DNA from: a virus
IMG/VR virus record: IMGVR_UViG_3300027762_000001
DNA: 64,000 nt
Direction: 5' to 3' (one strand)
In this document: positions 1 to 64,000 of the stretch, in pieces
Layout: each line of letters starts with the position of its first letter
Numbering within the stretch: position 1 is the first letter of the stretch
Notes under the pieces: generated by a model
What the model was told of the DNA's origin: nothing
Database searches by the model: none
The model's input: the letters and a program-made list of their open reading frames with translations, nothing else
Translations under genes and position numbers: made by a program

Positions 1-167
1 TAAATCCGACGGGCAAATACTGTGTAGTAAAAGAAGAGACTATTGATAAGATGATACATGATTACACTTTAAAAGAAGAGATAAAAAAAGTTAGAAAGTG
101 TAAGATATCGCCTGAAGAATTTGATGATTTATTTTATTTTGATTTAAGTGAGGAGTGTACGAGATGA
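1..167 (+). CDS. Partial hypothetical protein (3' end), paralog of 1432..1821
   Basis: Frame from nt 3 reads NPTGKYCVVKEETIDKMI...RKCKISPEEFDDLF, similar to KPTGKFVVVREESLDSIV...RKCLMSAEDFDKIF; its TGA overlaps the next ATG at 164. Confidence 0.7.
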   Translation, partial: NPTGKYCVVKEETIDKMIHDYTLKEEIKKVRKCKISPEEFDDLFYFDLSEECTR

Positions 168-379
168 ATATCATACCATGGTTTCCGGTAATGCCGAATA
201 AAAGTAAGAGAAGAGTAATAACATGTCCTATAGGGGCATTAAAAGATGTTATTTTAAAATTATATCCAAACTATTATGATAGTGGAGCTAATGATAAAAG
301 AAAGATTCTTTTAGAGTTTACAGATGAAATAGGAGAGATGTATGACTTTATGGAGGAGGTAAATGAGTATGGAGAATAA
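164..379 (+). CDS. Hypothetical protein
   Basis: ORF 155..379; GAGGAG RBS favours ATG at 164. Confidence 0.6.
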   Translation: MNIIPWFPVMPNKSKRRVITCPIGALKDVILKLYPNYYDSGANDKRKILLEFTDEIGEMYDFMEEVNEYGE

Positions 380-581
380 AATGAAAAATTATAAAGTAGA
401 GACTGATGGAGAACATAGTGAACCTGAATTTTTCATAGTGACAGCTGAAAATGTAGTAGAGGCTCACAATGTAGTTAGAGATGAAATAGAAAATAAAAAT
501 TATAAATGTGAGATAACGAGTGTCACACTTATAGATACTAAATTTAGAGGGGTAAAAGTAACATCTGAAAGTTGTTGTTAG
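363..581 (+). CDS. Hypothetical protein
   Basis: GGAGG RBS, tightly packed with neighbours. Confidence 0.6.
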   Translation: MSMENKMKNYKVETDGEHSEPEFFIVTAENVVEAHNVVRDEIENKNYKCEITSVTLIDTKFRGVKVTSESCC

Positions 582-681
582 GAGGAGGAATAAGTCATGC
601 TATTAGAAAAAGAAATGATACTTTATATTTTAATACTTATTATAGTTACAGCAGGATTATATAAAGGAGGTCGATAATAGT

Positions 682-1074
682 ATGTTAGAAGTAAGAACTA
701 TAGGTTTTCAAATAAACTATAAAAGGCTAGATAAAAAACTTGCCAAATATCCAAAAACATATTTATGCTGTAAGGTACTATGTTGGTCAGATATTTTAAT
801 GGAGCACAACGCTTATGTTAAAAAATGGTTAAAACCAACATCAAAAGGTACTAGGGCAAATTGCGTTCCAATTGAAACTAAAGAGCAATTTGAAGAAGAA
901 AAGAAAAAGATAGAAGAGTGTATGGACAGATTAAATGATTTTTTATTAAGAAATCCAATGGAGGAGGCATTAGGTTCAAATTTGTATAAACCTCTTTTAA
1001 ATCATGATTTACTTGATAAAGAAGCAGAGGTTTTAAAAGAGATAAAAAAAATAATAAATATAGAGGAGAAATAA
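682..1074 (+). CDS. Hypothetical protein
   Basis: AGGAGG RBS, 130 aa. Confidence 0.65.
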   Translation: MLEVRTIGFQINYKRLDKKLAKYPKTYLCCKVLCWSDILMEHNAYVKKWLKPTSKGTRANCVPIETKEQFEEEKKKIEECMDRLNDFLLRNPMEEALGSNLYKPLLNHDLLDKEAEVLKEIKKIINIEEK

Positions 1075-1077
1075 GTT

Positions 1078-1428
1078 ATGCCATATGTTGATAGAACTTA
1101 TTACTGTAGCATTTGTAACAATGGTCATGATAGTTATCGTGAAGCCGAAATGTGTGAGTTAAAAGATAGGGGAATTGTAGATAAGTTAAAAGAAATCGTA
1201 AGACTTGTAGAGGAATTTAATAAATTAAGTAAAGAGGAAAAGATAAGGATAGGAGGTTATCTTTCTAATTATAGTACTTGCGTATCAACAACTCTTTGTG
1301 ATGTAGAAAAAGCTGAGAATGAAGATAAAAATTTATTTTTTAAAGAAGTTAGAACATTGTTACTTGATAAAGAAACAACCCTTCTATTAGATAAAGCTTA
1401 TAAAGAAATAAAAGAAAAGGAGAAATAA
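1078..1428 (+). CDS. Hypothetical protein with N-terminal CxxC...EAxxCE motif
   Basis: YYCSICNNGHDSYREAEMCE; similar N-terminus in 2386..2676. Confidence 0.65.
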   Translation: MPYVDRTYYCSICNNGHDSYREAEMCELKDRGIVDKLKEIVRLVEEFNKLSKEEKIRIGGYLSNYSTCVSTTLCDVEKAENEDKNLFFKEVRTLLLDKETTLLLDKAYKEIKEKEK

Positions 1429-1431
1429 GTT

Positions 1432-1821
1432 ATGAGTAAAGGTATAAGAGTAAGTAAAAAACATGGATTAAATCCATCAATTAATAAGTGTCTTTATTGT
1501 GGAGAAGATAAAAATGAAATCGTGATATTAGGAAAACTTCCAAATGATGAAGAAGCACCAATGTCTGCTGTATTTAATTATGACCCTTGTGATAAGTGTA
1601 AAGAAGGAATGAGGACAGGTATTTCTTTTTTTGCAACAGGTAAAGATAGAAAGCCTACAGGTAAATTTGTAGTTGTAAGAGAAGAGTCTTTGGATAGTAT
1701 AGTTCCAGATGAAGAGATGAGAGAAAATATAAGAGAATGTAGAAAATGCTTAATGAGTGCAGAAGATTTTGATAAGATATTCGGAGATGTATTAAAAGAT
1801 ATGAAGGAGGAAAAGTCATGA
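1432..1821 (+). CDS. Hypothetical Zn-binding phage protein
   Basis: KHGLNPS, CLYC and CDKC motifs. Confidence 0.7.
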   Translation: MSKGIRVSKKHGLNPSINKCLYCGEDKNEIVILGKLPNDEEAPMSAVFNYDPCDKCKEGMRTGISFFATGKDRKPTGKFVVVREESLDSIVPDEEMRENIRECRKCLMSAEDFDKIFGDVLKDMKEEKS

Positions 1822-2039
1822 TTGACTCAGGCGAAAAAGAATTATTTGATATGTTATTTGGCGATGCCTTTTCTAATAAAGCTGAAAAAGCATTATTAGA
1901 TGAATTAAAAAAGCAATGTAAAGTAGTAGATAATTTAAAAGAAGAGATTGCAAAACTTGCAGTTACTAATTCTCATTTAGTTAAAAAAATAGAAGAATTA
2001 AGAGAGTATGAGCGTATGTATAAAGACTTATGTAAATAG
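1818..2039 (+). CDS. Coiled-coil hypothetical protein
   Basis: ATGA overlap with upstream gene, heptad pattern. Confidence 0.6.
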   Translation: MIDSGEKELFDMLFGDAFSNKAEKALLDELKKQCKVVDNLKEEIAKLAVTNSHLVKKIEELREYERMYKDLCK

Positions 2040-2049
2040 GAGGAAATTA

Positions 2050-2373
2050 ATGAAAGATATAAGTACATTTAAAGTTGTTCATATGGGACACATATTTTAT
2101 GAAGATTGCTCTGTAGTTAATGAAAGCGACCAAGTAATAGAATTAGATGGAAAGACTTACAATGGTTTTTATATAAGCTATAACAGTTATGATATTGCAA
2201 CTTACGGAGATGTAACTACTGCTTTAGTGCTTGGGCAGATGCAAAAGTTTTACATTCTAAATGGCGACCATAGAAAACAATATGAAGAAATTATTGAGCA
2301 GGGATTTTATAAGTGTTTAGAATACTTTAAAAACAATATTAATCAAGCCCATGATAATAGCGATGAATTATAA
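2050..2373 (+). CDS. Hypothetical protein
   Basis: AGGAGG RBS before ATG 2050 within ORF 2008..2373. Confidence 0.65.
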   Translation: MKDISTFKVVHMGHIFYEDCSVVNESDQVIELDGKTYNGFYISYNSYDIATYGDVTTALVLGQMQKFYILNGDHRKQYEEIIEQGFYKCLEYFKNNINQAHDNSDEL

Positions 2374-2385
2374 GGGGGAAATAAA

Positions 2386-2676
2386 ATGCCAGAGACAAAA
2401 TTTAAATGTGGAGAGTGTGGAACATTATATGATGAATATAATGAGGCTGAAGAATGTGAGAATGAGTGTAAGTCTGAAAGAGAAGAAGAACCTATATCAT
2501 GTTATATTAATGTAATTGCAGAATTAATATTATTTAAAAATGATGATTATTATTCTTTATTACCAATATATCAAAAAGACTTAATAGAAAAATATGTTCC
2601 GCCAAGTTCTATATTGGAATTATGGAACTATTTAAATAAGCAAAATCTGAAACCAAGTAAAGGAGATACAATATGA
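2386..2676 (+). CDS. Hypothetical protein, N-terminal Zn ribbon
   Basis: FKCGECGTLYDEYNEAEECE. Confidence 0.65.
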   Translation: MPETKFKCGECGTLYDEYNEAEECENECKSEREEEPISCYINVIAELILFKNDDYYSLLPIYQKDLIEKYVPPSSILELWNYLNKQNLKPSKGDTI

Positions 2677-3653
2677 TTAAGCTACTATTTCTTACAGACA
2701 CACACATAAGAGCCAACTCCCCTGCCTCAAGACTAGATGATTTCCCAAAGACAATATTAAAAAAGTTAGAGTGGGTTGGCAAGAAAGCAAATGAATTAGA
2801 AGTAGATGCAATAATACATGGTGGTGATTGGCTCGATAGACCAGATGCAGTTTATTCAATCTTAAATGATTTTGTAAAGACAATAGTAGATTGGGGAAAG
2901 CCAATCTACACAGTAGCAGGGAACCATGATATATATGGTTTAAATCCTGAAACATTTAATAGAACAGCTTTAGGACTATTGGTAAATGCAAAAATTATAA
3001 CAAGATTATCTTCCGAGCCTATAGTCTTAAAAGATACAGTATCTCTAACAGGAGTCGATAGTCACTATAACTTAGACAAAGACGATAGAGTAGATGACTA
3101 TGTAGATGTAAAAGGAAACGATAACCATACTAAGATTCATGTAGTACATGGCTTTTTAGCGAAGGCTAAATGGGATATGGTACCATCTACCGCCATAAAA
3201 GATATTTTAGATACTAAAGCAGATATTGTGTTAACAGGTCATGAACATACTGGATATGGTGTTGTTAAAAAAGGTCTTAAAACATTTTGTAATCCTGGTG
3301 CATTAGCAAGAGTCACAGCAGGAGTTGGCGATGTAAATCAAGAAGTTAAAGTAGCACTAATAACGATAGGTAAAGAAGGTAAGTTAATTGAACTTATAAA
3401 ACTACCAGAAGATATAGCAAAGCCATCTGGAGAAGTTTTAAATAGAGACAAGCTCTTAGAAGAAAAAGAGCACAAGATAAGGCTTGAGACATTTACAAGT
3501 AATCTTAATAATTTTAATCTTTCAGAGTCACTGTCAATATATACTGTATTAGATGAGATTGCAAAAGAAGAAAAAGTTGATGAGAAAGTTATTAAATTAG
3601 TAAGAGAGAGACTTGAAAAAGCGCAAGAAGAAATGAAAAAAGGAGAGATGTAA
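2673..3653 (+). CDS. sbcD: SbcD/Mre11-like metallophosphoesterase nuclease
   Basis: DTH, GGDWLD, GNHD, HG, GHEH and NPGAL calcineurin-like motifs. Confidence 0.9.
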   Translation: MIKLLFLTDTHIRANSPASRLDDFPKTILKKLEWVGKKANELEVDAIIHGGDWLDRPDAVYSILNDFVKTIVDWGKPIYTVAGNHDIYGLNPETFNRTALGLLVNAKIITRLSSEPIVLKDTVSLTGVDSHYNLDKDDRVDDYVDVKGNDNHTKIHVVHGFLAKAKWDMVPSTAIKDILDTKADIVLTGHEHTGYGVVKKGLKTFCNPGALARVTAGVGDVNQEVKVALITIGKEGKLIELIKLPEDIAKPSGEVLNRDKLLEEKEHKIRLETFTSNLNNFNLSESLSIYTVLDEIAKEEKVDEKVIKLVRERLEKAQEEMKKGEM

Positions 3654-3656
3654 AAA

Positions 3657-4220
3657 ATGGGTACAAGAGGATGTTATGGGTTTTACAAAAATGGAGAGGA
3701 TAAGCTGACATACAATCACTATGATAGCTATCCAAATTACTTAGGAGTAGATGTAGTTGAATTTATTAGAGAAACAAGTATTGAAGAAATGAATGAGATT
3801 TTCGATAAAATAGTAATGATTGACGGTAGTTCTATTCCAACAAAAGAACAGATAGAAGAATGTAGTAAATTTTATAATGGTAGTGTTGGTGAGGGAACTC
3901 GTAAAGATTGGTATTGTTTACTAAGAAGTTCGCAAGGTGATTTAAAAGTATATAAAGAAAGTCTCAAATATATGATAGATGATAAAAAATTCATGGGAGA
4001 TAGTCTTTTTTGTGAATGGGCATATGTAATAAATTTGGATGATAAGCTTTTTGAAATTTATAGAGGTTTTCAAAAATCTTTAGTAGAAAATAGGTATAAA
4101 AAATATGTTCTTTTACCAGTTGATAATTACTATAATGTTAAGTTATTAAAAACCTATCCATTAGATGATATATCAGAAGATTGGATAAATGAAGTTGAAA
4201 AAATGGATAAAGAAGATTAA
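3657..4220 (+). CDS. Phage hypothetical protein (MGTRG...YNHYDSYP type)
   Basis: YNHYDSYP and CEWAYVINLD motifs recalled from phage hypotheticals. Confidence 0.7.
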   Translation: MGTRGCYGFYKNGEDKLTYNHYDSYPNYLGVDVVEFIRETSIEEMNEIFDKIVMIDGSSIPTKEQIEECSKFYNGSVGEGTRKDWYCLLRSSQGDLKVYKESLKYMIDDKKFMGDSLFCEWAYVINLDDKLFEIYRGFQKSLVENRYKKYVLLPVDNYYNVKLLKTYPLDDISEDWINEVEKMDKED

Positions 4221-4287
4221 AAAATATATAAAAAACTTATCAAAAATATATAAATAAGTGTTAAAATTATAGATGAGGTGATATTTT

Positions 4288-4572
4288 TTGAGAAAGAGAT
4301 TTAGATATAACTGTATTGATTGTCCATCTGTCCTAATAAAAGAATTAAATTTTATTAAAGATAATAAGAAAGAAATAAACTACAGAGCATTTCTAACTAA
4401 TATAGACAAGGTAAAATTTTCAGACATATGTGAAGATTTAGGATATGCACATCACTACACGAAAGGTATGATAATAAAAGATGACCCATACGTATCTTAT
4501 TATAAATGTAAATTACCTCATTCGACAGCGTATATTATGATTCACTCCGCCATAGAATATGTGTTTTATTAG
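4288..4572 (+). CDS. Phage hypothetical protein
   Basis: GAGGTG RBS, TTG start, C-terminal HSAIEYVF. Confidence 0.6.
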   Translation: MRKRFRYNCIDCPSVLIKELNFIKDNKKEINYRAFLTNIDKVKFSDICEDLGYAHHYTKGMIIKDDPYVSYYKCKLPHSTAYIMIHSAIEYVFY

Positions 4573-4589
4573 AGAGGAGATGATAATTT

Positions 4590-5093
4590 TTGAATTTAGA
4601 AATAAGGCGCGTCTCAAGAAAAGACGCTGTCCCGAGAAAATTAACTAAAGATATTATTTGCCCAGTTTGCAAGGGAGACGAAAAATCGGATGAATATCGA
4701 ATGATTAAAGTTCAAATTTTAAACATGGTAAATAATATAAATTCAAGCAGCGCCACTTCATCTGACACAAAAGATAAAGTAAAAGAATATGTTGAAAATG
4801 TTTATGATAGCAGTAAAAATGCAGAACATATCCATAAAGTAGTATTAAACTTAGGAGAAAAGATGGGCCTTTCTGAAGATTGGGATAAATGCTCTCACTG
4901 CAAAAACCCCAACTTAATAGCAAGACTTAATAAGGAGAAAGGGTATCAGATTTTTTATGTGAAAGAAGATAATGGCTTTATAGTATTTGAAGAGGCTATA
5001 TCACCAACTATGACTTATGTGACAGATTTAAAGGATTGGTACTTTGACACATTTTCAAAGTGGGCACCCGATATATTTAAAGAGGAGGATTAA
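4590..5093 (+). CDS. Hypothetical protein, two CxxC pairs
   Basis: CPVCKG and CSHCK. Confidence 0.6.
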   Translation: MNLEIRRVSRKDAVPRKLTKDIICPVCKGDEKSDEYRMIKVQILNMVNNINSSSATSSDTKDKVKEYVENVYDSSKNAEHIHKVVLNLGEKMGLSEDWDKCSHCKNPNLIARLNKEKGYQIFYVKEDNGFIVFEEAISPTMTYVTDLKDWYFDTFSKWAPDIFKEED

Positions 5094-5098
5094 TTTTT

Positions 5099-5350
5099 GT
5101 GGACATAAAAGGAAGGATGCAAGGTGAGCTAGAAGTAAAAAGATTTTATTTAGACGGACTTAAAGTAACTTATAGATGTCCTAAATGTTATTTAGTACAC
5201 AATTATGATGACTATCTTAGTAATCCACCTATAAATAAAGTCTTTGATATGGAGTTTTATTGTGATAATTGTGAGCATGAGTGGACTGAGGCTGCAAAGC
5301 TTAGTATAAACTTAATTAAAAAACCGAATTTAAATAAGAAGGAGAATTAA
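5099..5350 (+). CDS. Small Zn-ribbon protein
   Basis: CPKC...CDNCEHEW. Confidence 0.65.
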   Translation: MDIKGRMQGELEVKRFYLDGLKVTYRCPKCYLVHNYDDYLSNPPINKVFDMEFYCDNCEHEWTEAAKLSINLIKKPNLNKKEN

Positions 5351-5352
5351 AA

Positions 5353-6240
5353 ATGAGTCATTTTGTAGTAGGTATTATCCATCATGAGGAGCAAGATATA
5401 GAGGATTTATTGACGCCTTATGATTGTGAAAAAGAAGTTGAAAGGTATATAGATTATACAAAAGAAGAGTTAATAGAAAAAGGTAAAAAAGAAATTGAGA
5501 ATTATAAAAATAGTAATTATAAAGAATATTTAGAAGACCCTAAAGCGTACAAGGAAACAAGATGCATTAAAGATGATAATGAGCATATTAATTATTTAGA
5601 AAATGAATTTCCTAAGATGCTAAAGTGGTCTGACGAAGAGATTTATAAAAATCAACTAAAGTATTATAAAGAAGAAGATATAGGCGAAGATGGAAATGTT
5701 TATTCAAACTATAATCCAGATTCAAGATGGGATTGGTATCAAATTGGCGGAAGATGGTCCGGGTTATTAAAATTAAAGCCAGGCGCTACAACAGGTAAAT
5801 TAGGTGATAGAAGTTGGACAAATAAAGATTTAGATATTCCAAAAGATAGAGCTGACATAGCCCAAATAAAAGATATAGACTTTTCTGTAAGTGAAGATTC
5901 ATACAAAAAGTTAATCAGATTTTGGGAATTAAAAGTTGAAGGTCAAGAGCCTCAAAATGAAGAAGAAAAAGAGATGGTTGAATCTAGTCATCTAAATAAG
6001 GAGTTTTATAAAGATAGATACAAAACTAAAGAAGAGTATGCAAAATGTGCATCTTCATTTAGTACTTTTGCTGTAATAACTCCAGATGCGGAGTGGCATG
6101 AAAAAGGTGAGATGGGATGGTGGGGTTTATCATCTGAAAATCATGAAGATGCATTTAACTGGGAAAAAGATTGGTATGATGTATTTATAAAAAATACAGA
6201 TGAAGAACTATATTTAACTATAGTAGATTGTCACATTTAA
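5353..6240 (+). CDS. Phage hypothetical protein (NPxxxWDWYxIGGRW type)
   Basis: MSHF start, [16 protein letters not shown]-terminal VDCHI. Confidence 0.75.
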
Positions 6241-6254
6241 AGGAGCTGATAAAT

Positions 6255-6917
6255 TTGAGCAGAATATCATGGGACACATACTTTATGAAGATTGCAGAGT
6301 TTGCAAAAGAGCGTTCAACCTGTATAAGAAGACAAGTTGGAGCTATTATTGTAAGAGATAACAGAATACTTTCAACAGGGTACAATGGAGCACCATCTGG
6401 TTGCTCTCATTGTACTAAGGATGGATGCATGAGAGAGAAGTTAAATATTCCATCAGGAGAGAGACATGAAATATGTTGCGCTGTTCATGCAGAGCAAAAT
6501 GCAATAGCTCAAGCAGCATATAGTGGAACATCTGTAAAAGATGCAACAATGTATATTACATGTCAGCCATGCTCTATTTGTAGTAAACTTATGATTAATG
6601 CAGGGATTAAAAAAATAGTATTTGAAGGAGATTATCCTGATGATTTCTCATTAAATTTTTTGAAGGAAGCAGGAGTTAGAGTCGTAAAGCTAGACGATGA
6701 AAAGAAAACAATAGGGGAGTGGTGTCAAAAATTAGATATGGACATATTTACTTATGAGGGATTCAATAGAGAAGACCTTGATTTATTTGAAAGAAAATTC
6801 AGTAGAGCAGATTTTCTAAAAAATGTTGCACGTTGCTCAATGATACATGTTACACCAAATATATATAATGAACTTGAAAATTATAAATTATCAAAAGGGG
6901 GACATTTAAATGATTAA
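6255..6917 (+). CDS. dCMP deaminase with C-terminal extension
   Basis: [26 protein letters not shown]; AGGAG RBS favours TTG at 6255 (ORF open from 6228). Confidence 0.9.
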
Positions 6918-7533
6918 AATTTATACTGTTTACAAGAAAGATACTAAAGAGAAGTTAGAGTATAGGTTAACTGAGCATGAGGTTGACACCTATATCTTTG
7001 AGCTCGAAAATAACGACAGATTAAATGGTATTCATATCGAAGATGCTTATGAAGTAAAAGAAGAAGAGATGGACCTACCTATCAAAATGGGCTTATCGTC
7101 ACTTACTAATACTATCTATATGGGAGAGACAATAATAGAAGATGACTCTGAAATTTGGCATAACAAAATAGACGTAACAGACCAAGCATTAACTATAGTA
7201 TTTGAGCATCTTTACAATAAAGCAAAAGAGACAGGACATTTTGAGATGTATTTAAAGGGTTATGGTAAATTAGCATTTGATATTGATAATTACACATCAT
7301 CAATAGATAAAAGTGAAGGTAGAGTAATAAAAAGATTAAATAAAGAAAAGGGGCAATATGATACAGTAATTTTTGAAGATTTAAAAGATGGAGATATATT
7401 TCAAGTATATGATAATGAAAAGTTACATATAGACGAAGAGGGTTATGATACATGGAAGGCAGTATCAGATCCATATCTTTATCATCCAGGAATATTAACT
7501 ATAGATGTGGATTTCGTAAAAAGAGGAGGTTAA
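6910..7533 (+). CDS. Hypothetical acidic protein
   Basis: RBS, overlap with upstream gene. Confidence 0.6.
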
Positions 7534-7537
7534 AGCT

Positions 7538-7915
7538 TTGAAAAAGTGTGGGGGAATATACAATGTGTTGGCATCAAAAAATGTGGGACCTAATAATATA
7601 TCAAAGATATATTTAACAAAAAGAGTTGGGGAAAAAAGTGATACTATAACCTCAACAATAGATAATCCGATTATCTATTTAAGTTACAAAGAATCTATTA
7701 ATAATTCAATAATATTAACCTTGAAGCCTAACAGAGTAAGAAAGTTTTTAATAAATCTAGCAAGTAAGCTTAATTTATATTCTTTGGAATTTTATTTATT
7801 AGCTTATAAAGAAGAGCTCGAAGTTGTTATAGCGGGAAGTATATATAAAGTTCCAAAGGGAAACTTGTATTACGGTTATAATCATATTCACTTAGAGAAA
7901 AATCTAATAATCTAA
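7538..7915 (+). CDS. Hypothetical protein
   Basis: GGAGG RBS. Confidence 0.5.
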   Translation: MKKCGGIYNVLASKNVGPNNISKIYLTKRVGEKSDTITSTIDNPIIYLSYKESINNSIILTLKPNRVRKFLINLASKLNLYSLEFYLLAYKEELEVVIAGSIYKVPKGNLYYGYNHIHLEKNLII

Positions 7916-7934
7916 AAAAGGATGGTGTTCGCAT

Positions 7935-8096
7935 ATGATGGAGAAGTATGGCGTTGAGAATGAAAAGTTACCACCAACTAAAGAGCAATGGGATGAAATT
8001 AATTTTCTTTACAGAAATGGCTGTGAATTTAAGTTACCAAAAAGTAGACAGGAAGCGGAAGATATTTTAGAGAAGTTTGCTAAAAAGGGTGATTAA
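7935..8096 (+). CDS. 53-aa protein not in ORF track
   Basis: MMEKYGVENEKLPPTKEQWDEINFL...PKSRQEAEDILEKFAKKGD, translated by hand; fills the gap. Confidence 0.6.
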   Translation: MMEKYGVENEKLPPTKEQWDEINFLYRNGCEFKLPKSRQEAEDILEKFAKKGD

Positions 8097-8098
8097 GA

Positions 8099-8353
8099 AT
8101 GATTAATGAATTTGATTTATTAAAAGATTGTAAGAAAACTTTAGATGAATTAAAAGAATCTATTGAGGGTAAAGGGTTAACAGAAAAATCAACAGCAAAA
8201 CAAAGATCATACATTTACGGATTATGTGAACAAACGGGTGTAGACGTAAGAAAGTATAACATGAAAGACTTAAGTAAAGGTGAGGCATCAGAAATCATAG
8301 AAGAGTTGGAGTCCTTAAGGGACTTCGACTCTGATGATTTGGATTTATTTTAA
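8099..8353 (+). CDS. Small helical protein (T-x-K-Q...S-K-x-E-A-S, DUF3072-like), acidic tail ending DDLDLF
   Basis: STAKQRSYIYGL...LSKGEASEIIEEL. Confidence 0.6.
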   Translation: MINEFDLLKDCKKTLDELKESIEGKGLTEKSTAKQRSYIYGLCEQTGVDVRKYNMKDLSKGEASEIIEELESLRDFDSDDLDLF

Positions 8354-8370
8354 TAGACGGAGGCTTAAAC

Positions 8371-9519
8371 ATGGAGAAATTTAAACTAAAGAAAAACATA
8401 AAAATAACAAGAACAACAAAGCTTTATGAACTACCGCTTAAATATTTAAGTAAGAATTCAAAGTTTGAAGAAGGCACAGTTTCTTGCAACAAAAAAATAA
8501 TGAGAAAATATATAAGCCTTTTAAATGAGGATACTTCAATATTTCCTTCTGGAACTAAAGTTAACTTTAGAGCTATGATTTCAAAAAAAGAAAGAGCACT
8601 AAAGAAAAATGGAAGTCCTTACATTTATATAGAAGTTAATGATGGAGAAGGTGTTATCGGATCTCCTATCTGGACAAATAACTTTAGAGTTTATGAGTCA
8701 GGAAATATAACTTTAAAAGATTTCGATGATTTAAGTATTGGTGATGTAGTAGATATATCTGGAGATTTGTCGTTTTTTGATGAAAAGCCTCAAGTTCAAA
8801 ATCCAGAATTTACAGTTATAAAAGAATTAAGTAAAGTAGATTACTTAGATAAGTATGAAATAGATTTCGAATTTGAATTATTATTAAAAATTATAAATGA
8901 ACTTCCAGAACATTATTCAAGGTTTGCAAAAAGAGCCTTAGGATTAGATGGAGACATAGAAAAGTGGGTAAAATTTATGATAGCTCCTGCAGCAAAAAGT
9001 CATCATCATGCTAAATTAGGAGGATTATTCTTACACACTTTAGGGGTTGCTACAAATATAATAAGTATAAGGGATTCATATGATGATAAATTCCATTATG
9101 CAAGAGCTGCCTTAAAGGGCTCCATTGCTTCTGATAAAATAAACTACGACAGACTTATCTTAACTGCAATCCTACATGACTTCATGAAGATTGAAGATTA
9201 TAGTAGTCTAAATAACTTTGTAACTATGATGAATCATATAAAAGAAAATGAATCTTTTATAGAAGAAGAATATGAAGAAAATGATAAACATAATAAGTGC
9301 GACCATATTCCAAGAGGAGTAGCATATATTCATGAAATAAATAAAGAACTAGATAATATTTTAAGCAAAGAAGAAGTGGATAGCATTTGTTATTCTATGT
9401 TATCTCATCATGGTCAATGGTCTCCATATTCTCCAAAATCAATAGAGGATTTACTACTTCACTTAGCGGATATGATTGATTCTAAGATATATAAGTTTAA
9501 TGAGACAGGGGCGATTTAG
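8371..9519 (+). CDS. YhaM/Cbf1-like OB-fold plus HD-domain 3'-5' exonuclease
   Basis: PAAKSHHHAKLGGLFLHT, ILHD, SHHG, LHLADMIDS. Confidence 0.85.
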   Translation: MEKFKLKKNIKITRTTKLYELPLKYLSKNSKFEEGTVSCNKKIMRKYISLLNEDTSIFPSGTKVNFRAMISKKERALKKNGSPYIYIEVNDGEGVIGSPIWTNNFRVYESGNITLKDFDDLSIGDVVDISGDLSFFDEKPQVQNPEFTVIKELSKVDYLDKYEIDFEFELLLKIINELPEHYSRFAKRALGLDGDIEKWVKFMIAPAAKSHHHAKLGGLFLHTLGVATNIISIRDSYDDKFHYARAALKGSIASDKINYDRLILTAILHDFMKIEDYSSLNNFVTMMNHIKENESFIEEEYEENDKHNKCDHIPRGVAYIHEINKELDNILSKEEVDSICYSMLSHHGQWSPYSPKSIEDLLLHLADMIDSKIYKFNETGAI

Positions 9520-9927
9520 ATGGTATGGCCAAAGTTAGTTGATTATATGCCTAATGACCCCATAGATAGCACAATGTATTATGTTAGATCTTTAAGGAAA
9601 GCTTACATTTATAAAAAAGATGATGGTTTTATAGAAATTTATAGTGATGCAAGTTTATATCACAATAAAGTTCTTAATAATTACAGAGACATTAGACGGA
9701 GGGATTGTATAAATCTAAAAATAACTGATTACTATATAGTAGCATATAAAGTAGATTTACCAAAGAGTGCATATATGGGCCATTTATATTATTGTTCACA
9801 AACTAATGAAATATATGTAGGAGCAGGAATAGGAAATCCTTTGGTATTGGCTAGCCCAGTAAAGAGTAAACTTAGAAAATGTATAGATTGGATTAAGGCT
9901 AAAATTAGAAAATGGAGTGATAAATAA
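9520..9927 (+). CDS. Hypothetical protein with Mtd_N-like motif
   Basis: DLPKSAYMGHLYYCSQTNEIYVGAG. Confidence 0.55.
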   Translation: MVWPKLVDYMPNDPIDSTMYYVRSLRKAYIYKKDDGFIEIYSDASLYHNKVLNNYRDIRRRDCINLKITDYYIVAYKVDLPKSAYMGHLYYCSQTNEIYVGAGIGNPLVLASPVKSKLRKCIDWIKAKIRKWSDK

Positions 9928-10419
9928 ATGGCCACCATACGATTTAAAAGAGGTAATAAAAAAGATTTACCAAAATACGCACAAGAAGGAGAGCCTTTAT
10001 TTTGTTTAGATACTCTTGAGCTTTATATCGGAAGAGGCGATAAAAAGTCCACAAGAAGAATAGGCATTATAGACCCTGAGGGTTTTGAATCAATTCATAA
10101 GTATTACAGAGGCTATATATCAAAACTATATAATATTAAAGGAGATTATATAGTAAAAGATTCATTTACGCAGGAGGGATATAAAATTATGTACGCTATA
10201 CATGTAGGCAGTACAAAAGATTTGCCTGAGCATGCAGAAAAAGGTACATTGTATTTTTGTGATGAGACTTGCTATTTATATAAGGGTATGGGTAAAAATG
10301 AAGGATTAAAAATAGTTAGAAAGGTTAGTTTATTATCTAAGATTAAAGAGTTCTTTAAAAACAGTTATTACAGAATTAAAAATATAAAAGAAAAAATGAG
10401 GAGAAAATATGGAATCTAA
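9928..10419 (+). CDS. Protein with two Mtd_N/hyaluronidase N-terminal-like motifs
   Basis: MATIRFKRG...EGEPLFCLDTLELYIG and DLPEHAEKGTLYFCDETCYLYKG. Confidence 0.65.
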   Translation: MATIRFKRGNKKDLPKYAQEGEPLFCLDTLELYIGRGDKKSTRRIGIIDPEGFESIHKYYRGYISKLYNIKGDYIVKDSFTQEGYKIMYAIHVGSTKDLPEHAEKGTLYFCDETCYLYKGMGKNEGLKIVRKVSLLSKIKEFFKNSYYRIKNIKEKMRRKYGI

Positions 10420-10681
10420 TAATGTAAATAGCAAATTAATAATATTAAGGTCGAGATCAGGAGATTGGGAAGCAGTTTATGTAAATGATAAAAAAGATGA
10501 CGAGGGTCATAAGTTGGATTCTTATTATTGGTTTTCATTAGGCCAAAGATTCCCTAACATTGCATGGGGTGACGAAGATGATATCGAATTTTATGAAGTT
10601 GATCATGAAAGAGCTGAAGAGGATGGAGTAGAGTCTTTTCCTGATGATTTTAATGATTTATTGGAGAAGTATTATGATTGA
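10409..10681 (+). CDS. Hypothetical acidic protein
   Basis: GAGGAG RBS. Confidence 0.6.
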   Translation: MESNNVNSKLIILRSRSGDWEAVYVNDKKDDEGHKLDSYYWFSLGQRFPNIAWGDEDDIEFYEVDHERAEEDGVESFPDDFNDLLEKYYD

Positions 10682-10889
10682 TAAAATAACTTACTTAGGA
10701 AGAATTGAAGCATATCATCAAGAAAGTGACCTTTTTGAATGTAAATGGTGTAATACTACCTTTTTTCATCCAGCAATGCAAAAAGGTTTAAGAGAGAAAG
10801 TTAAATGTATGAGTTGTGATTTAGATGATAGTATAACTTTAAAAAGAAGAATAGGAGCTTTAATACTAGCTATAATATTAATTATTTAA
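10674..10889 (+). CDS. Small Zn-ribbon protein with hydrophobic C-terminus
   Basis: CKWC...CMSC, IGALILAIILII; ATG 10674 after GGAG. Confidence 0.5.
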   Translation: MIDKITYLGRIEAYHQESDLFECKWCNTTFFHPAMQKGLREKVKCMSCDLDDSITLKRRIGALILAIILII

Positions 10890-10907
10890 AAAGTGAGGAG
10901 AATTAAT

Positions 10908-11234
10908 ATGCATTTAAACGAGTGGCTAAAAGAAGGTAAAAGAATTTACGGCATTGATTATGCTAACTGGAAATTTGTATGCCCTAAGTGCGGTAAAGTT
11001 CAAAGTGTTAATTCTGTTGTAAAGGAAGTAGGACGTAAAACTTTTAATCCAAAAAGAAAAGACTTTGCAGGAAATACACTTCCTTGTGTTTATCAAGAGT
11101 GTACAGACTTTGATTGTGATTATGCTTCAACTGAAGAAAAAGAAGAATCAAAAGGTTTAATTAAATTAACAGGTGAATCAGATGAAGGGGAAGAAACAAA
11201 ATTATTAGTATTTGAATTTGCAGACAAGGAGTAG
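10908..11234 (+). CDS. VVA0879-like Zn-binding phage protein
   Basis: EWLKEGKRIYG...WKFVCPKCGKVQS...CDYAS...FEFAD. Confidence 0.6.
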   Translation: MHLNEWLKEGKRIYGIDYANWKFVCPKCGKVQSVNSVVKEVGRKTFNPKRKDFAGNTLPCVYQECTDFDCDYASTEEKEESKGLIKLTGESDEGEETKLLVFEFADKE

Positions 11235-11240
11235 ATAAAA

Positions 11241-11708
11241 ATGGATAAGATTAAAATAAAAAAAAGCAGTTGCGCCGATACAAGAACTTGTGATTGGAGC
11301 AAAGTCACAAAAGATGAATTATTGATAAATTCTTACCAACACATAAAGGATGTAATAAAAGGGATTGAGTTTTTATCATTATTATTAAATAAAAGGGCTT
11401 TGAATCACGACAACACTAAGTTGTCACATATAGACCAATTCCACGAAGATTTCAAAACAGGATTTAGTAAAACTGATTGGTGGGAGATGCATCAAAAAAA
11501 AGAAAGACATCATTTAAACAATAAAGATTACATCCAAGACGATGTAGACTTATTAGATGTAATTGAACAAATTGTTGATGGCGTAATGGCAGGAATGGCA
11601 AGGAGCGGAGAATATAGAGTCGAAATTCCTGATGCTAATTTATTACTCAAAGCATATGAGAATACAACTAAAATTTTATTAAGTAATATAGAGGTAGATA
11701 ATTTATAA
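11241..11708 (+). CDS. His-rich HD-like phage protein
   Basis: HI..V, HDNTKL, ERHH, DLLDVIE. Confidence 0.55.
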   Translation: MDKIKIKKSSCADTRTCDWSKVTKDELLINSYQHIKDVIKGIEFLSLLLNKRALNHDNTKLSHIDQFHEDFKTGFSKTDWWEMHQKKERHHLNNKDYIQDDVDLLDVIEQIVDGVMAGMARSGEYRVEIPDANLLLKAYENTTKILLSNIEVDNL

Positions 11709-11983
11709 AAAACAAAAACATAGACAATTTATTTTGAGGAGGTGAAGAAATGAATATAGAAAGAGCAAAAAAATGGGCTGAAAGAATAATGACCGCCGCA
11801 TCAGAAGTGGCAACTGGAGATATAAAAAAGATAGAATTAGCTATCTATATGTTACCAATAATTTCAAATTCCCTAAGAAAAGAGATAGATTTAAGGGAAA
11901 ATGAAAATGTATAAAATAAAAAAATAAAGTGTATAAGTTTTAACATATATCGTTATCAACTAAAATAAAGGGGGTAATATCTT

Positions 11984-12619
11984 TTGATTAAAACTCTAAC
12001 AATAATGTCAGACGGCAAAGATTTATCGGATAGTTATAAAGTTTTGTTAGCCATAGATAAAAAATTAAAGTTAAAACTAGAAGATGAAAATAAAATTATA
12101 AAGATGGTTATTACATCTGAAGAAGACCTTTTAAGTTTATCTGAATTTATATTTAGTGATTTTATATATAATATGTGTGATAAAGTTATTAGCGGATATT
12201 ATATAGATAAAAATTATATAAATAAATTAGATGACGGAGCTATGGACTTAGAAGATTTAAAGAAAGACAGAAGTTTTTTAATTGTAACATCAGTAAAGTG
12301 CGCTATTGATGACACACATTTTAAAAAAGAACTACTAGAAGATGTATTTAATAAATTAAAAAATCATATTGAAGATTTTGATATTTTAGACTTAGAAGGT
12401 TTTTATAAGTTTAGATTAAAAGAATATAAATATTATTTCTTAAGACTTATAAGCCGAGCATATGACGTAATGTTAGAGCAAAAATTAAGAGCTCTCCATA
12501 ATAAAGAAGGCGAGAATATAGAGAAAATAAGTAATATTATTTTGGAGATGGAGAGTAATTTTATTTTGAATCAATATATTGGAGCTGGATTGGAGGAAGA
12601 CTGTGACAGAATCAGGTGA
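11984..12619 (+). CDS. YtxC-like putative sporulation protein
   Basis: LDLEGFYKFRLKEY resembles the YtxC core motif. Confidence 0.55.
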   Translation: MIKTLTIMSDGKDLSDSYKVLLAIDKKLKLKLEDENKIIKMVITSEEDLLSLSEFIFSDFIYNMCDKVISGYYIDKNYINKLDDGAMDLEDLKKDRSFLIVTSVKCAIDDTHFKKELLEDVFNKLKNHIEDFDILDLEGFYKFRLKEYKYYFLRLISRAYDVMLEQKLRALHNKEGENIEKISNIILEMESNFILNQYIGAGLEEDCDRIR

Positions 12620-12836
12620 TTTATTTTTAAACTGTAGCTGTGGCAATAATACTTCATTTAAGATTTACAGGGTTGTCTTATCAAAGGAAGAGTATGTTCC
12701 AGAGAAAGGCGAGTTCGTTTTTTCTGAAGTTAAAGATTTGAAAGTAAAATACCAGATAATAGAATGTTTAATCTGTAATAAATTTATAAAAGTTCCAAAA
12801 GAATTTGATGTATTAGATTTAAAAGTAAAATATTAA
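12579..12836 (+). CDS. Small Zn-ribbon protein
   Basis: CSCGN...CLICN. Confidence 0.5.
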   Translation: MELDWRKTVTESGDLFLNCSCGNNTSFKIYRVVLSKEEYVPEKGEFVFSEVKDLKVKYQIIECLICNKFIKVPKEFDVLDLKVKY

Positions 12837-12852
12837 TAAAGGGGATATCAAA

Positions 12853-13245
12853 ATGTATAATTATAAAGCTACTTTAGACAAAGTTATAGACGGAGATACA
12901 GTAGATTTGATAATTGATTTAGGCTTTGATATAAAAATAAAACAAAGAGTGAGATTGTTAGGAATAGACACCCCAGAATTAAGAGGTAAGACTGAACTTG
13001 AAAAGCAAGCAGCATTAATATCAAAAGAAAAAGTGGAAGATTTATTAGAGGGTAAAGAGATATTCGTATCATCAAAAAAAGAAGGTGCAGATAAATATAA
13101 CAGATATTTGGCAGAGATATTTATAGATGATATGAATATTAATAAGTATTTACTAGATAATGGTTATGCAAAAGTGTATAACGGAGAAGCTAAGAGCGAA
13201 TGGTCTAATGAGGAGCTTAACCTAATAACTAAAATAGGTGAATAA
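12853..13245 (+). CDS. Staphylococcal nuclease (thermonuclease) family protein
   Basis: VIDGDT, RLLGIDTPE, DKYNRYLA. Confidence 0.92.
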   Translation: MYNYKATLDKVIDGDTVDLIIDLGFDIKIKQRVRLLGIDTPELRGKTELEKQAALISKEKVEDLLEGKEIFVSSKKEGADKYNRYLAEIFIDDMNINKYLLDNGYAKVYNGEAKSEWSNEELNLITKIGE

Positions 13246-13257
13246 AGTTTTTTCTTA

Positions 13258-13307
13258 ATTTATAAATATCTCTAGAGGCGTTTTCATCTCTAGAGATATT
13301 TATAAAT
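13258..13307. repeat. Perfect 20-bp inverted repeat with 10-nt spacer; terminator or operator
   Basis: ATTTATAAATATCTCTAGAG ... CTCTAGAGATATTTATAAAT. Confidence 0.8.
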
Positions 13308-13319
13308 AAGCGGGGGATT

Positions 13320-13544
13320 ATGATGATAATAACAATAGAAATTGTGGGAAAAAAAGTAACATTAAAAACAAATGTAAGAGGAAGAAAAGTAGAATTTGGG
13401 TTTAAAAGAAAAAGTTCAACAATATGGGCTCAATGTTTAGATAGACATTTAGATGATTATAAGAATATATTATCAGAAGATGAATATGAAGCCCTAGAAT
13501 ATATTGACCTAATAAAACTCCAGAGAGCTTTTGAATCAAATTAA
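13320..13544 (+). CDS. Hypothetical protein
   Basis: GGGGG RBS. Confidence 0.5.
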   Translation: MMIITIEIVGKKVTLKTNVRGRKVEFGFKRKSSTIWAQCLDRHLDDYKNILSEDEYEALEYIDLIKLQRAFESN

Positions 13545-13728
13545 CATTTTAACGTAAAGGGGTGTGGCATAATGAATATTTTTATATTTATTTCATCTAT
13601 TCTTGTTTTTATTATTGTTCTTCTCTATATAGTAATGGACATAATTAAATTTAATAAAGAGATAAAGGAGGAAGATGAAAGGTTCAAAAAGCAATTAAGG
13701 GATTTATCTAACAAAAAATAATAAGGAG

Positions 13729-14811
13729 ATGATAATTATGAGTGAAAACAGACTAAACAAAAAAACAATTTATGATGAAAGATTAACTCAAATTTTAGGA
13801 GAGGATTTCTCAAATGCAAAACTAGAGACGGTAGCTCCGTTTGAAAGAATGGTAAGTTTTGATGAGAATATAACAAACTTCAATAAAGTAAGGGAGAAGG
13901 CTTGGGATATTGAAAGTAATAGCTGTGATTTTAATGTAAATCTAAAAGATTTATATATAAATAAAGATATGCGGTTAGCTGACAATAGAAATAAAATGCT
14001 TTTCGATTTTAGTCATTGGAGTCTAAGTCAATTCTGTTCATCACTTGATATACCTGCAAGATATATAAAAAAGTGTATGGTCGAAGATCCTGAATTAGCA
14101 GTTGATAATCTTAATACTTGGCTAACTAGGGCTAGTGATAAAGAATGCCTTTTAAGGACAACGAGTAATCGTCTATCAGGATTTTTAAGTAATAAATACA
14201 CTATATTTGAAGACACAGATTTGATGGATATAATACACAACTCCCTTAAAAAAGAAGAAGAGTATATTGTAATGGAACATTTGATAACTCCTGAAATACT
14301 TAACTTAAGAATAGTAAGATCTAGACAGTTAAATATTGCAGGTGAAGATTTAAGTGTCGGCATAAATGTTAGGAATTCACGAGTAGGTAAATCTAAAGTA
14401 GACATTGAGCTTTTAATTTATAAGTGGAAATGTACCAATGGCATTATATTTGGTGGAGGCGTTGAGACATATTATAGTAAAAGGCACACTGGTATAGATA
14501 GTGAAACTATAGCATCTGAATTTAGTAGGATAATGTCGGATATGCCAAAAAATATTGAACTTATAAAAAGTAAAGTTGAAACTTTAAGAAGTACAAAAAT
14601 TAATGAGAATATATTGGAGAAATTTGTAGATAAATTTGAGAAAAATAAATTTGCAAACTCAGCTATGACTCAAAAGATATTAGCCTCAATGCCTAAATAT
14701 GAAGATACTGGTTGGGGATTTGTAAATGCCATGACTGAAGTTGCACAGGAATATAATATGGATACAAGAGAAAGAATCGAAAAGTATGCAGGTCAACTAC
14801 TTACAGCATAG
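13729..14811 (+). CDS. DUF932-like protein
   Basis: NSRVGKSK...CTNG, WGFVNAMTEVAQ pattern. Confidence 0.7.
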   Translation: MIIMSENRLNKKTIYDERLTQILGEDFSNAKLETVAPFERMVSFDENITNFNKVREKAWDIESNSCDFNVNLKDLYINKDMRLADNRNKMLFDFSHWSLSQFCSSLDIPARYIKKCMVEDPELAVDNLNTWLTRASDKECLLRTTSNRLSGFLSNKYTIFEDTDLMDIIHNSLKKEEEYIVMEHLITPEILNLRIVRSRQLNIAGEDLSVGINVRNSRVGKSKVDIELLIYKWKCTNGIIFGGGVETYYSKRHTGIDSETIASEFSRIMSDMPKNIELIKSKVETLRSTKINENILEKFVDKFEKNKFANSAMTQKILASMPKYEDTGWGFVNAMTEVAQEYNMDTRERIEKYAGQLLTA

Positions 14812-14823
14812 TAGAAGCTTGCA

Positions 14824-14855
14824 TGTTGTAGCTTGCATGCATGCAAGCTACAACA
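14824..14855. repeat. Perfect 32-bp palindrome
   Basis: TGTTGTAGCTTGCATG|CATGCAAGCTACAACA. Confidence 0.9.
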
Positions 14856-14863
14856 AATAATAA

Positions 14864-16180
14864 ATGAAAGTGGTGATAATATTCATGAAAAAAATATTGA
14901 AGATTAATATAAAAAACTTTCAATCGCACAAAGATTCAGTAATTAGCTTTGATAATTTTACTGTTATTAATGGTCCAACTGATAATGGTAAGTCAGCAAT
15001 AATAAGGGCTATTAAATGGTGTCTTTACAACAGCCCCGACGGAACTAATTTTATAAGACATGGAGAGAATACTGCAGATGTTACTGTTTACTTTAGCGAT
15101 GGAACAAGTGTAAAAAGAGTAAAGGGTAAAAAAGAAAATTATTATATACTAGCTCATCCTGATGGCAAAGAGTTACAATTAGAAAATTTTGATAGAGGTC
15201 CTGTATCTGAGGTGGTAAATTTTCACAAAATGTACGAGGTTGATTTGTTTGGAAAAAGGCAAGCCTTAAATATCTGTGACCAACTATCTGCTCCATTTTT
15301 CTTGTCCAACTCTCCAATAGAAAGAGCTCAAATGGTAGGTCAGATAGGAAACACTGAAGTTATAGACTTTGCTATAACTGATACTTTATCTGAGATAAGA
15401 GATAAGAAGTCATTACTTAAAGTCTACCACAGAGATTTACTAGAAGTAGACTCAGAGCTTCAAAACTATACAGATTTGCATTTGATGGAAGAGGATTTAA
15501 ATAAAACTAAGCTTATAAAAGAAGATACTTTAAAACTTGTTTTTGAGCTAAATAAACTAATTAAAAATAAAAACTCCCTATTTACACTTTATGAAAATAA
15601 GAAAAAATATGAAGAGATATTAAAGAGTGAAAGTGATATAAACAGTGGACTAGAAACTATAAATGATATTTTAAATGAATATCATGAATATCAAAAAGTT
15701 TTGAGAAATAATTCAATTTTAAAATGTAATATTGAGAGAAAGGAAAATCTTGAAGAAGTAGTAAGTATAGCTTCTCATAAGGAAATAGAAGATTTTATAA
15801 ATGGATTAAGTGTAATAGATGAAAAAATTAAATACTCAAAATCTTTAAAAGTATTAAAATTAAATATTGAAAATCAAGAAAAGACTATAAGTAAAACAAA
15901 GGCAATAATAGAAGGGGAAGATGATATTAAAAATACTATAGATAAATTAGATATTTGTAAGGAAAAAATATCTTGTCTAATTAATTTAAGTTATAAAGGA
16001 GAGTTATTTAAAAAGGCTATTGATAGAAAATTAAAGGGTCGAAAAGTTATAGAGGATTTAGATGTTCAATATAATGATGCATTAGAAGAGTACAAAGAGA
16101 AGCTTTTACAAAATCCTCATTGCCCATTATGTATGTCAAAAATAAATAAAGAAAAAATTAATAATATAAAAATAGTATAA
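14864..16180 (+). CDS. sbcC: SbcC/Rad50-like ATPase, N-terminal half
   Basis: IKNFQSH, Walker A GPTDNGKS, coiled coil, C-terminal CPLC zinc hook; no Walker B. Confidence 0.85.
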   Translation: MKVVIIFMKKILKINIKNFQSHKDSVISFDNFTVINGPTDNGKSAIIRAIKWCLYNSPDGTNFIRHGENTADVTVYFSDGTSVKRVKGKKENYYILAHPDGKELQLENFDRGPVSEVVNFHKMYEVDLFGKRQALNICDQLSAPFFLSNSPIERAQMVGQIGNTEVIDFAITDTLSEIRDKKSLLKVYHRDLLEVDSELQNYTDLHLMEEDLNKTKLIKEDTLKLVFELNKLIKNKNSLFTLYENKKKYEEILKSESDINSGLETINDILNEYHEYQKVLRNNSILKCNIERKENLEEVVSIASHKEIEDFINGLSVIDEKIKYSKSLKVLKLNIENQEKTISKTKAIIEGEDDIKNTIDKLDICKEKISCLINLSYKGELFKKAIDRKLKGRKVIEDLDVQYNDALEEYKEKLLQNPHCPLCMSKINKEKINNIKIV

Positions 16181-16189
16181 GAAATAAAA
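16173..16189 (+). promoter_or_regulatory. Recurrent motif TAGYATAAGWWATAAAA, copy 1
   Basis: TAGTATAAGAAATAAAA. Confidence 0.55.
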
Positions 16190-16273
16190 TGTGATGGTAT
16201 TATTTTTTTACCATCGAAATATACCAATTATAACTCTAAGTAATTTATTTTAACGAAAAAGGAGGAAATATTT

Positions 16274-16507
16274 ATGTTTGAAGGTTTACCAGATTTATTG
16301 ACTGTAAAAGAGGTTCAAGATGCACTAAGGTTAAGTCGAGCAAGAGCTTATGAGCTTGTTAGCACTGAAGATTTTCCAGTAATGAAAATTGGCAGGAGCC
16401 TTAGAATACCGAAAGACTTGTTAGTTAATTGGCTCGAAAATTCAATGGATTTTTTAAAGGAGGATTATGACTATGAAGACACTTACAACCTTAAGCGATG
16501 CAGGTAG
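16274..16507 (+). CDS. Excisionase-like winged HTH DNA-binding protein
   Basis: LLTVKEVQDALRLSRARAYELV...FPVMKIGRSLRIPK. Confidence 0.85.
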   Translation: MFEGLPDLLTVKEVQDALRLSRARAYELVSTEDFPVMKIGRSLRIPKDLLVNWLENSMDFLKEDYDYEDTYNLKRCR

Positions 16508-16772
16508 TGTTAAAATTGGGAACGATAACTTTAGTGTCTTAATACCTAATGGGTATGGAGATGGAGACACTAAAGTTATCATAGTATCTAATATAGATTG
16601 TGAATCATTTAAAAGTTTTAAGTTTTTCACATCAATTAAAGGGAATATCAATATTTATAATTATGATTGTGACTCACCTTGTTTAGAGTCTAAAGTTATA
16701 GAAACTATAAAGGGGTGGTATGGAGTTTATTATAAGGATGGCACTGTGTTGTTTGAAAAGTGGGATAGATAA
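16467..16772 (+). CDS. Hypothetical protein
   Basis: AGGAGG RBS. Confidence 0.6.
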   Translation: MTMKTLTTLSDAGSVKIGNDNFSVLIPNGYGDGDTKVIIVSNIDCESFKSFKFFTSIKGNINIYNYDCDSPCLESKVIETIKGWYGVYYKDGTVLFEKWDR

Positions 16773-16789
16773 GTGAGGGGGATTATTAA

Positions 16790-17317
16790 ATGAATAAAAA
16801 AAAATATTGTATTAGCTTAATTAGTTTTGAGGGTAGCTCAGACATAGATATAAGCTTAACGGATAAAGAGTACACTTTAATTAAAGAAATTGAAGTATTA
16901 AGTGAGGAAAACAGAACTTACAGATGGATGCCGATTTTAAATATCTCAGAAAAATTACCAGTTATAGATAAAGTGCTTACTAATGTTAAATTAGAAGCAG
17001 AGGTCACAGCATGGCAGTTGTTAGGTATTCATGGCAATGTATCTTACAGGTTAGCCAGAAAAAATCTACACCCTAAAGAACTAAAGAAAATATTAGATAA
17101 AACTGAAATGCCTGGGATTGGCATGGCGACTAAACTTGCAGTTAAAAATTTTACAGAATCTGATTATGAAAAATTTGATAAAGAAGTTGAAAAATTAATG
17201 AATGAAGAAAGTTGGACATGGAAATTATCCAGATGGCGTTTTGGTTCGGGGAGTGATTGTTCTTGTGGTGAATATATATGTAAAAAAGAGAAATTAATAA
17301 AGAAACATGTGGACTGA
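16790..17317 (+). CDS. Hypothetical protein
   Basis: GAGGGGG RBS. Confidence 0.55.
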   Translation: MNKKKYCISLISFEGSSDIDISLTDKEYTLIKEIEVLSEENRTYRWMPILNISEKLPVIDKVLTNVKLEAEVTAWQLLGIHGNVSYRLARKNLHPKELKKILDKTEMPGIGMATKLAVKNFTESDYEKFDKEVEKLMNEESWTWKLSRWRFGSGSDCSCGEYICKKEKLIKKHVD

Positions 17318-17410
17318 TTTTGCTGACGTCAGCAAAACGATTATATGAAACGAAAACGCTAATTCGTTTCATAAGTAATTTTTTAAGAAACGAAAATCTA
17401 AATTTGTTTC
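17318..17410. repeat. Cluster of three inverted repeats
   Basis: TTTTGCTGACGTCAGCAAAA (perfect 20 bp); TATGAAACGAA/TTCGTTTCATA; GAAACGAA/TTTGTTTC. Confidence 0.75.
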
Positions 17411-17425
17411 ATATGGAGGTGAAAA

Positions 17426-17635
17426 ATGAAAGTTGTAGAATGGAACGCATGGTGTCCTTTTGAGATAGGAGATAAGGTGATGATAGAAGGTGGACTTGGC
17501 CCTTATGAAATTACAGATATAGCAACAACACATTACGCAAGGTCAGGTAAAACAGTTTTTATGTATGAGTTAAATAATAATGGTTATTATCAGCAAATGA
17601 AAATATTAGATAAATCAGATAAGGGGGAAACATGA
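17426..17635 (+). CDS. Small beta-rich hypothetical protein
   Basis: GGAGGTG RBS, CPFEIGDKV. Confidence 0.6.
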   Translation: MKVVEWNAWCPFEIGDKVMIEGGLGPYEITDIATTHYARSGKTVFMYELNNNGYYQQMKILDKSDKGET

Positions 17636-18435
17636 AATTATGTGTAATATGCGGTGATGAATATCGAGAGTCAAGAAGTGACCAAAAATATTGCAAGGTA
17701 TGTGGTAAAGACCCAGAGCGATACAAAAAACATTATGAAATAGCGACATATATAAACAAGAAAAATGCAGGTGACTTATACAAGGTTATGGAGCAAAATT
17801 GTCAAGAGTGTGGCAAGAAAATATTATCTACATACCACAGAACTTTTTGTGGTACAGTTTGCATGGAGATACACAGAGCAAAAACAGCTAAATGCCCAAT
17901 ATGTAATAAATTATTGGCAGAATATAAAAGGAATACTGGTCGTGGTTTTTGCTCTGAAGATTGTAAAAAAATATATCAACTAAAAAAAGCAAAAGAGAAT
18001 GGAGATTATATACCATGTGAAGTTTGTGGAAAAGAATTTATAAGAAAAAATTATTCTAATAGATTTTGTAGTAGAGATTGTTTTTTAAAGCATTGTGAGC
18101 AAAATAAACCACCTCCTACCCCAAAACGTATTGAAAAAAGAAATTGTTTAATTTGTGGAAAGGAATTTATTTGTGAAGGAAAAAACTTTTCAAAGAAATT
18201 TTGTACGAGGGAATGTAGTCACGAAAATGCAAGAATAGAAGGTAGAAAGAAGAAGGAGGAAGCAAAAAAACAGCTTAAAGTAAAAAGGGGATTACATTTA
18301 TGCACAACTTGCAAAACAGCATATATGGATTGTGAAAGAATGACAAGTAATTTTAGATATATGCCTAAAGGTGCAAAGCGAAAGAATGTCGATAATAAAT
18401 TTATTATTGTATCGTGTCCAAAATATACAGAGTAA
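17632..18435 (+). CDS. Multi-repeat CxxC (TRASH/treble-clef-like) Zn-finger protein
   Basis: Repeated CxxCGKEF...FCSxxC units. Confidence 0.75.
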   Translation: MKLCVICGDEYRESRSDQKYCKVCGKDPERYKKHYEIATYINKKNAGDLYKVMEQNCQECGKKILSTYHRTFCGTVCMEIHRAKTAKCPICNKLLAEYKRNTGRGFCSEDCKKIYQLKKAKENGDYIPCEVCGKEFIRKNYSNRFCSRDCFLKHCEQNKPPPTPKRIEKRNCLICGKEFICEGKNFSKKFCTRECSHENARIEGRKKKEEAKKQLKVKRGLHLCTTCKTAYMDCERMTSNFRYMPKGAKRKNVDNKFIIVSCPKYTE

Positions 18436-18473
18436 GATGTGTGGAGGTAGTAAAAAATGTGTGGAGGTGAAAA

Positions 18474-18695
18474 ATGACTAACTATGAAAGAATTAAAAAT
18501 ATGACAAAAGAAGAAATAGTAGAGTTTTTAGAAAAAGTTGTACCTAATATAGGTAGTTTATGGTGTAATAATTTTTGCGATTTAAGAGAAGATGAAAATT
18601 TTCTTTGCACCATTCCAGATGATAAGTCATGTCCTTACCTAGATGATAAATTAGTTATTGGCAAATGGTTGGAGGTTGAGAATAAAGATGGTTAA
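18474..18695 (+). CDS. Phage hypothetical protein (MTNYERIKNM type)
   Basis: GGAGGTG RBS, Cys cluster, KWLE ending. Confidence 0.65.
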   Translation: MTNYERIKNMTKEEIVEFLEKVVPNIGSLWCNNFCDLREDENFLCTIPDDKSCPYLDDKLVIGKWLEVENKDG

Positions 18696-19107
18696 GAGAT
18701 ATGGAAGCGTTTATCGTGGAGAAATAATTCAACTAGCAGAAGTAAAAGATGGTGATTATGTGAAATACAAAGATTATGAGGAATTACAAAAAAAACATAA
18801 TTTTACTTATAGCAGAAATATAGAATTTCAAGAAAATATATTTTATTTTCTTTGTAAAAATAAAGAACTAAGAGAATACAATAAGCTAACAGAAACTTTA
18901 TTAAAAGGTGCAGAAATATCAATTCATAATTTAGAAAAAGAAAACGAAAAACTAAAAAAAGAAATAGAACAATTTAAAAATACTATTGAAGATAAAGTAC
19001 CATGCAGTAATTGTGGAGAACAAATGATTTATATTGACAGATATATTTGTGATAAGTGCGAAAATCAAATGAATAATATAACAAAATTTACTCAAAGAAA
19101 TTTATAA
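18688..19107 (+). CDS. Coiled-coil hypothetical protein with C-terminal Zn ribbon
   Basis: GDYVKYKDYEEL; paralog of 19121..19606. Confidence 0.6.
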   Translation: MVKRYGSVYRGEIIQLAEVKDGDYVKYKDYEELQKKHNFTYSRNIEFQENIFYFLCKNKELREYNKLTETLLKGAEISIHNLEKENEKLKKEIEQFKNTIEDKVPCSNCGEQMIYIDRYICDKCENQMNNITKFTQRNL

Positions 19108-19120
19108 GGGGGGTAGAGGA

Positions 19121-19606
19121 GTGACTAAGAGATATGGAGATATAATTAATACGATTGACGAATCACCGTATGGTAGATTTGTCAAATATACAGATTATGA
19201 AAAACTGCAGAAATTCTGCGAAGATATTATTAGCATTAATATATCAAAAGAAAACCAACTAAAAAAAGAAAATGAAGAATTAAAAAAAGAAAATGAAAGA
19301 CTAATAGAAAGACTTGAGATAAGCCCGCAAGGTGACGATAGAATTGATGCATTAAGATATGCTAATGATTTTTCAAAACATGATATTGCAGTTTTAAAAA
19401 ATAAAAATGAAGAATTGTTAAAACAACAAAAAAAATATCAAGAATATAAAGAAAAAGAGCGTAAGCGTAAAGCAAAATGGTATCAAAAAAATAAAGACAG
19501 GGTAAATGAGCACAATAGAAAATGGTATCAAGAAAATAAAGAAAAGGTAAAAGAAAAAAGAAAAGAATATTATTTAAAAAAATGTGCAAAGGCGAAAGGG
19601 GATTAA
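19121..19606 (+). CDS. Coiled-coil protein with WYQENKE repeats
   Basis: GRFVKYTDYEKL; KWYQKNKD/KWYQENKE. Confidence 0.6.
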   Translation: MTKRYGDIINTIDESPYGRFVKYTDYEKLQKFCEDIISINISKENQLKKENEELKKENERLIERLEISPQGDDRIDALRYANDFSKHDIAVLKNKNEELLKQQKKYQEYKEKERKRKAKWYQKNKDRVNEHNRKWYQENKEKVKEKRKEYYLKKCAKAKGD

Positions 19607-19607
19607 T

Positions 19608-19784
19608 ATGGAAAACGGATATACGGAACAACAACTTAAAAGTTTAAAAGGTATAGAGGAATATGATTTTGAAACACTAAAAAATATTATAAAAAGGTTA
19701 GAAAAAGAAAATGAAGAATTAAAAAAAGAAATAAAATTTTTAAAAAGCAGTACATTGAAATTATTAGATCAACTTGAGAGGTAG
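19608..19784 (+). CDS. Small coiled-coil protein
   Basis: AAGGGG RBS, ATG 19608. Confidence 0.5.
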   Translation: MENGYTEQQLKSLKGIEEYDFETLKNIIKRLEKENEELKKEIKFLKSSTLKLLDQLER

Positions 19785-19827
19785 AAAATAAAAAACTTAA
19801 TCACAGCAGAAGCGAAAGGGGATTAAT

Positions 19828-20067
19828 ATGAAAAAAATGAAAGCGATGTTAGCACAGCCTATGGCAGGAAAAACTGAAGAGGAAATAGTTGTAACGAGAG
19901 AGAGGGCAATAAAAGTGCTCGAAGAAAAAGGATATGAGGTTGTTAACACTTTATTTACTGATGAATGGTGTAGCAAGGTAGAGGAATGGTATCAAGAAAA
20001 TAAAGAAAAGGTAAAAGAAAGACAAAAGGAATATTATCTAAAAAAACGTGTAGAGGTGGAGAAATGA
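19828..20067 (+). CDS. Chimeric ORF: N-terminus of the DUF4406-like gene fused to the C-terminus of 19121..19606
   Basis: First 47 aa nearly identical to 20252..20581; tail WYQENKEKVKE...KEYYLKK. Confidence 0.6.
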   Translation: MKKMKAMLAQPMAGKTEEEIVVTRERAIKVLEEKGYEVVNTLFTDEWCSKVEEWYQENKEKVKERQKEYYLKKRVEVEK

Positions 20068-20255
20068 TAACTAGAAATGAAATAAATAAATTAAAATTAA
20101 ATTCCCTAGATTTACAAATATTTTTAGATGACTTATTTTTAGAGTGCAAGAATGAATATGAGGTTGAGTGGTTACGAAGTGAATTGATTCAACATGTTGA
20201 TTGTGCAAGTGATGAAAGAGTAGAAAATATGGAAGGCGAAAGGGGATTAATATGA
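20064..20255 (+). CDS. Hypothetical protein
   Basis: GAGGTGG RBS, ATGA overlaps at both ends. Confidence 0.55.
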   Translation: MITRNEINKLKLNSLDLQIFLDDLFLECKNEYEVEWLRSELIQHVDCASDERVENMEGERGLI

Positions 20256-20581
20256 AAAAAATGAAGGCAATGTTAGCACAACCTATGGCAGGAAAAACTG
20301 AAGAGGAAATAGTTGTAACGAGAGAGAGGGCAATAAAAGTGCTCGAAGAAAAAGGATATGAGGTTGCTAACACTTTATTTACTGATGAATGGTATAGTCA
20401 AGACAAAATGGAAGAACGAGGCGTTGTTCAAATTCCTCTATGTTTTCTTGCTAAGTCACTCGAAAACATGAGTCTTTGTCATGCTGTGTATTTTTGCAAA
20501 GGATGGGAAGACGCAAGGGGTTGTAAGATTGAGCATGAGGCAGCAGTAGCGTATGGTTTAGAAGTTATTTATGAAGAATAA
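20252..20581 (+). CDS. DUF4406 / nucleoside 2-deoxyribosyltransferase-like protein
   Basis: AQPMAG, CHAVYFCKGWEDARGCKIEHEAA. Confidence 0.8.
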   Translation: MKKMKAMLAQPMAGKTEEEIVVTRERAIKVLEEKGYEVANTLFTDEWYSQDKMEERGVVQIPLCFLAKSLENMSLCHAVYFCKGWEDARGCKIEHEAAVAYGLEVIYEE

Positions 20582-20752
20582 AATGAGCTATCTTATGTTG
20601 AGTGACCTCATTAAACTTATTTGCACAATTTTATATTTAATTATATTTTTAATTTCAATAGGTTATCTTATTGGTAATTTGATTCGTATTTTTTTATATT
20701 AAATAATCATTTGTATGAATGGGGATCTAAAAAAATAAAGGAGGTGTAAGTC

Positions 20753-23700
20753 TTGAGCTTTGTTCATTTGCATGTTCATACAGAATACTCTTTAGCAGAT
20801 TCATCACTTAGAGTGAGAGAATTAGCTAAAAGAACTAAAGAGATGGGTATGGATTCTATTGCAATTACAGACCACGGATTTTTATATGGAGTAGTAGATT
20901 TTTATAAGGCATGTAAAAAAGAAGGTGTAAAGCCTATCATAGGAATTGAAACTTATGTTGCTCCAAGGTCTAATTTAATGAAAATGGCAAAACTAGATGA
21001 TGCAAATTACCATCTAGTTTTGTTAGCTAAAAATAATGATGGTTATAATAATTTAATTAAGATTGCATCAGATGCTGCAATAAATGGATTTTATTATAAA
21101 CCAAGAACTGACAAACATAAGCTAAGAGAATTTAGTAATGGTTTAATTGCTCTCAGCGCATGCATAGGTGGAGAGGTTCAAAAGTTTTTATTAAAATCCT
21201 TAGAAGATAGTATTCATTATGAAACAGCTAAAGATATAGCACTTCAATATAATGATATATTTGGTCAAGGTAATTTTTATTTAGAACTTCAAGACCATAA
21301 GATGGAAGAGCAGATACAGGTAAATAGACTACTTTTAAAACTAAGCAGGGAAACTAATATACCTTTGGTTTGCACTAATGACTGTCATTATCTAGAAAGA
21401 AAAGATAGTAAGGCTCATGATATATTAATGGCAATACAGGCTAAGACAACAATTAAAGATACTAAAAGAAAAATGTATCCATCTGATGAATTTTATTTAA
21501 AAAGTCCAGAAGAAATGAAAAATATATTTGGACACATTCCAGAAGCAATAGAAAATACTATCAGGATTTCTGATATGTGTAATGTTGAGTTTGAATTTGG
21601 AAAAACTAAACTTCCTCACTTCGATGTTCCAGAAGGCTACACTCCAAAATCTTATTTAGAAGATTTAGTTTATAAAGGTGCTAAAGAATTATATGGAGAA
21701 ATAACAGATGAGATAAATGAGAGGATTCAATTTGAATTATCAACTGTAGAAAGAATGAACTACATTGATTATTTCTTAATAGTATGGGATTTTGTAAGAT
21801 ATGCCCGAGAAAGGAAAATATTGGTAGGCCCAGGCAGGGGTTCTGCGGCAGGCTCTATAATGGTTTATTGTTTATATATAACAAGGATAGACCCACTTAA
21901 ATATAATTTACTATTTGAAAGATTTTTAGATCCAAGTAGAATAAGCCTTCCTGACGTTGACATTGATTACCAAGATGACCGAAGAAATGAAGTAATAGAA
22001 TATATTGTAAATAAATATGGTAGAGATAGCATTTGTCAGATAGCAACATTTGGCACTATGGCGGCAAGAGCTGCTATAAGAGCAGTAGGTAGAGCATTAG
22101 ATTACTCTTATGCAAAGCAAGACTCTACAGCTAAAATGATACCGATGGAGCAAGGAATAACGATAGAGAAGGCATTATTTGTCAATCTTGATTTAAAGCA
22201 AAAGTATGATACAGAAGAAGATACAAGAATACTTTTAGATAATGCTATCGCTTTAGAAGGTCTTCCTCTTTATATTGGAACTCATGCTGCTGGAGTTTTG
22301 ATAACAGACAGTAAAGGTGTTAATGCTCATGTGCCAACTTGTATGACTGACAAAGGAATTGTAAGTCAGTTTACAATGAATATCTTAGAAGAGTTAGGCC
22401 TTTTAAAAATGGACTTTCTAGGCCTTAAAACTTTAACAGTTATAAGTGATACTATAAAGTGGGTTAAGAAGAATCATGATGTAGATATAAGCTTAGATGA
22501 ACTCTATAAGTGTCAAGATGATAAACCTCTACAAGTTATAGGCGAAGGTCACACTTTAGGTTTATTTCAAATTGAGGGACAAGGTATGACTGAGTTTATG
22601 ATAGAATTAAAGCCAAAAACCCTTGATGAATTAATTGCCGGTATATCACTTTATAGACCGGGTCCAATGGATTTGATTCCTAGCTTCCTCTCCAATAGAA
22701 GAAATGAACAGAGAATAGAGTATGACTTTGAAGAATTAAGACCTATCTTAAAAGATACTTATGGAATACTTTGCTATCAGGAACAATGTATGAGAACTGT
22801 AATAGCTTTAGCAGGTTATCAAAAACATCACTCTGATAGTTTCAGAAAAGCTATAAGTAAAAAGAAAGCTGACTTAATAGAACTTCATAGAAACTATTTT
22901 ATTTACGGAAGAGAAGAAAGATATGAAGATGGCAAGCTAATCGAGGATGCTATTCCTGGTGGAATTAAAATGGGTCATAATGAAAGTGATTTAAGGAAGT
23001 TATATGATAAGATGGAAGAATTTGGTAAATATGCCTTTAATAAAAGCCATGCAGCAGCTTATGCAGTTATAGGTTATTGTACAGCTTGGCTTAAGTATTA
23101 TTATCCTGTTGAGTTTATGGCATCTTTAATTTATTCTATAAATAAAGATAAGGATAAAGTTTCTCAATATATAAATCATTGTAGAAAGGACTTGGGTATT
23201 AAAATCATTCCTCCAAACATAAATACAGGAAGTTTAGAATTTGTTCCATATAAAGATAAGATGATATCATTTTCACTTCTTGTTAAAAATTGCAAGGAAG
23301 AAACTATAAAATCAATTTGTGAGTTAAAAGATAAGATAGAAAATATGTTTGACTTTTTTAAAGTGCATATGAATAATATTGATAAAAGCTCTTTAGAAGC
23401 CTTGATATCAATTGGTGCATTTGAAGACTTTAATATTAAAAGGTCTCAATATTTAGCCGCAGTAGAGGATATAGTAGATAAACTATCTAAGGCAAAAAAT
23501 TCAAAGAAAAGATTACAAGAGCCAAAGACAACAAATAGAAAGCCTAAAGATTTTATATTTGAAGAAAAATTTCCTTTAGATGAATTAATTCCTGATATTA
23601 ATGAGTTCCCTAAAGATGTTATATTAAGACTTGAGAAAAAATATTTAGGAGTATATTTATCTGGTCATCCACTAGATAAATATATGTATGCAGTCTCAAA

Positions 23701-24268
23701 CATATCTAACTTTAAAGCCTCTGACTTAGATTATATTGTAGATGAAGAAACAGGTGCTATAATGATGTCATCTAATAAAATATCTAATTATCAGCAGGTT
23801 AAATTTATAGCTGTATTAAATAATATTAAAGTTTTAACTACAAAGAAAAATCAATTGATGTGTACGGCAGAAGTCGAAGATTTAACAGGATCTACTAAGC
23901 TTTTAATATTTCCTGACCTTTACGCTAATATAAGTTCTAAATTAGAGAAAAACGAAGTATATGAAATAACAGGAAGATTAAGCATAAAATCTGACGAAGC
24001 TCCCTGTGTTATGTGTGAAGACGTGGAGGTAATATCTAAAGCATTAGTAAAAAGAATAATTGTAACAGTAAATAATGGTATAGAAGCAAGAGATGTTATT
24101 GACTACATTAAAGAATCTGACTCATTAGGATATACTCCAGTTTATATTTTATATGACTCTTTTAAAGTGTTATTGAAAAAGGAGTATTGGGTTGATTTGG
24201 ATTTCTTTAGAGATTACCTAAGTAAGAATCCTTTAAACTGTGAGGATATACAAATTTATGAATGGTGA
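20753..24268 (+). CDS. dnaE: DNA polymerase III alpha subunit (DnaE type)
   Basis: HLHVHTEYS PHP domain, GPGRGSAAGS, PDVDID, KMDFLGL, YAFNKSHAAAY, C-terminal OB fold. Confidence 0.97.
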   Translation: MSFVHLHVHTEYSLADSSLRVRELAKRTKEMGMDSIAITDHGFLYGVVDFYKACKKEGVKPIIGIETYVAPRSNLMKMAKLDDANYHLVLLAKNNDGYNNLIKIASDAAINGFYYKPRTDKHKLREFSNGLIALSACIGGEVQKFLLKSLEDSIHYETAKDIALQYNDIFGQGNFYLELQDHKMEEQIQVNRLLLKLSRETNIPLVCTNDCHYLERKDSKAHDILMAIQAKTTIKDTKRKMYPSDEFYLKSPEEMKNIFGHIPEAIENTIRISDMCNVEFEFGKTKLPHFDVPEGYTPKSYLEDLVYKGAKELYGEITDEINERIQFELSTVERMNYIDYFLIVWDFVRYARERKILVGPGRGSAAGSIMVYCLYITRIDPLKYNLLFERFLDPSRISLPDVDIDYQDDRRNEVIEYIVNKYGRDSICQIATFGTMAARAAIRAVGRALDYSYAKQDSTAKMIPMEQGITIEKALFVNLDLKQKYDTEEDTRILLDNAIALEGLPLYIGTHAAGVLITDSKGVNAHVPTCMTDKGIVSQFTMNILEELGLLKMDFLGLKTLTVISDTIKWVKKNHDVDISLDELYKCQDDKPLQVIGEGHTLGLFQIEGQGMTEFMIELKPKTLDELIAGISLYRPGPMDLIPSFLSNRRNEQRIEYDFEELRPILKDTYGILCYQEQCMRTVIALAGYQKHHSDSFRKAISKKKADLIELHRNYFIYGREERYEDGKLIEDAIPGGIKMGHNESDLRKLYDKMEEFGKYAFNKSHAAAYAVIGYCTAWLKYYYPVEFMASLIYSINKDKDKVSQYINHCRKDLGIKIIPPNINTGSLEFVPYKDKMISFSLLVKNCKEETIKSICELKDKIENMFDFFKVHMNNIDKSSLEALISIGAFEDFNIKRSQYLAAVEDIVDKLSKAKNSKKRLQEPKTTNRKPKDFIFEEKFPLDELIPDINEFPKDVILRLEKKYLGVYLSGHPLDKYMYAVSNISNFKASDLDYIVDEETGAIMMSSNKISNYQQVKFIAVLNNIKVLTTKKNQLMCTAEVEDLTGSTKLLIFPDLYANISSKLEKNEVYEITGRLSIKSDEAPCVMCEDVEVISKALVKRIIVTVNNGIEARDVIDYIKESDSLGYTPVYILYDSFKVLLKKEYWVDLDFFRDYLSKNPLNCEDIQIYEW

Positions 24269-24282
24269 GGGGAGATTGTAAA

Positions 24283-24537
24283 ATGAACATCACAGAAAAA
24301 GACATTTTAGCCGCGAAGCAAAAAGCTCTTAATCTAAGAGACAAAATCATTCAAGCAAAAGCAACATATGATGAGGTTTTAAAAAATATCGAAAATTGTA
24401 AAAAAGAACTTTTAGATTTAGGAGTTGAAGTTGATGAGGATTTAAGTGTTATAGATGAAAAGATAACTAAAATGGAGGAAGAAATAGAGAATCTTTATAA
24501 TTTAGCTGAAGAGAAAATTAAAAAATGGACCTTATAA
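24283..24537 (+). CDS. Small coiled-coil protein
   Basis: GAGGGGAG RBS, continuous heptads. Confidence 0.6.
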   Translation: MNITEKDILAAKQKALNLRDKIIQAKATYDEVLKNIENCKKELLDLGVEVDEDLSVIDEKITKMEEEIENLYNLAEEKIKKWTL

Positions 24538-24551
24538 AATTTTCAAGATTG

Positions 24552-24602
24552 TAGTATAAGTAATAAAAGAGACGAAATAGTTTTTTCGTTTCTTTTATTA
24601 CT
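24552..24602 (+). promoter_or_regulatory. Recurrent motif copy 2, overlapping a 19-bp hairpin upstream of thyX
   Basis: TAGTATAAGTAATAAAA; AGTAATAAAAGAGACGAAA/TTTCGTTTCTTTTATTACT. Confidence 0.6.
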
Positions 24603-24621
24603 GATTTTTGGAGGGATTAAA

Positions 24622-25359
24622 ATGAATAGTGTGAAAGCAAGTTTTTTTATTGAAACAAGAGTTGATGGAAGTGAAATTTTAAAACAAATTGAAACAGCGG
24701 GTAGAATATGTTATAAAAGTGAGGATAAAATAACAGCTACTTCGGCTAAAAGATTTGTTAAAAGTATTATTGAAAAAGGACATGAGTCCGTATTAGAGCA
24801 TGCAAATGTTACAGTTAGAGTTATATGTGATAGGGGAGTATCTCATGAGATAGTAAGACATAGGATGGCAAGTTATTCACAAGAAAGCACAAGATATTGT
24901 AATTATCATAAGGATAAATTTAATAATGAATTAAATTTTGTCACCCCTTGTTTTTGGTCAAGATATGATGATGATAATGATAAGCTTGTTATATGGCTTG
25001 AGACGATGTCATATATCGAAACACAGTATATGAAGCTAATTGAGTTAGGAGCCAAACCAGAAGAAGCTAGAGCGGTACTACCTAACTCCTTAAAGACTGA
25101 GTTATCTATGACTATGAATTTAAGAGAATGGAGACACTTTTTTAAACTTAGAACAGCAGTAGGTGCTCATCCTCAAATGAGAGAAATAACAATACCAATG
25201 CTTGAAGATTTCAAAAGATTAATACCAATAATATTTGATGATATCGAGGTGATTAGAGATGGTCAGCGTCCAAGAACTAGAGAAGATATTAGAGAAAATG
25301 AATCATCAATTTATAGTGAGGACAACGGAGAAGAAGCAACTTCTAAAGAAGAAGAATGA
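24622..25359 (+). CDS. thyX: FAD-dependent thymidylate synthase
   Basis: GHESVLEH, HEIVRHRMASYSQESTRY, MNLREWRHFFKLR. Confidence 0.96.
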   Translation: MNSVKASFFIETRVDGSEILKQIETAGRICYKSEDKITATSAKRFVKSIIEKGHESVLEHANVTVRVICDRGVSHEIVRHRMASYSQESTRYCNYHKDKFNNELNFVTPCFWSRYDDDNDKLVIWLETMSYIETQYMKLIELGAKPEEARAVLPNSLKTELSMTMNLREWRHFFKLRTAVGAHPQMREITIPMLEDFKRLIPIIFDDIEVIRDGQRPRTREDIRENESSIYSEDNGEEATSKEEE

Positions 25360-25894
25360 GTTAGAGGAAAGTATTAATGATATTGACATTGAAAGTTTAG
25401 AAAAATGTAATTTCTTACTTCAAAAAATGTCAGAAAAGCAAAGGGAAAAAGCTTGCATTAAACTACAGGAGCTTTGCACTTATGCTCTTCAATATTCATT
25501 ATCAGATAACTATGAATCAATTATTGAAATTACAAAGTATAGAAATAAGCCAGCTGTAAATTTATATATTAAAAAAGTAGGCTCTGATATGAAAACTTCT
25601 CCTGAAGATAGTAATGGTGGAGGTATAGTTGACATAATAAGTATGGCACTTAGATTTGTAACAATGCAAATTTTAGAGCCACAAATAGATGGACCTATAA
25701 TACTAGATGAGCCGTATAAGATGGTAAGTGAAGAACATATACCAATGATATCTAATTTTATAAAGAATTTATCAATTGATTTTGGAAGGCAAGTAATTTT
25801 ATGTACACATAATAAGTTTTTATCTCAAGTTGCAGATAAGCAAATATTTGTAACAATGGGTGAAAACAATAACAGCATAGTTGGGGAGGAATAA
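25259..25894 (+). CDS. SbcC/Rad50-like ATPase, C-terminal half
   Basis: Coiled coil, signature-like SNGGG, Walker B IILDEP, H-loop LCTHN; no Walker A. Confidence 0.8.
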   Translation: MVSVQELEKILEKMNHQFIVRTTEKKQLLKKKNELEESINDIDIESLEKCNFLLQKMSEKQREKACIKLQELCTYALQYSLSDNYESIIEITKYRNKPAVNLYIKKVGSDMKTSPEDSNGGGIVDIISMALRFVTMQILEPQIDGPIILDEPYKMVSEEHIPMISNFIKNLSIDFGRQVILCTHNKFLSQVADKQIFVTMGENNNSIVGEE

Positions 25895-25897
25895 GTA

Positions 25898-26107
25898 ATG
25901 GGCTTGAATTTTTTATTTGAGGAGAGAAATGTTTTTGTTGATGAGAGGTTAGAAAGATTTGAAAGGTTAAAGAAAATAAGAGAGGAAAAGATAGCAGCAG
26001 AAAGTATATTTAATGAAGTTACAGATCCTGATGCTATAGATTTTGCAATACACATGATAAATGCTGTAGAGAGAAAGGAAGAATTATTAAGAAAGGAAGT
26101 GCGTTAA
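25898..26107 (+). CDS. YaaL/DUF2508-like protein
   Basis: FNEVTDPDAIDFAIHMINAVERK. Confidence 0.7.
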   Translation: MGLNFLFEERNVFVDERLERFERLKKIREEKIAAESIFNEVTDPDAIDFAIHMINAVERKEELLRKEVR

Positions 26108-26110
26108 AAT

Positions 26111-26578
26111 ATGTTAATACCGGAGTTTGTACAAGACATTAAAAATGAAATATCAAAAAAAATGAAGCTTCAAGATAGGAGAGTTAAAATAATATCATCT
26201 ATAAAAAATGGAGAGGCATACTTTTTAAGAGATGATTTAACAAAAGAAGATGAAGCAAAAGGTGTGCAACAGGTATTAAGATATTTAAATGAATTAGATG
26301 AAATTGATAATAGTATAAATGATATTGATGTAATTATAGCTGTTAAGCTTGAGTCATTTTTAGGTGATTCTGTTATAAAAGCTACAGCGCCTGAAAGAAC
26401 CAACGATGCAGGAGATATTATTGAAAGGAATGATGTAGCGCTCACTCCTTTCAAGTCTTCGGACGCTTCATATATAGAACTTGTGCCTGATGATATTTGG
26501 TTTCTAAAGATTGTAAAAAAAGCATTAGCTGTAAAGAACGTAGAAATTATAAGTAAGGATAAATACTACAAAAAATAA
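26111..26578 (+). CDS. Hypothetical protein
   Basis: Continues the operon. Confidence 0.6.
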   Translation: MLIPEFVQDIKNEISKKMKLQDRRVKIISSIKNGEAYFLRDDLTKEDEAKGVQQVLRYLNELDEIDNSINDIDVIIAVKLESFLGDSVIKATAPERTNDAGDIIERNDVALTPFKSSDASYIELVPDDIWFLKIVKKALAVKNVEIISKDKYYKK

Positions 26579-26595
26579 CATCGGAGGAAAACAAC

Positions 26596-26745
26596 ATGAA
26601 ACGAAAACGTTCTAAACTTGCAAGGCAGTTAGTGAAATTTGTATTAAAAATAGCTGTGAGGATAGTAATACCATTATTAATTATGGCATGCGACCATTTA
26701 TCAAAAAGTCTTTTTGGAAAACCTATAAACGAGGCACCCTGTTAG
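26596..26745 (+). CDS. 49-aa basic/hydrophobic peptide
   Basis: GGAGG RBS; MKRKRSKLARQLVKFVLKIAVRIVIPLLIMACDH..., translated by hand. Confidence 0.55.
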   Translation: MKRKRSKLARQLVKFVLKIAVRIVIPLLIMACDHLSKSLFGKPINEAPC

Positions 26746-26760
26746 AACAGGCCAAATATC

Positions 26761-26777
26761 TAGCATAAGTAATAAAA
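26761..26777 (+). promoter_or_regulatory. Recurrent motif copy 3
   Basis: TAGCATAAGTAATAAAA. Confidence 0.55.
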
Positions 26778-26960
26778 GAGGGCGACCCACCTGGAAAGGG
26801 TAGCGCCCAGGTAGTAATAAATAACTATAGGTTGTAAGGAATCAATCGCGCTACCGGTGTACGAAGGTATACTGCCGACGACAGGATAATGAACCCTGCC
26901 AGTTGGACATTTTTTGGAGCTAACACCATGTAGCCCTACAGGGGCTATATGGTGTTTTAT
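26778..26960 (+). ncRNA. Unassigned GC-rich structured RNA
   Basis: Several GC-rich stems between a promoter-like motif and a terminator; no credible ORF. Confidence 0.6.
26922..26960 (+). terminator. Intrinsic terminator
   Basis: AACACCATGTAGCCC/GGGCTATATGGTGTT stem followed by T-rich tract. Confidence 0.7.
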
Positions 26961-26975
26961 GTTTACCTTAAAAAA

Positions 26976-26992
26976 TAGCATAAGATATAAAA
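26976..26992 (+). promoter_or_regulatory. Recurrent motif copy 4
   Basis: TAGCATAAGATATAAAA. Confidence 0.55.
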
Positions 26993-27045
26993 GAAATAGT
27001 ATTTATATTTTTTAAAATAAAATTTTATGAAAGGGTGTTATTTTT

Positions 27046-28011
27046 ATGAACGAAAGATTACAAAGTATAATTGATTACACTAAAGATGCAAGTTTCAACT
27101 TTAACAAAGGAAACCATGAGTACCCAGGTCTTTTATTTAAGAGAAAGGAAACAGGAGTATCGATGTTAGCCATTTCAAAATGGTTTATCGCTGAAATGGA
27201 AAATACGGGCATTGAACCAGAAACTGAATTCTACAGTTTACATTATGGAAAATGGGTAAATCAGCATCCTTTTCCATGGAGTACAGATTATATGATAAGT
27301 GCATTTGATAGGTTTGAGATTATGGGTAAGTTCACTTTAAGGCTTAACAATGTTTTAAACCACATAATGCAGTTAGATAATTTTACTGAATGTAATGATG
27401 TGAAAGAAGAGTCAAGAATAATAATATCAAGATATCAACCAGAGGAAAATCGTCAAATTATTAGCTTTAAAGATATTGGTGGAATACTACAATATAAAAT
27501 TGATATACTTCCAAAGCCATTTGTAATTTCAAATAATTCTGCTATTCCTCCTCAATACATAAAACCAGATACAAAGTATGTATGCGAGGTAATAGAAGAA
27601 AGAGAAGACGCTTATATTGTAAGCTGTTTGGAGCCATATGGAATAATAAGATTAGGTTTAAAGCATTCGCCTAAGGGATTTATACCTAGCGATATGGATG
27701 GAATAAATAGATTAAAAGGTATTCCTTTTAATTTAATACATTGCACAGATTTATTGGAGCCAAGAGACATAGATTTTCAGCCTATACATTTAAACTGTCT
27801 AATGTTCTTTCATTTAGCTAAAATGTTTACTATTTTAAATACAGAATTTATAGATGTATATTTTGGACCAGACCCAGGCAAAATAGATAGAGTTACTGGT
27901 AAAAAGCAGTTAGCTATAGTTATGCACAATGTTAAAAAATCAAAAGATGAGCCAACAATAAGAATTGCAATGCAAAGCTTAAATCAAGACTATGGTCCTC
28001 AAAGGAGTTAA
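27046..28011 (+). CDS. Putative divergent sliding clamp (DnaN-like fold)
   Basis: N-terminal ...YPGLLFKRKETGVSMLAISKWFIA and C-terminal IHLNCLMFFHLAKMF...IDVYF...IRIAMQSL follow beta-clamp strand/helix patterns; 321 aa, between dnaE and primase. Confidence 0.45.
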   Translation: MNERLQSIIDYTKDASFNFNKGNHEYPGLLFKRKETGVSMLAISKWFIAEMENTGIEPETEFYSLHYGKWVNQHPFPWSTDYMISAFDRFEIMGKFTLRLNNVLNHIMQLDNFTECNDVKEESRIIISRYQPEENRQIISFKDIGGILQYKIDILPKPFVISNNSAIPPQYIKPDTKYVCEVIEEREDAYIVSCLEPYGIIRLGLKHSPKGFIPSDMDGINRLKGIPFNLIHCTDLLEPRDIDFQPIHLNCLMFFHLAKMFTILNTEFIDVYFGPDPGKIDRVTGKKQLAIVMHNVKKSKDEPTIRIAMQSLNQDYGPQRS

Positions 28012-28014
28012 GGG

Positions 28015-28458
28015 GTGGTAATTTTGAATAGTATTGAAATTTTCAAAAATCGAATAAATAAGACTTACTCAAAAGTAACTTATGAATATTTACTCGACAA
28101 TGTTCTTTATTCAAAAAAGAATCCTGTAAAGCTAAGAGAAAGAGTTAGAGAACTTTATTATGATTTATTAGAATTCTCTGACACTCCAGATATTTATAGG
28201 ATGGCTGAAATGATAGACGATGAAAATATATTTATAATTATAGAATTTTATAAAGATAAATATACAGAAGAGGAGATAGACAATGTAATAGCTAGTTATG
28301 ACCATAATGTTGCTTGCATGTTAGATGAGTGGATTTATGAAATACTTCAAGATTGGGGATATTCTTGTTCTGGAGACCCTTTTTATATTTTTGAAAATAA
28401 AAATAATATAAATTTAAATCTTGTAGCTCAGAATGAATTGTTTGAAGGTTTTGATTAG
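28015..28458 (+). CDS. Acidic protein with C-terminal QNELFE motif (1 of 4)
   Basis: Ends LVAQNELFEGFD. Confidence 0.7.
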   Translation: MVILNSIEIFKNRINKTYSKVTYEYLLDNVLYSKKNPVKLRERVRELYYDLLEFSDTPDIYRMAEMIDDENIFIIIEFYKDKYTEEEIDNVIASYDHNVACMLDEWIYEILQDWGYSCSGDPFYIFENKNNINLNLVAQNELFEGFD

Positions 28459-28472
28459 AAAGTGGTGGTTTT

Positions 28473-29060
28473 ATGAATATAGTAAAGCAAGAAACTGGTT
28501 TAAAAAAATATAGCAATTATCAAGAACACATAAATGCAATTCTGGAAAACATTATACTTTTAGATAGCCCAGAAGATAAAAAGCTTGTAATAGATAAATA
28601 TTATGAGCTTTTGCATTCTAAAGAGAAATTGCCAGATTTTTCAGATTTACAAGAATATATTTTATATCATAATGAAGATATGTTCTGGGAAGCAGCAAAT
28701 ATAACATTCGCAAATGAGTATGATGGGCCTGATTTATTTAAAGATGAGTATGATGTTGATTCAACTATAGATGATATATCTTGGCACTACATGGAATGGA
28801 TGGGATATTATCACTATGACATAGTTGCAAGGTTAGAGCACATATTAAGAGAAGAACGTCTTTCAGTAGCATTCACTGTTAATGATGAAATTTTTGAAAG
28901 TGAAAAATACTATGACCCTTGGCTTTATGGTGATGTAACTTTCTTAATGTCTAGTTGTCAGAATGAATTATTTGAAGGATTCATAGATGATGGGTGTGCA
29001 TCATATGGCAGTTATTTAATATATTACGGTTCATATGAGGAAGGAGGTAAATCATGTTAG
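28473..29060 (+). CDS. Acidic protein with QNELFE motif (2 of 4)
   Basis: SSCQNELFEGFID. Confidence 0.7.
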   Translation: MNIVKQETGLKKYSNYQEHINAILENIILLDSPEDKKLVIDKYYELLHSKEKLPDFSDLQEYILYHNEDMFWEAANITFANEYDGPDLFKDEYDVDSTIDDISWHYMEWMGYYHYDIVARLEHILREERLSVAFTVNDEIFESEKYYDPWLYGDVTFLMSSCQNELFEGFIDDGCASYGSYLIYYGSYEEGGKSC

Positions 29061-29680
29061 ATATTGCAGTTAGAAATAATAGCTTAAATATTATTAATGA
29101 TTCTTGGCAAGATGTAATTAGCAGTTTATTATTGGAGCTTATAATTTATAATCCGGCACCTTGTTATGAGGAAGAAAATAATAAAAAAATAATAGATGCA
29201 TATTATAGAGCATTTGATATTCATGGAGGTAAAGTCGATATAGAAGATGTATTAAACGAAATATATGAATATAATTATGATATATTTATAAAAGTATCTG
29301 AGATTGAGGCAAGTTATGACCCAAACTTTTTTACTAGAAAAGATGATCATTTATATGAATCTTTAAACGACAAAATAATAGATAGTGCCGAAGGTTGGAA
29401 TGAATGTTATTACTACGATAACTTCTTATACTTAGATGATTATGTAAAAGCTTTATTCTACCAAAATAGATTCTTCTATCTAAATCCATATAGCTCATCA
29501 GACTATATATATTTTAATGATGAAACAATAGTTTTTAATAATTGTCAAAATGAATTATTTGAAGATTTTGATAAAAATTATCTTGAGACACCCCACATTA
29601 GAAATGTAGATGATTTACCTCAAAGTATTGAAATTCAAGATTATCTTGATAACTATCATAATTCATATGATGTAACATAA
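29054..29680 (+). CDS. Acidic protein with QNELFE motif (3 of 4)
   Basis: NNCQNELFEDFD. Confidence 0.7.
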   Translation: MLDIAVRNNSLNIINDSWQDVISSLLLELIIYNPAPCYEEENNKKIIDAYYRAFDIHGGKVDIEDVLNEIYEYNYDIFIKVSEIEASYDPNFFTRKDDHLYESLNDKIIDSAEGWNECYYYDNFLYLDDYVKALFYQNRFFYLNPYSSSDYIYFNDETIVFNNCQNELFEDFDKNYLETPHIRNVDDLPQSIEIQDYLDNYHNSYDVT

Positions 29681-29695
29681 AGGAGTTGATTAAAA

Positions 29696-30034
29696 ATGAA
29701 TAGTTTAGCAGTATATAATGAAAGCTCCTTATTATTTCATGAGTCATTCTACCCTTCCGATTTAGAGTACTATATTTTAAAAGCATATTCTGATGCAGTT
29801 CATGGAGCATATGAAGTGCCAGATTTCTTTGCTATTAATGAATTTTTTGATTATCATTTAAATTTTGCAAATAGGGATGTTTTTAATGTAGGCTCTTTCG
29901 GCTTGGATGTAAATAAATATGAAATGACTTTTGAATTAATAGAAGAAACCCTAGATCTTATGAGAGCATCATTTGTAAATATGTTAGGAGAAGAATTAAA
30001 TAATTGTCAGAATGAACTATTTGAGGAGGAGTAA
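29696..30034 (+). CDS. Acidic protein with C-terminal QNELFE motif (4 of 4)
   Basis: Ends NNCQNELFEEE. Confidence 0.7.
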   Translation: MNSLAVYNESSLLFHESFYPSDLEYYILKAYSDAVHGAYEVPDFFAINEFFDYHLNFANRDVFNVGSFGLDVNKYEMTFELIEETLDLMRASFVNMLGEELNNCQNELFEEE

Positions 30035-30037
30035 ATT

Positions 30038-30352
30038 ATGAATGAAATTGTAGACAAGTTTATTATGAAAGCGTACTTTACAGTTCTTAGGAACTCTCAA
30101 TTCCCACCTGTACCATCAGTTCTTTATATGTTCAAAGATATTGTGGATAGAGATGCTGCAGATATAATATATCCAGATATTGATTTTAAAACAGTAAATG
30201 CTGAAGTTATTTTCGATGTACTTACAAGATACAGGTGTGCTCACAGTAATTTTGGTAATATATATTTTGACGCAAGAAATGTATTATTCTCAATTAATCC
30301 TTGCGACATAAATAAATTATTATTGCCTGAAAAAACTTCTATTAAACAATAA
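30038..30352 (+). CDS. Hypothetical protein
   Basis: GGAGGAG RBS. Confidence 0.6.
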   Translation: MNEIVDKFIMKAYFTVLRNSQFPPVPSVLYMFKDIVDRDAADIIYPDIDFKTVNAEVIFDVLTRYRCAHSNFGNIYFDARNVLFSINPCDINKLLLPEKTSIKQ

Positions 30353-30525
30353 GAGAGATTTTCTTTAAATTAGTATTTATTTATTAAAAAAAATGTGTGT
30401 TATAATAATTTTATATTTTCTTAAAAGGGGCAATTAAAAAAAGAATAAAAACTTTAAATACTAATGAACATAGTACTTTTGCAAGAATTACTATGTTTTA
30501 TTTACCATTTTTTTGGAGGTCATAT

Positions 30526-33500
30526 ATGAATAAACTAGAATGGTATGAACAAATTAATGACACTATAATTGGCGATATTGAAGAGTTTTATAGCAGTTTT
30601 TATTCAGGACAAGAAGTAAGTAAAGTTGGTTCAAGCTATAGACTTGAGCCATGTCCTATGTGCGGACACAGTAAATGTTGCACTGTTGGAGTTGCAGTTC
30701 ATTGTTTTTCATGTAATTGGTCAGGAACACATATCAATGCTTGGTATGATTATGCAACTACAGTTCTCGGAATATCATTGTTTGATGCCATTCAAAAATT
30801 ATCAAAATTTGCAAAGCTTCCATTTCCAAGTGGGTCCAAAGAAGATTTTGAGAGGTATCAAAAATTTCAAAGAAAGCAGGCAATTCTAAAGTCAGCAGAG
30901 TCATTCTATCACGATCAGCTTCTAAACTGTAATGAGAAATTTAAATTCAATGAGCAAGAATTAACTCCACTAAATTACCTGTTAACTATAAGAAAAAGAA
31001 AGATAGAATCATTAAAAGAATTTAAAGTTGGATTCTCATACAATTATAAACAATTAAGTAAAGACTTAAGGTCATCAGATTATTCAGATGATGAAATAAA
31101 AGAAGCTAAGATATGGGTACCTGAGGGATTATTTGTATTTTTCTATAAGCATCCAACAACAAAAAATATTATAAGGGTAAATACAAAAAATCCTTTTGAA
31201 ATTAAAAATGTGGTTAGTGATGGACTTAAAAGAATAGAAACTGACGAAGTAATACAAGGTTTTTCAGTGGGAGAAAAAGCAATTTTATTCTCACCTAGAT
31301 TCTCATTTAAAAAGCCATATGCAATAGTAGAAGGTGAACATGACATTATAAGTCTTACTGAGAATGGATGCGATAATGTATGTTGTATAGGTGGTAACTT
31401 AAAAAATGAAGCATATAACATATTAAATAAAACTGAAAGCACTATATATGCTTTATTTGATAATGATAAGAAGGGTAGAGAATATGAGGTTAATCTAAAT
31501 AAATTATTTCCTGAAAAAGATATAAGAAGTATAAGATTGCCTGATGAATATAAAGACCCTGATGAATATTTTAAAGCTAATCCTGAACCTATGCCTTGGA
31601 CAGAAATAATTAAAGATGCAAAAATTTTAGATACTGAAGATTTCAAATGTCATCACAATAATATAGAATTTTGGGTGTGTGAAAATAGATTTAAAAAATT
31701 AACATTTGAAATAAAGGCTAAAACAGATAAGAACTTTTTAGTGGGGCAAGTAAACTTATATGCTGACGGAAAACTTATCGACAGAGAAGATAATGTAGCT
31801 CTTATAAAATGTAAAACCAAAATGAAACCCATGAACTTTATATTAAGTGATAAAATAGATGAATATTTCAACAGTGACTTAGATAATAAGGCCATTGAGG
31901 AGCTTATAGATATTTACTGGTATTCATCTAGAAAACAAACTATTGAATCTATAATAGCAAAAAGAATATTTGAGTCTAACAATGATGAAGAAATAATAAA
32001 TAGTATTAAAGTTAAAATGAAAAGCTATGGAGTTGATAATAACGATATAGTAGACTCAATTTTAAAAGAAGTAAATGATATGCAAAATAAGTCTATTGCT
32101 AGATATTCAAATATTCCTAAAATAAAAATAAGTCAATATTTCAATGTGCGAAATAATGATGCATACTTTTATTTCAATTATGTTAAAGATGATGGCGGTG
32201 CAAGAAGAAAACTTCCATTCTTAATAAGAAATGATAAGGCCTTAATAAGACTTGATTTATTAAGAAGGAAAGATGAGCAATGTCTAATTTTAATTGATAA
32301 TAAGTACGAACTTCCTTTAGAGGTACCTAATGCATTATTTGATTTTGATGATTGTTCATTAACTCAAGATGTTGTGGAAGACTATATGGAAGGTGTTATT
32401 CCCAAAGATGAATTAGAGCCTGGATATCTCATAAAACAAATAGAAAATTATGTAAAGAAATTTTATTGTGCTGAAAACGATAATGTATATAAGATTTTGG
32501 CACTTTATTGTTTTATGACTTATTTTTATGAATTATTTGGACAGATACCATATCTTCATTTACAAGGATTAAAAGGCTCAGGTAAATCAGTTTTAGATTC
32601 AATATTAAAAATGTTTTGTTTTAATGCTAAGCTAACTGTAAACATGTCAGATGCAGCACTTTTTAGAATGGCTTCAATTGAGGGTGGAACTATAATATTA
32701 GATGAAGTTGAAAACTTAACTGTAAAGTCTAAAGTTAATGATTCTATAATGGCATCAGTTTTAAAAGGTGGATACACAAGAGGCTTTCCTGTTTACAGAG
32801 TTAATCTTGAAAAAGGTATAAATGATAAATTTGATTGTTTCTGCCCAAAGATAATATCTAATATAGAAGGATTAGAGTCTGTTATATGTGACAGATTTAT
32901 AATGATTAACTCATATAAGATAAAATCCTTGACTAACGAGACAAGGCTTGAAGACCCAAAGAATTACTATGCAGAATATGCTGACAAAGTAAAAGCTGTA
33001 ACAGGCAGATGCTGCTTATCTGCTCTTGAGAATTTTCAAAAATTACATCAAATTTATAACTTAAATACCTTTGAAACATTAAACCCTAGACTTAGTCAGA
33101 TATTAACTCCTGTACTTGCAATTGCAAAAATGGCAGATGAAAAAGAGAGAATGCAAACTAAAAAATCAATGGGTGAATACGAGAGGGCCCTTATGGAGTT
33201 TTATGAAACTAATATACAAAGAGATAAGCGTATAGTGAGAAATGATACTGTAGATGGTATATTAGAAGATATAATCCCTATAATAGCAATGGAGTTATAT
33301 GGACTTATACCTGAAGCTAAAAGGGAATATACTGTCACTCAGCACCATAAGTATAAAGAGGCTATTTCGTTTAATAGAAAAGAAGGGTGGTTCGAACTTA
33401 ATATTCTTCATTTTAAATGTTTTATAGAGGAACATATGCCAGGAGATTCAGTGAATCCAAGAATGATTCCTAAGTGGGTTAAATCAGCTTTTAATATAAA

Positions 33501-33705
33501 GGAATCTGATATTAAAAGAAAAATGGTTACAATTGAAAATGAAGAACTATTAAAAGAATTTAAAGGTAACACTAAAACTAAAGTAAATGTTTATAGATTC
33601 TATTTTGACCAATATATCGGAAGTAATTTTTTAATTGATACTGAAGATGAAATTGAAGATGATACTGAGGGTGAAGCTAAATCTATAGATGATAAGTTAT
33701 TTTAA
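30526..33705 (+). CDS. DnaG-type primase (Zn finger plus TOPRIM) fused to a C-terminal P-loop NTPase/helicase
   Basis: CPMC...CFSC; IVEGEHD, FDNDKKG, KDPDE; Walker A GLKGSGKS, Walker B IILDEVE; GGAGG RBS before ATG 30526. Confidence 0.85.
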   Translation: MNKLEWYEQINDTIIGDIEEFYSSFYSGQEVSKVGSSYRLEPCPMCGHSKCCTVGVAVHCFSCNWSGTHINAWYDYATTVLGISLFDAIQKLSKFAKLPFPSGSKEDFERYQKFQRKQAILKSAESFYHDQLLNCNEKFKFNEQELTPLNYLLTIRKRKIESLKEFKVGFSYNYKQLSKDLRSSDYSDDEIKEAKIWVPEGLFVFFYKHPTTKNIIRVNTKNPFEIKNVVSDGLKRIETDEVIQGFSVGEKAILFSPRFSFKKPYAIVEGEHDIISLTENGCDNVCCIGGNLKNEAYNILNKTESTIYALFDNDKKGREYEVNLNKLFPEKDIRSIRLPDEYKDPDEYFKANPEPMPWTEIIKDAKILDTEDFKCHHNNIEFWVCENRFKKLTFEIKAKTDKNFLVGQVNLYADGKLIDREDNVALIKCKTKMKPMNFILSDKIDEYFNSDLDNKAIEELIDIYWYSSRKQTIESIIAKRIFESNNDEEIINSIKVKMKSYGVDNNDIVDSILKEVNDMQNKSIARYSNIPKIKISQYFNVRNNDAYFYFNYVKDDGGARRKLPFLIRNDKALIRLDLLRRKDEQCLILIDNKYELPLEVPNALFDFDDCSLTQDVVEDYMEGVIPKDELEPGYLIKQIENYVKKFYCAENDNVYKILALYCFMTYFYELFGQIPYLHLQGLKGSGKSVLDSILKMFCFNAKLTVNMSDAALFRMASIEGGTIILDEVENLTVKSKVNDSIMASVLKGGYTRGFPVYRVNLEKGINDKFDCFCPKIISNIEGLESVICDRFIMINSYKIKSLTNETRLEDPKNYYAEYADKVKAVTGRCCLSALENFQKLHQIYNLNTFETLNPRLSQILTPVLAIAKMADEKERMQTKKSMGEYERALMEFYETNIQRDKRIVRNDTVDGILEDIIPIIAMELYGLIPEAKREYTVTQHHKYKEAISFNRKEGWFELNILHFKCFIEEHMPGDSVNPRMIPKWVKSAFNIKESDIKRKMVTIENEELLKEFKGNTKTKVNVYRFYFDQYIGSNFLIDTEDEIEDDTEGEAKSIDDKLF

Positions 33706-33719
33706 AAAAAATCCAAATA

Positions 33720-33765
33720 TAGTATAAGTAATAAAAGCAGGTAAAGTATTTTTTTACTTGCTTAT
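33720..33765 (+). promoter_or_regulatory. Recurrent motif copy 5 plus hairpin
   Basis: TAGTATAAGTAATAAAA; AAGCAGGTAAA/TTTACTTGCTT. Confidence 0.55.
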
Positions 33766-33799
33766 TTTTTATTCTAAAAAAAAGAGAGGGGTAAGTTTT

Positions 33800-34003
33800 A
33801 TGGATTTTAAAAGTATAGCAAAGGGTGCGGGTAAATTTGTTTTGGGTATAGGCTTTACAGGTATAAGTGCATTTGGGGTTTTTTGTGGTATTAAGTCTTG
33901 CAGTGATAGTGTTGACGACATGTTTGAATCTTTCAATGAAGATTTAGACGATGAAGATTTAGATGAAATGATTGACAATATAATCAACGAGGAGGAGGAA
34001 TAG
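33800..34003 (+). CDS. Small membrane peptide with acidic tail
   Basis: MDFKSIAKGAGKFVLGIGFTGISAFGVFCG then D/E-rich tail. Confidence 0.6.
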   Translation: MDFKSIAKGAGKFVLGIGFTGISAFGVFCGIKSCSDSVDDMFESFNEDLDDEDLDEMIDNIINEEEE

Positions 34004-34005
34004 TT

Positions 34006-34146
34006 ATGAATGGGATGTTAAAGAAAGTTTTAAAAGCTTCGGCAAAGGCAGTAACTTATACTGCAACTGCTATACTAGCAGTTGGTCTAACTAAAGGTAT
34101 CAACAATTTTATGGTTGATACAATCTTCGGTAAAGACGAAGATTAA
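34006..34146 (+). CDS. 46-aa amphipathic/membrane peptide
   Basis: GGAGG RBS; MNGMLKKVLKASAKAVTYTATAILAVGLTKG..., translated by hand. Confidence 0.6.
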   Translation: MNGMLKKVLKASAKAVTYTATAILAVGLTKGINNFMVDTIFGKDED

Positions 34147-34154
34147 ATATTTCA

Positions 34155-34192
34155 ATTAAAAGCAGTTAGCCCTTAAACTAACTGCTTTTAAT
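34155..34192 (+). terminator. Intrinsic terminator, possibly bidirectional
   Basis: Perfect 15-bp IR ATTAAAAGCAGTTAG/CTAACTGCTTTTAAT. Confidence 0.75.
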
Positions 34193-34208
34193 ATTTTTTA
34201 GAAAAAAC

Positions 34209-34225
34209 TAGCATAAGATATAAAA
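34209..34225 (+). promoter_or_regulatory. Recurrent motif copy 6
   Basis: TAGCATAAGATATAAAA. Confidence 0.55.
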
Positions 34226-34343
34226 CAACAGAAGGGAGCTAAAAAAAACGTCATAAAAGAGAGGAGCTGAATAAAATCTTTAATAGAAATTGTTTGCAGT
34301 GATTAAGCTTTTAGTTGATATTAAATTACAAAGGAGAAAAATC

Positions 34344-34532
34344 ATGGACAAAAAAGAATTGGGGAAAATAGGTTTAAAAGCTTTGAAGGCAATAGGTATA
34401 GTGGGGGCATGTGGTTTGGGAGGAGAGTATTTAAGGCAATTAGGAAAAGAATACTCGAAAGATGGAGTTAATCTTGGAAAGCAAGCATGCAACTATAGTT
34501 TTAATTTATTTAAAGATTTATTTGGAAAGTAG
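34344..34532 (+). CDS. Gly-rich amphipathic peptide
   Basis: AAGGAG RBS; MDKKELGKIGLKALKAIGIVGACGLGG. Confidence 0.6.
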   Translation: MDKKELGKIGLKALKAIGIVGACGLGGEYLRQLGKEYSKDGVNLGKQACNYSFNLFKDLFGK

Positions 34533-34623
34533 ATAAGGGGTTTAATTTGATATTATATTATATTAGTTATTTTCAAACAAGTATTCATACTTGTTTTTTA
34601 TTTTTCGAGAAAGGAGAAAATTT

Positions 34624-35388
34624 ATGTTAATGTTATTTCATAAATTTATCAAAAGAGTTCCTTTTGATAAAATAGCTCCATTTAATAGTGAGGATTTACT
34701 TTTGATAATGTCCCCGAAAACTGCAATAGTATTAAAATCTATAATGAATGATTTCAATGAGAGATTTTTAATTAAGGATATTATAATTAATAATAAAAAA
34801 GTTTTTGGAGAAAAAGATTTTAATGAAAGATGTAAAGATTTTGCAAACATAATGAGTTCAAGAATAGAAAGATACTTTGAATCTAATAAAAGTAAATATA
34901 TTTTCTTTGATGAAGAGGAACAACTATTTTTAAAAGATTTATTTCATAAAAATAGTTTATCTTGCATCGTTGAAGTTTATTTTAAAATAGACGATTCATT
35001 CCAAAAAGTGGATGTAGAAAAGATTAATATAAATGATTTTAGATTAGTAAGAAGAGATCTATCTAAACTTGGAGTTATAGAGGCTATGAAAGTTGAGCGA
35101 TACCACAATCTAATATCTAGGAAATCAGGCAGAGTCAATAGAAAAAAAGGATTCTTTAATTTTAATGATTTTATAAGTAATTCGGAGAAGTCAAAAATTG
35201 AAACATTAAAATTAATGTACCCTTCATTAAGTGAGGTAAGCAGTAAAGAGGATTTCAAAGTTTGTTACAAAAAATTAGCAAAGAAATTTCATCCAGACTT
35301 AAACCCAGGAAAAGAAGAAAAGTTTAAAAGGATGAAGGATAATTTCGAGTACCTCAAAAAGACAAAGTGGCATAAAAATTTAAAATAA
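34624..35388 (+). CDS. Protein with C-terminal J-domain
   Basis: KVCYKKLAKKFHPDLNPGKEEKFKRM (HPD motif). Confidence 0.75.
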   Translation: MLMLFHKFIKRVPFDKIAPFNSEDLLLIMSPKTAIVLKSIMNDFNERFLIKDIIINNKKVFGEKDFNERCKDFANIMSSRIERYFESNKSKYIFFDEEEQLFLKDLFHKNSLSCIVEVYFKIDDSFQKVDVEKININDFRLVRRDLSKLGVIEAMKVERYHNLISRKSGRVNRKKGFFNFNDFISNSEKSKIETLKLMYPSLSEVSSKEDFKVCYKKLAKKFHPDLNPGKEEKFKRMKDNFEYLKKTKWHKNLK

Positions 35389-35407
35389 GGAGGGTGGTGT
35401 ATTTTAA

Positions 35408-35983
35408 TTGGACATTTCAACATTAACGCAGCTTGTAAATGCTGAAACAATGAAAGATTTAGCCTCTATTGATTCTATAGAAAAAGAAGACTTAAAGGGA
35501 AACGTATTAAATTCTGAAGAGACTGACAGAAAAATAGAGGAAAGAAGAAGAGCTGTAACCGCAGAGTCTCAATCTAGGTCAGTTGGACTTAACTCGCCTA
35601 GTACTCAAACTCCAAAAAGTACAACGGTAATTAGGTCGAGTGAGCCTCAGCCTCAAAGAGTTTACAATAATCCATATCCATACAATAATATTTATAATAA
35701 AACAGTTAAAACAGTTGAGTCTAAAGCTAAGGATTTTTCTGATAACATTTTCAAAAAAGCAGAAGAGTCAGTTAACAAAGAATATAAGTATAGAGAGGAT
35801 ATTAGAAAAGATAATTGGAATATCTTTGAATTAGAAGAAAAGGCAAAGCTAAGTAAAGAAAAGCCTAGAAAGAAGAAAAAGAAAATAGTATCTGATGAAT
35901 CAAAATTATTATTATTAAAAATGGGTGCCTATTCATTAAAAGCACTAATGGAATTAATTTATATTGAAACAAATAAAGATTAG
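35408..35983 (+). CDS. Hypothetical protein, partly low-complexity
   Basis: AGGAGG RBS. Confidence 0.6.
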   Translation: MDISTLTQLVNAETMKDLASIDSIEKEDLKGNVLNSEETDRKIEERRRAVTAESQSRSVGLNSPSTQTPKSTTVIRSSEPQPQRVYNNPYPYNNIYNKTVKTVESKAKDFSDNIFKKAEESVNKEYKYREDIRKDNWNIFELEEKAKLSKEKPRKKKKKIVSDESKLLLLKMGAYSLKALMELIYIETNKD

Positions 35984-35993
35984 GAGGATTATC

Positions 35994-36206
35994 ATGAAAG
36001 ATAATGAGACAAGTGAATTAAAAAAGATGCTTAAGAAAAAAGCTATAGAATTTTTAAAGAAGGCAGGAAAGAAGTTGGTACAGATTGCAATAATAGCTCT
36101 TATGGAAAAGTTTCTTAAAAAGATTTTAAGAAAAGCTAAAGATATTAACAGGAAAAATAATACGAATGAAGATATTACTGATTTTAGAACAGTTGAAGAA
36201 TTTTAA
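35994..36206 (+). CDS. Basic amphipathic small protein
   Basis: AGGAGG RBS; KKAIEFLKKAGKKLVQIAIIALMEKFLKK. Confidence 0.6.
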   Translation: MKDNETSELKKMLKKKAIEFLKKAGKKLVQIAIIALMEKFLKKILRKAKDINRKNNTNEDITDFRTVEEF

Positions 36207-36276
36207 TATTTAATATACCCTCCAAAAAACAAAATATATATTATGAGGGGGTATCCCCTTACTATATATATTTTTG

Positions 36277-36305
36277 TTGACTATCTATATATGTTATGAT
36301 TTAAT
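36277..36305 (+). promoter_or_regulatory. Sigma-A-like promoter
   Basis: TTGACT-17 nt-TTTAAT with an extended -10 TG. Confidence 0.55.
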
Positions 36306-36323
36306 ATATGTAAATACAATTTA

Positions 36324-36480
36324 TGTCGGGTGGCGGAATAGGTAGACGCTAAAGGCAAATATGGGATAAAGCTAGGCAATATTGGTTCGAGTCCAATTTT
36401 ATAAGTCCATATGCGACTGGATAGACGTATCCAAGGGGAACAGCTTGGCTATTGCAGGGTGTAAATCCCTGCCCCGACAA
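36324..36480 (+). ncRNA. tRNA-like RNA with a ~100-nt structured insert replacing the anticodon and variable arms
   Basis: Acceptor TGTCGGG/CCCGACA, Leu-type D-arm GCG-GAATAGGTAGA-CGC, T-arm GCAGGG-TGTAAAT-CCCTGC, internal ATTGG-TTCGAGT-CCAAT. Confidence 0.7.
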
Positions 36481-36500
36481 TTACAAGGAGGATTTATTTA

Positions 36501-36644
36501 ATGGAGAAAAATAATAATCAATTACAATTTGCATTAATTTCTGTAGCACTAAAGTCATTAGGGAAAATGTTGGTAGATGTAGCAGAACAGATAATGGTTT
36601 ATAATAATGATAAAAAGGTGGAGACAACAAAAGAGGTGGAGTAA
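36501..36644 (+). CDS. 47-aa peptide
   Basis: AAGGAGG RBS; MEKNNNQLQFALISVALKSLGKMLVDVAEQ..., translated by hand. Confidence 0.55.
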   Translation: MEKNNNQLQFALISVALKSLGKMLVDVAEQIMVYNNDKKVETTKEVE

Positions 36645-38535
36645 ATTGATTTCAGTAGATTATAGTCGCGGATATATAATCCTAATTCCAGAACATGATA
36701 ATATTTCTGAATTAGGATTAATTTTTAAAAATGAAAAAGATATTGAATATGAATTTATTAAGGATGAAAAATTATATTATAATTTTTTTAAAGTTCCAGT
36801 AAAACATGTTAATTTATTAAATAAAAAATTAATGCCACTTAAAAATAAACTTGAACTCACCAGTAATTTTAAAGTATGGAGAGACGGATATAAGTCTAGT
36901 CAAAGTAAAACTATTATTCAGTGTGGAGTTATAAGAAGTTACATAAAAAGTAGTGAGAAAATTCCTCATAAAGAAATAGAGGAAGCTACGAGATACTTTT
37001 TTAAAGCCGCTAAATTTCACCCAAAATATAAAGAAGGAAAATGGGACGGATATATAAATCTTTATAAAAGGTGGGAGCACTCATTTCCAACAGGACTTTT
37101 ATTAGATGTAGAAAAAGTTTTAATAAAAAACAAAATAAAATATGAAGTTGAATACACTTATGATAGAACTCCAGAAAAACAATTTAACTGGGAAATTTGT
37201 GATGGAATAATTCCTGACCCTGATCAATTAGAGGCGGTAGAAAAGGCAGTGCAAGGTCTTCGCGGGACGGTTAAGGCACCTACAGGATATGGTAAAACTG
37301 CCATTTTAGCCAAAAGATTGATTGTTGAGCACAGCGTTCCTGCATTATTTGTAGCTAATAAGAAATCTCTTTTAGATGATGCGGCAGAGGAATTTCTAAA
37401 TGGAATCAAGGGTTTGGCGGGAGTTGAAGTTATAAAGGATGGTTACTTCGGAAGTACAAAAATGACGCCTGAGACAAAGAAAGTTGCACCACTATCAAAA
37501 CCTATCGTCGTTGCAACTATTCAGTCACTATCTGCAAGACTAAAAGATGAAAGAACTAGAGAGCATCTTTTAGATTGGCTTAGAAATATATGTAAGTTTG
37601 TAATGGTTGATGAGTGTCAAGCTGTTGGAACTAAAATTTGGGATGAAGTTTTAGAGGAATGTCACGCTCCGTATCGAATATATCTAAGTGCGACGCCTAG
37701 ACGAACTGATTCAGGAGTTATAAAATTAATTGCCGGTTCTGGACCAATACTTTTTACAACAACAGCAGAGAAGCAGATAGAGAAAGGAAGACTTTGTGAA
37801 CTTGACATAATGTATCAAGTTTACGACCATAAGCTTTACAATGAAGGTGATACTGATTTAAAATATGATGAAATATATAAAAGTTGTATAATAGAAAATG
37901 AAGAAAGAAATAGAGATTATATTGTGAATCCAGCTTTATCTATGGTTAAGGAAGGAAGGCATGTCTTAGTTTTAATTCAATACATAGATCATGGACACAT
38001 TATAAAAAATATGTTTCTAGAAGAAGGTCTTACACCTGAAGATGTAAGATTTATATGGGGAGAGACTCCTGATAAATTAAGAAAGAATTCTATTAAAGAA
38101 TTTAAAAAGGGAGAGTTTAAAATATTGATAGGCTCTACTATATTTGATGCAGGAGTTAATATTCCACTTATATCAGGGGTAGTTTTAGGTGGAGCTGGAA
38201 ATAGTGATATAACATTAATACAGAGAATAGGTAGGGGAGCTAGAAACTGTAAATATGAAGATATACTAGGTTATCTCCCTGAGTTTATGAAAAAAAATCA
38301 TAATAAAAAAATTACTAGAGTTTATGATATAATGGATATAAACACAAAGTTTTTTCACAAACAAGCTCTTAACAGATACTATAATGCAAAAGAAGAATTT
38401 GGTCATGATAGAGTACATCTTTTAGGCGGAGACACATCAGTTTTAAAAAGAAAAACCAAAATAAATAAAATAAACAAGGACATAGATCAAGCGTCAGCTC
38501 AGTTAAAAATGTTAATAGAGTTTTCAAATAAATGA
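36607..38535 (+). CDS. SF2 DNA helicase (UvsW/XPB-like)
   Basis: APTGYGKT, VDECQ, SATP, QRIGRGAR; likely TTG start at 36646. Confidence 0.9.
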   Translation: MIKRWRQQKRWSKLISVDYSRGYIILIPEHDNISELGLIFKNEKDIEYEFIKDEKLYYNFFKVPVKHVNLLNKKLMPLKNKLELTSNFKVWRDGYKSSQSKTIIQCGVIRSYIKSSEKIPHKEIEEATRYFFKAAKFHPKYKEGKWDGYINLYKRWEHSFPTGLLLDVEKVLIKNKIKYEVEYTYDRTPEKQFNWEICDGIIPDPDQLEAVEKAVQGLRGTVKAPTGYGKTAILAKRLIVEHSVPALFVANKKSLLDDAAEEFLNGIKGLAGVEVIKDGYFGSTKMTPETKKVAPLSKPIVVATIQSLSARLKDERTREHLLDWLRNICKFVMVDECQAVGTKIWDEVLEECHAPYRIYLSATPRRTDSGVIKLIAGSGPILFTTTAEKQIEKGRLCELDIMYQVYDHKLYNEGDTDLKYDEIYKSCIIENEERNRDYIVNPALSMVKEGRHVLVLIQYIDHGHIIKNMFLEEGLTPEDVRFIWGETPDKLRKNSIKEFKKGEFKILIGSTIFDAGVNIPLISGVVLGGAGNSDITLIQRIGRGARNCKYEDILGYLPEFMKKNHNKKITRVYDIMDINTKFFHKQALNRYYNAKEEFGHDRVHLLGGDTSVLKRKTKINKINKDIDQASAQLKMLIEFSNK

Positions 38536-38551
38536 AAAGGACCTTAAGTCT

Positions 38552-38758
38552 ATGGAGAAAAAAAGAGTTAGATGTCCCTTTTGTTATCAAAGAGAATCTG
38601 TTGGTTTTTTAAAGGGTAGTATTTGCAAAAGATATTTTTGCAAATACTGTTGCATTGAATTTTCTATTAAAAATGGTGTTCTTGAAATTTTTGAATTAGA
38701 CGGTAATGGTATTGCTTATTTAGTTACAGATGATGATGAGTCATCTGTAACTAAATAG
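38552..38758 (+). CDS. Small Zn-ribbon protein
   Basis: CPFC...YFCKYCCIEF. Confidence 0.6.
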   Translation: MEKKRVRCPFCYQRESVGFLKGSICKRYFCKYCCIEFSIKNGVLEIFELDGNGIAYLVTDDDESSVTK

Positions 38759-38778
38759 TGAGGAGATAATACGGGACA

Positions 38779-39162
38779 CTAATTTTCGAAGGCTTTATTT
38801 AAAATTCCAGAATCTTTAATCATAACATTTACTTTTCCAACCACTGATTCTCTAAAGTGTTCCACTTCTTCTTCTTTTAAAAATGGAAATTTTTTAACTA
38901 ACATTTTATCAAATTGATTTCTTTTTTCTTCTGCAGGGCATCCTTTATATTGTTGCTCTATAGCATAAAATGCATACTCTGCTACATTGTGCATAAAGTT
39001 ATACTGCTCAACACCCATCTTTTTAATTGTAGCTTCTTTTTGTGCTATAAGCAAGTCTAATGCATACTTTACGGCAAAAGTAATTGCGCCTCCTAATGAT
39101 AAAGCTATAATCTGAGTTAAGTGCTTCAATACTTCGTTTAATATTTCTGACATAAGTTCCAA
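38779..39162 (-). CDS. Holin (LL-H-like)
   Basis: One N-terminal TM helix, AFYAIEQ, follows endolysin. Confidence 0.75.
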   Translation of the reverse strand: MELMSEILNEVLKHLTQIIALSLGGAITFAVKYALDLLIAQKEATIKKMGVEQYNFMHNVAEYAFYAIEQQYKGCPAEEKRNQFDKMLVKKFPFLKEEEVEHFRESVVGKVNVMIKDSGILNKAFEN

Positions 39163-39167
39163 CCCCT

Positions 39168-40868
39168 TTATCTAAATTTTTGTGCTACTTTATATATAAG
39201 CCAATATACGTTGTCATCTAGAGATGCTTTATTTATCCATAAATTTCTACTCTCAACTATATCGTTACTATATAATACATTTACACTTTTATAGATGTTT
39301 GTTAATTTTTCATCTGATAATACCTTGGATAATTTATCATATGTCTGGGGTCCAACTTTGCCATCAACAGTTAGTCCAGATGTATTTTGAAAATCTTCTA
39401 TGGCCTCTTTAGTTAATGTGCCTATTACCCCATCTTCAGTTAACTTATAGCCTATATTATTTAAGCTAACTTGAATATTTTTAATCTCAATTTTTTCTCC
39501 TTCTTTTTGGCTTTCCTCTAATGACTTTATAACTTCTTTTAACTTATTATCAGTTTGAAGACCATATATGCCATCTGCAGTTAAATTATGTTGAGATTGA
39601 AAACTTCTTATAGCTCCTTTAGTTATTGGTCCCATTATGCCATCTGCAACTAAGTTATATCCTAGTCTATTTAAATTTTCTTGTATTTGTAGAGTTGTAA
39701 ATTGAGGGGTCGGAGCAGCTACCTTTAAGGGTTCTTCGATATGGTTTTTTACATCATTTATATATATTCTAGGGTCTACTCTTTTAGCATCTTTTTCCCA
39801 TCCATTTCTAACTTCTAAATGTAAATGTTTAGTTGTAGCATTTCCTGTTGCTCCTTGTAAACCTATGGGCATTCCATCTTTAACCTCTTGATTATTTGAA
39901 ACTAAATAATTCTCTAAGTGAGAATATATAACTGACCATCCAGCATAAGGACCAGAAGCTATTTTAACTTCAACATATTTACCATATCCAGAAGGATCAC
40001 TTTTAATGAGTGCTGTTCCAGGACTTCCTATATGAGATATAAAGTCTTTATTTAATATAAAATCTATTCCATGGTGATTATATCCGACTCTTTGCTCGCC
40101 ATAATCACTTGTGATAATAGAGTCATCAAGCCACTCCACACCTGTGCCCGGAAGGGCTTTTTTTGTTTTATTTTTTAACGCCTCATTTAATTTTGCAATA
40201 GTTAATGGCCCAACTATTCCATCTGCGACTAAGCCATTTTTACCTTGAAAATCTTTAATTGCACTTTTTGTTAAAGGACCTATATCACCATCTGCAACTA
40301 AACTATATCCAAGGGAATTTAATGATATTTGAATCCATATAGCATCATAAGTATCATCATTAGATATTCCTAATGATGGAGCCTCGCCACCTTGTATAGC
40401 AGCCTTAAACTCATTCCACTTAGCCCAGTTGTTAGCTGCCATTGTGCCAGGACAATTTTTTCTTGATGCATCATAATGTCTTACAACTTTTGAGGCTGGA
40501 ATATCTAGCTCTTTCATTAAATGCTTGGTTAACTCAATAGTTTTAATGAAGGCAACATTATAGTCGCTATCGGCGTTTACACATATTTCAATACTGATAG
40601 AATTTCTGTTAGTAATGTCATAAGCACCTTTTCCATCTCCTACTGCCCATGTGTAATATTTTCTAAAATTGTTAATTTGTAGTATTTGCTTATCATCTAC
40701 AAAAAAATCTGCTGAAGCATTTCTGTCTGCCGTATTAAAATAGACATAATGCATTTCTGCATTTGCGCCAGAACGTGCATTACCAGTATCATGAATAACT
40801 AAGTAGTCTATTTTACTGCGCTCCATGGGTGTCCTGTTATAAGCTATTTGTTTAAAATTGATGTTCAT
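39168..40868 (-). CDS. Multi-domain endolysin: Amidase_2 + PG-binding + M23 peptidase + two PG-binding domains
   Basis: VIHDTGN, VVRHYDASRKNCPG; HHGIDF, YSHL, HLHLEVR; repeated DGIxGPxT. Confidence 0.92.
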   Translation of the reverse strand: MNINFKQIAYNRTPMERSKIDYLVIHDTGNARSGANAEMHYVYFNTADRNASADFFVDDKQILQINNFRKYYTWAVGDGKGAYDITNRNSISIEICVNADSDYNVAFIKTIELTKHLMKELDIPASKVVRHYDASRKNCPGTMAANNWAKWNEFKAAIQGGEAPSLGISNDDTYDAIWIQISLNSLGYSLVADGDIGPLTKSAIKDFQGKNGLVADGIVGPLTIAKLNEALKNKTKKALPGTGVEWLDDSIITSDYGEQRVGYNHHGIDFILNKDFISHIGSPGTALIKSDPSGYGKYVEVKIASGPYAGWSVIYSHLENYLVSNNQEVKDGMPIGLQGATGNATTKHLHLEVRNGWEKDAKRVDPRIYINDVKNHIEEPLKVAAPTPQFTTLQIQENLNRLGYNLVADGIMGPITKGAIRSFQSQHNLTADGIYGLQTDNKLKEVIKSLEESQKEGEKIEIKNIQVSLNNIGYKLTEDGVIGTLTKEAIEDFQNTSGLTVDGKVGPQTYDKLSKVLSDEKLTNIYKSVNVLYSNDIVESRNLWINKASLDDNVYWLIYKVAQKFR

Positions 40869-40879
40869 AATGTTTCACC

Positions 40880-41122
40880 TCACGCAAAAATTTTTTTTAT
40901 AATATCTATTATCTCTAAAGCTAAATTTTTGTCAGATAGTTGTGTCGAAAGGAGGCCTGAGCTTGCTATTATTGTAAGGAGCAAAGTTATAAACCAGTAA
41001 GTTGTTTTATCAATTTTCTTTTTAATTTCTTGAATCTCCTTCGTCTGCTCTGTAATAACGGCGATATTCAAATCATGTTCTCTGATAATTGTTTCTTGTT
41101 TACATTCATGATTATCTTTCAT
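40880..41122 (-). CDS. XhlA/holin-like small membrane protein
   Basis: Short coiled coil then TM segment (YWFITLLLTIIASSGLL); upstream of endolysin. Confidence 0.55.
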   Translation of the reverse strand: MKDNHECKQETIIREHDLNIAVITEQTKEIQEIKKKIDKTTYWFITLLLTIIASSGLLSTQLSDKNLALEIIDIIKKIFA

Positions 41123-41160
41123 AAAAAAAATCACCCCTATACCATTTTATCACTTATAAA

Positions 41161-41194
41161 AAAAACAGACAAACATTTAAGTCTGTCTGTTTTT
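41161..41194 (-). terminator. Intrinsic terminator after the fibre genes
   Basis: AAAAACAGACAAAC/GTCTGTCTGTTTTT. Confidence 0.7.
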
Positions 41195-41203
41195 AAAGGA
41201 ATT

Positions 41204-41302
41204 TTATGACAATTCAGTTTGATAAGGCTCAGGTATATCTATTAGGGCTATTCTTTCCATCTTAAGTAAGAATGCATATAATCTTAATATTCTTTGATCC
41301 AT
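41204..41302 (-). CDS. CD1375/XkdX-like 32-aa protein
   Basis: MDQRILRLYAFLLKMERIALIDIPEPYQTELS with GGAGG RBS, translated by hand. Confidence 0.65.
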   Translation of the reverse strand: MDQRILRLYAFLLKMERIALIDIPEPYQTELS

Positions 41303-41303
41303 A

Positions 41304-41600
41304 TTATTCGCCTCCTGTTTGTAGTACTATTTCAGTTAAGTCAGCAACTAAAGTTTGAAGCTCAGCTATATCAGCATTTGGATTTGGAAGAGCTGCTATT
41401 ATAACTTCAACAGCTTCTAAAGTTGTCTCTGTGCCGTTAACTCTTAATGTCCAAAGGTCAATTTCAGTTTCTCCGCCTGTAACTTTAACATAGTTAAAAT
41501 CGCTATCTGATACCATGGCATTAAAACTTAAGCCGTCAACTTCTTGGTCTTCATGAGTTATTGATAAGCTAAGATTTGGTACTTTTATATACTTTGTCAT
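41304..41600 (-). CDS. Tail fibre accessory/chaperone protein
   Basis: C-terminal IAELQTLVADLTE coil ahead of the XkdX-like gene. Confidence 0.55.
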   Translation of the reverse strand: MTKYIKVPNLSLSITHEDQEVDGLSFNAMVSDSDFNYVKVTGGETEIDLWTLRVNGTETTLEAVEVIIAALPNPNADIAELQTLVADLTEIVLQTGGE

Positions 41601-42367
41601 CTTTTAACTACCTCCTTTAAATTAAATACTTGACTTACCCATTTTACAATATTGCTTTGAGGATGAAAATGATTTAAAACTTCATCAAATAATCCTCTAT
41701 GAATACACTCTTTACAAAGTGATTCAAACTGAGCCATTATGTTGTTGACACTACTTATGTCACTGTTCTGACCTAATGTTACAACATTAAATGCTTCTTG
41801 AATGTATCTTCTTGTCATAGATAAAAGTTGATTATTATCTTTATTATCTTTGTCAAATGTTCCATCGTCTAACTCTTCTTTTATCTGCGACCATATTTCT
41901 ATTTCTCTTACTCTTTCTTTTGCCTGCACCTGCATATTTTGAAGACCTAATAATATTTCTTCTTTTTCAATATTTTTAATATTAAGTCTAGCTTCTAATT
42001 TTTTCTTTTCATGAGGAAGTAAATCATCATTAGCTAATTTATACTCTAAACCTTCAATGTCAGCTTCTTTCATCGTGAGCTTCTCTTGATTCTTTCTATA
42101 CTCAAATGACAAGTTTAAAAGCTGTTCAAAAAACACCATTTGCTCAAGTTTTGCTTGATGATATTTAGCCGCTTTATCTGGAAAATCTTTATCATTTAAT
42201 ACAGAGCATCTTATCTCAGTATTAGTTCTCCAGATAGTTTGAGTCATATGATTGTGCTTTAATTCTGGTATAAGATGCTTAATTTTTTGACTTAGGTTTT
42301 CAGGTAATAAGTCAGCTTCCTTAATGTGTTTTAAGTAATTTTGTTCGTAAAGTTGTAATTTGTTCAT
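41597..42367 (-). CDS. Coiled-coil protein associated with the Kelch-like fibre
   Basis: WRTNTEIRCSVLNDKDFPDKAAKYHQAKLEQ then a long coiled coil. Confidence 0.65.
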   Translation of the reverse strand: MNKLQLYEQNYLKHIKEADLLPENLSQKIKHLIPELKHNHMTQTIWRTNTEIRCSVLNDKDFPDKAAKYHQAKLEQMVFFEQLLNLSFEYRKNQEKLTMKEADIEGLEYKLANDDLLPHEKKKLEARLNIKNIEKEEILLGLQNMQVQAKERVREIEIWSQIKEELDDGTFDKDNKDNNQLLSMTRRYIQEAFNVVTLGQNSDISSVNNIMAQFESLCKECIHRGLFDEVLNHFHPQSNIVKWVSQVFNLKEVVKR

Positions 42368-42391
42368 GTATTTATCTCCTTTGTTATTTTA

Positions 42392-44338
42392 TTAACTTCC
42401 TATGAATTTTTCGGTTGTATAAGGGAAGCAGAGTCCAGCAGACTGAGATCCACATCCACGCGGATAAAATCTTGCTGTATTTGATCCGCTTGTTAGACTC
42501 CATGTACTACCATTAAATTTTTCTGTCGTTTTAATATCTCCACTACTAGCACCTCCACCCATAGAAAGGCCAGCAGATTGAGTCCCTGCTCCTCCTGGAT
42601 ATTCTTTTGCTTCAGATAAATTACCAGAAGTACTCCATGTTGAACCATTAAATTTTTCTGTTCTTGACTCTCTGTATGTAACCCATCCACCAAAAGCTAG
42701 TCCTGCATCTTGAGTTCCACAACTACCAATTTTACTTTTAGTTTGGCTTAAATTTCCTGTGCTACTCCATGTTGAACCATTAAATTTATAAGTATTATTA
42801 TAGTTTGTACTTGTGCTCGCTCCTCCAAATGATAAGCCAGCACTCTGTGTTCCGCACCCTCCAGGTGAATAAGTAGAGATAGGCAAGTTTCCGGAAGTAC
42901 TCCATGTACTACCGTTAAATTTTTCTGTTCTATCATATGCATATCCACTGGTGTTATATTGACCTCCAAACGCAAGTCCCGCAGATTGAGTTCCTGCCCC
43001 ACCTACCTTACCTTTACCTTGGCTTAAAAGCCCTGTACTACTCCATGCTGAACCATTAAAATTATTACATATTGATGTGTAGTTACTTCCATTAAAATGA
43101 CCGAAAGCGACTGCAGCATTTGTAGTTCCACATCCTCCGGGTTCAGACTGGCTTAAAGTAGCTGTACTGACAGTTATCCATACATTCTTAGGCACACCAT
43201 AAGAATAATCAGTTAAACTCCACAAGTCACTACTTACAATTCCGCCATAAATTAAGAATTCAGGGTAAGCGTATCCAGAGCCTATGAATTTTTCAGTCCT
43301 ATTGGTATAACTAGGACCTTCATCTCCACCAAAGGCAAGTCCAGCATCTTGAGTTCCGCAGCCAGCCAAGTTAGATTTGCTTTGACTTAAACTACCTGTT
43401 GTACTCCATGCGGTACCATTAAATTTCTCGGCTATGTTAACATTAAATGTTCCTTGACCACTTACATATGTTTCACCTCCAAAGCACAGGCCCGCATTTT
43501 GAGTTCCACATCCCGCTAAAGAATTTTTGATTTGACTTAAACCGCCTGTACTTGCCCATGTAGATCCATTAAATTTTTGAGCCGCACTTGTTCGTCCACC
43601 AGAAGATCTAAATCCGCCAAAACTAACTCCAGCATTTTGGGATCCACATCCTGCAATCTCTTTTAAATCTACGGGTAAACTACCTGTGCTACTCCATGTA
43701 CTACCATTAAATTTATAGGTTTCTGAATTGTAAGGCGTACCAGTAGTCTCTCCGCCAAAGCCGAGACCTGCATCTTGATTCCCAAGGCCACCAAGATTTC
43801 TACGTGCTGAAGGTAAATTGCCTGAAGTACTCCATATACTACCATTAAATTTGTAGGTAGTTTGATAATATAGGGTAGTGGCATTATATCCTCCAAATGC
43901 CAGTCCTGCATTTTGAGTTCCACAACCCCCTAAACCTGCTCTTGTTGCAGGTAAATTACCTGTGCTACCCCATGCACTGCCATTAAACTTATACGTTATA
44001 TCTAAATAATTTGGTGAGACTCCGCCGTAACCACCAAAGCTAAGTCCAGCATTTTGAGTCCCACAACCTCCTAACTTATAATTGATTACAGGCATATCTC
44101 CCGTACTATTAGTTATCCATACATCTTTAGGGCTAGCCAAAGTATAATCTGTCAAATTCCATATAGCAGTGCTAACAGTACCTCCGCCAGTAGGAAGTAT
44201 CAGACCTGATGTCCACCCGGCCTTCCAAGCCCCACCAACATTACAATGTATAGCTGAAGCTTCTTTCCAAGTTCCACCTATGTTAACAAATATCTTATTT
44301 ATCGCTTTATAAGTTCCACCTATATTAACGTGACTCAT
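42392..44338 (-). CDS. Tail fibre/receptor-binding protein with two Kelch-like beta-propellers
   Basis: N-terminal VNIGGTWK repeats; about 12 repeats of GCGTQxAGLxFGG...KFNGSxWSxTG; internal duplication. Confidence 0.75.
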   Translation of the reverse strand: MSHVNIGGTYKAINKIFVNIGGTWKEASAIHCNVGGAWKAGWTSGLILPTGGGTVSTAIWNLTDYTLASPKDVWITNSTGDMPVINYKLGGCGTQNAGLSFGGYGGVSPNYLDITYKFNGSAWGSTGNLPATRAGLGGCGTQNAGLAFGGYNATTLYYQTTYKFNGSIWSTSGNLPSARRNLGGLGNQDAGLGFGGETTGTPYNSETYKFNGSTWSSTGSLPVDLKEIAGCGSQNAGVSFGGFRSSGGRTSAAQKFNGSTWASTGGLSQIKNSLAGCGTQNAGLCFGGETYVSGQGTFNVNIAEKFNGTAWSTTGSLSQSKSNLAGCGTQDAGLAFGGDEGPSYTNRTEKFIGSGYAYPEFLIYGGIVSSDLWSLTDYSYGVPKNVWITVSTATLSQSEPGGCGTTNAAVAFGHFNGSNYTSICNNFNGSAWSSTGLLSQGKGKVGGAGTQSAGLAFGGQYNTSGYAYDRTEKFNGSTWSTSGNLPISTYSPGGCGTQSAGLSFGGASTSTNYNNTYKFNGSTWSSTGNLSQTKSKIGSCGTQDAGLAFGGWVTYRESRTEKFNGSTWSTSGNLSEAKEYPGGAGTQSAGLSMGGGASSGDIKTTEKFNGSTWSLTSGSNTARFYPRGCGSQSAGLCFPYTTEKFIGS

Positions 44339-44354
44339 TTATTAATCAACTCCC

Positions 44355-44684
44355 TTATGGTGTGTACTTAATCCACACATCGCCGTTACCGCCACCTGAT
44401 GGATCGCCTGTTGAGAGAACTATTTTTCTAGCTTGAGCCGTTGTGTAGTCTGTATTATTTTGTGTATATAACTTCCCTGTCATTGTTCCGCCTGCTATAG
44501 GTAATTGTGCATCATTAGTAACATTAGCAAGTCCCACTTCAGTTTTAGTAACACTGTGAGGATTTCCAGTTGTTACACTTTTATGATCATAGGCCTCTTT
44601 ACCTCTGTCACCCCTGTAAGCTGTACCTGATGTTTCTCCTAACTTTAAAAATGCTATTAAATCACCAATGGTTGGTCTAGCCAT
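44355..44684 (-). CDS. Short tail fibre/adaptor protein
   Basis: AYRGDRG, NPHSVTKTEVGLANV, GGTMTG, PSGGGNGDVWIKY. Confidence 0.7.
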   Translation of the reverse strand: MARPTIGDLIAFLKLGETSGTAYRGDRGKEAYDHKSVTTGNPHSVTKTEVGLANVTNDAQLPIAGGTMTGKLYTQNNTDYTTAQARKIVLSTGDPSGGGNGDVWIKYTP

Positions 44685-44705
44685 ATTAATAACCTCCAAT
44701 CATAA

Positions 44706-45353
44706 TTATACTTCAACAACTTCTAGATAAGCTTGACCTTCATAAACTGCTATTTGATATTTTACTCCAACATAATCAGGATTTGAACTTCTGTCTGTAT
44801 AAATCCCATCTTCCATATTAACCGCAGTTCTTAAGTCTACCACTACACCACTGTCAATTCTTGCTATCTCTAAGTATGTATGCCCTGCTACACCTGTAGT
44901 TTTAACTATATTATATTGAATTTGAATCCTTCTTGTAGTCTCCTCTGAAACTCTACTATCCATTATATGATTTGTAATAGTAACTTCTTGTTGATTTCCA
45001 TATTTTTTAATATCATCATCGAAATCAACTTCTTGTTCCCATACATCAAGATAAGCAGTTTCACCTTCGCCAAGTGCCAAGGAAAGCTCTGATATATTTA
45101 ATATATTTCCGTTAGCTATAGCCTTGTCATTTGAAAAGGTCAATGTTCCGCCTGTATAATCTAAACTACCAGTCATGTAAAAACTATTGCCGAATCTGTC
45201 GTTAATTAACCCTTTTAATTTATTTAAGATTATAAGCTGTAGTTCATTCATTTCAGATTCTAAAACAAGAGCCTCAGCTCCATGTTTTATAAGAGAGAAA
45301 TTAGCCTCTTCATTATAATCAGTAAAATTAGTAAAATCAGGCAACACTAACAC
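44706..45353 (-). CDS. Baseplate/fibre attachment protein
   Basis: LESEMNELQ, YLDVWE, ETTRRIQ motifs; position. Confidence 0.6.
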   Translation of the reverse strand: MLVLPDFTNFTDYNEEANFSLIKHGAEALVLESEMNELQLIILNKLKGLINDRFGNSFYMTGSLDYTGGTLTFSNDKAIANGNILNISELSLALGEGETAYLDVWEQEVDFDDDIKKYGNQQEVTITNHIMDSRVSEETTRRIQIQYNIVKTTGVAGHTYLEIARIDSGVVVDLRTAVNMEDGIYTDRSSNPDYVGVKYQIAVYEGQAYLEVVEV

Positions 45354-45364
45354 CTCCTATTACA

Positions 45365-45946
45365 TTAAAATGTAATTCTTAATACTCTTTCTAATTGTAA
45401 TCCAGTAGTTTTAACTATTAGTGGATGAGTCTTTCTGTTTATCATAAGACCACTATCTTTAGTAGCTGTAGCATCTCCACCATATAGTCCAAACTCTCTT
45501 AACTTACCATTTGCTTCACTGTATAAGAATCTGCCTGTTATTTGTATCTTACTTGTAGGTGTGAGTGTTTCTTCATTACTTCCATCTAAGAACACTATAT
45601 CCGCTGAATCTATCTCTTTTCTAAATGTTTCATTTAAAAGAGCGGAGTCTGTAATTAGTGGATCTGGCGGAGCATCATCTTCCCATGATTCACTCCCAGA
45701 ACCTACTGCCCAATATAAAATTCCTGAATGAGTAGGGGAGTTTTTAAAAAGACACGCAATTAAAACTGAACAATTATTAACAATAATATTAAAATCATTC
45801 CTTATTAATTCTTTAGTTCCGTCAGGATAAATTATATAGTCGAAAATTTCTCCAGTGAATTTATTATTCTTTTTTTCGTCATAATTTTCCACACATTTTG
45901 CAAAGCTTGAATAACTTACCTCTTTTTGTTTTTTTTCAAAATACAT
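45365..45946 (-). CDS. Baseplate/tail fibre base protein
   Basis: NIIVN, AVGSG, EANGKLREFGLYGG. Confidence 0.65.
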   Translation of the reverse strand: MYFEKKQKEVSYSSFAKCVENYDEKKNNKFTGEIFDYIIYPDGTKELIRNDFNIIVNNCSVLIACLFKNSPTHSGILYWAVGSGSESWEDDAPPDPLITDSALLNETFRKEIDSADIVFLDGSNEETLTPTSKIQITGRFLYSEANGKLREFGLYGGDATATKDSGLMINRKTHPLIVKTTGLQLERVLRITF

Positions 45947-45966
45947 TTAAGACAACCTGCCTTTCA

Positions 45967-47475
45967 TTAGTAGTTTATTTCCTCAGTTAATGGGAATCTA
46001 CAAGTTCTAAAATCAACATTTAATCTTTTTGTGCTGTTTAATTTTATTTGAGCGTAATTAATAGTTGTCTTGATATCTCCTTCTATAATATTATCATAAG
46101 ATTCTATCGAGTGTAAATCAGAAAAGTAATCTTCATGGTAGTTGTCATCTATTGACAAGTTAACATTTTCATTTTGTAACTCTTTAAGTTTATCAAAATG
46201 AAAATATAATAAATTTCCAGTAACAACACCACCATCAATACTTCCGTCAAATTCGGAGTCAGCATATCCACCGTCGATGCCACTGTTAAAGGTAGAGTCA
46301 GCATATCCACCATCCACTTTTGAACCTGAGAAAGTTTTAAAATCTTCATTTAATCTACTTAGATTAAGTCTTGCTTCATTATTTGTAAATCTAGTAGGAA
46401 TTATATATCTTTCTGCATCAAGACCAAAAATACTTCCTATATCATAAATATCTCCGATAGTTAAATCCGCTTGATCATAAGATATTTCAGAAATATAGTC
46501 AAAATTATAAGCATCACTTGAATTACTTTTATTAAAATAATCATAGTATTCCGCCACCAATATTATAAAGAATTTTGTATAAGCTGGCTTTATCATGTTT
46601 AAAAATCCAGAGAGTATCTCTAGTTTATCTAAATCAGAAATGTAATCTTCGGGAAGAGTTACAATAAAATTAAAATTAAATAAATCCCACCCGTCCCATC
46701 TCTTTCTTTTTTTTGGGTCCTTTACATATTTATCATATACATCAGCGTTTGAAAGACCTGACAAAGTTTTTATTGCATTCTTTAAATTTATTATGGTTGG
46801 ACCACCTAATGATGCCTGAAGTATCATCTTCATCATTTCAGTATATTCATTTTTTGTCAATTTATCATTAAATAAAGTCTGAGCGCCCCTGTCCATAAAA
46901 GGAATTATTTTATTTCCCATTAAATTATATGGTGTATTTAAATCGACTGCTATATCTTTTAAGTTAACATCTCTAGATAAATTAAAAGGACCAATATCTC
47001 CATTTAAATATATCTTATTATTTAATAAATTATAATTTGTATTTCTTAAAAGTAATTCTCCAGCTTTACTAAACATATCAAAATCTATTATTTTAGAATT
47101 AGGCTCAACCGGTAAATTTCTCTTAGCCTCTAACTGTAAAAAAAGATTTAACATAAATAATACTTCGATTTTTTCTTCTAAAGTAAGTTCGTTTTCCCAC
47201 TTATTAATTCTTTGATCTAAACTTGTTCCATCTAAATTAAGTTTCGTTATAACATCTGAATTTTGTAGTATTGTTTCCAAAGAATAAAATGCACTATCTA
47301 CATTTATTCTTTGTATTGGAATAAACCTGTAAGTTTCTATTTGAGGTATAATTATATTTCTCTTAACTTGTTCTATATATTCATTTGTTAGTAACCCTAA
47401 CCCGCCATAAACGCTAACCATATATTCAAACTGATCATAGTTTACAGAATAATCTTCGTAAAAATTAGAAAACAA
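45967..47475 (-). CDS. Baseplate wedge protein with DGGYADS repeats
   Basis: GPT, IKPAYT motif; follows baseplate J. Confidence 0.6.
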   Translation of the reverse strand: MFSNFYEDYSVNYDQFEYMVSVYGGLGLLTNEYIEQVKRNIIIPQIETYRFIPIQRINVDSAFYSLETILQNSDVITKLNLDGTSLDQRINKWENELTLEEKIEVLFMLNLFLQLEAKRNLPVEPNSKIIDFDMFSKAGELLLRNTNYNLLNNKIYLNGDIGPFNLSRDVNLKDIAVDLNTPYNLMGNKIIPFMDRGAQTLFNDKLTKNEYTEMMKMILQASLGGPTIINLKNAIKTLSGLSNADVYDKYVKDPKKRKRWDGWDLFNFNFIVTLPEDYISDLDKLEILSGFLNMIKPAYTKFFIILVAEYYDYFNKSNSSDAYNFDYISEISYDQADLTIGDIYDIGSIFGLDAERYIIPTRFTNNEARLNLSRLNEDFKTFSGSKVDGGYADSTFNSGIDGGYADSEFDGSIDGGVVTGNLLYFHFDKLKELQNENVNLSIDDNYHEDYFSDLHSIESYDNIIEGDIKTTINYAQIKLNSTKRLNVDFRTCRFPLTEEINY

Positions 47476-47478
47476 GTT

Positions 47479-49233
47479 CTACACCTCCACTTCAGAGAAT
47501 AATACCTTATTTAAAACTGGATACTGTAAATTTGTCACAGCTATAACTGTACCATCTCTTTGTTCAATTATTGCATCTGATGGGTTAACTGGAATATAAA
47601 AGCTTACAAGTGGAACAGAAATATATTCTATAAAAGTGTTAACATCTTCGTTCCTATATAGCTCGCCTATTAAATCTGACTCTTCTACTGAGCTTCCAAG
47701 TTGTAAGTTTTTAAAATAATCTCCAAGTACATTTTGAAGCTGTATAGACTTCGTATCATCTAAAGAGAACCCATCTTTTAATTTTATTCTCATGGCAACA
47801 TTTATAAAGATAGGCTCTGTTTCTTTAAATAAAATGTCAGTTGTAATAACCCTATTTTCTTCTAAATCAAATTCATCTACTAAATTTTTAATAGTTTCAT
47901 TTATACTATATCCAATAGTTATAGAAGTTCCGTTTCTTATCTCGTCCGTTATAAATTTTATTGTTACAATTTCTTGAGATGATTCATAATATGCATCATC
48001 TTCTGACTCTATTAAAGTTCCGTCTATTTTTCTTCTTTCAATTACATAATATGAGTCATTATTATGTGTCACTGAGTTATCATCTGTTTCGTATATCGAG
48101 AATATTCCTTTAAATAAAGTGTCAGCCTCAAATGAAGATAGCCCAACACTAAAACTTTCAGTGTAAGGATTTAATTCATTATCCTCATAATAAACTTCTA
48201 TAGTATTTAAGATGCTACTGTCATAAGATTGCTCACCAGTATTATCTATTAATACAACTAAATCATCATCTTCATCAATAACAGTAAAGATAACTGGTGC
48301 GCCATCATTAGTTACATTTATAGAATCTAAATCAACTTCACTATATTTTTTCTCTAAGACTAATCTACCCGAATTTATTGTAAGATCCTTATAAGAAGTA
48401 GAAGATATTCCACCTTTTATATATATGTCTACTTTTCCACCTATATGTATCTCTTCTTCGGATAAATCATCTTTTATTATTGTGTATAAATCTCTTGTCA
48501 TTTCTTCATCGCCATAACCTACTATGTGCAAATCTTCTACCTCATTAAATTCTGAGAATATAAATTGTCTATATCCTGGCTTTGTTCCTAAGTGTCTTGA
48601 TATATAATATTCCTTTATTCTGTCTGCATATGATACATTGCTCTCTTTGTCTGTTGCATTAGTTATCGCACTTTTATTTGTAACTAATGGAGTATATGAA
48701 CCGAAGTTAGTTTCAACTACAGTTATTTGACTCTCTGATACATTATAAATTTCTCCAATTCCATTTGATACAACTAAAACATCAACATCATAAGTCATTT
48801 TGTTAACATTATATTTAGATAGCATTTCCTCATATGTGAATTCATAGCTTTCCTGAGTACTATAAAATAATCCTGACTCAGTTCTAAATGTTGCTCCCTC
48901 AGGAATTGTAAGGGTAGTATTTGGTATTGTTAAAAATGATAATGTAACATATGTAGATGCATATGTTCCTTGCTTTCTTTGTATTAAATAATTTCCCATA
49001 CCTATTTCGTCTAATTCATCTTCGCTCATATAATATGCATTATCAAGATTTAACATAAACTCCATACTGTTTACTGTATCTATAATAGGGCTTATTATTT
49101 CTTGCAGTGGCTTTACAAATATATCGTCAAATACTGAATTTTCAGATACATCAAGGTCTGGAAACTGTTCTTGCATTTTTGTTACAATATAACTTCTTAT
49201 TAAATTATTAAAATTAGTAATATTAATAGCCAT
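47479..49233 (-). CDS. Baseplate J-like protein
   Basis: ELDEIG, RKQGTYAS, IPEGATFRT, GEIYNV, ESNVSYADRI. Confidence 0.8.
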   Translation of the reverse strand: MAINITNFNNLIRSYIVTKMQEQFPDLDVSENSVFDDIFVKPLQEIISPIIDTVNSMEFMLNLDNAYYMSEDELDEIGMGNYLIQRKQGTYASTYVTLSFLTIPNTTLTIPEGATFRTESGLFYSTQESYEFTYEEMLSKYNVNKMTYDVDVLVVSNGIGEIYNVSESQITVVETNFGSYTPLVTNKSAITNATDKESNVSYADRIKEYYISRHLGTKPGYRQFIFSEFNEVEDLHIVGYGDEEMTRDLYTIIKDDLSEEEIHIGGKVDIYIKGGISSTSYKDLTINSGRLVLEKKYSEVDLDSINVTNDGAPVIFTVIDEDDDLVVLIDNTGEQSYDSSILNTIEVYYEDNELNPYTESFSVGLSSFEADTLFKGIFSIYETDDNSVTHNNDSYYVIERRKIDGTLIESEDDAYYESSQEIVTIKFITDEIRNGTSITIGYSINETIKNLVDEFDLEENRVITTDILFKETEPIFINVAMRIKLKDGFSLDDTKSIQLQNVLGDYFKNLQLGSSVEESDLIGELYRNEDVNTFIEYISVPLVSFYIPVNPSDAIIEQRDGTVIAVTNLQYPVLNKVLFSEVEV

Positions 49234-49245
49234 ATCTTAAACACC

Positions 49246-49971
49246 TCAAATCATAAGATTTAATTGAGATCTACTGCCTTGCTCATTTTGTAATACAACA
49301 CTTATGTATATTGCATTTTCCTCAATATCAAAATCAATACTAGATACTGTTGCTGATTTTAATTTTTCAGATGAAGCTAAGTTTGACTCATTTATATTTG
49401 TTAGTTGAAATTTCTTATATTGCACTTCACAATCTGCAACAGCCTCTATTATATTTGTTTCTATTATCGGCCTATTAGAAATTTCATTTCCTATTATATT
49501 ATTTAATGTTGATCCGTAATCATTAATTCTTTTTGTTAATAGTACTTTTAAAAAGCCTTGTATTAATTTTTCAGAACCCGTAACATTTTCTACTGATGTA
49601 TTGTTGTCATTAAATAGTGAAACATACCATCCAAAACCTGCACATTTAGGACATTCTTCTGGTTGATATTGCTTTGTTTTCCTTAAGGTATTAGTATAGT
49701 TAACTGTAAAAATTTCTCCAGCTAAAGGTGCATTTGAAATCCACTTAATATTAACTTTTTCATAAATATTATAATTTATATGTTTATAATAAATTGTAAT
49801 ATTACCATCAACATCTTCACTATACACAGAGTTAACTCTACTTATTATACCTTCTTCACATATTAAATCTATATCACTGTCACTTTTTGTATAATCCTCT
49901 ATCATAGTGTCGTTAATAATTTCTCTCACAACATGATCACATACATGAACAATTTTAGGGCTTTTAAACAT
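49246..49971 (-). CDS. Baseplate wedge (gp25-like) protein
   Basis: CPKCAGFG, KLIQGFLKVLLT, YGSTL; directly upstream of baseplate J. Confidence 0.6.
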   Translation of the reverse strand: MFKSPKIVHVCDHVVREIINDTMIEDYTKSDSDIDLICEEGIISRVNSVYSEDVDGNITIYYKHINYNIYEKVNIKWISNAPLAGEIFTVNYTNTLRKTKQYQPEECPKCAGFGWYVSLFNDNNTSVENVTGSEKLIQGFLKVLLTKRINDYGSTLNNIIGNEISNRPIIETNIIEAVADCEVQYKKFQLTNINESNLASSEKLKSATVSSIDFDIEENAIYISVVLQNEQGSRSQLNLMI

Positions 49972-49989
49972 TGAATCTTCAACCCCTTT

Positions 49990-50832
49990 CTACGTTAAGT
50001 TATTCTCTAACGCCTTCATAACATCTTTTTTTACTTCACTATACTTTCTCGCTAAAAATATCTCTATAGTTATTTTATCATCAAACTCTTTATAATTTTT
50101 AAAATCTACAAAATCAAATTCTTCATATATGGCGTTTGCAATAATACAAGAATCATTAATTTGGGTTAAACCCTCACTTGATACAACCATATTTTGCATC
50201 TTATTTACTTCTGAACTAACTAATAATTTCATCTTACTTACAAATGAAAAAGACATACTTGTTTCATCTTGAATAATTTTATTTCTCATATTAGAAAAAT
50301 CTTTAAGAAGTGAAGATATTTTCTTTAAAGTATTTTTTCCTTCGTAATAATTAAAATAAAGGGGAATAGTATTTTTGTATTTTAAAAATTCTGAATCCAT
50401 AGTTCCAACCTTATTTTCTTCAAATATTGAAGACAAAGCGTGATACGGCATAGGGGAATCATTTGGTATTTCTGATACTTCAACTTTATCTCTTATCTCA
50501 ATTAATTTTTTAGTTATATCATTTATTATCTCTTGAAGATCTACGATTGATAGAGCATCAAATGTCATTGTCTTTGTGCTATATAAATTATCCGCTAATT
50601 CATTAATATAATTATTTTTATGAATAGTTGTTATGTTATCCATGATAAAATAAATTTTAGTTCTAAGTAGAGATATCTGTGCTAACATTTGAGCATTATA
50701 ATTTTTAACTATTAAATCTAATTTATTTATTCTTTCTCGATTTAATAAATTTATAAAAGTTAGGGCATAAATTATGCATCTGTTTAAATAATCGCTATTA
50801 GGATATTTTTTTATGTAATCTAAATTTATCAC
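49990..50832 (-). CDS. Hypothetical protein
   Basis: 280-aa ORF in the late operon. Confidence 0.6.
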   Translation of the reverse strand: MINLDYIKKYPNSDYLNRCIIYALTFINLLNRERINKLDLIVKNYNAQMLAQISLLRTKIYFIMDNITTIHKNNYINELADNLYSTKTMTFDALSIVDLQEIINDITKKLIEIRDKVEVSEIPNDSPMPYHALSSIFEENKVGTMDSEFLKYKNTIPLYFNYYEGKNTLKKISSLLKDFSNMRNKIIQDETSMSFSFVSKMKLLVSSEVNKMQNMVVSSEGLTQINDSCIIANAIYEEFDFVDFKNYKEFDDKITIEIFLARKYSEVKKDVMKALENNLT

Positions 50833-51698
50833 TATTTTATCCTTTCTTTTAATTTATTCATTATTTTTTTTGCATCATAATAAGTCATACCATTACTTGT
50901 CGCAGCCTGACTTAAATTTTTAGCTGGACGATTTTTAAATTCTCCCAAACCTAGTACATGATATATTAATTTTCTTTCTGGCCTTGTAAAGTTAATCATT
51001 TCTTTTTTTATTCTTTCTTCTTCTTCCATTTTAGCTAACATACTTTCAGGGCTTACTCTGTTTATATTTAAAGTGTCCATTAGTGTAATGGCATCTCCTA
51101 CACCATCTATATTTCCAATAACAGCATCTCCACTATACTCTAATCTCTCATAATCTTTTATTTGTTGCACTTGTTTACTTGTTATTTTTTTATTCATATC
51201 ATTTTTTATAAAACTAACTATCTCATTTACTTTAGGCTCTCTACCATACTCTCTTGTTAGAAAATTAGTAGCAACTGAAACATTTCCCGCTTGTCTTGTT
51301 AACTCTGTAGATTTTCTAACTCCAAAATCCATGTATTCATTTTTTCTTTTTTGAAGCTCTAATGGTAGAGTATTTTTTATAAAAGTTATAGGTTTATTTT
51401 CTTTACTTAAATCAAAGTTTTTCTTTATTATCTTTTTAAACTCAGCAATTCCATGACCCATTGCAGCATCTTGGTCCATTACACTGCCAAGCTGAGCTCT
51501 TTTAACCTCTTGACTGATGACACCTCTATACTCTCTTATGAGTTGCTTCATTGCAAACTTATCATCTCTTTCTTGTATTGCTTTTATAAGCTCCCTCTCT
51601 TTTTTTACTTGAGGGTCCATACTATCAAACTTTGCAAAGGCTATCTTGTCTATCTTCTCTATGAGCTCATTAATATTCAAAGATATCACTCCCACCAA
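50832..51698 (-). CDS. Divergent sigma-70 family factor (SigF/SigG/FliA-like size)
   Basis: ELIKAIQERDDKFAMKQLIREY, NFDLSKENKPITF, YGREPKVNEI, ITLMDTL, FTRPERKLIYHVLGL. Confidence 0.7.
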   Translation of the reverse strand: MVGVISLNINELIEKIDKIAFAKFDSMDPQVKKERELIKAIQERDDKFAMKQLIREYRGVISQEVKRAQLGSVMDQDAAMGHGIAEFKKIIKKNFDLSKENKPITFIKNTLPLELQKRKNEYMDFGVRKSTELTRQAGNVSVATNFLTREYGREPKVNEIVSFIKNDMNKKITSKQVQQIKDYERLEYSGDAVIGNIDGVGDAITLMDTLNINRVSPESMLAKMEEEERIKKEMINFTRPERKLIYHVLGLGEFKNRPAKNLSQAATSNGMTYYDAKKIMNKLKERIK

Positions 51699-52120
51699 TT
51701 ATATTTATCTATAAGTTTATCAATTTCATTTATCTTAATTAAAATATCTTTTTTAATTTTATCATTTTTATTGTCTAAAGCTAACTTCTGAAACATTACA
51801 AATAAATTATAGGCCTCATTATTAATTTCAGTGACTTCTTCGTTATTAATTGATATAGAAATATTTACAATATAAAGCGCTGCATCCTCTGAAACTTTTT
51901 TTAATTTTTTAAAATCTTTATCCTTAATACATTCTTCACATTTTAAAACATAATTAACCATTACTTTTATTCTTTCATTATTACGCACTTCATTTTCCTT
52001 TTCAATCTGCCTTATAGCTTTTACTCTTTCAGTGCCTATAATATCAGTATCAAAGTAAAATTTATTAATAACAAAAAGCAATGAACCAACCAGTAAAACA
52101 ATTACAATTATATCCTTCAT
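51686..52120 (-). CDS. Membrane-anchored hypothetical protein
   Basis: N-terminal TM helix IIVIVLLVGSLLFVI. Confidence 0.6.
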   Translation of the reverse strand: MKDIIVIVLLVGSLLFVINKFYFDTDIIGTERVKAIRQIEKENEVRNNERIKVMVNYVLKCEECIKDKDFKKLKKVSEDAALYIVNISISINNEEVTEINNEAYNLFVMFQKLALDNKNDKIKKDILIKINEIDKLIDKYNWWE

Positions 52121-52122
52121 AA

Positions 52123-53232
52123 TTAACCCCTATAACTAACATTATATCCACCAGTATCTACTTCTATATTTAAAGTTTTAAAATTTAAAGAGCAATTTCC
52201 ATCTACATCTATTGAGGCGGATGCTTTTATAGTATCTGTCTCAATATCTTTTATTTGAAGTCTTAATGCTATATCTTTATCCTGAGAAGATTTTACAAAA
52301 TCATCAGAAGATAAATTAGAAATATCATTGATATTTTCAATATTTTTATTTATAGCATTACCTTTCTCTATTATTATTTTAACACCTTTTTTTGTAATAT
52401 TAAAATCAGCTTTTATATCTGACAAAACTTCACTTATTGCATTTGATAATTCTTCGTCAGTAAGTTCTAAATTATTTATCTTATTTCTGAATTCTAAAAT
52501 TTTATTATCAAAATAATCATTGATTTTATTCGACAATTCTTTTGCCTTATTTAATATATCTAACCTAATTTCTTCATTTATTGTAAGATTACTTCCATCT
52601 ATAGATATAATTTCCGATATATCATATGCTCTCGGAATATTAATTTTGCTATAGTACTCTGAATGGCTCAAAACTTTGATTTCAGACTCTTTTAAGTTCT
52701 TTATTGATTTTATATTGTCACCTATCTTAAAGCCGTTTATAACCCTAGAATTGACTGTCAATTTTTCATCTCCTGTAGAGTAAAAACCATTAACTCCATC
52801 TTTTCTCAAAAATATACAATTATTAGATGAGGATGATAATATATTGTTACCTAATGAGTCTTGTCTTAAATATGAGAAGCCAGAAGACTGAATTGAATTT
52901 TCTCCTTCGACTAATTTTTCACTTATAATAAAAGAATTTTCATCTAGTGGAGGCATCGCTAAAGATCCTACTAAATATGTTTTACCTTTTGATGTTAAAA
53001 GTAATAAACATTTTGAACCTACTCTTGGCATAAAACAAGTTCCATAATTGATTCCTTTTGCAGGAAAGCATATAGATACATTGTCATATCTTGTCGCTGA
53101 TTCTGTAACGAATACACTCACTGTTAATGTCAAAGGATTCACACTTATTATTCGACACTCTAAAATGGAGGGAGGTGAATCTCCATGTACTCTGTTCATA
53201 CTATTATTTATAAGTAAATTAGTTTGATTCAA
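52123..53232 (-). CDS. Baseplate spike/gp5-like protein with N-terminal OB fold
   Basis: CRIISVNP...MPRVGSKCLL. Confidence 0.6.
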   Translation of the reverse strand: MNQTNLLINNSMNRVHGDSPPSILECRIISVNPLTLTVSVFVTESATRYDNVSICFPAKGINYGTCFMPRVGSKCLLLLTSKGKTYLVGSLAMPPLDENSFIISEKLVEGENSIQSSGFSYLRQDSLGNNILSSSSNNCIFLRKDGVNGFYSTGDEKLTVNSRVINGFKIGDNIKSIKNLKESEIKVLSHSEYYSKINIPRAYDISEIISIDGSNLTINEEIRLDILNKAKELSNKINDYFDNKILEFRNKINNLELTDEELSNAISEVLSDIKADFNITKKGVKIIIEKGNAINKNIENINDISNLSSDDFVKSSQDKDIALRLQIKDIETDTIKASASIDVDGNCSLNFKTLNIEVDTGGYNVSYRG

Positions 53233-53235
53233 TTT

Positions 53236-54015
53236 TTATTCCCCCTTCATATAATGCTCAGATATATAAATATCTAAATTTTTCATAGTTTCTTTAATTC
53301 TATTACCTCTCCTCTTTATTGTGTCAGGAGAATTATTATATAACTTATTTAAAGATTCTTGCACTTCATTTAAAGTATAATCTTTTGTAAATAAATTTTT
53401 TGTAGACTTTTGCTCTCCCCCACGAACAAAATCAAATCCCGGATAATTTGTCGGAAACTCATCTTGAGAAGAAGGGTCAACTAAACCAGGCACAAAACTA
53501 CTTCCTAATATATTAACATCTCTTCTTGCAATATAATTAAAATATTTAGTTATTTTATTTCTAAGGTCTGCTGTCCAGTGAGGCTTTATTCCACCTCCGC
53601 CAGATAAATAACCACTATTTGTTGATTCAGGATTAATTAAACCGCTATATACTTGAAGTAATATTTTTCTATTTGGTATTTTAGAATCAAACCCTATTAC
53701 ATTTTTAGAACGTATTGCAGGGAGTAAAAAATTATCTGCTGCTATTTTTGCGTTATGAGTTGGATTTTTAAGTTGTGACTCTGTTCCATATTGACTCCCA
53801 TGTACTCTTATATTAATTTGGAATAACCCTACAGAGTGCTCAGGGTTACTGGTTGAGCCATAAAATACAAGGTTATGATTTCCATTAGACTCACACATCA
53901 TAATAGGCCACCATATCCATATAGGTATTTTTCTGGCACCAAAAACGTTGCTTACACTAGCTAACTTATCTTGTGTCATTAATGTGCTCATATCTCTGGT
54001 GTCATAATATGCCAT
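53236..54015 (-). CDS. Lysozyme-like lytic transglycosylase plus shared C-terminal module
   Basis: MMCESNGN, SVGLFQIN, NPTHNAKIA. Confidence 0.75.
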   Translation of the reverse strand: MAYYDTRDMSTLMTQDKLASVSNVFGARKIPIWIWWPIMMCESNGNHNLVFYGSTSNPEHSVGLFQINIRVHGSQYGTESQLKNPTHNAKIAADNFLLPAIRSKNVIGFDSKIPNRKILLQVYSGLINPESTNSGYLSGGGGIKPHWTADLRNKITKYFNYIARRDVNILGSSFVPGLVDPSSQDEFPTNYPGFDFVRGGEQKSTKNLFTKDYTLNEVQESLNKLYNNSPDTIKRRGNRIKETMKNLDIYISEHYMKGE

Positions 54016-54017
54016 TT

Positions 54018-54776
54018 TTATTCCTCCCTAATGTAATGCTCAGATATAAATAATTCAGATTTTTTTACTATATCTTTTATTTTATTTGACCTATTTTTTA
54101 TTACTTGTGGAGAATTATCATATAGTTCATTTAGTAAGCCTTGTACTTCATTTAAAGTATAGTCTTTTGAAAGTAAAAGTCTTGTTGATTTTTGGTCTCC
54201 ACCTGGGTCAAAATCAAAATTAGCTGTATCTTCATATTCTATATCAGGTATTTCTATATTTGAAGATATGTCACTACTTATTTTATTTCTTCCATTTGAC
54301 TCTTCAATATGCCAATCTTCCCACGACATAGGTTTTATAAGTCCATATTTTGCTAATATTTTATTTGCATTTTCCCAATTTTTTTTATTATTTTTTTCTG
54401 GTCCAGCTAACTCTTTTATCCACATACTACTTATGTCAACCGCACCACCAAAACGATGCCTTGATCCTTCTGGAGAGCCAACCATCCGTTGCCCATTATT
54501 TCCGCCAGCATCATCGTATAGCTTTTTTTGATATGAATAACTTCTATAGCCACTAAAAATATTAATCTTTCCATCGCCTTTATATATAGAATTAGAATGT
54601 TTTCTTCCCGCATAATCTCTTGCTAGGTTAGATAATTTACGAAGTAGAGAAGAGTCAACATTTTCTAAGTCAACAAATGCACCAGCTGGATCTACATATA
54701 TTGTATTTTTATATAAATCTGGGCGAAAAAATATACCTCCCTTCGCCCTTATCATAACTACATTTTTACCTGCCAT
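54018..54776 (-). CDS. M15-family (VanY-like) peptidase plus shared C-terminal module
   Basis: SGYRSYSYQ, SRHRFGGAVDI, EDWHIE. Confidence 0.85.
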   Translation of the reverse strand: MAGKNVVMIRAKGGIFFRPDLYKNTIYVDPAGAFVDLENVDSSLLRKLSNLARDYAGRKHSNSIYKGDGKINIFSGYRSYSYQKKLYDDAGGNNGQRMVGSPEGSRHRFGGAVDISSMWIKELAGPEKNNKKNWENANKILAKYGLIKPMSWEDWHIEESNGRNKISSDISSNIEIPDIEYEDTANFDFDPGGDQKSTRLLLSKDYTLNEVQGLLNELYDNSPQVIKNRSNKIKDIVKKSELFISEHYIREE

Positions 54777-54823
54777 TTTTACATTCCTCTCTTAACGCCC
54801 CTTCATATGGCTACCGTTATTAA

Positions 54824-57166
54824 CTAAAATAGTCCTAGAGGAAGAAAAAATTCTTCTTCTTTCTCTTCGGCCGCTGATGGGTTTAATTCTGTTACAAATT
54901 TATCATATATAGACTTGGCAATTACATGAGTCAGCATACCTTTATATGTTATGTCTGTACGATTTATTATATTTAAAAATTTAATTATAGAATCCTGCGT
55001 CGCCTCACAATACACGCCTATTTCTTTTACATCTTTTTGTTTTAAAGCGCCAAGTTCAATTAGGCGATATTGTGCATACATTATCTCATCATCTTTATCA
55101 CCTAATCCAAATATTTGAGAAAATCTAGATGGAGGAGGCGCATTATAAATATCCATAACCCCTTTAACATTTTCTTCTGGAACTGTTTTTGCAACTTCAT
55201 TTGCAACACTATTTACAACTCCTGCCCCAGAATTCTTTTTATCGTAATTATTACTCCCATAAAAATAATGAAAATATGGACTACTATTAGTCTTTATTAT
55301 AGAGGGATCATCTGACTTATAAAATTCTAAACATTTTTTTCTTATACTTTCAAATTCTTCTGCATTTTTTATTACTTCTCCAAAATCTTCTGATGTTTGA
55401 TGTAAGACATTTACAAACATATTATCATCTACGTTTTGACTTGATGTAGAGTTGAAATTAATTCTATCTCTGCCCATTGATAAATCTAAAGTTGTATATA
55501 CTCCGCCTTGAGGACTCCCTGAGTGAGACACGCTATTAACATAATATATCTTATCTGAACTTACAGGGTCTAGCCAAACATTGAATCCGGGTCTTATCCA
55601 TGGCATTGCTACAGTTGTAACTGGTGCAGTTTCTACCCCTGAATTTAAAAATCCATATAAAAATTTTGCATATTTTTTAAGAATGTTAGTTGCACTATTT
55701 CTGTCAAAGGCAGCAGAGTTAGAGAATTTTATTAGTGGCTGTTGAGTACTGTAAACTGATAAGCCATATTTTCTTTCTTCTTCACTTGGCCTTAAAAGTG
55801 TATCATTATCAATATTATAGTAGTCAGACCACTTTTCTTGACCTGGTGTCTTTGAACCTACTAGTGCTCCAGATGGAACTAGCATTGATTTTTGATAATC
55901 AGTTAAATCCTCCTGATATTCTTCTGCTCCGCCAGTAACAACTACCCTTGTTACTTCATTTCCCCAGTCTGTATTTTCTGCTAAGCTTACTATGAGTAGA
56001 GGATCTATAACATGATCCTTTAAAACCTTCTGATTCCAGAAAGGGGGTTTTATTCTAATTAATCCGTCTCTATCTTGATAAAATTCAAGCATTAAGTTTA
56101 AGGCTATATCATTAATTGCTACATACATGGAATTAACACTTGTATCAGAAGCAGAAACAACAAAATCTACTATTTTTTGCTGAATCAATTCATCACTAAT
56201 ATCACCCATAATTCTAACTCTATCACTAGCGTTATCCCAGTATCCAGCAGTGTTGCCTTCACTATAAATAGCATTTCCGTTTATGGTTCTCTCTAGCATT
56301 GAGCCTATAAATTCTTTTATTGTTTTTCCCCTAAAAGCATTATCAGCTTCACTGCTAACGCCAGCTATTTTACCTATATTAACTCCTTGAGCTAACCACC
56401 TTAATCTGTTTCCACCTGTTAATGTGTCTTGAAACCCAATAGCCAGTGGTACTAACGTTTTATTTAACCATGTCATATAATCAGTAGCAGAAAAACTCAT
56501 AGTGTATCCGTGAGCAGTTCTACTCCTTCTTTTACTTTTTATATTCCCATCAAATACCATTACATATTTACCGTTGAACATATTTTTAATGAATATTCTT
56601 ACATTTGTCATATGTTCAATTCCATCCATAGAAGATAATAACTTTCCATCTTCAGACCTTGTTTCTATCTTATAAAAGTCAGGTAAATAAATCATATCTA
56701 TGTTAGCAGTTCCTATCGAACCATCCTTAGCTATTCTTGTGCTGAATGCAGTTACAAACTGATCGACTCTTATATTATCAAAAAATATTAAATATCCAGC
56801 ATTACCCTCTATCTTTTTTTCTTTTATATTAAAACTTCTAACATAATCATTAGATAGTTTATTTGATGTATTAATAGAAGTTGAACCTGTATCTTTTTTT
56901 GGTGGAGATGCATTGCTTGCAACGTTTAAAGCTTTTTTAAGTTCAGCTTTTGTTTGAGGTCCAACAATACCGTCTGTCGTTATACTTCTACTTTTCTGAA
57001 AATTAATAACTGCAGACCTAGTATTAGAGCCAAAAAAGCCATCGACTCCTTTTGTTGAAAAGTTTAATTTTGTCAAAATTGTTTGTAGCTCTTCTACATT
57101 TTTATTATATTTTTTACCATTTATAGTTTGACTAAGAAGACTTGGCCATGAATCTATATTGTACAT
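54824..57166 (-). CDS. Baseplate hub/tail protein with peptidoglycan-binding domains
   Basis: N-terminal DGFFGSNT...DGIVGPQT; MPWIRPGFNV...YYVNSVSHS hub motif. Confidence 0.75.
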   Translation of the reverse strand: MYNIDSWPSLLSQTINGKKYNKNVEELQTILTKLNFSTKGVDGFFGSNTRSAVINFQKSRSITTDGIVGPQTKAELKKALNVASNASPPKKDTGSTSINTSNKLSNDYVRSFNIKEKKIEGNAGYLIFFDNIRVDQFVTAFSTRIAKDGSIGTANIDMIYLPDFYKIETRSEDGKLLSSMDGIEHMTNVRIFIKNMFNGKYVMVFDGNIKSKRRSRTAHGYTMSFSATDYMTWLNKTLVPLAIGFQDTLTGGNRLRWLAQGVNIGKIAGVSSEADNAFRGKTIKEFIGSMLERTINGNAIYSEGNTAGYWDNASDRVRIMGDISDELIQQKIVDFVVSASDTSVNSMYVAINDIALNLMLEFYQDRDGLIRIKPPFWNQKVLKDHVIDPLLIVSLAENTDWGNEVTRVVVTGGAEEYQEDLTDYQKSMLVPSGALVGSKTPGQEKWSDYYNIDNDTLLRPSEEERKYGLSVYSTQQPLIKFSNSAAFDRNSATNILKKYAKFLYGFLNSGVETAPVTTVAMPWIRPGFNVWLDPVSSDKIYYVNSVSHSGSPQGGVYTTLDLSMGRDRINFNSTSSQNVDDNMFVNVLHQTSEDFGEVIKNAEEFESIRKKCLEFYKSDDPSIIKTNSSPYFHYFYGSNNYDKKNSGAGVVNSVANEVAKTVPEENVKGVMDIYNAPPPSRFSQIFGLGDKDDEIMYAQYRLIELGALKQKDVKEIGVYCEATQDSIIKFLNIINRTDITYKGMLTHVIAKSIYDKFVTELNPSAAEEKEEEFFLPLGLF

Positions 57167-57178
57167 AGTGCACCATCC

Positions 57179-58783
57179 TTATGTTGATAATGTATTATAA
57201 ATTCTCTCAGGCATATTCTTTAGAACGGGAATAGCCATTTTTTGATAGTATGGTATTAATTCAGTATTAGAGGATACAGCGTATTTATCATTATAAGTAA
57301 ACTTTTCATCTAATGCTACATATGATATTGAATACTGATACAAGAATTTTTGTATAGCTGCTTTATTAAATGATATATTTTGAATAAAGCCATAATAAGT
57401 TCTACCCTCAATTACTAATTCAGTTTTATACTGACTAACATACTCAAAATTATTATTTTTAACATCTTCACTATAAGTTTTATAATTTGTTAAAAATTTA
57501 TGTCTTTCAAGTTCATGTTTCATATCAAGCATAAATCCTGTAAATGATATGTTTATTGGGTTTTTACCTGTTCTCATTAAAAACCATCCGGCATTTGTTT
57601 TGTTCATTTGTTGAGTATTAGATCTGCTCTCTTGAAAAGATGATGGTGAAATTAAAAATGGTATTATTTTTTGTCCACCTCTTAAGTCTGTAAATCTTAA
57701 AATGCAGTTATGATAACCAGGCATTTCCCATGCCTGGTCTTTCCACTTAGGAGCTGCCTTTCCTCCGTAAGAACTAAAGTAAACATTAACATCGTCATAA
57801 TCTGTTCTTACATCTTTAGTCTGCAAATATCTTTCCTTCTCTATAAGTTCATAGTCTATTTTTCTCTCAATTGTTCTGGTTAAGTTTTGAATAAATAAAG
57901 ATTGACTCTCACCTATTCTTTCTAAGACTCTTGGAAGGTCGGGAGTAAAAACAACAGTATTAGGCTCTATATTTAAAGGATCAGTTATATGTGGATTCAT
58001 AAGTAACAATGTATCATATGTATCCTTTGGATTATCGCTTATTGTCATTGCAATTTCTTCTAATGCATTCCAGTCTATACGCTTAAATTCAATATTATCA
58101 AAATCTCTTCTCATTATAGCTTTTTCAACCATAACTTCACCAACTACAAATTTATGATACTTAGTTATGTTTTTAGCTGCACCAATAGGCTCGTAATTTA
58201 TTGTTTTATATATATTAATAAATTTCATTTTTTCTACAACTTCATCTTTTACTTCTTCAAGGTTAGAAAAATTACCACCACCACTACCATTCATTTCTGC
58301 AAAAGATGATATGTTATCAACTTTTAAATTTTCTTGTTCTATTAAATATATACATAAATCAACTAAGGACTTTTTTTGAGAATCAGATAATGTGCTACCT
58401 TCTTTCCCTCCTAAGCATATAGCAATACTATTTCTTACCTCTCTTTTATTGGAGGGTAGTTCATTTTTTTGAAACAAAGGTCTGCACTCATAAATCAAAC
58501 CATCATACTGCAGAGTAGGTTTACTTGACTCACCAGGGCCTTTTATTACATAATGATAAAATATACCTGATATAGCTGTTGTGTAAGAAGTTAATTGATT
58601 TTGATCTAATCTTTGGCCTCTCCACTTTTTATCTTCAGAGTGAGCAGTATTTAATAGACCAATATCTAAATATTCTTGGTTTTCATCACATATTATTATT
58701 TTTGTATCATTAAGATCCAAAAATTCCTTTTCTCTTAGTTGAGGCTTATACTTAAAAGCTTCTTTAACTTTTATTATTTTCAA
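57179..58783 (-). CDS. Tail tube initiator-like protein with degenerate amidase-like and LysM-like regions
   Basis: YHYVI...IYECRP...SIAICLGG; LLLMNPHITDPLNIEPN; position after tape measure. Confidence 0.55.
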   Translation of the reverse strand: MKIIKVKEAFKYKPQLREKEFLDLNDTKIIICDENQEYLDIGLLNTAHSEDKKWRGQRLDQNQLTSYTTAISGIFYHYVIKGPGESSKPTLQYDGLIYECRPLFQKNELPSNKREVRNSIAICLGGKEGSTLSDSQKKSLVDLCIYLIEQENLKVDNISSFAEMNGSGGGNFSNLEEVKDEVVEKMKFINIYKTINYEPIGAAKNITKYHKFVVGEVMVEKAIMRRDFDNIEFKRIDWNALEEIAMTISDNPKDTYDTLLLMNPHITDPLNIEPNTVVFTPDLPRVLERIGESQSLFIQNLTRTIERKIDYELIEKERYLQTKDVRTDYDDVNVYFSSYGGKAAPKWKDQAWEMPGYHNCILRFTDLRGGQKIIPFLISPSSFQESRSNTQQMNKTNAGWFLMRTGKNPINISFTGFMLDMKHELERHKFLTNYKTYSEDVKNNNFEYVSQYKTELVIEGRTYYGFIQNISFNKAAIQKFLYQYSISYVALDEKFTYNDKYAVSSNTELIPYYQKMAIPVLKNMPERIYNTLST

Positions 58784-58798
58784 AAAAAATCACCTCAC

Positions 58799-59440
58799 TT
58801 AAATAATCTTTACATTTTTTTCATAAGTATCTAAAAATATATGAGTATCATCTGATATCATTAAAGTTAAAATATAGTCGCCTATGATACTTGGTGATGT
58901 AAATGAAACATCAAATATTTTAGCTTTACCAAAATCTTCACTTACATCTTCATTGCCAGGAACATTTATGTCATCAGTAATAATAAGTGGAAACTCTTCT
59001 TGTACTTGAATTATATCTGATACATCTTTAAATTGTATAATTAATTTAATGTTCTTATCATCTGTCCAGCTAAAAAAGGTACCTGCATTTGTAAATTCAA
59101 TAGTTGCATTTACTTGTGAGTCACTTGCTATTTCAGTTAAAATGTCGTCTGATTTATGGCTTGCTCTTTTTAAGAAATTATTAACTGCATCAACATAATA
59201 TTGATTATCTAATTTTGTTCTTGAAGATAAATCTCTTATAGTTGAAACATTGTCTTTTATCTTTTTCTCTATTATTTTTAATTTACTTACTTGCTCTTTA
59301 AAAAACTTAACATCATTTCCCGAATAGTTGTCTGTATTCTCAGCTATCTTATTATCTATATCTGATTTTATTAATTCAGATTCAGTCATCATATCCTTAT
59401 TTCTTTTTAATAATATATGTATCTTCTCTAAATAATCCAT
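58799..59440 (-). CDS. Hypothetical tail-region protein
   Basis: GAGGTG RBS. Confidence 0.6.
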   Translation of the reverse strand: MDYLEKIHILLKRNKDMMTESELIKSDIDNKIAENTDNYSGNDVKFFKEQVSKLKIIEKKIKDNVSTIRDLSSRTKLDNQYYVDAVNNFLKRASHKSDDILTEIASDSQVNATIEFTNAGTFFSWTDDKNIKLIIQFKDVSDIIQVQEEFPLIITDDINVPGNEDVSEDFGKAKIFDVSFTSPSIIGDYILTLMISDDTHIFLDTYEKNVKII

Positions 59441-59460
59441 GTTTCACCTCTTTGAATTTA

Positions 59461-62400
59461 CTAAAGTCCTGGAACCCAATTCCATAATTTCGGAACGTTT
59501 CTGTCAAACCAACTAGTACCTTCATTATTAGGAGTAACACTGCTTGATGCAGTTCCAGCACTCTTACCTTCTATCTTTCCTAATCTTTCATCAAGGTCTT
59601 TTTGTAGATTTGACATTGAGTCTATAACTGATTTAACTGATGTTTGCAAGTCAGTCCATCCACCCTTTAAATCTCCAGCTTCAGATCCTGGAGCGTCAAC
59701 TGTTGTCATAACATTTCTTACTACATCCATTAATATTTTTTTCTGTTCGTCACTTGAACTGTCGTGGTAAGACGCTTCAATTAAATCAGCCTTTAATGCT
59801 TCTCTTCTATGCTCATTACCTGGACCTAAGATTTTCTCAAAGAAGGCGTCTTGTTTTTGTGTCTTCTTTTCTATTGCCTCATTATCATCATCTTTGCCAA
59901 CTACTAATTTTCCTAAATTTCCAGCAATCAGTTTCTCTTGGTCTGTTAATAATGTCTCAAGATTTGGACTGTTTTCAATACTTTCACTAGTACCCATCAA
60001 TGCAAGCTTTGCAATATCTTTTTGACTACCTCCAAGGTATTTAAGCATGACTCCACCAACGCCCGATACAAGTTTTACTTGTTCTTCGTAATCCTTCATT
60101 ACTTGAGGAAAAAGCTCAGCATCAGTATATATTTTAGATTTTGCAAGTCTTGTTGCAGAGTCTAAAGTTTTACCCATTAGAGCTAGGGAACCCCTGCCTT
60201 TCTCGCCTTCTTTTGTAAATGGACCCATACCCGTTTTTATATTTGGATTTTCTTTTTCAAAATTATCAATAAAATTCTTTAGGTTTTTAACGTCACCTTC
60301 ATCTCCAGACATTGCTGCAAGTGTCAGGCTTTCAAACTCACGTTTTTGAGATGTATTTAAATATTTATCATCATTTATTTCGCTTATAATAGACACAAGC
60401 TCTCCTTGTGACTTTACCATTAATTTTTCTCTTTCTTCTTGAGCTTTTTCGGCCGCTTTCTTCATATCTTTAATTGACCCACTACCCTTTATTTTTTCAT
60501 GGTTAGGGTCTTCTGTAAATTTATTAACAGTGTCAATATCAACTGGCTTATATCTATCCCCTTCTTCTGCTCCAACTAAAGTTAACTTACTTCCAATTCC
60601 AAAGAATCCGCCTCTTTTTTGTATTCTACTAGCCTCTAATCTATCTTTATCTGTGAAGTACTGCTCTGTAGGCATTGCCCCTGAATAATTAGGGTCACTT
60701 GATGTTCTTAAATAATTTAACTCTACTAAAAGATTACTCTTTTGATAAACATCCATTTTACCCCATTGAGTATTACCCTTATTATCTTTTTCACTATCAT
60801 AATCCCTTAACATATTTTGAATTTCAACTTGTCTTTCTGCAAACTTTTGATTTGCAGATAATTTAGAGCTTACACCTTTATCCATATCTATGCCATATGC
60901 ATAAGCCATATGCTCTCTCATTTTATTTAAATCCATTTCCTTGACCTTTGGATCATTTATTAAAGCATTAACATGATAAAGGTCAAAATGCTTCCTAATA
61001 TTTTTAGCAGTATCGCCAGTTATATAATCGCTTCTAGTGGCAAAGCTATAGTTTGATTTATACTCTCCTCTTGCTGTCTCAAATGAACTTATCATTTCAT
61101 TACTAATATCAGCACCCTGTCTCTTTAAATCTTGCATTCCTTCTTTAACACCTTTTATTATTTCCTTATAAACTTCTTTGCCTGTCTCTCTAGCTTCTAT
61201 AGAAAAGCTTCTTCCTTGACCTAAATTGGCTGAGTCATACTTGGTGCCAGTTAACCAATCAGAAACCTTTGTAACTGCTCCTACAGCCATCTCTGTCACA
61301 GGAGTAAATCTATCCCCAACTGTATCCTTAAATTTTTCCCATGGGTCTCTTACAAATGTACGCCAAGCACCTTTCCTGTTAGCATTTATATCTGCTAATA
61401 AATCTTGCTGTCTGGTTAAGTTGGCAGCATCTCTTAGCAGTTTTCCATTGTCAGCTTCCTGATAATTTAAGAAGTTTCCAAATAATCTTCCGGCATCTGA
61501 ATTATCACCAAATGCTAAACTTAATATTTGCTCATATGATAAATCTGCATTTCTTAAAGATGGATCTCCTAGTTGCCTTTTGGCAGCTTGCGATATAGTT
61601 GTTGCAATCTTTGATTGCTCTGCTGCGCTAAGTCCACCTAGAATTTTACCTGCTCGATTTACCCATTCATTTGATGCAGCTATATTTCCTTTATCTCTTA
61701 ACTCATTTAATTTAGCAGTACCTTTGTTTGTTAATTGTTCTAATGTTGAACCGCTGGCTGCAAAACTTTTAAATGATTCAGGATTAAATACAAAGCTTTT
61801 TGTATCTTCACTCCAGTCAAAGAAATTAAGACCTGCGCCAATAACCTCGCCCCTGTTTAAGAATTGTTGCATGTAACTAATTGTCATAGAAGAAGCCTGA
61901 TTAACTCCTCCAATATTAGAAATATAATTAAATAGCTCTCTTTGTCTTGGGTCTGAGCCTTGCATAATTTTAGATTTATCATACATTGAACTCACATATG
62001 CTATAGTATCTCCGGCTACTTGCATAGAATTTGTAGGAGATAATGTTGTGCCTTGTCTTAACTGCTCCCCAAGTGCAAATGAAGACTGCATAAATTCGTC
62101 AGCACTTCTTCCGGTGAAAGAGCCAAGCACTTTACTCCTGGATGCAAAATAATCAAAATTTTGACTAGAAATACCTGACTTATTCATTTCACTCATAAGA
62201 CCAGCTACATCTTCAAATGTCTTATTTAATATTAATGCACTCTTTTTAACGTAATCTGTTAATTTAGACATCTTATTTTGAAATGTCTCTAAGTCTTTAA
62301 CATCTTTTAATAATCCGCCCTCTGTAAACTTAGCCATTAGGGTAGTAGTCTCTTGGTCTGTGATTCCTTTTTCAGTATTCATGTGTCTTAAAAATCTTGC

Positions 62401-63030
62401 AGCTCCCCATCTTTGAGACTGGTCAAATCCTGCAATATCTCTTGTATTTGTAGATTCTCTTGGATTTATAAATCTATAAGATTCACGAAGTAAATACTGA
62501 TTTATTGATGCATGCTGTTGGGCTTGATTCAAACCTATATTAAATAAGCCTCCAACAGCTGCGCCTCCAACGACACCACCAGCTATCCCACCAACAAGTC
62601 CAGGAACTAAGGCCGTACCTAAAATACTACCGGCTGCAGATGTTCCAAATTTAGCTCCTGATATTGCGGCATCACCAAGTCTAGATCCATAATCAGTTCT
62701 TATTTGATCCATTTGATGCTGATTAACTCTGTTTCTATCTACAAATACAGAATCTATAAAACCCGCTTGAGGCATATTTAATTGACTAATGGAGCCCCTA
62801 AATTGTTGCCTTGCCGCCTGAGTCGAAGGAGAAAATGGAAACATTGGAGGTGCATACTCTGGCGAATAATTTACATAATCGCTCATATATTGAGCATTAG
62901 GCTGATGCCCAACATTTACAGAATTGTTCTTTGAAGTATTGGAGGCAATCGTATGTATAGCGTTTAATTGTTGTGCTTGTAGTTGTACTAATTTTTCCAT
63001 ACTATCTCTTAAAGATTGCTCCATGTTCAC
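59461..63030 (-). CDS. Tape measure protein
   Basis: 1189 aa, helical, Gly/Ala-rich hydrophobic stretch, follows the frameshifted chaperone pair. Confidence 0.75.
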   Translation of the reverse strand: MNMEQSLRDSMEKLVQLQAQQLNAIHTIASNTSKNNSVNVGHQPNAQYMSDYVNYSPEYAPPMFPFSPSTQAARQQFRGSISQLNMPQAGFIDSVFVDRNRVNQHQMDQIRTDYGSRLGDAAISGAKFGTSAAGSILGTALVPGLVGGIAGGVVGGAAVGGLFNIGLNQAQQHASINQYLLRESYRFINPRESTNTRDIAGFDQSQRWGAARFLRHMNTEKGITDQETTTLMAKFTEGGLLKDVKDLETFQNKMSKLTDYVKKSALILNKTFEDVAGLMSEMNKSGISSQNFDYFASRSKVLGSFTGRSADEFMQSSFALGEQLRQGTTLSPTNSMQVAGDTIAYVSSMYDKSKIMQGSDPRQRELFNYISNIGGVNQASSMTISYMQQFLNRGEVIGAGLNFFDWSEDTKSFVFNPESFKSFAASGSTLEQLTNKGTAKLNELRDKGNIAASNEWVNRAGKILGGLSAAEQSKIATTISQAAKRQLGDPSLRNADLSYEQILSLAFGDNSDAGRLFGNFLNYQEADNGKLLRDAANLTRQQDLLADINANRKGAWRTFVRDPWEKFKDTVGDRFTPVTEMAVGAVTKVSDWLTGTKYDSANLGQGRSFSIEARETGKEVYKEIIKGVKEGMQDLKRQGADISNEMISSFETARGEYKSNYSFATRSDYITGDTAKNIRKHFDLYHVNALINDPKVKEMDLNKMREHMAYAYGIDMDKGVSSKLSANQKFAERQVEIQNMLRDYDSEKDNKGNTQWGKMDVYQKSNLLVELNYLRTSSDPNYSGAMPTEQYFTDKDRLEASRIQKRGGFFGIGSKLTLVGAEEGDRYKPVDIDTVNKFTEDPNHEKIKGSGSIKDMKKAAEKAQEEREKLMVKSQGELVSIISEINDDKYLNTSQKREFESLTLAAMSGDEGDVKNLKNFIDNFEKENPNIKTGMGPFTKEGEKGRGSLALMGKTLDSATRLAKSKIYTDAELFPQVMKDYEEQVKLVSGVGGVMLKYLGGSQKDIAKLALMGTSESIENSPNLETLLTDQEKLIAGNLGKLVVGKDDDNEAIEKKTQKQDAFFEKILGPGNEHRREALKADLIEASYHDSSSDEQKKILMDVVRNVMTTVDAPGSEAGDLKGGWTDLQTSVKSVIDSMSNLQKDLDERLGKIEGKSAGTASSSVTPNNEGTSWFDRNVPKLWNWVPGL

Positions 63031-63032
63031 TT

Positions 63033-63440
63033 TTAATCACCAGCCTTTTCATCGTCTTTTAATTCTGAAATACCTAAATTTCTTTTTATATTATCTCTTT
63101 TATATTTAGGTAAGAAGAACTTAGTTTTATAATGGTCACTAAGATCAAGGGTTATTGTATCGGGTGTAGTTGCTTTTATTTCCTCTATAAAATCTTCTAT
63201 CTCTTTATCTACTTCAGTCTCTTTATCCTTATCTCTTTCTTTGATATACTCTAATCCAATCTTTGGATTAGCTAAAACTCCTACAACATCTAATCTATCC
63301 AGTATTCTATCTACTAGAACTTTATTATCTTCATATTCATTTTTCTTGTTATTCATTATTTCCTGATAATGAAAAAGCCATTGAGCATCTGTCATCTTTT
63401 GAAATCTTTCTTCTGTGATAACGCCGTTTTTCTCGTACAA
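63033..63440 (-). CDS. Tail assembly chaperone, -1 frame extension (gpT-like)
   Basis: Weak TTG start without RBS; frame stays open back to the slippery site at 63476-63482. Confidence 0.7.
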   Translation of the reverse strand: MYEKNGVITEERFQKMTDAQWLFHYQEIMNNKKNEYEDNKVLVDRILDRLDVVGVLANPKIGLEYIKERDKDKETEVDKEIEDFIEEIKATTPDTITLDLSDHYKTKFFLPKYKRDNIKRNLGISELKDDEKAGD

Positions 63441-63482
63441 GACTGTTGATACAACCTTGCCGAACGGCGTTCCTAAAAATTT
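63420..63482 (-). other. Programmed -1 ribosomal frameshift signal
   Basis: A AAT TTT TAG followed by hairpin AACGCCGTT...AACGGCGTT. Confidence 0.8.
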
Positions 63483-63970
63483 TTTATATCATCCACAATC
63501 TTGCCTTCATTTATATATATATTATTTTGCCTCTGGACACAATCTATATAAAATTGATATGTTTTTTGTATTACAATAGCTGGCATTCTTAATATTTGCT
63601 TATATAAGCTCTCTCTTTTTTTACTGTTTTCATATTTATCAAGGTTATCTCTTTCTATTGGAATTCCATTTATAGAAATAATAGCTTGAGATAATATGCT
63701 AGCTGCTCTTATCTTTTCAATTACATCAATAGGTATGGTAGGATTTGCTGATAATAAAATCGCCTCTGAGATTAGAAGTTCTTCAGTATTTAAAACTTTT
63801 AACTTTACCTTAAACCCTTCAACTATATCTTTTTCATCTACCACAACTCCCTTTTTTAAAAAATCCTCAAAAAAAGTTTCAATATCAGAAGCAGATGAAA
63901 ATGAATAATTTAATATCTTGTCCGTTGACTCATCTTTATTTTGCACATTAATGTTTTCATTTTGTTCCAT
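63473..63970 (-). CDS. Tail assembly chaperone (gpG-like)
   Basis: AAGGAG RBS, ends DDIKNF at the slippery site, upstream of tape measure. Confidence 0.75.
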   Translation of the reverse strand: MEQNENINVQNKDESTDKILNYSFSSASDIETFFEDFLKKGVVVDEKDIVEGFKVKLKVLNTEELLISEAILLSANPTIPIDVIEKIRAASILSQAIISINGIPIERDNLDKYENSKKRESLYKQILRMPAIVIQKTYQFYIDCVQRQNNIYINEGKIVDDIKNF

Positions 63971-64000
63971 AGGTGTTCACTCCTTTTTATTTTTTTATAT

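Follow-up and report, generated by a model that had tools for sequence, protein, structure and literature searches.

The 64,000-nt stretch of DNA analysed here (the window), taken from the 152,620-bp (152-kb) genome of an uncultured phage, encodes a divergent protein with a predicted sliding-clamp fold (27046–28011, forward strand) followed by five tandem, co-oriented paralogs (28015–30352), four of which carry the peptide QNELFE. On balance, this gene set appears to be a processivity module of the phage replisome, in which a divergent clamp is paired with a dedicated paralog family of clamp clients. The analysis established the clamp fold, the paralogy and orthology of the array proteins, the conservation of the motif with genome-specific co-variation, and the conserved gene order. 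Sliding clamps are hubs of DNA replication, and to our knowledge the building and regulation of phage clamps are known in detail almost only for T4. No published description of the clamp and array gene set was found.

The clamp gene, the array and a primase gene form a unit headed by a candidate promoter (26976–26994, forward strand), which is a copy of the recurrent intergenic motif TAG[CT]ATAAG[TA][AT]ATAAAAG. Five forward-strand copies of this motif were present in the window against 0.05 expected, and the next copy after the primase-helicase gene was located at 33720. An intrinsic-terminator-like hairpin (26922–26956) was observed directly upstream of the copy at 26976. The GC-rich RNA upstream gave no Rfam match, and no tRNA genes were found within the window. 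A DnaE-type DNA polymerase III alpha subunit is encoded at 20753–24268 (forward strand; Pfam PHP, DNA_pol3_alpha, finger, and HHH_6, E = 1e-88) and is presumably the main client of the phage clamp. At the canonical position of the internal clamp motif of E. coli alpha, the window DnaE reads KDFIFEEKF, an acidic-aromatic peptide, and its counterpart in the related phage L006 reads QTRLFEP; the QN motif of the array was absent from the window DnaE. The last gene of the unit (30493–33705, forward strand) encodes a primase-helicase-like protein of 1070 amino acids (Toprim_2, E = 9e-13) with an LF C-terminus, where L1069 and F1070 are invariant in comparison with the L006 homolog. A search of the phage for a clamp loader (AAA+) with PF13177 and PF00004 found none. 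Megablast of 10 kb of the window against cultured phages gave no match, and tblastn with the primase returned distant primases only; thus, neither a cultured relative nor a host was identified.

The 321-amino-acid protein encoded at 27046–28011 had been described as clamp-like in an earlier note made from the DNA letters, and this was borne out by structure prediction and by three fold libraries (PDB, BFVD, and ESM Atlas). A first model built from only 2 sequences was unusable (pLDDT 38.9), which was remedied by an alignment of 44 sequences; the resulting AF2 model reached a pLDDT of 94.5 and a pTM of 0.91. The top Foldseek matches of this model in the PDB were all DnaN, PCNA, or 9-1-1, and the top matches in BFVD and the ESM Atlas were all sliding clamps, in agreement with the PDB. 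Structural alignment using VIA-align revealed a Z-score of 14.8 and an rmsd of 3.4 over 197 aligned residues, spread across model residues 1–316, against residues 130–367 (domains II–III) of DnaN 3t0p_B, followed by PCNA (Z 13.2), T4 gp45 (Z 12.9), and UL44 (Z 12.3). Down to Z 7.6, every top match was a clamp or a viral processivity factor of the clamp fold, and the fold obtained was therefore of the DnaN/PCNA clamp type, in which repeated domains each pack two helices onto two beta-sheets, and not a non-clamp fold. A small beta-barrel (about residues 134–198) is inserted between the two clamp domains of the model and matched S1/TRAM barrels (Z 5.3–6.8, VIA-align). The protein gave no Pfam hit at E ≤ 0.1 and no PDB sequence match, none of the 44 members of its family matched a Pfam clamp model (DNA_pol3_beta N, 2 and 3; PCNA; gp45), a profile search of PDB sequences with the family found no clamp, and PF00712 was absent from the whole genome. 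Since its predicted membership of the clamp superfamily is structural only, without a sequence-family match, the protein is not filed here as DnaN but as a divergent protein of the clamp fold.

The array genes are all on the forward strand. Paralog 1 (28015–28458; 147 amino acids, pI 4.3) ends in AQNELFEGFD, with the motif DNA at 28429–28446. Paralog 2 (28473–29060; 195 amino acids, pI 4.25) carries CQNELFEGF (28959–28976) followed by a Tyr/Gly-rich tail of 25 amino acids, paralog 3 (29054–29680; 208 amino acids, pI 4.05) carries CQNELFEDF (29546–29563) followed by a tail of 36 amino acids, and paralog 4 (29696–30034; 112 amino acids, pI 4.05) ends in CQNELFEEE (30008–30025). The earlier note had listed these four ORFs and had described them as proteins without obvious overall similarity. 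A fifth paralog (30038–30352; 104 amino acids, pI 5.7) had been overlooked, in which the motif has degenerated to ARNVLFS from residue 80 (about 30275–30292), and contrary to the description all five ORFs could be aligned along their length, with a common N-terminal AYYxxL...PD block and the C-terminal motif. Pairwise BLASTP within the array gave E = 4e-12 between the 195- and 208-amino-acid proteins and E = 6e-5 between the 147- and 208-amino-acid proteins, as for tandem paralogs. The acidic character ascribed to the four QNELFE proteins was confirmed (pI 4.05–4.34, net charge −15 to −29), and F/Y/W accounted for 15.6–17.9% of their residues. No meaningful match to Pfam or PHROGs was obtained for the clamp, for any of the five paralogs, or for the L006 homologs; the ESM Atlas look-up of the 208-amino-acid paralog returned no usable feature hit, and the Atlas model had a pLDDT of 0.35.

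A degenerate DNA pattern for QNELFE matched the window exactly four times, all on the forward strand and at the positions reported earlier (28429, 28959, 29546, and 30008), against 0 expected (none in 100 shuffles), and no further copies were present in the whole genome. The codon differences among the four copies were all synonymous (CAG/CAA, TTG/TTA/CTA, and GAA/GAG). The window form of the motif is [A/C]-Q-N-E-L-F-E-x-F, at or near the C-terminus, and the general form across phages is [A/C/S]-Q-N-x-[L/I/M]-[F..]-x-x-[F/W/M].

The array could be recovered from 10 further loci of related phages (11 with the window), with one to six array genes each. At every locus retaining its upstream neighbour, the clamp gene was directly in front of the array, so that the synteny proposed earlier as a check was found to be kept. 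Even a profile of 31 sequences retrieved few array-family members in the word-indexed homolog search, and the range of the family is under-sampled. The best matches of the window paralogs were found at the same array position in other phages and not in their own genome, for instance win.1 with L016.1 at 3e-28 and win.4 with L005.2 at 6e-39. The orthologs of paralog 1 were L016.1, L007.1, L010.1, and L013.1; the best matches of paralog 2 were L016.2, L007.2, and L010.2, and that of paralog 3 was L016.3. Paralog 4 had orthologs in L005.2 (56% identity), L007.5, L016.5, L010.5, and L013.5. The ortholog of paralog 5 in L005 (64% identity) reads ARNELFENF, and its orthologs L016.6, L013.6, and L010.6 carry QN motifs. 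Because of this positional matching between phages, the duplications of the array must be old, and the description of the proteins as interchangeable effectors gave way to that of an old paralog family with conserved positional orthologs. A second clamp-like gene was located behind the array in seven relatives (253–283 amino acids in L006, L010, and L013; 230–248 amino acids in other loci), which was called 'putative DNA polymerase III beta' from Atlas features (0.94); it was not found in the genome of the window phage using tblastn and HMM searches. In those relatives that are most distant, two clamp-like genes flank one small protein with a Q[PT]LLIEE ending.

Among 44 array proteins from the 11 genomes, Q was present in 42 and N at position 2 in 36, while 43 had L, I, or M at position 4 and one had F there, positions 1, 2, and 4 being partly fixed by the pattern used to extract the motifs from the loci. 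Q was also nearly invariant in an independent, unsupervised MAFFT alignment of 31 array proteins with a mean column identity of 16%. Position 5 was F in 23/44 (F or L in 25/44), position 8 was F, W, or M in 26/44 (F or W in 21/44), and position 7 was E, G, or D and not aromatic. Thus, of the residues expected earlier to be conserved in homologs, Q and L (as L/I/M) were retained and F at position 5 was kept only in part. The L017 motif keeps only Q-N-x-L, with most members having no hydrophobic residue at position 5 and no aromatic residue at position 8; therefore, the pocket-filling residues of the motif are not universal. Between phages the motif changes as a block, as seen in QNIINEEW, QNSLx, and QTLLIE. 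Identity at positions 3–5 was 0.62 within and 0.29 between genomes (label-permutation p about 2e-4 with phylogeny ignored, for few and related lineages in 11 genomes). The genome-uniform motif core points to a partner co-evolving with the phage, and the co-variation, the positional orthology, and the synonymous codons fit array proteins that adapt in parallel to a single partner, which varies from phage to phage. The earlier suggestion of selection on the peptide is supported by both the codon comparison and the conservation in relatives.

The predicted complex of the clamp with the 147-amino-acid paralog gave ipSAE values of 0.64, 0.66, and 0.60 in three runs, whereas the best of three controls gave 0.00. 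The mark applied to ipSAE was reached by 58/80 solved complexes and 2/110 mismatched pairs, counts that are only rough here as own alignments were used. At least 52% of the contacts agreed between runs, and the pLDDT of the partner was at least 43 (43–71), its own fold being uncertain. On the paralog side the modelled interface consisted of residues 134–147, which is the motif, and on the clamp side of residues 43–48, 76–86, 250–253, 276–290, and the C-terminal 308–321. The predicted contacts lie in the interdomain cleft and along the strand at the C-terminus. The model thus supports docking of the motif tail of this paralog in the canonical cleft of the phage clamp; of the clamp-docking tails proposed earlier, this was the one modelled, and its confident interface was at the motif. 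Many clamp-peptide complexes have been solved and such a model may score well through resemblance to known structures, so that it indicates likeness and not binding. Alternatively, the modelled docking may be an artefact of the many solved clamp-peptide structures, with the motif binding some other common target, for example DnaE, the phage RNA polymerase, the primase-helicase, or the second clamp-like protein found in relatives. Acidic tails with terminal aromatic residues, including those of T7 gp2.5, T7 gp4, and SSB, make other replisome contacts; the window phage is without a second clamp-like gene, and the motif of its fifth paralog has decayed. This explanation is nevertheless considered unlikely, since all three controls, including the same partner against an unrelated 293-residue protein, gave 0.00, the interface coincides exactly with the motif and the canonical clamp cleft, and the gene order links the array to the first clamp in all lineages seen.

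Bacterial clamp-binding motifs follow Q-phi-x-[L/M]-[F/L] or Q-phi-x-[L/M]-x-[F/L] (PMC11139829). The QNELF of the four paralogs has Q at position 1, L at position 4, and F at position 5, with no aliphatic residue at position 2. The tails could therefore target the host beta clamp, acting as host-takeover proteins in the DnaN cleft that halt host replication and repair or borrow the clamp, which would be compatible with clients of the phage clamp. QNELF fits Q-x-x-[L/M]-[F/L] and is similar to QADMF, the internal motif in the E. coli Pol III alpha subunit, and substitution is tolerated at position 2 (PMC11139829); in addition, the phage polymerase is a bacterial-type DnaE, and with no clamp loader recognisable in the phage, host replication parts may serve. 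Yet the canonical aliphatic position is mostly N in the array proteins, and the array is always next to the clamp gene of the phage itself. Bacterial beta pockets are conserved and receive the same ligands (PMC11139829), whereas the phage motif shifts as a block; because the motif drifts by genome against a conserved pocket, a phage partner is favoured, and targeting of the host clamp is judged rather improbable.

It is very improbable that the motif is a processing or targeting signal, such as a prohead-protease tag, a capsid-targeting tag, or a degron, on proteins that are packaged or short-lived. A recurrent tag ..[DN]E[LF][FY].EK.[AS] has been described in head proteins, one copy of which reads TNELFIEKKS, but Q..L[FL]E is confined to the four array genes in the whole genome, and these genes are flanked by DnaE and the primase within the replication operon. 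QNELFE as the head-protein K-x-A tag was rejected, as the EK.[A/S] part is missing in all five paralogs. A functionless leftover of recent duplication or gene conversion, which tandem, co-oriented genes and motifs homogeneous within genomes would favour, is already disfavoured and hardly credible, as the motif codons differ synonymously, the motif stays while the protein bodies have diverged to about 14–29% identity, and each paralog has its closest relative in another genome, with Q kept across 11 genomes.

In the preferred explanation, a phage-replisome processivity module, the 27046–28011 product would be a very divergent sliding clamp with two domains per chain, as in PCNA and gp45, and a barrel at the interdomain linker. 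The motif would most likely enter the phage's own clamp at its hydrophobic interdomain cleft, beside the C-terminal strand. Clamps are bound at such a cleft by PIP boxes, by beta-clamp motifs, and, in T4, by the acidic-hydrophobic tails of gp43, gp33, and gp55. Alongside DnaE, each paralog may compete for, or be anchored on, the clamp present on replicating phage DNA, and we infer that the paralog bodies are regulators or adaptors of the phage replisome in preference to host-directed toxins. The DNA-mimic and anti-defence-cargo roles suggested earlier are speculation. A wider and distinctly tentative possibility is that a clade of ~150-kb DnaE phages has a loader-free hub system not recognised before, made up of one or more clamp-fold proteins and the array, with the paralogs as distinct adaptors. 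The same evolving docking peptide would then hand the clamp to replication, transcription by the phage RNA polymerase, DNA modification, or counter-defence; a transcription adaptor would resemble gp33/gp55 in T4, and the ancestral core of the system could be represented by the one small protein that two clamp-like genes flank in the most distant relatives.

The gene set indicates that a clade of uncultured large phages pairs a bacterial-type DnaE with a clamp missed by sequence methods, adjoined by as many as six conserved and dedicated small proteins with a putative clamp-docking peptide. The apparently co-evolving clamp-peptide pair could define a new docking specificity and show a pocket and its motif drifting together, and the paralogs are candidate regulators or adaptors on the phage replisome. 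The gene set could also guide the annotation of 'missing' processivity factors in phages that encode a DnaE. Should the bodies recruit transcription or counter-defence, the T4 idea of the clamp as a mobile activator would extend to an unrelated phage group.

Among known systems, Twort Gp168, which the earlier note had cited as an analogy, is likewise a small phage protein acting on a sliding clamp. The analogy proved weak: Gp168 is reported to inhibit the host beta clamp from within the DNA sliding channel, not from the peptide cleft (PMC8565349; PDB 7evp). Gp168 lacks tail logic of the QxxLF type and is unrelated in sequence to the array proteins, and its target is the host clamp, unlike the array, for which the evidence points to the phage clamp. 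Bacterial DnaN domains II–III gave the best structural matches of the 321-amino-acid protein (Z 14–14.8), which differs from DnaN in having two domains per chain instead of three and no Pfam DnaN match. The phage motif resembles the beta-clamp motif in its first Q, L/M at position 4, F at position 5, and frequent location in a terminal tail; it differs in N instead of an aliphatic residue at position 2, in an additional conserved aromatic residue at position 8, and in its drift from phage to phage, the motif and the pocket of bacteria being conserved. The PIP box is Q-x-x-[L/I/M]-x-x-[F/Y]-[F/Y]. The two-domain protomer resembles PCNA (Z 13.2), and the motif resembles the PIP box in its leading Q, its aliphatic position 4, and its aromatic position 8; position 7 is acidic or small and not aromatic, position 5 is usually F, and no sequence homology to PCNA was seen, so that the motif is PIP-like but not a PIP box. 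The two-domain 'PolIII beta-like processivity factors' of Bacillus phages (BFVD, e.g. A0A6G9L9F1; Foldseek TM 0.60 by target) and herpesvirus UL44/UL42 are also short, divergent viral clamp folds without a recognisable loader, and herpesvirus-type clamps require neither ring nor loader. The barrel insertion distinguishes the 321-amino-acid family from them, and no report of an adjacent docking-motif paralog array was seen for those viral clamps in a non-systematic look at the literature. T4/RB69 gp45 with its clients gp43, gp33, and gp55 (PMC2988020, PMC7892883) is likewise a phage-encoded two-domain clamp (Z 12.9). A gp44/62-like loader was not found in the window phage (PF13177, PF00004), the window proteins have no sequence similarity to gp45, gp33, or gp55, and the array proteins gave no PHROG or Pfam match to the gp33/gp55 families, only the tail logic being common. 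In contrast to T4, the polymerase here is DnaE and not family B, the clamp contains a barrel insertion, and the clients are one to six paralogs of a single family in a fixed array beside the clamp.

The window covers bases 6475–70474 of a viral contig that is complete at 152,620 bp and bounded by direct terminal repeats, and its DNA has a GC content of 30%. A replication block on the + strand could be recognized, consisting in order of a DnaE-type Pol III alpha gene (20753–24268; Pfam PHP, DNA_pol3_alpha, finger, and HHH_6), a ThyX-like ORF, an ATPase (phrog_15167), a 155-aa ORF, a 49-aa ORF, a structured spacer of 300 nt, a 321-aa ORF (27046–28011), five small ORFs (28015–30352), and, as the last gene, a 1070-aa Toprim primase-helicase-like protein. 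Inside this block sit the clamp gene, which is the 321-aa ORF, and its array, the five small ORFs. The phrog_15167 gene (25259–25894) encodes 211 aa corresponding to the C-terminal half of an ABC/SMC-type ATPase and is conserved beside DnaE in all relatives, and a separate AAA_23 SbcC-like ORF is located at 14864–16180; neither looks like a clamp loader.

The structure of the 321-aa protein could be modelled with high confidence when 44 family members were supplied (pLDDT 94.5, pTM 0.91), while the model built with two sequences was useless (pLDDT 38.9). A Foldseek search of the PDB returned solely sliding clamps as top matches (DnaN, PCNA, and 9-1-1; E to 7.5e-7, probability 1.0). VIA-align, which is independent of Foldseek, aligned 197 residues (Z 14.8, rmsd 3.4) to DnaN residues 130–367, that is, domains II–III of the three-domain bacterial clamp, and gave Z values of 13.2 for PCNA, 12.9 for T4 gp45, and 12.3 for UL44. 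Searches of BFVD and the ESM Atlas were concordant with the sliding-clamp fold. Residues about 134–198 resemble S1/TRAM-type barrels, which is suggestive only (Z 5.3–6.8). Based on these structure-library matches, the modelled protein is assigned as a two-domain clamp fold with a barrel inserted at the interdomain linker, which bears out the clamp-like character that an earlier note had read from the upstream ORF. None of the clamp-family members matched the Pfam clamp models, and the clamp identity is visible by structure alone.

Sequence searches with the small array proteins gave almost no matches outside the genome of the window. With the 321-aa protein and its ortholog from the related locus L006 as HMM query, 52 cluster representatives of 177–422 aa, mostly about 300–330 aa, were revealed; the contigs of these matches, together with loci retrieved via the primase, provided ten further loci. 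Their constant order is a clamp-family gene followed by 1–6 small, mostly acidic genes, and the genes immediately upstream of the clamp differ among relatives. According to precomputed Pfam tags, a radical-SAM gene (L010, 6177–6902) and a 692-aa DUF8224 protein (L013, 3972–6050) occur shortly upstream of the clamp, both of which are absent from the window.

A second clamp-like gene (230–283 aa) lies behind the array in seven loci (L006, 9025–9876; L010, 11025–11795; L013, 11033–11794; L016, 7233–7925; L017, 5918–6634; L018, 6129–6860; L021, 5472–6218). It adjoins the 5' side of the primase in the first five of these, and two to three extra ORFs (103–188 aa) intervene in L018 and L021. Language-model features called it a 'putative DNA polymerase III subunit beta' (0.94, 183 shared features), and profile-profile alignment matched its family to the N-terminus of the 321-aa family with 68% probability. 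Since this gene stands behind the array and has a DnaN-like 'LCG..F....AY.T.G' segment, the clamp of the relatives may be mixed, formed by two different chains. The gene was sought in the genome of the window phage and was not found there.

The hexapeptide QNELFE is encoded four times in the array against no expected occurrence, and no further copy exists elsewhere in the genome; all codon differences within the four copies are synonymous. The proteins carrying it are acidic and rich in aromatics. In these respects the earlier note was confirmed, while its description of the four proteins as unrelated did not hold: together with a fifth ORF (30038–30352, ARNVLFS), they align over their full length, with pairwise E down to 4e-12. 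The best matches of each window paralog occupy the same array position in other genomes. Such conserved positions speak for separate, lasting roles of the paralogs rather than for an array shaped by a fast arms race. DNA mimicry would be compatible with their acidic, aromatic make-up.

A complex of the clamp (clamp-family alignment A4) and the 147-aa first paralog (28015–28458; array-paralog alignment A6) was modelled. The ipSAE was 0.64, 0.66, and 0.60 in three runs, and the best of three controls reached 0.00; 58 of 80 solved complexes attained the benchmark mark, as did 2 of 110 mismatched pairs, counts that are a rough guide here as custom alignments were used. The runs shared at least 52% of contacts, with a partner pLDDT of at least 43. 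The confident interface comprised the motif on the partner side (residues 134–147) and residues 43–48, 76–86, 250–253, 276–290, and the C-terminal 308–321 on the clamp side. Clamp residues 43–48 fall within a stretch for which hhalign gave a match to the 'AY.T.G' strand in the second clamp-like family. This strand resembles the 'ATDGHRL' strand lining subsite I of DnaN, which we take to be its equivalent. The subsite I residues of DnaN are listed in PMC11139829. The models support binding of the paralog tail to the phage clamp. As many clamp-peptide complexes have already been solved, the score may reflect likeness to those structures, and it is possible that the tail binds some other shared partner, given that docking on the clamp rests on a model.

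The Q was nearly invariant when 31 array proteins were aligned without supervision (mean column identity 16%). The motif was further tabulated from 44 proteins of 11 genomes, with positions 1, 2, and 4 partly fixed by the extraction pattern: Q 42 and R 2 at position 1, N 36 at position 2, L 30, I 8, and M 5 at position 4, F 23 at position 5, mostly E at positions 6–7, and F 12, W 9, and M 5 at position 8. The residue before it is usually A, C, S, or P. In some features the motif agrees with the clamp-binding motif of bacteria, Q-phi-x-[L/M]-[F/L] (PMC11139829), and it shares with the PIP box the Q at position 1, the aliphatic at 4, and the aromatic at 8, but it fits neither exactly.

Each genome has its own flavour: QNELFE in the window, QNTLL in L005, QNILF in L016, QN[IL]MF in L013, QNxIN..W in L010, QNSLx in L017, Q[QT]xL[FW] in L012, and Q[TP]LLIE and variants in L006, L018, and L021. 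Identity at positions 3–5 was 0.62 within genomes compared to 0.29 between them (permutation p about 2e-4). Independent duplications were rejected as the cause of this uniformity, the best matches of the window paralogs being positional, in other genomes; the synonymous differences among the motif codons also make recent gene conversion in the window unlikely. Read most simply, the paralogs would all follow one partner, which differs among phages. Since the pocket of the bacterial beta clamp is conserved, with cross-reactivity among species (PMC11139829), a phage-encoded partner fits better. The tails may possibly target the host clamp, which is compatible with binding to the phage clamp, although the drift of the motif among phages fits poorly with a host target. 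The paralogs lack the EK.[A/S] that the head-protein tag requires, which makes a role as capsid-targeting or protease tag unlikely, and non-functional conservation is contradicted by the synonymous codon differences, the nearly invariant Q, and the positional orthology across genomes.

At the internal clamp-motif site of bacterial Pol III alpha (QADMF in E. coli alpha), the window DnaE has KDFIFEEKF (23630–23660; residues about 960–970). The corresponding peptides are KEFNFDERF in L016, KFSFEDRF in L013, and QTRLFEP in L006, all of them acidic-aromatic in character like that of the window. All main-clade DnaE proteins end in W. The primase-helicase-like protein has ...LF as its last residues in the window (33697–33705) and in L006 (13205–13213), an invariant end at 42% overall identity, and this may be a further docking tail, for the clamp or the polymerase.

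A recurrent sequence, TAG[CT]ATAAG[TA][AT]ATAAAAG, was present in five + strand copies in the window (24552, 26761, 26976, 33720, and 34209; 0.05 expected), all intergenic and ahead of genes. Short core matches could also be observed in intergenic DNA of L013, L014, L010, L011, and L006; the sequence is a promoter candidate for this phage group. Because the copy at 26976 is immediately 3' of a terminator-like hairpin and that at 33720 immediately past the primase stop, the clamp gene, array, and primase look like a single transcription unit. In the stretch 26761–26966, directly upstream of the clamp unit, the copy at 26761 is followed by a GC-rich RNA of ~185 nt (GC 43% vs 30%) and an intrinsic terminator (26922–26956). 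The RNA has an MFE of -74.2 kcal/mol (z -4.5 against shuffles) and no Rfam match, and is a candidate phage small RNA.

In the mechanism considered most likely, the phage would supply its own clamp to its DnaE, and the flexible C-terminal stretch of the paralogs, bearing a peptide related to that of DnaE, would occupy the same cleft. The paralogs would thereby be tethered to phage DNA as it replicates, or be rivals of the polymerase for the clamp. Systems of a clamp and docking motifs are textbook knowledge. Divergent viral clamps are already known (PMC3201878), and no account of such a clamp accompanied by a conserved array of dedicated paralogous docking proteins was found in the literature searched. 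The closest functional precedent for the clamp-docking tails is found in T4, where gp43, gp33, and gp55 have in common interchangeable C-termini, hydrophobic and acidic, through which they bind gp45 (PMC2988020).
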